A program made the translations under genes and the position numbers. Shown here piece after piece: positions 1 through 64,000 of a stretch of 64,000 nt of DNA. The notes under the pieces are model-generated. The model was given only the letters and a program-made list of their open reading frames with translations. It searched no databases and was not told the DNA's origin. The DNA comes from the human T2T-CHM13v2.0 reference genome, Homo sapiens. Each line of letters begins with the position of its first letter. Positions within the stretch are counted from its first letter, which is position 1. The stretch spans positions 13,344,001 through 13,408,000 of the forward strand of contig CP068257.2 in the NCBI GenBank assembly GCA_009914755.4. The letters are read 5' to 3'.

Positions 1-13697: not shown

Positions 13698-16600
13698 GCC
13701 ATGAAAATACAGATGTGTCTACTTCGGTGAACTAATTCATCACACTTTACCATGCCTCGTTTTTTTAATCTCAGGGGCATAAAATTACCTCCTGTTGAAC
13801 TGAGGACTTAGATTCAACAGTGCCCAACAATTGTTTTTCCAGAAACGAGAATCATGATCAGTCTTCTTTGTACTCAACTGTTAACCATTTTTAAAACTAG
13901 GCATTTTTCTTAATTGTACTATCCAGCGCAGTTTTACATGAATTTATCATTTCAGGTATTAACATAGGGTTAATAGACTCTGCATGGATTCTTCAGATTT
14001 TACACTTAAAAATATATTGTAATAGCTCAAGTCTACTTTACCAAGAAAAGTATGTGCATTACCAGTAATAAGACATACAAAAGATTTTCATGTATCTTGA
14101 AGTATTTACATTATGAATAATCCCAAGCTATTTGAAAAATATTTTCAGGTCTCAACAATTATTTAAAAAGCACCTTTAACACTTCATAATTATGGCATCA
14201 CGGTGGTATGGTTAATCTTATAAATCTAGAGTTCTGGTGTTCTTTTCAATTAGACATTTTCACTTGGCTTATTTTTCTTTTATTCAAAATATGAAAAGGT
14301 ATGCCAGTCATTGAGTAGGCGAATGACAGAAGTTGTTAAATATTTTTTAACAACATACATTGCCACATTTTAATTTGCCTGCCTTAATTTTCAAATAACT
14401 CTTGAAAAGTATTGATAGTTAAGGGGCTGCAAACTAGGCAAAAATTAAGAACAAAATACTCAAAATAACTGAAGAAACTTATTAGGAGGCATCCTAAGCC
14501 GTTCTGTTTTCATGTAAACAACTGCTTTAACACTGCTAAAATACATGTGTCTCATTTTGCACTTTTTCTATTTCTTAAAAAAAATCAGTAGGAACAATTA
14601 AGAAATACTAGGGACTCAATGAAGTATTGCAATAATGTTTAATCGATACTGATGCATTTGTCCTTGACACACTGACCATGTCATCAGGCTACTGTCATCT
14701 TATATCATGTCATTTCTCCACCTGGCTCATGACCTTGTCCTCTAAATGACCTAAAGCTTCCCTCAAGTAGCAGGAGGCCCCTCCCCGCTGTCTCAGCAAG
14801 GTCGAACGGGTCAGCGTGTCCTCATCTATAATCCACCACCATTTGTCAGCAGGGAGGCTGGAGGAGGCAGGCTTGCTACAAGGGGAGAATGCCCAATTAG
14901 GCAGCTGTCACACAAAGCATAGGCTGCAAAATTATCCCCTGTCAAAAGAAAGAGCAGCTGCGGGTGCCAATTACAGCAACCTTTCAACCCTTTAGGTACT
15001 GGAAACTACACAGAAGTAAATGAAGAACAATTAGTGATAACAAATCGATGAATTAGGACAGTAAATTAGAAATTACTAGCAGGTGAGCTTGGGTCATACA
15101 TGACATTTAGGGCACACCAGACTCCAGGCAAGGGCAGGATGCAATGAATCACACTAACCATTTCCTCACATATAGATTTCCCCTCCAATATTTTCTTTTT
15201 GCAAACCTGAGATCTTTAAAATACCCATACCTAAAAATATGTATCTTAATATACACACCTTTTCATTTCATGGACCCCCAAAATTGTTTCTCAATAGGAG
15301 AAAAATCCTTCAGAATAATAAGTCTAGTTCATTCTAACTTGTTTTCACACAGTCCAACATGTTATCCCCTCAAACAAATTTCTTAAGTGTCGCCCACAAA
15401 ATCCAAAATATCAGTTTAAATCATCACACTTAAAATATTGTACTTGTCCTGATTCTACTTCAGTCAAAAAGCAACTGGGTATAAATTCTGAGAAAACTGC
15501 TTTGCTAATATCATAATGTTGAAGGTAACTTTCTCTACACAATGTCATTTTGTGGATAAAAAAATAACTGCCATGTGTGCTTCTATACATAATACACATA
15601 AAGAAAATATCAACCACAAAATTACTCTCTTAGATTGTTCTGCTCCAATCCTGCAGAGGTGATATACATTAAGTCTCAAGCACAGAAAGCCAATGCACTT
15701 GGACTTTGTCCAACTAATTTATTTGGTAGTTAACATTCGCAGGCAGTGAAGGAGGAACATGGGGAAACAAGCCCCACCAAGGGGAGCAGATCCAATATGG
15801 CTACCGAGTGTTCATGGACATGGTTTCATTGTGCCTTAAAATGTCATGCATGTTCAGAAACAACTTTCTTAAAGTCCATTTTTAACTAAGATTAATTTTT
15901 TTTCCATAGAAAAAAGATGGTCTTCCTACATCAGTTCTTTGAAAGTTGAGAAACCTGAATGATACGTGCTGTTATTTCTAAAGAGGCAGGAGAAAATTGC
16001 TTAACTAGACTTCTAAATCACAAATGGATAAAAGTGAGGAAGAGAGAAGGTGAGGCAATAAAGAAGCACTTTACTCACCCACCTCCAACACATTATAAAT
16101 AAATCACAGTTGCCAGAGGGAAAAGTGTGTAACTCCTAGTTCCTAAGTCCAGCCATGTGATAATGTTTCTAGGAGATAGATGTCATGGGGAGAAAACTTC
16201 TCCATGAAAAGTTTATCTGAGAATTTGATTTATAAATTATATTTCATCATTTAAAAACTGGGCATTTATAAATTCTCTTAAGTTTAGAATGCAACCCTCT
16301 AAAGTCAGACATAAGGAATTCAAAGCAATGACAAATAGATAGGAATGAAGGAGTTAATGCCTTTAGAATTCAGCTTCCATCATACATGGGTGACTATCTC
16401 TTTAAATAATTTAAATCCTCTCCATCAACTACAAAGCTGTTTTGAAGCCATTTAGCTTTGTTCTTTACATGTGTTCTAATTAAGAGATGACCTTGTCATC
16501 ACACACACCAGAAATCCGGGATTATTTCCTACAGCAAAAATTCACAGAGCCCCCCAAAGAAGAAAAAGGGGGGTAAAAAAGTCTTCTTCCTCAGTTCCTC

Positions 16601-19600
16601 ACTAAAGGAAGTTGTTGGTTGGTTGAACGCTGAGGCAGTTTCACCGCATAATTTTTTTGTTGTTGTTGAATGTCACAGGGCGGGTTAGTGTGACCTTGAG
16701 CTGCATCAGCAGCACAGCAAGGGTCGAGATGCCTGCAGGCGCCCTTGTACTGGATTTGCAAGACAAAAACCTTCAAACTGGCTGAAGGACATCTTAAATC
16801 TCTTCAAAGGTTTTCCGAACTAATCTGGGCTGCTCTTAGCAGGATCTGTGCCAGTGTGAGAAGCAAAATTAAAAACAAGGTCTTTGACAGGATGTTGTCT
16901 CCTCTTAACCCTTCCCAAGCAGAATAGAACAAACCACCAGCATTCTGGAGAGAGGGTTTACCTAGAAGCATTCTTTTATAACAAATTATGTAAGCAGACA
17001 ATCACAAAGAATGGGGCAGTTATTAGTTCTCAAAAGTAAACAACCCTTCCATTGTGCTTATTAAAGAATTCAGGTCGAATTCTTTCTTGACTATATTTCA
17101 GTGTAGTGAATGTAAAACTTAAAGCTCTATTTGTATCTTTCAGATTTGTAGCACAGTCACAGGTTAAGACTAAAAAATATTTCCATCAATATTTATCTCT
17201 AGAATTTTCATTTTTAAAAAAAAATACATGGTTTTAGTTGGTTAAGTCACAAACTTCACGCATACTGCATATAGCTTACTAAAATTACAGGTAAGGAAAA
17301 TTACATTATAGCATGTTTACTAAATTTCTTATTCCCAACATGATGAATACATTCTTAAGACGGAAAAAAAAAATCATTAGAATAGTGAGTAACACAAGTA
17401 AAACAAGGTAAAGCAATCTCGGTCTTGTTATAAAAACATCAGCATGACATTTGATGTTTTAGCATTACCAGTGCATGGGCCAAAAGAGAAAGTATTAATG
17501 CCAGTAGAGGGTGTTTGATTCTTCCCTGGCAATGCTCTCAAAATTTAATTTAGTAGCTAAAGTAGGCAAATGTTTAAATCATTACTCTAGAACAACAAAA
17601 GGAAAAAGGTGAATAAAATAGTCCTGGCTTTCAAGAAATAAATAGTCTGGTGGAACAAACAGCTGTAATGCTTAAATCACAATATATGCTAAAATCAGTG
17701 TGTCTCCATCTATAACATGCTGGTTTGTCATCATCAGATATAAGGTATGTCATGATTAGTTCTAAAGAGTATTTAGTGTAAGTATTTAGTGTTAAGTACA
17801 GAATTTAATAAGGTCTAAGAGGTTGCAAATTATTCCCTTTTAAAAAAACAGACTAAATAAATTCAAGATAACTTGGGTGATAACCACACTTTCACTCACT
17901 TGGATTCAGGTATGTTTTCCTGAACAGGACAGGAAAAGGACAGAGTAATAACACCTAGTGAGTAAATAAGACCCGAGAGTGCACAGTGCCGGTGATTTTC
18001 TTCCTTAGTCTCTGTGCCAAAGGAGAGAGAGTATATACTGTGCTAAATGCAATGACTGAAATATGTAAAAAGTGCTCTAGGAACACAGATAGGCTGTAAC
18101 CAGGTTTTTAGTTCATATGTACACATGCAGGTGGTAGTCAGTGATGGTTAAAAAATGAGTAAGGGCTAGCCAGGCAGAAGAGAATGGCAGCCATTCTAGG
18201 GTCCAGAAATAGCACTCAAAGGCAAGGAAGAGCTGAGTGTGACACAGGAAGTGTGGTAGTCCAATGGGAGTGGAGATTAGGCTGGAAATGCAACTGGGAC
18301 CAAGGACTTTGAATCAAGGCCATGCCAAGAAGCTGGCCTTTATCTGGTGGGTTTCCTTACAAGCAATGGTATTATTAAAAGCATATTAGAAAAACAAAAC
18401 CAGAAGCTATGGGAGTTGTTGATAGCTTGGAGGGAAGAAGAAACTGTAGATCAGTTAGTGCACTGCCATGGTCAAAATAAGGCAAAGGCAGGAGAGTTGA
18501 AGAAAAAGACAGCTCTGGAAACAATGAAGGCTGCTTTGAATATTTAAAAACCAATTTGTTTAACATAAACAGTGCTATAAGATAGGGTGTTATTTCATAG
18601 CAACTTTATTGAATCAAAGATAAAAACGATAAAAATAATTACTATATCTCAAGCCTAGGTTTGATAAACACTGTGCTAAAAAAATGATTTCTACAAAGTT
18701 TCAAAAAAGTAGTAATTCTTACAGGGGTGCTTTAAAGAGGCAGAATCAGATCCTGTTTGAAGTCTGAATTTTGTACTTTGAACTATCAACCTTCATTAAG
18801 TATTAGGTAAGGGTTTTGCTAAGACAGTGACATGTACCTTTTCAGAACAGTGTGAGAGCGTATTTCCCTTGGCTATAAGACAGAGATGTCCGACTTAAAT
18901 TATAATGTGGTTCTTGGAGCTAAGAGTTCTATCCAACGCTAATGAGAAAAAAAATTAACTCAGCAAACATTTCTTGAGTCCCGACTACGTTTAGGACACA
19001 GAATTAAAAAATAAAAACTACCCAACATTCTATCAGCTTCATGTTTTTAGATGATCACTCATAATGATATCAAGTCCTCAAATTCCAGCTTGCATGACAT
19101 CATCACACAATAAAAACACTACGAGTAAAAACAGTATGAAGCTGTCAGTAAATCAAGTGTCGGAACTAGCAGCCATCTTGGTATTCCGATCCAGCTGAAA
19201 GGTACACAACGCATTCCCAGAACCCTCAGGGAAGACCCAGCACCAATGTAATTTGAAGAGCGTCGTCAGATACTCTAGAGACTGACTGTCCCGCTAAGAC
19301 CTCAGAAAGAATTTAACAGAGTATCAGCCAAGGTAAGAGAGTAGGGAGTAAAACAGAACAGGAGTCACCAGGGCCAAGTAAATATCTGCCAGAGAGCAGA
19401 CTGTACTCTCAGAAAAGGACCGCCAGCATCAGGGATCAGGTTGAGGCAAGTGGAGGGGAAGGTCACACAAAGGAGAGAAGGAAAGACTTGAGGGGAAGCC
19501 TACTCAATCCTGCAAAATAACACATCAACTTCATTTTGTGAAACTTTTTTAAACGACCAAACCTCTAGAGTTGGGCGAATCACCGTAGAAGAAGTATTAG

Positions 19601-22272
19601 AAGGTACACAAATCATAAAGAGGACTTGAAAGCCGGGGTAGGGGGAAAATTGACAGGGCAAAACTAGGAATGACCTTACTGAGTATCCACAAATAAAATG
19701 ACTTCTCCTTGAGTAAGCATCTCTGTCTTACAGCTGCCAAGCCAACGCTGGCAGTAAGTTTCAGCACATTCTAGGTCTAGACATTAATAGAAAAGTGGGT
19801 AATATGATACACCGTGCAGTTATTAAAAAAAAACTTATTAGTCTACAAACACAAAAGCAAGGTTAACATTATTGGAATAAAAATATAGAAGATTCTGTTC
19901 GCAATTAGACAAGTGAATTGCCATAATACAGCAGTCCTCAAAGGGTGGTCCAAGGATGCCAGGGGTGGCCATGACCCATTCAGGAGGCACATGAAGAAAA
20001 GACTACTTTCATACTACTAAATGTTATCTGGCTTTTGGTATCATTCCTTCATAAGTGTACAGTAGAGTTGTCTAGAGGCTATATACATGGAATGCATCCT
20101 TGTGTAACTCTTGTTTTAAATTTTTTCTCAGTTTAAATTTCTAATATGATAAACATCAGTTGATATGAATCTCATAAATAAAAGCTCTCTTGGGTCCTTG
20201 ATAATTTAAGAATATAAAGTTGTCTTGAAAGCAAAAAGTTTGAAAGCTGCTGCTATTAATAGTTGAAAAGTACAATGTTGGTTTTCTTCAAACATAATCT
20301 CTTCTAATTTCAAGAATTTCCACTATAATTATGGCAGATAAATATTGTTCTCTGTGCAGAATGTCCCTAAGACCAAGACGAGGAAAGAAAAGAAAGAACT
20401 TTCTAAAAAGATGAGTAAACTAAGGAGGATATGAAAAATCTCCCATCTCTAGAGTCGTTATTATTCTGAATTTACCATACAAGGAGTAACAAATGTACAA
20501 ATATTTATAAAGAAGCTGCTATGTTGTTAAGAGCTGAAGTTATAAGGATAACTAAGTGATAAACCAGCCCTTAGTGGGCTCACAATCTCATCGGGAAAAA
20601 ACAGATCAACAACATAGTGAGATGCTACTAAAAAGATGGCATGGACAAAGTGGAGAAAGCACTGAAAGACACAATTTTTGGAAGAAGACTGAGTGGTAAG
20701 GCAGGGAACACCATTTTTAGTGAAGGTTCTCTACAGAGGCTGCATGTGAACTGACTCTAGGGACAAACAAGGCTTTCTCAATTAGAAAAGAAGCTTCAGT
20801 ATTCTTCAGAAAGTAGGAGGACCATAAGCCCAGTCCAGGAAGCACAATGGCATAGAGTATGTTCTAGAAACTTTAAGTAATCACCTCCAAGAATAAAAAT
20901 TGCCAGTAATGACAAACTTTTATAGAACATGACAAAATAATTTGATGGCATGTTCTATAAAAGTTATAATTAAATTTAATGATGAAAGATGTGGACTTAG
21001 ATTTTGTAGTCTTGTTAAAAACTTCTGTCATATAGCTTTTTAAAAAGACAATAAAAGTGAGTTACTAAAAAAAATAAAATAGAAACAGACAAACAAATTA
21101 TTGGCCTTTACTGCAGATATTTTGAGAAGCACTAGCTTGGAGGACAGGCTAGAAGATGGCAGGTGGGGAGGAGGTGCAGAGAGGGGCGGCAACAGCAGGA
21201 GACAAAGCTTCAAGCTAGAAGCTTACATAGACTGTACTATGAACATTTTTTTAAATAAATAAATGCAAAAAGGAAGCAAGCGAGGTTTGAAAATTACTCA
21301 TATACCTCTAATCCAGAATGAAGAAATTCTAGTTATCTAAATAAAATGCATAAGCTCTGACGTTAGAATCAGAAAATTTTCAGATATGCAAACCACAGGC
21401 CACATGGTTGAAGGGCAAATGTAGCAGAGAATCAAGGAGACTATCAGGTTCACAACAGTTAATTTCAGTGAAAAAAGACCAGGGTCTGTGTAAGAAGAGA
21501 AAGTGTATTGACAGTTTGATCAACACTTTTAAAATTATTTTGATTCCTTCATTTGAAACCTTTCATGGAAAAGGAAAAAAAAAAAAACCTGAGTTGATAT
21601 GGAGGCTTCGCATATAGCGACTTTATAAAATCTGAGTTGATATGGAGGCTTAGTCTAGTAGGGATCTTCCTCCCCAAACAACGTAAGTTATATCAATTAA
21701 GATACTAAGTAAAAGACTTAAGGAAAAGTCAATTATTTAAAGATACCAAATTAAAAAAATGTTAATTGTATTAATGTTTCCCATAGTAACAGTAAGTTAG
21801 GATTAAGGAAGGTCTATTACTTTTCTATGTTCATTATGCTATTGCAATTGCTACATTATTTTTGATCAGACAAGTAACACAAGTAAGCTGGAGTTTTAGG
21901 AAGATCTGGTGGTTGTAAAAGACTCGAACAAGGATGTCAGTAAACAGGCCTGCCAGCACAAGAGCTCCAGATGAGAAATGATAAGACTCTGAACGAAGAT
22001 GGCTGGCTGTGAGAAAGGGAATTAAGAGTGGATGGAAGCAATGCTGGAAACTAACAATGATTCATTTGAGCCAAGCATACAGATTTTCTTACCAGGGTTA
22101 TCCACAAGGCCAGGAAAACACTAGTGAGAAGGCCAAATTGGTTTACGGCAATTAATTCCAACTAGGACAACTCACCCAGATTATAAATTGATCTTTCTTT
22201 CACCAGCATCACGTTTCTACTAAAAATCTGGTGTGAAAGTTTAAACACATTTTACAAAGAGTTATTTCTTAA

Positions 22273-22674
<402 letters not shown>

Positions 22675-23635
22675 AGTACTGGCCCTTTTTTAAAAAAAAA
22701 TTTATATAGATATTTTATGTCTGACAGGAAAGTTTTAAACTCAAGACATCTATTCTACCATAGTTGTCAAAAATTTAATCAAACTAGAAAAAAGTACAAT
22801 AGAGAACTCGTCCTAGTGGAAAACCATGACATATAACAATAAAAATTCCATTAGAGAAAATTAGTATATTCAAGTGTTTAAGCTAAATTGATTTATGGTC
22901 ATTTAGTTAACACTACCGAAAATATTCTCTGTTTTTGTATCAGCAATTTTATCAAAATTAGCTAATAAATATTATACACTGAGATAAACAGCACAGAAAG
23001 TATATAAAGTCCTATAAAATATAAAAAAGGGTGAATTAATTTTGTTAGTTACTCAATATGATGATTGTATCTCTTTCAAAAGAAGGAGCTAACAAAATAG
23101 CAAGGGAAACATGGCCTAAGACACTGAAAGGCTTTTTAAACACTTCATTCTTTATTTAGTTTGCAATATTCAATTAATTACATCCTTTTTCCTCCCAATC
23201 ATTATCTTTGAGCTTTCAGTCAAAAAAAATTACTATACTTAAAAATATAACATGAGTGTTTTGCAGGGTAAGACAAACTATAGTAAAAACCTCATAAAAC
23301 ATTAGTTTAGAATCCTCAACTTGTCAAATACTCATCTCCTGAGATATACCAGATCCTCCTTTTGGAGACACAGTCCACTGGTTAATGAAAGGCATATTGA
23401 AAAGACATTCTATACTTTGACCCAACATCTCCCAAGCTTATTTGACCATGGACTGTTCATTTAAAAGGAAAACATATTTAACACAACACGTTTTAGAAAA
23501 AACACATTTGACATAATCATCTTTAAAATCTAAAAACGTTTAAAAATATGTGAAAGGAATATAGAAAATCACTATCAGTAATTTGTTTTTATAAATTTTT
23601 AGTTTTCAAAGTTGTTCACTATACATTATAATGTC

Positions 23636-23938
23636 TTTTTTTTTTTTTTTTTTTTTTTTTTGAGACGGAGTCTTTCTCTGTCACCCAGGCTGGAGTGCAG
23701 TGGCACAATCTTGGCTCACTGCAACCCCGACTGCCGACTTAAGTGATTCTCCTGCCTCAGCCTCCCAAATAACTGGGACTACAGGCACGCGCTACCACAC
23801 CTGGCTAATATTTGTATTTTTAGTAGAGACAGGGTTTCACCATACTGGTCAGGCTGGTCTTGAACTCCTGACCTCATGATCTGCCCACCTTGGCCTCCCA
23901 AAGTGCTGGGATTACAGGTGTGAGACACCATGCCTGGC
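23636..23938 (-). mobile_element. Alu SINE (AluS-like), antisense, ~36-nt poly-T leader, TSD 'tgtcttttt'
   Basis: T36 run, then 'gagacggagtctttctctgtcacccaggctggagtgcagtggcacaatcttggctcactgcaac...cctcagcctcccaaataactgggactacaggcacgcgctaccacacctggctaat...ggcctcccaaagtgctgggattacaggtgtgagacaccatgcctggc'. 'atgtcttttt' precedes it and 'tgtcttttttttt' follows. Confidence 0.9.
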
Positions 23939-26900
23939 TGTCTTTTTTTTTAATCTGGAAGAAAAATCTAAATTTGACAATTTTCTAAGAACAACTCATT
24001 GGCTGTGTATATTTACCAGATGGCTACCTATAATTTACTTATCCAACTCCTAGTTGGATCCAGTGAGCATTGCTTATCATTCTGGCTATGTGGTAAAACA
24101 AAGGTGTTGAAAATTAAGAACAACAACAAACCAATTATATCTTGTGGCGGGGCGGTCACAGGAATATGCATGATTATAATGTTAATTTTAATAGAATTAG
24201 AAGTTCAGAAATGGGGTTCAATATCAACTGTTTCATCAAATATAAAAGCAGATTTCAGACTGCCAACCAGTGATTAACACCTAATTATATCTGAATAAAA
24301 AAATTTTAGTATTTACAAATAATTGCGTCATTGATTTTAAATTCCAATTATAAGTAAAATATAAATGAATATACGAAAAGTGACTTGCAACCAAATAATT
24401 ATTAGTAATTTTATGCAGTCTTTTAAAAAATAACATTTTAAAGATTTTCTTGATGAAATTACAAGAAAAGCTAAGCATTTAAGTGGGTGATTAAAATAAC
24501 TTCATTACTAGGTTTTCTGAACATTATCAGAATAGTGAAGAAAAAGCAGTTAGGATTATCCATATGAGGCCTACAGGTAAAGAGCAAATTTGGCTCAAAG
24601 TTGCCATTCCCTTTTTGAAACACTGTGGTCAGGTAAAACATGGTGAATTTCAGCATGCTGTATCTGCTCTCTCTCTTTGACCAGAGTTTTTCAGTTAGCT
24701 AGATGAAACTGAACTATTCACAACGGATTATGAGCACAATAATCAATCATTATGCCTTTACCTAGTTCACTTGGATTTCTCCTTCCCAGAAATAAGCAGC
24801 ATAAGGTCCAAGAGCTTAAGACATGACAAATTCATTTAGGTTGTAGCTATACTAGAAAACAGGAGTGTTAATCCAAGTAGAATTAACCACTTGCTCATCG
24901 TCTTTTTTGTTGCTCTGCCCACCTACTTGTGTTAATTTAATCCAATTACTTTATCATTTCTCAGAAATACTAATAATGCTCTTTCCTTTGTAAGAGGAAT
25001 TTTAATAATTCCAAAAGTAATCACTGGCCTATACTATAATAAACACACAATAATCAAACATGCTTCTATTTTTCCTCAAAACGGTAATTAACTTTTTATC
25101 TGAAATCAGGGATTGCTATTGTAGGATTTGTATTAACTGTCCATTTTCTCTGGTTTTTGATAAATCGAATTAAGTGTTGTCAACAAAAATACTATTTCTT
25201 CTTTCAAGCTTTCCAATTCCTCTCTCCAGAAGTAATCTACACACTGAATTCTCAAGAATATTTTTCTCCATTTCTCTTACAGCATTTAACCTCTTTTACT
25301 GTTTGATTACATTATTTATCTACATTTATTCTTTCCATATAAGTTCCTTAAAGGAAGGATTGTAGCTCTTTCATTTTTTAAACCACATTGCCTGATGAAG
25401 TAACTTGCACAGATGAAGTACATAATACATATTTTGAATTATAAGCTAATTTATAACTGAGAAAGAATTGTCTGAAATATATTAAAGTCATAATGATTAA
25501 GCCTTAAGAACTCAGGAAAAAAATATTCTCACCGTCTGTCTCCAAGCTCTGAGCCTCTGCTTTCTGAGAAAGAAAATTGAGAAGGCTGTTGAAAAGTAGC
25601 TCTGATGTCATCCGGAGTCTTCAGATTCCCTGTCCTCCTTCAGTCAAGTGTGCATCTTAACAAGAGGGAAAAGATAGTTTGGCATCTATTCCAAACCAGA
25701 TTCTGGAATACCTTTTGATCAAGTTCAACTTATCCCATTACCTTTTCTTGTTCAAGTTCAATGCAAAAGTAGTCATTTGACAGAAAAATATCAATTGTTT
25801 ATGAATGCTGGTTCATTAACAGAAAGCAATAGATCTCTGCTTTCTAGGTAATAATCGATAAAAGTAGCTGCTTCAACAAAATAAGCTGTGAAAAAGGTTT
25901 ATAGTTGCTAGGATGTGTTTATTAACCTTTGTTAATTTCAAATTTCTTAGCGTGCTGTGCTAAATTAATTAATTTACATACAAAAAATTATAAATCCTCC
26001 TAAACGTGTATTTCTTAAAAAAAAAAAAAGAATAGCTATAGTTTTCTTATATGGAACTTTTTCAGTTTCAAAATACCAAGTATGTAATCTTTGCAGCAAA
26101 AAAATTGGTAATAAATATCAAATGCCCTATATATCCATGAAAAGATTTACACAACAATGCCCAAAGTAGATTTATTTTTAATAGTCAAAAACTGGAAACA
26201 ACTGAAATGCCCATCAATAGGTGAATGAATCATATGGTATATCCATACAATATAATTTTACTACTCAGTATCAAAACAGAATACACACAACACATACGGA
26301 AAATAAATATGGATGAATCTCAAAATAATTACCCTGAGTGCAAGAAGCCAGACAAAAAGAAACATATTTTGTGTGATTCCATTTGGATAACATTCCAGAA
26401 AACGCAAATTCATCTATTGTGAAAGAAAATAGATCAGTGAGGTTGCCTGGGGATGAAGGATGCCCAAGGGAGGGATTACAAAGAAATATCATCTTAATGG
26501 TGATGATGGTTTCACAGGTGTACACACATGTCAAAACTTGTCAGATTGTTCCTTAAATATGTGCAGTTTATTCATCAATTATACCTCGATAAAACTGTAA
26601 CAAAAATTAAATGCCTTAACATGTTATATGTCCGTTGATGCAGCAATTCCATGTCTAAGATTTATCCTAATTAAAAAAATCATGGAGGATAGGTGTAAAT
26701 ATTTAGCCATAAGGATGTTCAAAATACATATTATTATATTTGTGCAGTACATTGTATACAGCCATAAAATGTCAAAATGAAAAAATTAGAAATAGTTAAA
26801 TAAACTACAGTATATTACATCATGGAATATTATGTAGTCATTAAAATATTATACAAGAAAATTAAATTATATGAAATTATATACTATATAAGTGATAAAA

Positions 26901-27289
26901 ACAGGAAACAACATTATTTCAGCATAATTGAATTTTTGTTTTAAACAAAAGTAAATGCAGTAATTATTTCTGCATTTAGAGGTAATTGTTATTTTTTCTT
27001 TTTGCTGATTTGCATTTTCTAATTTCTCTACAGTAAATACATACATATTATTTTTCTAACAAACACCACAAATAAAATGATGCAAATAGGAAAAAATCTA
27101 AAATTTTCCACTCCCTAATACAAGTATAAAACTCCTAAGAGGCAGTGCACAATACAGATGTAGTTCTGAGCTATCACACGGCCACCAGCAGCACCCTACT
27201 AAATAGCTGTGGGAAAGAGACAGGTCTGACACATAAATGGGAGCATCATTAAGTGAGTAATGCTTTACCAGTTACAAAATGCTATCATG

Positions 27290-27415
27290 GACATGACTGT
27301 ATTTGATTTTCACAACTCGGTGAAATGAGCAGAGATTCCATTTCATAGAGGAGCAACAGATACTGAGCAGGGCTGGTTAAGTCATATGCCCCAAATTATA
27401 GATCTTGGACTCAAT
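27290..27415 (+). mobile_element. MIR SINE fragment
   Basis: 'ttccatttcatagaggagcaacagatactgagcagggctggttaagtcatatgccccaaattatagatcttggactcaa' resembles the MIR core ('ccccattttacagatgaggaaactgaggctcagagaggttaagtaacttgcccaaggtcacaca...gatttgaacccag'). Confidence 0.4.
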
Positions 27416-27790
27416 TAAATCTTGACTATAAATTCAGATAGTAATTCTAAGAAGAGTAGGAAACAATCACTTGCCCTGATTATATATACCTAGAAGGATG
27501 TGATTCACACATCAACTTAACAATAACCATATGTGTAATTACATGAGTACTCCTATTAGAATGTGGTAGGGACCTCGGGAATTTCTGAAGTCTCCAATCC
27601 CCAGTCTCTGAAGTAATACTCAAGGCACGCCCATCTTCCCGTTATCAACATTATCTACCAACTCACTGAAATTCCAGTAGAATTTAACTGTTCAGTTTTC
27701 AATTACCTTTTTTCCTTCTTGAAAAAAGATTATAACCTTTTATTTTAAAGTTGGAACAAGAAAGTACCCATAACTATATTTGAGAATGCT

Positions 27791-28234
<444 letters not shown>

Positions 28235-28401
28235 CTAGTAATCTATAAATTGATTACTGGAACTTTAAAATGTGAACTTGTGGGCTAAATCTTTTTTTGG
28301 TCTGTGTATATAGATAAGAAACCCTACAAACTGGCATATTCTATAAAGAAAACCACCAACTCCTGAGAAGGGTAAAAGGAAATATCTCTAGAGGAACATT
28401 A

Positions 28402-28545
28402 CTATTATCATTATTATTTTTATTTTTAGAGACGAGGATCTCGCTATGTTGCTCAGGCTGGTCTCAAACTCCTGGGTTCAAATGATCCTCCCGACTCAAC
28501 CTCCCAAGTAGCTGGAACTGCAGGTGTGCACCACGGTGCCCAACT
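28402..28545 (-). mobile_element. Alu left-monomer-only element (FLAM-like), antisense, with T-rich tail and 13-bp TSD 'tagaggaacatta'
   Basis: Tail 'ctattatcattattatttttattttt', then 'agagacgaggatctcgctatgttgctcaggctggtctcaaactcctgggttcaaatgatcctcccgactcaacctcccaagtagctggaactgcaggtgtgcaccacggtgcccaac' (left-monomer homology only). Direct repeats at 28388-28401 and 28546-28559. Confidence 0.7.
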
Positions 28546-28667
28546 TAGAGGAACATTATTAATGAACTGGTCATTATCTGTTGATGACACCATGAGGAAT
28601 CCTTACAGCTACTACTCTTACCAACACTCCTAGAACTAAGAGACTTAACAGGTAATGATAACTATAG

Positions 28668-41984: not shown

Positions 41985-43240
41985 TCACGACATTCCCTTT
42001 CTATGTGTATACACTCTGGAAGGCGGTTGGAGGATCACTACCTTCCCCTTCTATGTGTGTACACTCTGGAAGGCGCTCGGAGGATCACCACATTCCCTTT
42101 CTATGTGTGTACACTCTGGAAGGCACTCAGAGGATCACCACATTCCCTTTCTATGTGTGTACACTCTGGAAGGTGTTCAGAGGTTCACCACATTCCCTTT
42201 CTATGTGTATACTCTGGAAGGCGGTTGGAGGTTCACTACATTCCCTTTCTATGTGTGTACACTCTGGAAGGCGCTCGGAGGATCACCACATTCCCTTTCT
42301 ATGTGTATACACTCTGGAAGGCGCACGGAGGATCACCACATTCCCTTTCTATGTGTGTACACTCTGGAAGGCGTTCAGAGGTTCACCACATTCCCTTTCT
42401 ATGTGTATACACTCTGGAAGGTGGTTGGAGGTTCACCACATTCCCTTTCTATGTGTATACACTCTGGAAGGCGGTTGGAGGTTCACCACATTCCCTTTCT
42501 ATGTGTATACACTCTGGAAGGCGCTCGGAGGATCACCACATTCCCTTTCTGTGTGTATACACTCTGGAAGGCGCTCGGAGGATCACCACATTCCCTTTCT
42601 ATGTGTATACACTCTGGAAGGCGCTCGGAGGATCACCACATTCCCTTTCTATGTGTGTACACTCTGGAAGGCGTTCAGAGGTTCACCACATTCCCTTTCT
42701 ATGTATATACACTCTGGAAGGCGGTTGGAGGTTCACCACATTCCCTTTCTATGTGTATACACTCTGGAAGGCGCTCGGAGGATCACCACATTCCCTTTCT
42801 ATGTGTATACACTCTGGAAGGCGCTCGGAGGATCACTACATTCCCTTTCTATGTGTATACACTCTGGAAGGCGCTCGGAGGATCACCACATTCCCTTTCT
42901 ATGTGTATACACTCTGGAAGGCGCTCGGAGGATCACCACATTCCCTTTCTATGTGTATACACTCTGGAAGGCGCTCGGAGGATCACCACATTCCCTTTCT
43001 ATGTGTGTACACTCTGGAAGGCGTTCAGAGGTTCACCACATTCCCTTTCTATGTGTATACACTCTGGAAGGTGGTTGGAGGTTCACCACATTCCCTTTCT
43101 ATGTGTATACACTCTGAAAGGTGCTCAAAGGACACCACATTCCCTTTCTATGTGTGTACACTCTGGAAGGCGCTTGGAGGATCACCACATTCCCTTTCTA
43201 TGTGTATACACTCTGGAAGGCGCTTGGAGGACACCATCAT
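41985..43240. repeat. Minisatellite / VNTR-like tandem array: about 25 copies of a 50-bp unit (consensus about 'ctatgtgtatacactctggaaggcgctcggaggatcaccacattcccttt'), with three recurring unit variants arranged in a higher-order pattern
   Basis: Unit starts recur every 50 bp from about 42001 (42051, 42101, 42151 ...). One 48-49-bp copy at about 42201 shifts later copies to 42249, 42299 and so on; the partial first copy begins at 41985. Variants: A 'ggcgctcggaggatcaccac', B 'ggcgttcagaggttcaccac', C 'ggcggttggaggttcaccac'. The pair B-C recurs after runs of A at units 4-5, 8-9, 14-15 and 21-22. The last copies degenerate into 'ggaggacaccatcattcatctgag'. Confidence 0.95.
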
Positions 43241-44128
43241 TCATCTGAGATGCTCCCACTCATCTCTGAAGTAATCCTAAGTTCAAAGTGGAGGAAGGAA
43301 GTAGGTCAGTGATAGTTTGACCCAAAGGGGTAATTTTGAGTCAAAGGGTTTTGATTTTTAGCTCAAAGCCAAGCCATTAATAACAAAGCCAGAACTATGA
43401 CTATCCAAAACAAGAACTCTTCAAATTCTCACTACAACCACCTAACAAACCACACACTGCCTCATTATAAAAGTCTTAAAAACTTTGAAAATTCTAATAA
43501 ACTCCTTGTACTATCAAGTAACTTACTGTAGACAAAATAGAAGATATTTTTTAAAACTTTCCTATAGGATAAACCTAACTCTATCCTTAACACAGTATCT
43601 GTAATATACAGTAATTGTTTAGTTATCAGTAGTTTTAGTAGCTGTCATTTTTGAAAAAATATTTGGATAAATGATGGCTCTAAAAAAAAAAACCGTTCGA
43701 AGTCACTGAAAAAAAGTAGGTATTTCCTTCAAAACCTTCTCACCATATTCTCTAATAGTAAACAAAGGCTTAAAGTTATTCTGTTGGTAAAACTTCAAAA
43801 AGCAGCAACTGAATCAATTTAACTAAGGACTTTAGTCCAGAGAGGATGTCTTGCTCATTGTAAGGTTGACTACAGAGGTCTACTGATTTCAGATCCAATC
43901 CCTGCTTCCTTCTGCTCTCCCCTGGTCACACTACATTCAGGAAATGAAGCAGGAGATGCAGCAGAAGGGTGAGTTAAGACTGGAATTAAAAGTCTGAAGC
44001 CACAGAAGGACCAAAAGATGTGTGTGATGTAAAAATGATTTTACAAAAATATAAAGTAGTCTGTTTGATTTCAAATATGGTTCTTTTAAATAATGGGCCA
44101 CTGAGAAAGCTGAAAAATTAAAATGATC

Positions 44129-44630
<502 letters not shown>

Positions 44631-44869
44631 TCAAAACCACCACATCACAGCCTGTGTCAACTTCAATCCATTTACCCATAAACACTACTTTGGCTGAAAT
44701 GCAGTTTCTTAAAGATTTTAAGTAGCCTCAAGTATACTTCTATACTGTAATGGTGACTTTCAACATGGAATGTAAGTTTTAAAACAATTATCGAGTGGGT
44801 TATTGTCAGTTATCATTATTAACTTTATTAATTAGACACTAGTAAATACCTGTTACAATACTGCTAAGA

Positions 44870-45015
44870 CATACATTATTTCACTTAATCATTAATTGTA
44901 AAATAGATACTATCCAATTTTACAGATGAGGCTGAGAAGTTTGGTGACTTTCTCAGTTAAGGGGTAAATCTGGGATTCAAACTCAAGTCAGTGTGTTTCA
45001 CAGTAAGGCATTCCA
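44870..45015 (+). mobile_element. MIR SINE fragment
   Basis: 'tttcacttaatcattaattgtaaaatagatactatccaattttacagatgaggctgagaagtttggtgactttctcagttaaggggtaaatctgggattcaaactcaagtcag'. Confidence 0.5.
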
Positions 45016-46149
45016 CAATCACTCCCCAGTAAACCTCAACAGTGTGAGATCAATTGCCTTGGTCACCTGGTCTCCTGATCATTTCATGAAAAATTAACCA
45101 TCTGTTTACAAATCATTCATCAAATTTCTTGTTCCTGGAGCTATGCTAAAGACACAAATATAATTACAAGTCCTTGCTGGACCCCACTAGACTCTTTAAA
45201 TAAAAATATGTTCCTAGGGTCATCTAGATTCTGGCAATTTCTATTGCAAATTCACCAAATCCCTTGCTTTTGTTACTACCACAGGATAAACACCCTGAAT
45301 TTCCCTTACTGGAATAAAGCCTGTTAAAACTTTTTGCAGGAAAATCTCTAGGACTTTTTAGGTATCAAAAAGCTGAGGAAATGTTGGTACTTTAAAATAA
45401 ATCCTGACCCAGTAAGAACTGGCACTGAGCCTTTTATTTTCTTGCAGTCAGCAAAACTACAAACCTATAAAAATTCAAATAGTAGTTAAGGGGCATGCAT
45501 TTTGAAGTAGTTCCATATGTGGTGAGTCACTTCCAAACTCATGCTTTATACTGAAAACTTTTTTTAACCTGGATATGTAGGCAGAAATCACTTTTAAAAC
45601 CTATCACAGCCATACTATGAAACGAAAAGCAAGTCCATGTGGGAGTTTACTAATTGTTTCCCCTGAAAACTGTTTTCCTGGGGGGAAAAAATGAATATTA
45701 TTATTGACTCCTATGTACCACCTTGCTTTATAGTTCAAACAAATTCAGAAACTGTTTTTCCTAACCCAGTATTGATCTAGATATTTGCAAAAATGAAATG
45801 AAAGACAGGTTAATCATCCAACAAACATAATACACAAGTGTGTATGAGGAGAGGAGAGCTGGAGGAAGTGGAAAGAACTAGGTCAGTAGGTGGCAGATGT
45901 TAAGTGGTTCAAACTTGAAAGGAATCCTAAAAGCATGGACCGAGGTTTGTGGAAACTCTTAAAAGTAAATGAACATAAAAAATAAAAAATAAAAATAAAA
46001 ATGTGTGGAAGAAAGGTTCTAATTAGAAGGACATGGTGATTAAGTAAAACAGTGATCATCCAAAAACCTATTTTCTTTGTTTTGAAAAATACATTAGAAT
46101 TAACAATATTGTCCATAACACATTATCTTTCTATAGCATTACACTGATG

Positions 46150-46320
46150 CACTTTATGTATTTCCTCATTTATTCTGCATAATATTCTTATGATGTAAGA
46201 TGTATCCTCATCTTACAGATCAAAAAACTGAAGCTCAGGTTAACTGATTTACTAAGAGTATATGTGAAGATGCAGGGCTCAAATATAAATCTTAGGATTC
46301 TAAAGCCATCATTTTCCATA
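46150..46320 (+). mobile_element. MIR SINE fragment
   Basis: 'cactttatgtatttcctcatttattctgcataatattcttatgatgtaagatgtatcctcatcttacagatcaaaaaactgaagctcaggttaactgatttactaagagtatatgtgaagatgcagggctcaaatataaatcttagg'. Confidence 0.45.
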
Positions 46321-46727
46321 CTATTCTATTTAACTGTGGCTGTGACAGTAGCTGCTCTTAATGCCTACTCAAGAGGTAAAAGAGAAATATACCCTTTGTT
46401 TTAAATTTTTTTAAAAAAATAACAATTACCTCTGCTTTTTCTGAAGAGAAAACAGGAATCCTTATATCTCAAATAAATGTTTTCTTTTAAAATACAAGTT
46501 TACAAGGTAATAAGTAGTATTCATGTGATAAGTTTATCAGAAACAAGTCTAAATGCCTGAGCCAATTTAAATAGTTCACATTTATTCATTTCATACAATG
46601 TTGCTATAAAAATAAAGTCTGTATAATTCTCATTTTACATTAAAGTAACCAAGATGAAGAGAGGTTATACTAATAAAAGGTTTAAAACTAAGAAAATAGC
46701 TTTCTGTGGTCACCAGACTAAGTTTAA

Positions 46728-47019
<292 letters not shown>

Positions 47020-50000
47020 TCGTGATGTATATGACTTTCTAACAAATACTGTAATGATGCTATTCATCCTTAATAGAAATCCATGGGAGTATTTAAATAA
47101 TACAATAATGTTAACGATTTCTTATTTTCTGAAATTACTGCGAAAATGGCAAATTAGCAGTAACTCAGTAGAGGAGTATCACTATTAATACAAACTGCAT
47201 GCCCATGTTTTTAAAACACTTACAAAAGTAACTTTAATAACACTCCTTGTGAGGTTATATCCATTTCTATGACAATAAACAGGCTGTCTTTCAGAATTTT
47301 TGTTTGTGATATGAATAAAGCCAGAAGATCAATATTTTTTTAACCTACACTGGAAAAAAATGCTGAATATTTTCTAAACTTTATGCCCTAGATAATAAAG
47401 GGCTGTGTATACTGCCCACATAATCTAGATGGCCAATAAAGTTAACTTCCCAAACCTATTCAGTTGCCAAAAGGGTATCCCAATTGCACATCATATTTTG
47501 TTACAGTAAAGAAGATTGAGAAACTATAATCATTTCCTCCTCCCAAATTCAGTTTCTGCTACTACTCCGTGTCACCAACATCTCAGCATTTAAATACATA
47601 AAACCACAGTCAGCCCAAATGTTCAGGGTCTATGTATGATTACAGAATTCATCTTTGCTTATGCTGCTGATTCTATGAAACTCATTTCCTCCTTTAACCT
47701 TTTACCATTTCTTTCTGTGAACTAAATTTACACCCACTACCCAGATATACATGATCTTCAGATTTTGGGGGTTTTTTTGGAGGGGGGGATATCTCTGAAA
47801 GTCAAACTTATTTCATTCTTAGATACTGTTCTTAGCACGAGAACCATGCCCTAATCAAATAAAAAAAAAAGTCACTATCCCCAATTCAGTCCCATTTAGA
47901 ATCTCCACTAGCCAGGCAGGCTACTTAGCAATATTTAAAAAATACTCTTAAGAAATAGAATTGAAAAGGTTGGGTTTATCTTGAAGAAATTTAGGGAAAT
48001 CTGTGAAATGATTCTTTTTTAAAAATATACTTTACCCCAATGTGAATTAAATATGAAAAACTAAGGATAAATTTTGGGAAGTTAACAAAACTTTTATCTT
48101 TGAAATTGTTACATTCTAAGCAGGTAATTTATTACTTTCACCAAAAGCGTTTGTACTTTCCCTCTTGATGAACAGCAAAGAATATTAAGTCTATAGTAAC
48201 TTATAAGGAAATAATAAGCAAAATTTAAGCAAAATAATAAGCAAAATTTGTTTAGCTAACATATTAAATAAATTTTGCTTATTCAGGTAAGGAACATTAA
48301 AAGAGCATTCTACATATCACAGTAAGTTAAGTCAAAGAAATGTACATATTCAACAAAATAAAGTCTGAGTACTGTCATAATTACCCATATCACACTTTGC
48401 AACCTGTAAATTTCTAACACACATGATATCATTTCAAGTCTTCATACAAAGCACATGAAAAAACTGTTGCACAAATGTAAGTAACTTGCGTAATATAACA
48501 AAGATGAACTTTTATCTTTTTTGATCGTTTCTAAGCTTTAAAATTATATCAGGACACACTCTGGAGTTGTGTTTCACCAATACTTTGATTTATCACCCTA
48601 TATGTGGGAGGCATCAAGTTGAGTGCTTTGTAAGTCACAAATTTATAAAAGATACAACCCCCTCCATCTAGAAGTTTATAATTTTGCTGCAGCGATGAAT
48701 GAAACGCTATGAAAAATAAAGGCAGTGTGAATGGCATTCATCAACCACTAGGAGAAAGTAGATGGGAGCACATGTTCCCTTCTGTCCGAGTGATCATACA
48801 AATCACAGGATGGATGGCCTTTTGGTAAAAGAAAACTAGTAGGGTTCAAAAGACATCTGAGCTGAAGATAGCAAAAATAATGTGGCAGAATAAGAAATGT
48901 GCAATTAACATGCTTAAGGAAGGGGCAAACCAAATATTTGATCATGAGATATGCAAGGAACCAGGTAGAAATAGGACTTGTCTTATCTTGTGAGCAAAGG
49001 TCTTTGTTCAGGGTAATAATAATTTTCTGCAGAAAGTTTTACTTTGCTGTGTAGAATGTATTGGGTAATAAAAACTAAAAGGCAAAAGACCAAATAGAAA
49101 GTTACTGCAGTAACTATCTAATAACTATCTAATAATCAGAACGTAATAAAGCCTGAATTTGGAAAATGGCAGTGGAAAGACAAAGAAACCAAAACTCATA
49201 ATTCTTCCTGTTCCAATGAAAATGATTATTGACATAGTCATAATTAGGGTTGACTGCAATCAAATGTTAAATATGTAAAGGTGTAATATAAAACCAAGAA
49301 CCTGCCAACAGACTTTCAGGAAAGACTTTGATCACATTTATCATCTCATATTTATCCTACAATGTAACAAACATTATAATGTCCCCTTTGAATGTATTCT
49401 AGGGTACCATATACCATAACTTGGTATGTCTTTAATTAAATTTTTGTACTATTTTAAAAACATTTATTGTAGTTGACCTAAAAATAAAACTTTGAGAACT
49501 ACAATTAGATACCACCTGTATAAAATGAAAGCCAAACTATACTTCTCTTTCCAAAGAGGAAATTTGGAAAAATTACTTTCCAAAACCTTTTGAGCTCTGC
49601 CTGATCTATACTAAGATACCAAAATATAATGTATGTCTCCTATATTTTACAGAAACAGAAGAAATCTTTTATAAATGTACTTCTCAGACTGATTACCAAC
49701 ATAATTTTATTATCCAAATGAAAAAAACACATATTTATACCTATAAGAAAAATTACCTGACCATAATAATAAACCCTATTTTTTGAAAACTTCATATTTA
49801 CATATTACCTTTCAAAGGGATGTGTATGTCAGTTTGATGAAAAAAACTACTTTCAAATTATTCAAATCATCCAAATGTATTCTTATGCTTATAACTTACA
49901 ATTTTTGTTTTCATTTCCTTTAAATATTCCCTGCCCCAGAAAACCTATAAAGGCAAATTTTCAGAAATAAAAAAAAATGTGTATCTTCTCCATGCATTCA

Positions 50001-52149
50001 ATAAATAACTAGTCTATAAACAGGTATGTCCTCCTTCTAGATGCTCAGCCTCAGACTAGCTTCTTCAGATTTATTAGTAACGAACGCAACAGAAATTCTT
50101 GCCTTCAGGGAGTCCCAATTTTAGAAAGATTAAACAATAAATAAACTATACTTTAAAAAGAAACACAAATTTCATTGTATTTTTAAAGGTGTTAAGTGCT
50201 TGGAAAAAGAGAACAGCATAAAGGAGAGAGGAAAAAGAGGAGGCTTCCGTTTTGAATTGTGTGGTCACCAGGGTGGGCTTCACTGAGAAGACGCCTTTTC
50301 AGCTAATGCAAGGACTTTAGTTTTATACCAAGTGAGGTGAAGGCTTTTAAGCAGAGAAATGATTTTCTTTTCTTACTACCCAATAAGAATTGAGTGTCAA
50401 CAAGAGTACCAATTTCATTTAAGAGTGTGGAGGTAGTATTATCAAAAATGTGTTGGGGGTAGGGCTATAAAACAACCACTGTATCCCAGATCTGGGAACC
50501 AAAACAAGCACTAAAGTGTGATTATGCCGTTTATTTCTCAAAGGGCTATTCCCTCCACAATAAGTTTCCATATTGACTGTTCTCACAGGTCAATAGTCCC
50601 TTATCCACATTCCCAATTTTGAATACCAAGAAGCTTTAAAACCCAATTTGGTGGCAAAATCAAACCCACATTAATGTGAGATGGTTTATAGTCTTGATTT
50701 ATCCCATTTGGCAAAAATAAACATGAAGAAACATTAACCCTCAAAATTTAGGTAACCTTTAAATATCCTAAGTAATGAGAAGTCATAGGCACATCTATAT
50801 GTACACATACAAACTATCTGTAAACTTCCCTATTTTATTAAATATGGTGGAGTTACAGCATACAGCAATTTATCACATTCAATTAAGCCAGCCATGCTTT
50901 TGAAAAAAGAAAAACACACTTCCCCTAAAAGTAAAATTCTACCTAGTATAATAGAAGCTGGAATAAGATGGAAGATATGAATCTACTGTTACAGATTTTG
51001 ATTTTTTAGTTTAAAGATATGTATCTGTCATTCAACATGCCCCCTAAACACTGGCTAATTGATTTATCTGATGTTCAACCAAAGAAAATGCTACTTATTC
51101 CAAAATAGAAGGAAAAATAGGCTGTTTGAAACTTACTGAAAGATGGTACTTCAGCATTTGACATGGCACCTTTCTACTGGATTTTTAAGGGTAATTTTAA
51201 CTAGTCATGAACTTGACTAAAGCACTGTCTTTTAAAAACCCAAAATGTAACTCTATAGCTGTGCTGTCTAATACAGCAATCACTAGACACATGTGGCTAC
51301 TGTGCACTTGAAAGATGACTAGTCAGAATTCAGAGAGCTGTGCGTCAAAACACACACCAGCTTTCAAAAATTCAGTACAGATTTACATTATTTTTCAATG
51401 CAAAATATCTCATAATTTTATATTGATTATTCATTGAAAGGATAACATTTTGCAGATACTGGGTTAAATCAAATATATTATTAATTTCACCAGTTACTTT
51501 TAACCATAGCTACTAGAAACTTTAACATTTAAAATTTAAACTTACATAATGTAGCTCACATTATACTTCTAGTGAACAGCACTGCTCTATAGGAAAGACC
51601 TAGAAAAAGATTAATTTTTCAAATACTTATATGCTAGAATGAATAATATCAATTTTAATCACCAGAATAATAAAAACACAAAGGTCACAAGAAACGCTTG
51701 TCAGGAATGCTGAAATAAGTGTTTTGTGACTCAAAAGTATCTATTACTTTAAATATTCAAAGAGGTGTCCAAATATTCAACTAATAAAAAAAGCCTTCAA
51801 TACATGTTATGCCTGATTTGCTTCAAAATCCACTTTCAGTATTTCAATCATACGATCATAAGTACATAGAGGAGGATATTGTGTCCTAGTTTCATTCACT
51901 AGGGTTAGAACAAACCCAGGTTTTGTGAGCCAAATACATATTATAATGGAATCAGAAAATAGGTAACTTATTTTTTAATAGATGGGAAAATTTAAATAAC
52001 TCCTAAGAAACAACTTTAGAGTTTACATTAAGTCAAAGAAAAATAAGTCTCTCTAATTATAAAACCTACCATTAACAAAAGACACACTGATTGACATTTC
52101 CTAAATATTCTTAAAAGCACTGTAAGTACCTATTACTCTAAACACATGC

Positions 52150-52570
52150 ACATCCCACCACCCAGCAGTTCCACTCCCATGCTTACACTGTACTCATGAG
52201 AAATGAAGGCTTATTTCTACCAAAAGACCCAAAAAAGTTCACAGCAGCCTTATTTGCAGACACAAACTCGAAAGAAAACTAAATGTCCACTTACAGTGGA
52301 ATGGATAAATGGTGGTATAATCATAGAATAGAACATAGACAATTTAGGGGGAAAAAACAAATAACATACACAACATGGATGACTCTTACAGACATAATGT
52401 TGATAAAAAAAGACACTGATGAGTTCATACGACATGGTTCCAACTTTATATAGTTTAAAACAGGCAAAACTAATCTATAGTAAAAGACGCCAAAGACTAT
52501 TCCTGTTAGGTAGAGGCAGGATCGATTAGAAAATACACAAATTACAATAAGCCTTCTGGAGTAGGGTGCT
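52150..52570 (+). mobile_element. LINE-1 3'-end fragment (old L1M-type)
   Basis: 'gttccactcccatgcttacactgtactcatgagaaatgaaggcttatttctaccaaaagacccaaaaaagttcacagcagccttatttgcagacacaaactcgaaagaaaactaaatgtccacttacagtggaatggataaatggtggtataatcatagaatagaacat...cacaacatggatgactcttacagacataatgttgataaaaaaagacactgatgagttcatacgacatggttccaactttatatag'. Parallels L1 '...attccactcctaggtatatacccaagagaaatgaaaacatatgtccacac...aacccaaatgtccatcaactgatgaatggataaac...aatggaatactattcagc...ctacaacatggatgaaccttgaaaacattatgctaagtgaaagaagccag...'. Confidence 0.45.
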
Positions 52571-53639
52571 AGTTACTCAGACTATACTTACATAAACAAC
52601 AATCAAGCTAGCAAATAAGGGTGTCTATTTGATTACATGAAGTTACACTTCAGGAGGTTTTGTATAAAAATAAGAAACTTCTTCTTAAAAGGACCTTATG
52701 CATTATGATTTCTTTTCAAAATAATTACTTAAAACTAATTCCTATCTTGAATATACATGGGAATTTGTCGATTTAATCCTTCAGCTAAACTTTCAATTTC
52801 TTTGCAGTTTCTTTTTAATAAGAATAACTATCAACTCTATTGAAACATACCTTTAATTTTGAGATATGATAACCTTTCATGAATTGATAATTCATATTAG
52901 CATTAAAATTATAACTTCCATCTTTATAGCTAAGTGTGAATGTTTATACGAAATATTTATAATAGTTCATTCTCATCTTTAATTTGAAAAGATAACTCTG
53001 AATTCCATAAAATCCAGTTTCTGATCATATAATTTATTTTACTGATAAAGTATATTTTAAATTTAATTTTTTGGGTTCATTTACAAGTTCTTTCACAGAC
53101 CTAATTTGCTTATTTACATTTCTTATTTGCTTTTGCCTTTCCCCCGTAACCGACAAAAAGAGGAAGAATATGCTGGTTTGCCAATAAATAATAATCTTAA
53201 ACACAGAGTTTCCATTTTAAAAGTTCAATGCAGCATGCTGGGGAGACTTATTAAAAGACTGTATTCAACCAACCCTAGAAATTCACACTGCTTGACAGTG
53301 ATTAAGAAAATCGGTAAAAACCAATTTTTGTATTATTTCATATGAATAAAAATCATGAATATTCAGCTAATAAAGTTACATCTGTATTATAGTAAAAGAA
53401 GGTGGCCAATTCACTATAATCTTAACAAATACATTATTTTATTGCATGTATTTATGCATCCTTCCTTCATCTGTTTCTATCCCAAGCAAGACAGCTGGCA
53501 AAAGTTTTTGAGAAGGAAAACACAAGATACAGAGGAGGTATAAGGTCGAATATTAAGAAGGATGCCTTGGATATAGATCAAGAAGACTATGTTCACCACT
53601 GACATTAGTCAAATTGGCTGGCATATCCATATGTGATCT

Positions 53640-54010
53640 ATGAGGTATGCTATGGCCTGAATGTTGTGTCTCCCCAAAATTCATAAATTGAAACCATATT
53701 TGCAATGTGAGGGTAATTTGGAGGTGGGGCCTTTGGTGAGTGATTAGATCATGAGGGCAATGCCCTCATGAACAGGATTAGTACCCTTATAAAAGAGGTC
53801 CCAATAATTCTCTGGCCACCTCCACCCATGTGAGGTTACAGTGAGAAGTCAGCCATCTATGAGGAACAGGCCCTTACTAAACATTAAATCTGCTGGCACC
53901 TTGGTCTTGGACTTCCCAGCCTCCAGAACTGTGAGAAATAAACCTCTATGGTGTATAAGCCTCCCATCTATGGTATTTGTTACAGCAGCTCAAATGGACT
54001 AAGATAAGGT
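53640..54010 (+). mobile_element. Ancient LTR-like interspersed repeat (MaLR/MLT1-type suspected)
   Basis: 'tatggcctgaatgttgtgtctccccaaaattcataaattgaaaccatatttgcaatgtgagggtaatttggaggtggggcctttggtgagtgattagatcatgagggcaatgccctcatgaacaggattagtacccttataaaagaggtcccaataattctctggccacctccacccatgtgaggttacagtgagaagtcagccatctatgaggaacaggcccttactaaacattaaatctgctggcaccttggtcttggacttcccagcctccagaactgtgagaaataaacctctatggtgtataagcctcccatctatggtatttgttacagcagctcaaatggactaagataagg'. This is the very common mammalian repeat with the '...cttggacttcccagcctccagaactgtgagaaataaa...' hallmark. Family name from memory only. Confidence 0.35.
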
Positions 54011-54930
54011 ACAAAAGACAAAGCACAAAGTGAGTAAGTTTCTCAACAGATGATTTTAACATAACCTTCCTTCCTAGTAATATGTCACATGTCCTGACAC
54101 TCTGGGCCTACAAGCAGATAAATTATTATGCTATACCAATCTATCCACAAATGATAATGCAAAGAGAGAATTTCGCAAATGGATGTTCGGAGGCAAAACC
54201 AGGTGGCCTGGCTGAGTCTGTCCACGGACTCTGATGACAGACTGATCCAAATGCAGATGGCAGCTGATCCCTACACTAGAAGGTAGAGCTGTCACAGGCA
54301 GGAAGACTTTTAAGACTGCCTGAATGTTTCAGGTATACTTCACACTGTCTTAGATAAAAAGGAACTTTATGTATCTCATTTTCAAATCAAGACATTCTTT
54401 AAAATAGTTCTATAGTAGTAAAGTAAAATGTAAATACCTCAGTGTTTAAAATAGGTAAAACTGGTTTACTCTAAACCAGACGTTTTATTCGCTTACACAA
54501 AATTTTGATTTACCAAAATTGAAATATAACCTTCTTTGTGACAAATGGCAAGGTAGTTTATCCATATCTAAAAGTTAAAGAAAAATAACAAAATGTGGCA
54601 TAACAGTCTTACTTTTCTACAATTGGAAAGGCTTGATAACATTTTTAAAAGTGGGGCAATGAGACAAAAGACAATACCTTCTGGCTGTGTTTCTCCCAAA
54701 TGTTAAAATAATGAGTCCTGAGAACAGTTCTGAAATAGCTCACAATCCAAACACTTCCTGAAAATTAAGAGAAATAAGTGTTACTTCAAGTGCACCTTAT
54801 CTCAAAGATTTGTTTTACAATGGAATTTTAACTACTAACTAAATCATCTCAAAAAACAACAAAAAAGATGTATTACAAGGTAAAAAAAAGTATTCATATT
54901 CTTCATGATACATGCTTTCTTTGGACATAG

Positions 54931-55350
<420 letters not shown>

Positions 55351-55984
55351 TGATGTAAAAAGTTAATGTCAAAGATAAAGAGGAATTTCAGTCAAGGATT
55401 CTGGGAGAAAAAGTATTAGAATTATTTAACAGTCATTGCAGAGTTTGAAACACCTCATTTCTTTTCTGTACCACTAGGAACAGAAAATGTTAAACTCAGA
55501 ATTAGAACCATACTAGATATAGAATGACACTGACGTGGAAAAGTTCATACTTTCAGGAACAAAAGAGTGGATCAAAGTTTTTGGCCAGCAAGAGATGTAG
55601 CAAACAATTTAACATTGTGGTGGCTGAGGAAACTTTATTTTGGTCAACAGGCCAATGGACAGTGAAGCTAGCGGTGATAAGGGAGGTACCATGCGAACTC
55701 CCTGATACCACCATAGCAGCATTCCATTTCTATCAGCCACGCCACTTAGATCTGACTTATACTTCTAGAACTCTCAATTCCTAGCCTATAACCTATGATC
55801 AGTTCTCACAGATTATAGCTTTGAATAAAAATACATCTGTAAACCTGAATTCTAACCTCCCAAAATAAAGTAGCTATTTTTCATTTTCATTTCATTTTAC
55901 TGGGGGCCCTTCAGTCTCCTTAAAACCACTTAAAGATAACAAATTGCTTAAAGTAATACTTCCCCAAAATCCAGCTCTTCACCA

Positions 55985-56130
55985 CTATACCTGTAGGTCA
56001 CTTAGTCTGTATCTTGCTTATTGTTATTCTCCCTGTGTCTGTGAGCCTTCAATACCCAGCATGGTGCAAGGTATACAGCTGGTACTCAGTAAATGTCTGA
56101 TAAATGACATCAATTAATCACAGAGCCTTA
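55985..56130 (+). mobile_element. MIR-type SINE 3' region
   Basis: 'ctgtgtctgtgagccttcaatacccagcatggtgcaaggtatacagctggtactcagtaaatgtctgataaatgacatcaat' resembles the MIR-type tail '...tagaacagtgcctggcacatagtaggcgctcaataaatgtttgttgaatgaatga'. Confidence 0.35.
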
Positions 56131-58218
56131 ATCAATTAATATGCCAGGCTTAAGTAAAAATATAAAAGAGAAGACGGTAGTTTTATATGGACCAACTACA
56201 ATGAAAAATATATGCCTTTAATTACTACACACACATGCACATTCTCTCTCTCATCCACTCATTCACTGTCAGTTCTTCATCAGTAAGACTCCTCCAGTAT
56301 CTTATTTCAATGCTCTCCTAATCCCCCCGGCCCAGACAATCAGCCTGGTTGGGTGGTAGGTGTCCATTCTACCCAGATGAGTTGGGACTCTAGTGTCGCT
56401 GTCTGACGTCCTATACCAACCAGCATGGTACTCAGGCATTATTAATACAAGTCTCTAAGCACATAAAGGCATACCTCAGAGATATAGTGGGTTCCATTCC
56501 AGATCACTAAAATAAAGCAAATATCACAATAAAGCAAGTCACACAAGTTTTTTGGTTTCCTAGTGCACATAAAAGTTATGTTTACACTGTACTATAGTCT
56601 ATTAAGTGTGCAAAAGCTTTATGTCGAAACAATGTACATACCTTAGTATAAAAATACTTTATTGCTAAAAATGCTAACAATCATGTGAATCTTTAGAGAG
56701 TTTTACTCTTCAGTGGTGGGCACCTTGCCTCCATATTGATGGCTGCCAAATGATCAGGCTTGTGGTTGCTGAAGGTTGGGGTCTCTGTAATGATTTCTTA
56801 AAACAAGACAACAATGAAGTTTGCCACATCGGCTGATTCTTCCTTTCACAGAATAATTCTCTGTAGCATGTAATGCTGTTTGATAGCATTTTACCCACAG
56901 TAGAATATCTTTCTAGATGGGAGTCAATCCTCTCAAACCCTGCCACTGTTTTATCAATTATGTTTACATGATATTCTAAATCCTTCGTTGTTATTTCAAC
57001 AATGTTCACAGTATCTTCAATCAGGAGTAGATTCCATCTCTAGTAACTACTTTCTTTGCTCATCTATAAGGAGTAACTCCTCATCCGTCCATGTTTTCTC
57101 ATGAGATTATACAAATTCAGTCACATCTTCAGGCTCCACTTCTAATTCTAGTTTTCTTGCAATTTCCACCACATCTGCAGTTACTTCCTCCACTGATGTC
57201 TTCAACCCGCCAAAGTTATCCATAAGGGGTGGAAGCAGCTTCTTTCAAACTCCTATTAATGTTAGTATTTTGACCTCCTCCCATTAATCACAAATGTTCT
57301 CAATGGCATCTAGAATGGTGAATCCTTTTCAGAAGGTTTACAATTGCCTTTGCCCAGATCCATCAGAGGAATCACTATCTATGGCAACTACAGCTTCACA
57401 AGATGTATTTCTTCAATAGTAAGACTTGAAAGTTGAAATTACTCCTTGATCCACAGGCTACAGAATAGATGTTGTATTAGCAGCCATGAAAATTAACATT
57501 AACTTCCTTGTACATCTCCATCAGAGCTCTTGAGTGACCAGGTGCGTGGTCAATAAACAGTAATATTTCGATAGGAATCTTTTTTTTCTGAGCAGTTGGT
57601 CTCAAGAGGGGGCCTAAAATATTCAGCAAACCATGCTGTAAACAGATGTTCTGTCATCCAGGCTTCTTCTTCCATTTATACAGCATAGGTAGAAGAGATT
57701 TAGTATAATTCTTAAGGGGCTTAGGATTTTTGGAATGGCCAAACATTGGTTTCCACTTCAAGTCACCAGCTGTATTATCCACTAACAAGAAAGTCAGTTT
57801 GTCCTTTGAGGTTCTGAGGCCAGGCATTGGTTTCTCCTCTCTAGCTATTAAAGTCCTAGATGGCATATTCATCCAACAGAAGGCTGTTTCATTTACACTG
57901 AAAATCTGCTGTTTAATGTAGCCATCTTCATCAATGATCTTACCTAGATCTTCTGGAAGCTTGCTGTAGCTTCTACATCAGCATTACCTGCTTCATCGTG
58001 CACTTTTATGTTATCCAGGCAGCTTCTATCCTTAAACTTCATGAACAAACCTCTGCTAGCTTCCAACTTTTCTTCTGCAGTTTCTTCATCTCCTCTCGGC
58101 CTTTGTGGAATTAGAGTGAGGCGCTGCTCTGGATTAGGTTTTGGCTTAAGGGAATGTTATGGCTGCTTTGATTTTCTAGGCAGACTACTAAAATATTCTC
58201 CATATTAGCAATAAGGCT

Positions 58219-58908
<690 letters not shown>

Positions 58909-61879
58909 ACCATATCAGGCTGCTTTGTGTTCTTATCATTCATGTGTTCACTGGAGTAGCACTTTTAATGTCCTTTAAGAACTTTTCCTTTTACATTCAC
59001 AACTTGGTGAACTGGCACAAGAGGCCTAGCTTTCAGAAGAGCTTGGCTTTTGACATGCCTTCCTCACTGAGCTTAACCTTTTCTAGCTCTTGATTTAAAG
59101 TAAGAGACCTACAACTTTTCCTTGCATTTAAATACTTAGCCATTATAGGGTTATTAATTGGCCTAATTTCAATATTGTTGTGTCTCAAGGAACAGGGAAT
59201 CCCAAGGAAAGGGAGATGAGATGGGGGAACAGCCAGTCTGTAAAGCAGTCAGACCACACTGAACAAGTTCGCCGGCTGATATGGGCACAGTTCATGGTAC
59301 CTCAAAACAATCACAATAGTAACATCAAAGATCACTGATTACAGATCACCATGACACATATAATAATATGAAAAAGTTTTATATATTGTGAGAATTATCA
59401 AAACATGACCACAAAGACACAAACTGAAAACATGCTGTTGAAAAAATGGTACTTGCTCAATGCAGGGCTGCCACAAACCTTCAGTTTGTAAAAAACAAAA
59501 TTATCTTCAAAGAGCAGTAAAGTGAAGCACAATAAAATGAAGTATGCCTACACATCAGCAACACCAAAGCTACCCTACATCATTAACAGGGTATGTCACC
59601 TAAGTGTATAAGTCAAAGATATCTAGAATCTTAACTACAGGCAGGATGTTCCCAAAATCTTAGTCGACAGAAGGCATCTCCTCAAAATAGAGTTTATAAT
59701 CAGACAAAAACAAACAGAACCTGAAGAGACCTCCAGGTGATAAAGGAAAAACAAAAAGCATTATCATTTCCTATTAGGACATTACTTTTTTAGGAGCTAA
59801 ATAAAAACATTACCAAATCATTTTATGTAATAAAATTTAACCTTATTTTGACCTTTCTCATAAAGCAAATAAACCTCTCTATCCAATAAGGTTCCATCTG
59901 AACTATGTAAGATGATAGGCAATACCTTAATTGCATTCATTTACATGACTCTGAAACTATTCTGGGCTGAAGTCACTGACCGCAAGGTCACAGAATACAA
60001 AAAAGTAGAATGTGTGTAATTTACCAAGGAGAAATGATCCACTTAGACAGTGTGGCAGCACCTTTTCCATCCTTCATTAGGGGATACTAAATGCTTAATG
60101 CAATCAACAGGTGTAGACATCTCCATTTAAAATATATCATACAAATACATACACACACACACGTATTCATTTTACAAATATATAAATAACACTAAAATAT
60201 ATATTTGAATAAGTCCATCATATATTATGGCTTTCTTCTTAAAATTAATCTGCCTAAATAAAGAACAATTCTATACCCTAATAGCATTTAGAAGCAAAAT
60301 ACAATATAGGGCCATTATTTTCCCATTGTCTTATAAAATTTCTAACACCTAATATTCAGGTTACAAAGCTATAGTTTTAGGAAAAGAATTTAAAACACAG
60401 GATGCCAAGTATGTTAAGAGTTCTTGCTTTCATTTTTTATAACCTAAACACGAATATATTCAACTAATTTGCTTAGAGAAGCATAGTTTACATGTCTCAA
60501 ATCCAATAATACTATATTAATAAAAGAAAAGAGGTACAATAGATTGACAGATTAACAATCATAGATTACAGGGGATAATGTGTATTCTCCAAAACCTCAA
60601 GAGTATATCAAAACACACACACACAAAAGTTAACCCTACAAATTATTTCCCTTTAGCTTTGTAAAATGCAATTGTAACACAAACAAGGTATTATTGGCAC
60701 TTGAAGTTACTGGAGAAAAGAGAAGGAACTCAAAAGAATAGGATTTAGGGTACTTTTTAAATGTTTATAATATTAGTACATATGCAGACTGTGAAGTATT
60801 TGTTTCAGGTTTAATACAACATCACCAAAAGATTCATTTAAACAGTTTCCACACATTAAATTAGGTAAATCTCTCACATTTAATTTACTATCCAAGCACT
60901 TTTACACTACTCAAGCCAATCTTTTGCAACTTACAAATGATTTAATGAAAAAAAAGCTATGATATTATAAAATTCATGCTTCTTCATTTTCTCTCCCTAT
61001 AGAGAAGGGCAAAACTTTTCTTACGTAAATCTATATTAGATCCAAATCATTTCAAGAGATGCTACTCCACAAAGAACACACAGATGGACATATATTTAAT
61101 TAATATATTCCTAAAAAACTTCAATACATGATGTCACTTTGTCCTTTGTAAATGAGAAATAAAATTTCTCAATGTCTTCTTATAAGTTAAGCCAATTCAC
61201 TTTGGATTAGCTTAGTTTTAAAATAAATGCATACATATACATAATAAAATACTAATTCCTATTGTTATCTACATATAACTTTCAGTGACCACATCTTGGT
61301 ATTTTAATTTTCTTTCTATAAGAAACAATTCAGAGTCAGACATGAAATATATGTGTGTAACTAGGTAACAGGCAATATTTGGTTCCTATTCTTTGACAAG
61401 GATAAGCTATTGAGACCAATCAGAACCTTCCAATGTGTTTCCAATGTTCTTGGCTACATTTCTACTTAAACTCAAACCTCAGGAAGAATATAATCTGTTA
61501 AGATAACTTTTGTTTTTCTCAAACATTCTCTCTCTGCCTATCCCAAAAGAATCAATCAATGCTTTATGTTACTAAGTTCACTGATTATGAGGACAATGTC
61601 TGAAGATTTCATACACATAATATTGGGATCTTCCCTTTCCTTGAATTTCAGAATATGTTGGAGCCAATTTCTATAACCAAAACGTAGTATTTGTGTATCT
61701 TTAAATGAGCTACAATCCAGAACTGAAAATGAACTATACTAATGGCATCGCACTTAACAACTTTCAATGAAGAAAGAAATAGGTTAGAGTCTAAGTTCAA
61801 ACACACTTCAAACTCACGTGACCACAGTAAATCCTACCCTTAAAGCAAGTACATATGTGTGTATTGTTTATGTTTCTTA

Positions 61880-62460
61880 TTTTCTGTATATTATGATGGT
61901 TTTGACTCCTTTCTGGCTGGGAAGAGATTGCCCCTCTAGGGGCCAGCCAACGCTTAGAGAAGGCAAAGGACTCAGCGTGCCTTTCACATGCAAACTAAAC
62001 AATCCACAGCGATACCTCCTCTACCTGACCCATACACCCAGGAGGCAATATTCCCCTGCCTGGTATCTACCAGGCAAACTAGGGATCACTCTTACAGTTT
62101 AGAGCCTGTATACCTATAACTTATTCAAAGCTACTATTATTACACACCTATAGCTTATTAGTAGTAGTAGCAGTAGCATTTACCTACAGCTAATGCAAAC
62201 TAGCGAATCCTAAACTTGGTTACCCGCCCTGCCTTGCCTTTCCCACAGATACTCCAGAAACGGCTGCAGCCCGGTCTCTCTTCTAGCTCCTGCCCCTTTG
62301 GCCCCTAGACCAACACTGGGGCTTTCTCATGTGGCCCTGAATGGCATGCTGTGCCTCCGAGAACTCATGAGTATAATAAACTTTGTTTTCCTGAGCCCCT
62401 CCTGGGTCTCCTTTTCACATGCACCTGACTGACCACATAAAAGAACACAGAACTCTGTGT
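61880..62460 (+). mobile_element. Candidate LTR-like element (possible endogenous-retrovirus solo LTR), unclassified
   Basis: Moderately GC/CpG-retaining block with a polyadenylation-signal-like 'tgagtataataaactttgttttcctgagcccctcctgggtctcc' near its 3' part, ending near a (TG)n tract. No family identified by eye. Weak call. Confidence 0.25.
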
Positions 62461-62481
62461 GTGTGTGCGCGTGTGTGTGTC
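62455..62481. repeat. (TG)n microsatellite with CG interruption
   Basis: 'tgtgtgtgtgtgcgcgtgtgtgtgtc'. Confidence 0.85.
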
Positions 62482-64000
62482 ATTTTCATTTTATTTTCCC
62501 TTGTTCAGGTGGTCAATAAAAAATTATTACACCTTTAAAAAGAGGTACCTAAATAAACAAACCTACCAATTCTGTATGCAAAATTAAATCCTGGACTGGC
62601 AGTGTTGCTCAGATAACACTCAGAAAAGAACAATGTGACTGAAACTGTAAGGAACAGGTCAAAAACACTCCATTTAAAATGTGAACACCTGCTACAGAAT
62701 ATTTTGATTCACAAGTCCATCTAGGAAATATTTTTCTTCCTCCCTCACCTGTTCCCCCACCTATCTTGCATTCAACACCATAAACAGCACTTATCCCCCA
62801 TTATAAAACAGTTGACGGTTAAAACAATGAGCCAACCAAGAAAGTATAATACTCTATAACTGACATTTACTGCATTGGCCTTGGACTTCTAATCTTTACC
62901 AGACGGGCACACAAATCAATCCATCAGCTCATAAAGGTGTGCTTTTTTAACCTCTAAAACAGATGGGATTGGCCAGAAGTGTCTGGCATGTCAAACTGCT
63001 AATCACTGCTGCCCTTTGCACAAAATAACCCACTTAAGTTGAGGCATGGTTGCACTGTAACCGACATTAGTCTGTGGGAAACCCATTTAACTGTCACACA
63101 CTCCTGCCACTCCTGCTCTCCCTTAATTAAGCCTAATGCCTTATGCTTTGACCTTTTGTTCTAGCCTATTAACCCTATCTAGTACAAGTTCAATTATGTT
63201 AAGCTAAAAACTTTGCTGTAAAATATTAAATGCCAAGCTCAAAAAATCATAAGGGACATCCTCTCAGCCCTAAGTTCTATTCACCCTGATACTCAATACA
63301 TTTGAAAGTAAAACCTCACTTTCGAAGTAACGCTGATACTGAAGCAAGGAGATGTTGAATGACTCACCCATTTCATAGCTTTTCCGTGGCAAAGCCTCAC
63401 TAAAACCTATCTAATCCCTAGCTCCAATTCTTTAATCTCCATGGTGCTTCTGATTAATAGTTAAACCACCCGGAAGTATGTTAAGGATACTAACATTTTC
63501 ACCCCGAAGTATTATCCTTCGCCATCCTCTAGAATATGCTATGCAAAGAGGCCTAAAACAAAATAAACTGCGACTTCAGCAGCTGAGAAGTAATGATTCC
63601 TTTCCCCTCCCACACATCAAAACTTCCTATCCTATCCCCTCACTACTTTTTTTCCTTTTTAAAAGTAACAATGGTCATTGAGAACTACTAAATCCTGCAA
63701 CACTCACAAGGTAGTATGTACAACCACAGTTTTCCCCCGCGATACTTCACTGAAGTATTCAATACAGCCAATGACTTAAACTACAGAAGGTAATTACAAC
63801 TTGCTACTTATCCTCACTGGACAAATTCACGCAGCATATCTTTTCAAATACGTCTTTTTTACACCTATATGCATATGAATTGCTGCTCACATTTACCAGA
63901 ATTCCAAAAAACACAATGAAAAACACTTCCTAATTCACTGTAAAATAAAACAAAACGTAGTCCAAAGTAACATGCTATCATTAAAGATAGTTTTACCACA

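What the first reader, a model, noticed from the sequence alone, without database searches (positions are those of the whole stretch)
41985..43240. 1.25-kb minisatellite of about 25 x 50-bp units with higher-order (A)n-B-C organisation; stop-free in all three + frames
The array was read directly. Units recur with a 50-bp period from about 42001, and there are three unit variants. In my reading the variant pair B ('gcgttcagaggttcacc') followed by C ('gcggttggaggttcacc') recurs after runs of A ('gcgctcggaggatcacc') of increasing length. That pattern suggests expansion by unequal exchange of multi-unit blocks rather than single-unit slippage. The unit is about 50% GC and retains CpGs ('gcgctcgg') in an otherwise AT-rich, CpG-poor region. 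That retention points to recent homogenisation or protection from methylation. Because 50 is not a multiple of 3 and the + strand unit lacks TAA/TAG/TGA, all three + frames stay open across the array. This produces the three overlapping 370-423-aa 'ORFs' in the track, which are artefacts. Arrays of this size with internal variant structure are classic hypervariable VNTRs and can act as copy-number-dependent regulatory or recombination elements. Whether this one is annotated or polymorphic cannot be told from the sequence.
Basis: seen in the sequence. Interest (0 to 1): 0.5.

Follow-up and report, generated by a model that had tools for sequence, protein, structure and literature searches.

The report
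Ordinary non-coding 50-bp primate minisatellite
This is a real 1.26-kb tandem array of about 25 copies of a 50-bp unit in AT-rich, Alu-bearing primate DNA, an ordinary non-coding minisatellite whose three long "ORFs" are side-effects of a unit that happens to lack stop codons.

Summary
Tandem Repeats Finder reports one array at 41983-43242 with period 50, 25.3 copies, 92% matches and no indels. It is the only large tandem array in the window. The unit variants read C | AABC | AABCC | AAABC | AAAAABC | AAA. B is followed by C in 4 of 4 cases (permutation p = 0.0014). Exact multi-unit blocks of 153 and 141 nt recur 7 and 13 units apart, so multi-unit duplication is supported.

The three + strand ORFs (423, 370 and 397 aa) have no homologue among 5.8 billion protein clusters and no credible Pfam domain. 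They are explained by a stop-free 50-mer, which has about a 10% chance for a random unit of this composition.

CpG o/e is raised (0.43 against 0.23 in the window) but is not at CpG-island level. All four CpG positions already carry TpG/CpA variants. This favours young copies over protection from methylation.

The array has sharp ends, no flank homology, no transposon hallmarks, no PRDM9 13-mer and no Jeffreys core. The window is primate (11 Alu matches). The locus could not be placed, so polymorphism and regulatory effect remain untested. Interest is low.

The parts
41983..43242 (.). Whole minisatellite array: 25.3 head-to-tail copies of a 50-bp unit, consensus GATCACCACATTCCCTTTCTATGTGTATACACTCTGGAAGGCGCTCGGAG
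   Evidence: TRF; unit table; 25 of 25 motif matches lie inside the array
41983..42032 (.). Unit 1, a degenerate C-like edge unit (5' boundary)
   Evidence: no unit homology further left
42033..42230 (.). Module 1: A A' B' C (units 2-5). These are older, more diverged units. Unit 5 has a 2-nt deletion (48 nt)
42231..42480 (.). Module 2: A A' B C' C (units 6-10), with a duplicated C
42481..42730 (.). Module 3: A A A B C (units 11-15)
42731..43080 (.). Module 4: A A A A A B C' (units 16-22). It contains the run of identical A units
43081..43242 (.). Three degenerate terminal A-like units (23-25). Unit 23 is 49 nt and carries the only + strand stop (TGA 43115-43117)
42552..42704 (.). Exact 153-nt multi-unit block, repeated at 42902-43054 (lag 350 bp = 7 units)
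42326..42466 (.). Exact 141-nt multi-unit block, repeated at 42976-43116 (lag 650 bp = 13 units)
42003..43274 (+). Artefactual ORF, 423 aa
   Evidence: no homologue; no credible Pfam domain
42005..43117 (+). Artefactual ORF, 370 aa, ended by the TGA in unit 23
42055..43248 (+). Artefactual ORF, 397 aa

Best explanation
This is a non-coding minisatellite in AT-rich, repeat-rich primate (probably human) DNA. A 50-bp unit was amplified in tandem by the usual tandem-repeat processes: replication slippage, unequal sister-chromatid or interallelic exchange, and gene conversion. An early (A)n-B-C module of roughly 200 bp was duplicated about four times as a block. Later, A units were amplified on their own, mainly in the 3' half. 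The edge units escaped homogenisation and decayed. The array most likely has no sequence-specific function. The long + strand ORFs arise only because the unit lacks TAA, TAG and TGA and because 50 is not a multiple of 3. Shown: the array, its variant map, the block repeats, the CpG decay and the absence of coding evidence. Inferred: the order of events, neutrality, and the molecular mechanism of amplification.
For: TRF gives period 50, 25.3 copies, 92% matches, and it is the only such array in the window. The variant map is C AABC AABCC AAABC AAAAABC AAA. B is followed by C 4 of 4 times, permutation p = 0.0014. Exact blocks of 153 nt and 141 nt recur at lags of 7 and 13 units. Interior A units are identical while the edge units differ by 4-11 positions from the others. 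That is the pattern expected when homogenisation acts in the interior. The unit is absent from the rest of the window. The flanks show no homology to it above shuffled controls. No direct or inverted repeats bracket the array. For the ORFs, there are 0 hits among 5.8 billion protein clusters. Pfam matches have no individually significant domain stretch. The minus strand has 18-20 stops per frame. About 10% of random 50-mers of this composition are stop-free on a given strand. The longest ORF elsewhere in the window is 140 aa and Alu-derived. The primate context rests on 11 Alu matches. VNTRs make up about 3% of the human genome and commonly vary in motif composition (abstracts of 10.1101/2022.10.07.511371 and PMC10234305, listed).
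Against: Neutrality was not tested. No population, cross-species, methylation, chromatin or expression data could be reached. No RepeatMasker-type library was available, so an origin inside an old, unrecognised transposable element is not fully excluded. RNA folding of 300 nt gives z = -4.1. This is expected for a tandem repeat whose unit holds an imperfect palindrome (CCTTTCTATGTGTA/TACACTCTGGAAGG), and the DNA fold gives z = 0.2.
Confidence: 0.8

Rival explanations
1. It is a copy-number-dependent cis-regulatory VNTR (an eVNTR). The 25 units present tandem transcription-factor sites, so array length tunes a nearby gene. Candidate sites, recalled from memory and not tested, are CATTCC (a TEAD/M-CAT-like core), TGTGGT (a RUNX-like core on the minus strand) and GGAA cores.
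For: The array is GC-richer than its surroundings (48.6% against 35.9%) and has raised CpG o/e (0.43 against 0.23). Every unit carries the same short motifs. VNTR length and motif composition are reported to affect expression at many human loci (PMC10234305 and PMC11701250, abstracts).
Against: There is no direct evidence here. The motif assignments are from memory, and short cores of this kind occur by chance in any 50-mer. CpG sites are decaying as in methylated, inactive DNA. No gene could be identified nearby.
Confidence: 0.1
2. It is the internal VNTR of a transposable element, or one locus of a dispersed multi-locus tandem-repeat family, rather than a locus-specific minisatellite.
For: Many primate minisatellites sit inside transposons (own knowledge; SVA and several LTRs carry VNTRs). 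The window is rich in repeats: Alus, plus sequences that from memory look like L1, L2 and MaLR.
Against: The unit occurs nowhere else in the 64-kb window. No LTR-like direct repeats or terminal inverted repeats bracket it. The flanks are not repeated within the 14-kb region searched, 36000-50000. There is no exact match to the unit core in IMG/VR, JGI metagenome or GTDB genome contigs. Those collections are poor in primate DNA, so this last point is weak.
Confidence: 0.08
3. It is a real protein-coding repeat: a 150-nt, 50-aa super-period read in one frame.
For: Three + frames stay open for 1131-1293 nt. This is far longer than any other ORF in the window.
Against: All three frames are open for the same trivial reason. 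There is no homologue in 5.8 billion clusters and no significant Pfam domain. The 48-nt and 49-nt units shift the frame. Unit copy-number changes that are not multiples of 3 would frameshift any product. The open frames end within about 30 nt of the array edges, so the open reading does not extend beyond the repeat as it would in a larger coding exon.
Confidence: 0.02

Closest known systems
Human non-coding VNTRs/minisatellites as catalogued genome-wide (TRF simple-repeat type loci; vamos, TRCompDB and similar catalogues)
   Same: Head-to-tail array, a unit in the 10-100 bp range, about 1.3 kb in length, motif-composition heterogeneity, degenerate edges, and a location in non-coding AT-rich DNA (context from the abstracts).
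   Different: Nothing categorical. It is longer and more homogeneous than the typical catalogue entry. Its copy-number polymorphism was not tested.
MSY1 (DYF155S1) and other minisatellites with modular structure studied by variant-repeat (MVR) mapping
   Same: Variant repeat types lie in blocks or modules rather than at random, which implies amplification of blocks and of single types. [quoted passage not shown]
   Different: MSY1 has 25-bp AT-rich units and sits on the Y chromosome. Here the unit is 50 bp at 49% GC, the chromosome is unknown, and there are no population maps.
Classical GC-rich hypervariable minisatellites (Jeffreys core family: MS1, MS31, MS32, CEB1)
   Same: Tandem array with internal variants.
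   Different: It is not GC-rich (48.6%). There is no Jeffreys core match and no PRDM9 13-mer in the array. Strand asymmetry is only modest (GC skew -0.08). A subtelomeric position is unknown.
Alpha-satellite-style higher-order repeats
   Same: Multi-unit blocks recur (exact 141-153-nt blocks at lags of 7 and 13 units).
   Different: There is no fixed higher-order period. Module lengths are 4, 5, 5 and 7 units. TRF finds only period 50, and the mean unit distance shows only a shallow minimum at lags 4-6.

Membership tests
Minisatellite (tandem repeat, unit about 10-100 bp) | Head-to-tail tandem copies with a constant period of 10-100 bp | tested here: met
   Period 50, 25.3 copies, 92% matches, 0% indels; spacings are 50 except 48 and 49 once each
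Minisatellite (tandem repeat, unit about 10-100 bp) | Array length of about 0.1-20 kb at a discrete locus with unique flanks | tested here: met
   1260 bp; unit absent elsewhere in the window; flanks unrelated to the unit
VNTR in the strict sense (variable number) | Copy number differs between individuals | not testable with these tools
   No primate population or pangenome data. The unit is not found in the metagenome, viral or prokaryotic collections
Classical hypervariable GC-rich minisatellites | High GC content with purine/pyrimidine strand asymmetry | tested here: not met
   GC 48.6%; GC skew -0.078 and AT skew -0.173 over 42001-43000
Classical hypervariable GC-rich minisatellites | Jeffreys core-like sequence (GGAGGTGGGCAGGARG) in the unit | tested here: not met
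   No match with up to 3 mismatches inside 41983-43242
Classical hypervariable GC-rich minisatellites | Association with a meiotic recombination hotspot (PRDM9 13-mer as a proxy) | tested here: not met
   CCNCCNTNNCCNC has 4 matches in the window, none in or within 6 kb of the array. The motif is only a proxy, and hotspot activity itself is not testable here
CpG island | GC above 50% and CpG o/e above 0.6 over at least 200 bp | tested here: not met
   Array GC 0.486 and o/e 0.433. The best interior stretch (units 11-21) has GC 0.493 and o/e 0.575
Protein-coding tandem repeat | Unit or super-unit kept in one reading frame, with a product that has homologues or domains | tested here: not met
   The period is 50. 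The 2-nt and 1-nt indels shift the frame. There are no homologues and no significant Pfam domain
Transposon-internal VNTR (SVA- or LTR-type) | Array flanked by recognisable element parts (LTRs, TIRs, Alu-like or SINE-R parts, poly-A, target-site duplications) | tested here: inconclusive
   No bracketing direct or inverted repeats and no recognisable element in the immediate flanks by eye. No repeat library was available

The most novel reading that the evidence does not exclude
The array is a lineage-specific (hominid or human) expansion that acts as a length-dependent regulatory element. About 25 tandem copies of a unit carrying TEAD-like (CATTCC), RUNX-like (TGTGGT) and ETS-like (GGAA) cores, together with partly preserved CpGs, would form a variable-strength enhancer or methylation-sensitive element for a neighbouring gene.
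Probability: 0.08. Interest if true: 0.35.

Novelty: already known. Interest (0 to 1): 0.1.

Why it matters
It matters little beyond annotation hygiene. The three 370-423-aa ORFs should be masked as tandem-repeat artefacts and not carried forward as gene candidates. If the array proved to be length-polymorphic, it would be one more candidate eVNTR among tens of thousands. Its clear module structure (AABC / AABCC / AAABC / AAAAABC) would make it a convenient locus for following block versus single-unit mutation in long-read pedigrees.

Tried and rejected
1. Coding hypothesis. The 423-aa ORF was searched against 5.8 billion protein clusters and returned nothing. Pfam gave only repeat-summed sub-threshold hits with no significant stretch. 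Rejected.

2. Placing the locus or finding other copies. The unit core was searched as an exact pattern in JGI metagenome contigs, IMG/VR and GTDB genome contigs, with 0 hits each. Unit sub-strings were searched in PMC and bioRxiv full text, with 0 papers. They were also searched in the supplements of three VNTR papers, where there was nothing or no files were held. An exact look-up of a flank ORF found nothing on record. The genome, chromosome and neighbouring genes therefore remain unknown.

3. Rfam and tRNA scans of the window found nothing.

4. Six-frame Pfam scan of the flanks. The tool refuses translations that contain stops. Stop-free fragments that I took from memory to be Tigger transposase and L1 ORF2 gave no Pfam hit even at E <= 10. 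Those identifications stay unconfirmed.

5. Structure-driven explanation. The DNA fold of three units is no better than shuffles (z = 0.22). The RNA fold z of -4.1 is attributed to the per-unit imperfect palindrome repeated in tandem and is not taken as evidence of a structured RNA.

6. The bacterial promoter and terminator scan is irrelevant to a primate locus and was at background level.

7. Fixed higher-order period. TRF finds none. The lag analysis shows only a shallow minimum at lags 4-6.

Full report
**Observation**

Tandem Repeats Finder on 41000-44500 returns a single array at 41983-43242. It has period 50, 25.3 copies, 92% matches, 0% indels and score 2084. The consensus is GATCACCACATTCCCTTTCTATGTGTATACACTCTGGAAGGCGCTCGGAG.

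Run over the whole 64-kb window, TRF finds no other array of comparable size. Everything else is a microsatellite, a poly-T tract or a two-copy duplication. A 20-mer from the unit matches 25 times with up to 3 mismatches, always inside the array, against 0.00 expected from shuffles. Anchor spacing is 50 nt throughout, except 48 nt for unit 5 and 49 nt for unit 23.

**Variant structure**

- A = GCGCTCGGAGGATCACC
- B = GCGTTCAGAGGTTCACC
- C = GCGGTTGGAGGTTCACC

B units also always carry GTGTGTAC in place of GTGTATAC. The map of the 25 units is C | A A B C | A A B C C | A A A B C | A A A A A B C | A A A.

The A runs before each B-C pair are 2, 2, 3 and 5, which is non-decreasing rather than strictly increasing. 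There is one extra C, one leading C-like unit and three degenerate terminal units.

B is followed by C in 4 of 4 cases. Only 0.14% of random permutations of the same symbols reach this.

Exact multi-unit blocks recur:
- 153 nt at 42552-42704 and 42902-43054, a lag of 7 units.
- 141 nt at 42326-42466 and 42976-43116, a lag of 13 units.

Units 8, 14 and 21 (B) are identical, and units 9 and 22 (C with GTGG) are identical. Units 11, 13, 16, 19 and 20 show no differences from each other. Edge units (1-5, 23-25) differ from the rest at 4-11 positions.

This supports duplication of (A)nBC modules as blocks. It equally shows later amplification of A units alone in the 3' half, with poor homogenisation at the ends. 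There is no fixed higher-order period. TRF reports only period 50, and the mean unit distance has only a shallow minimum at lags 4-6.

**Boundaries and origin**

Local alignment of the 200-bp flanks against a unit trimer scores no better than shuffled flanks. The scores are 14 against a shuffle mean of 12.9 on the left, and 12 against 13.7 on the right. The ends are therefore sharp.

No direct or inverted repeats bracket the array. The only inverted pair nearby is two Alus at 44148-44426 and 46740-47018. By eye the flanks are unique sequence. An L2/MIR-like tail and an Alu fragment lie 1 kb upstream, and an Alu begins at about 44130 downstream (identifications from memory).

**Context**

The Alu core GGCTCACGCCTGTAATCCCAGCA matches 11 times with up to 3 mismatches, against 0 expected. 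The window is therefore primate and most likely human. It is AT-rich at 35.9% GC, with CpG o/e of 0.23.

No Rfam family or tRNA is present. I could not place the locus on a genome. The available collections hold essentially no primate DNA:
- The unit core has no exact match in JGI metagenome contigs, IMG/VR or GTDB genomes.
- A flank ORF is not on record.
- The unit is not quoted in the searchable literature.
- It is not in the held supplements of three VNTR papers.

**The ORFs**

The + strand has ORFs of 423, 370 and 397 aa across the array. The consensus unit, read circularly, has no TAA, TAG or TGA on the + strand. Because 50 is not a multiple of 3, every frame reads every phase of the unit, so all three frames stay open.

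The open stretches are 1272, 1131 and 1293 nt. One frame is closed by a TGA at 43115-43117, created by a G>A change in unit 23. The minus strand has 18-20 stops per frame. Simulation shows that about 10% of random 50-mers of the unit's composition are stop-free on a given strand, so this property is unremarkable.

The 423-aa translation has no homologue with E <= 0.001 among 5.8 billion protein clusters. Pfam returns only weak whole-sequence scores summed over repeats, with zero individually significant stretches. The 48-nt and 49-nt units shift the reading phase. The open frames end within about 30 nt of the array edges.

**CpG content**

The array has 32 CpGs. Its o/e is 0.43, rising to 0.58 in interior units 11-21. 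The window is at 0.23 and the 5-kb flanks at 0.19-0.22.

The four CpG positions of the unit (42, 43, 46, 47) all carry transition variants. C42T occurs in 4 units, G43A in 1, C46T in 8 and G47A in 6. These changes help define variants B and C. This is the footprint of methylated CpG decay.

Using commonly quoted human mutation rates (my own knowledge), seven identical 50-bp units are compatible with amplification within the last several million years. That is a loose bound.

**Hypervariability and function**

Classical hypervariable minisatellites are GC-rich, strand-asymmetric, core-bearing and hotspot-associated (established knowledge). This array does not fit that profile:
- GC is 48.6% and the skews are modest.
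- There is no match to the Jeffreys core with up to 3 mismatches inside the array.
- No PRDM9 13-mer lies in the array or within 6 kb of it.

High internal homogeneity and a length of 1.26 kb still make some copy-number variation likely, but this is an expectation and not a result.

Each unit holds short cores that I recall as TEAD-like (CATTCC), RUNX-like (TGTGGT on the minus strand) and ETS-like (GGAA), plus a 10-nt palindrome GTGTATACAC. None of this was tested. The DNA fold of three units is at background (z = 0.22). The RNA fold of six units gives z = -4.1, which I attribute to the per-unit imperfect palindrome repeated in tandem.

**Comparison with known kinds**

[quoted passage not shown] They are multiallelic in both length and motif composition (abstract of 10.1101/2022.10.07.511371), and motif composition can affect expression (PMC10234305). 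Modular variant structure is well known from MVR mapping of minisatellites such as MSY1 (PMC2599865), and minisatellite maps are modelled by amplification and contraction events (PMC2897807).

This array meets the structural definition of a minisatellite. It fails the tested features of the classical hypervariable GC-rich class, of a CpG island and of a coding repeat. Membership of a transposon-internal VNTR class is inconclusive because no repeat library was available.

**Verdict**

The feature is an ordinary non-coding minisatellite with a tidy modular variant map. Its ORFs should be discarded. It is not novel in kind, and interest is low (0.1). The most novel reading left open is a lineage-specific, length-dependent regulatory VNTR. 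I put that at about 8% probability, with modest interest if true.

Noticed in passing
window 41866-41937: A 70-nt almost pure purine (GA-rich) tract, gagggaggaaaacatggaaggagggagagaggaggataggtggtaaggagggaagaagggagg, lies about 45 bp upstream of the array. It shares the GGAAGG hexamer with the unit. Tracts of this kind can form triplex DNA and stall replication (own knowledge), which might have favoured slippage here.
   Followed up: partly
window 44148-44426 and 46740-47018: An inverted pair of Alu elements, 279 nt and 86% complementary, separated by 2.3 kb and about 0.9 kb downstream of the array. This is the sort of pair that forms dsRNA or editing substrates if transcribed.
   Followed up: no
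window 28071-28223: An (AAAG)n microsatellite of about 38 copies, 83% matches, at the tail of an Alu. It produces lysine/glutamate/arginine-rich and serine/phenylalanine/leucine-rich pseudo-ORFs of up to 127 aa. Long AAAG tracts are usually polymorphic (own knowledge).
   Followed up: no
window 43925-43952 (+): An exon-like arrangement: a pyrimidine tract plus cag, then GAAATGAAGCAGGAGATGCAGCAGAAGG, then gtgagttaag. It could be a small exon of an unannotated or non-coding transcript, which would make the array intronic. Pfam found nothing for the enclosing open segment.
   Followed up: partly
window 56713-58156 (-): Several stop-free fragments (for example ...ETAFCWMNMPSRTLIAREEKPMPGLRTSKDKLTFLL...) look, from memory, like a decayed pogo/Tigger transposase. 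Pfam gave no hit even at E <= 10, so this is unconfirmed.
   Followed up: partly
window 33066-33317 (+), 36059-36132 and 37430-37503: An ORF fragment (...LHCWWECKLVQPLWKTAWQVLKDLEAEITFDPAIPLLGIHLKDYKS...) resembles, from memory, the C-terminal part of L1 ORF2. A 74-nt direct repeat with 74% identity lies 1.4 kb apart. Both probably come from old L1 copies. Pfam did not confirm this.
   Followed up: partly
window 32474-32526: A perfect 27-bp tandem duplication, AAAGATATCTATATTGTATGATTCCAA x2, at 100% identity. This is a very recent small duplication.
   Followed up: no
window 41983-43242, each unit: Every unit contains the perfect 10-nt palindrome GTGTATACAC, or GTGTACAC in the G27 variant. It sits inside a 28-nt imperfect palindrome, CCTTTCTATGTGTA/TACACTCTGGAAGG. 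This explains the RNA fold z of -4.1, while the DNA fold is at background.
   Followed up: partly
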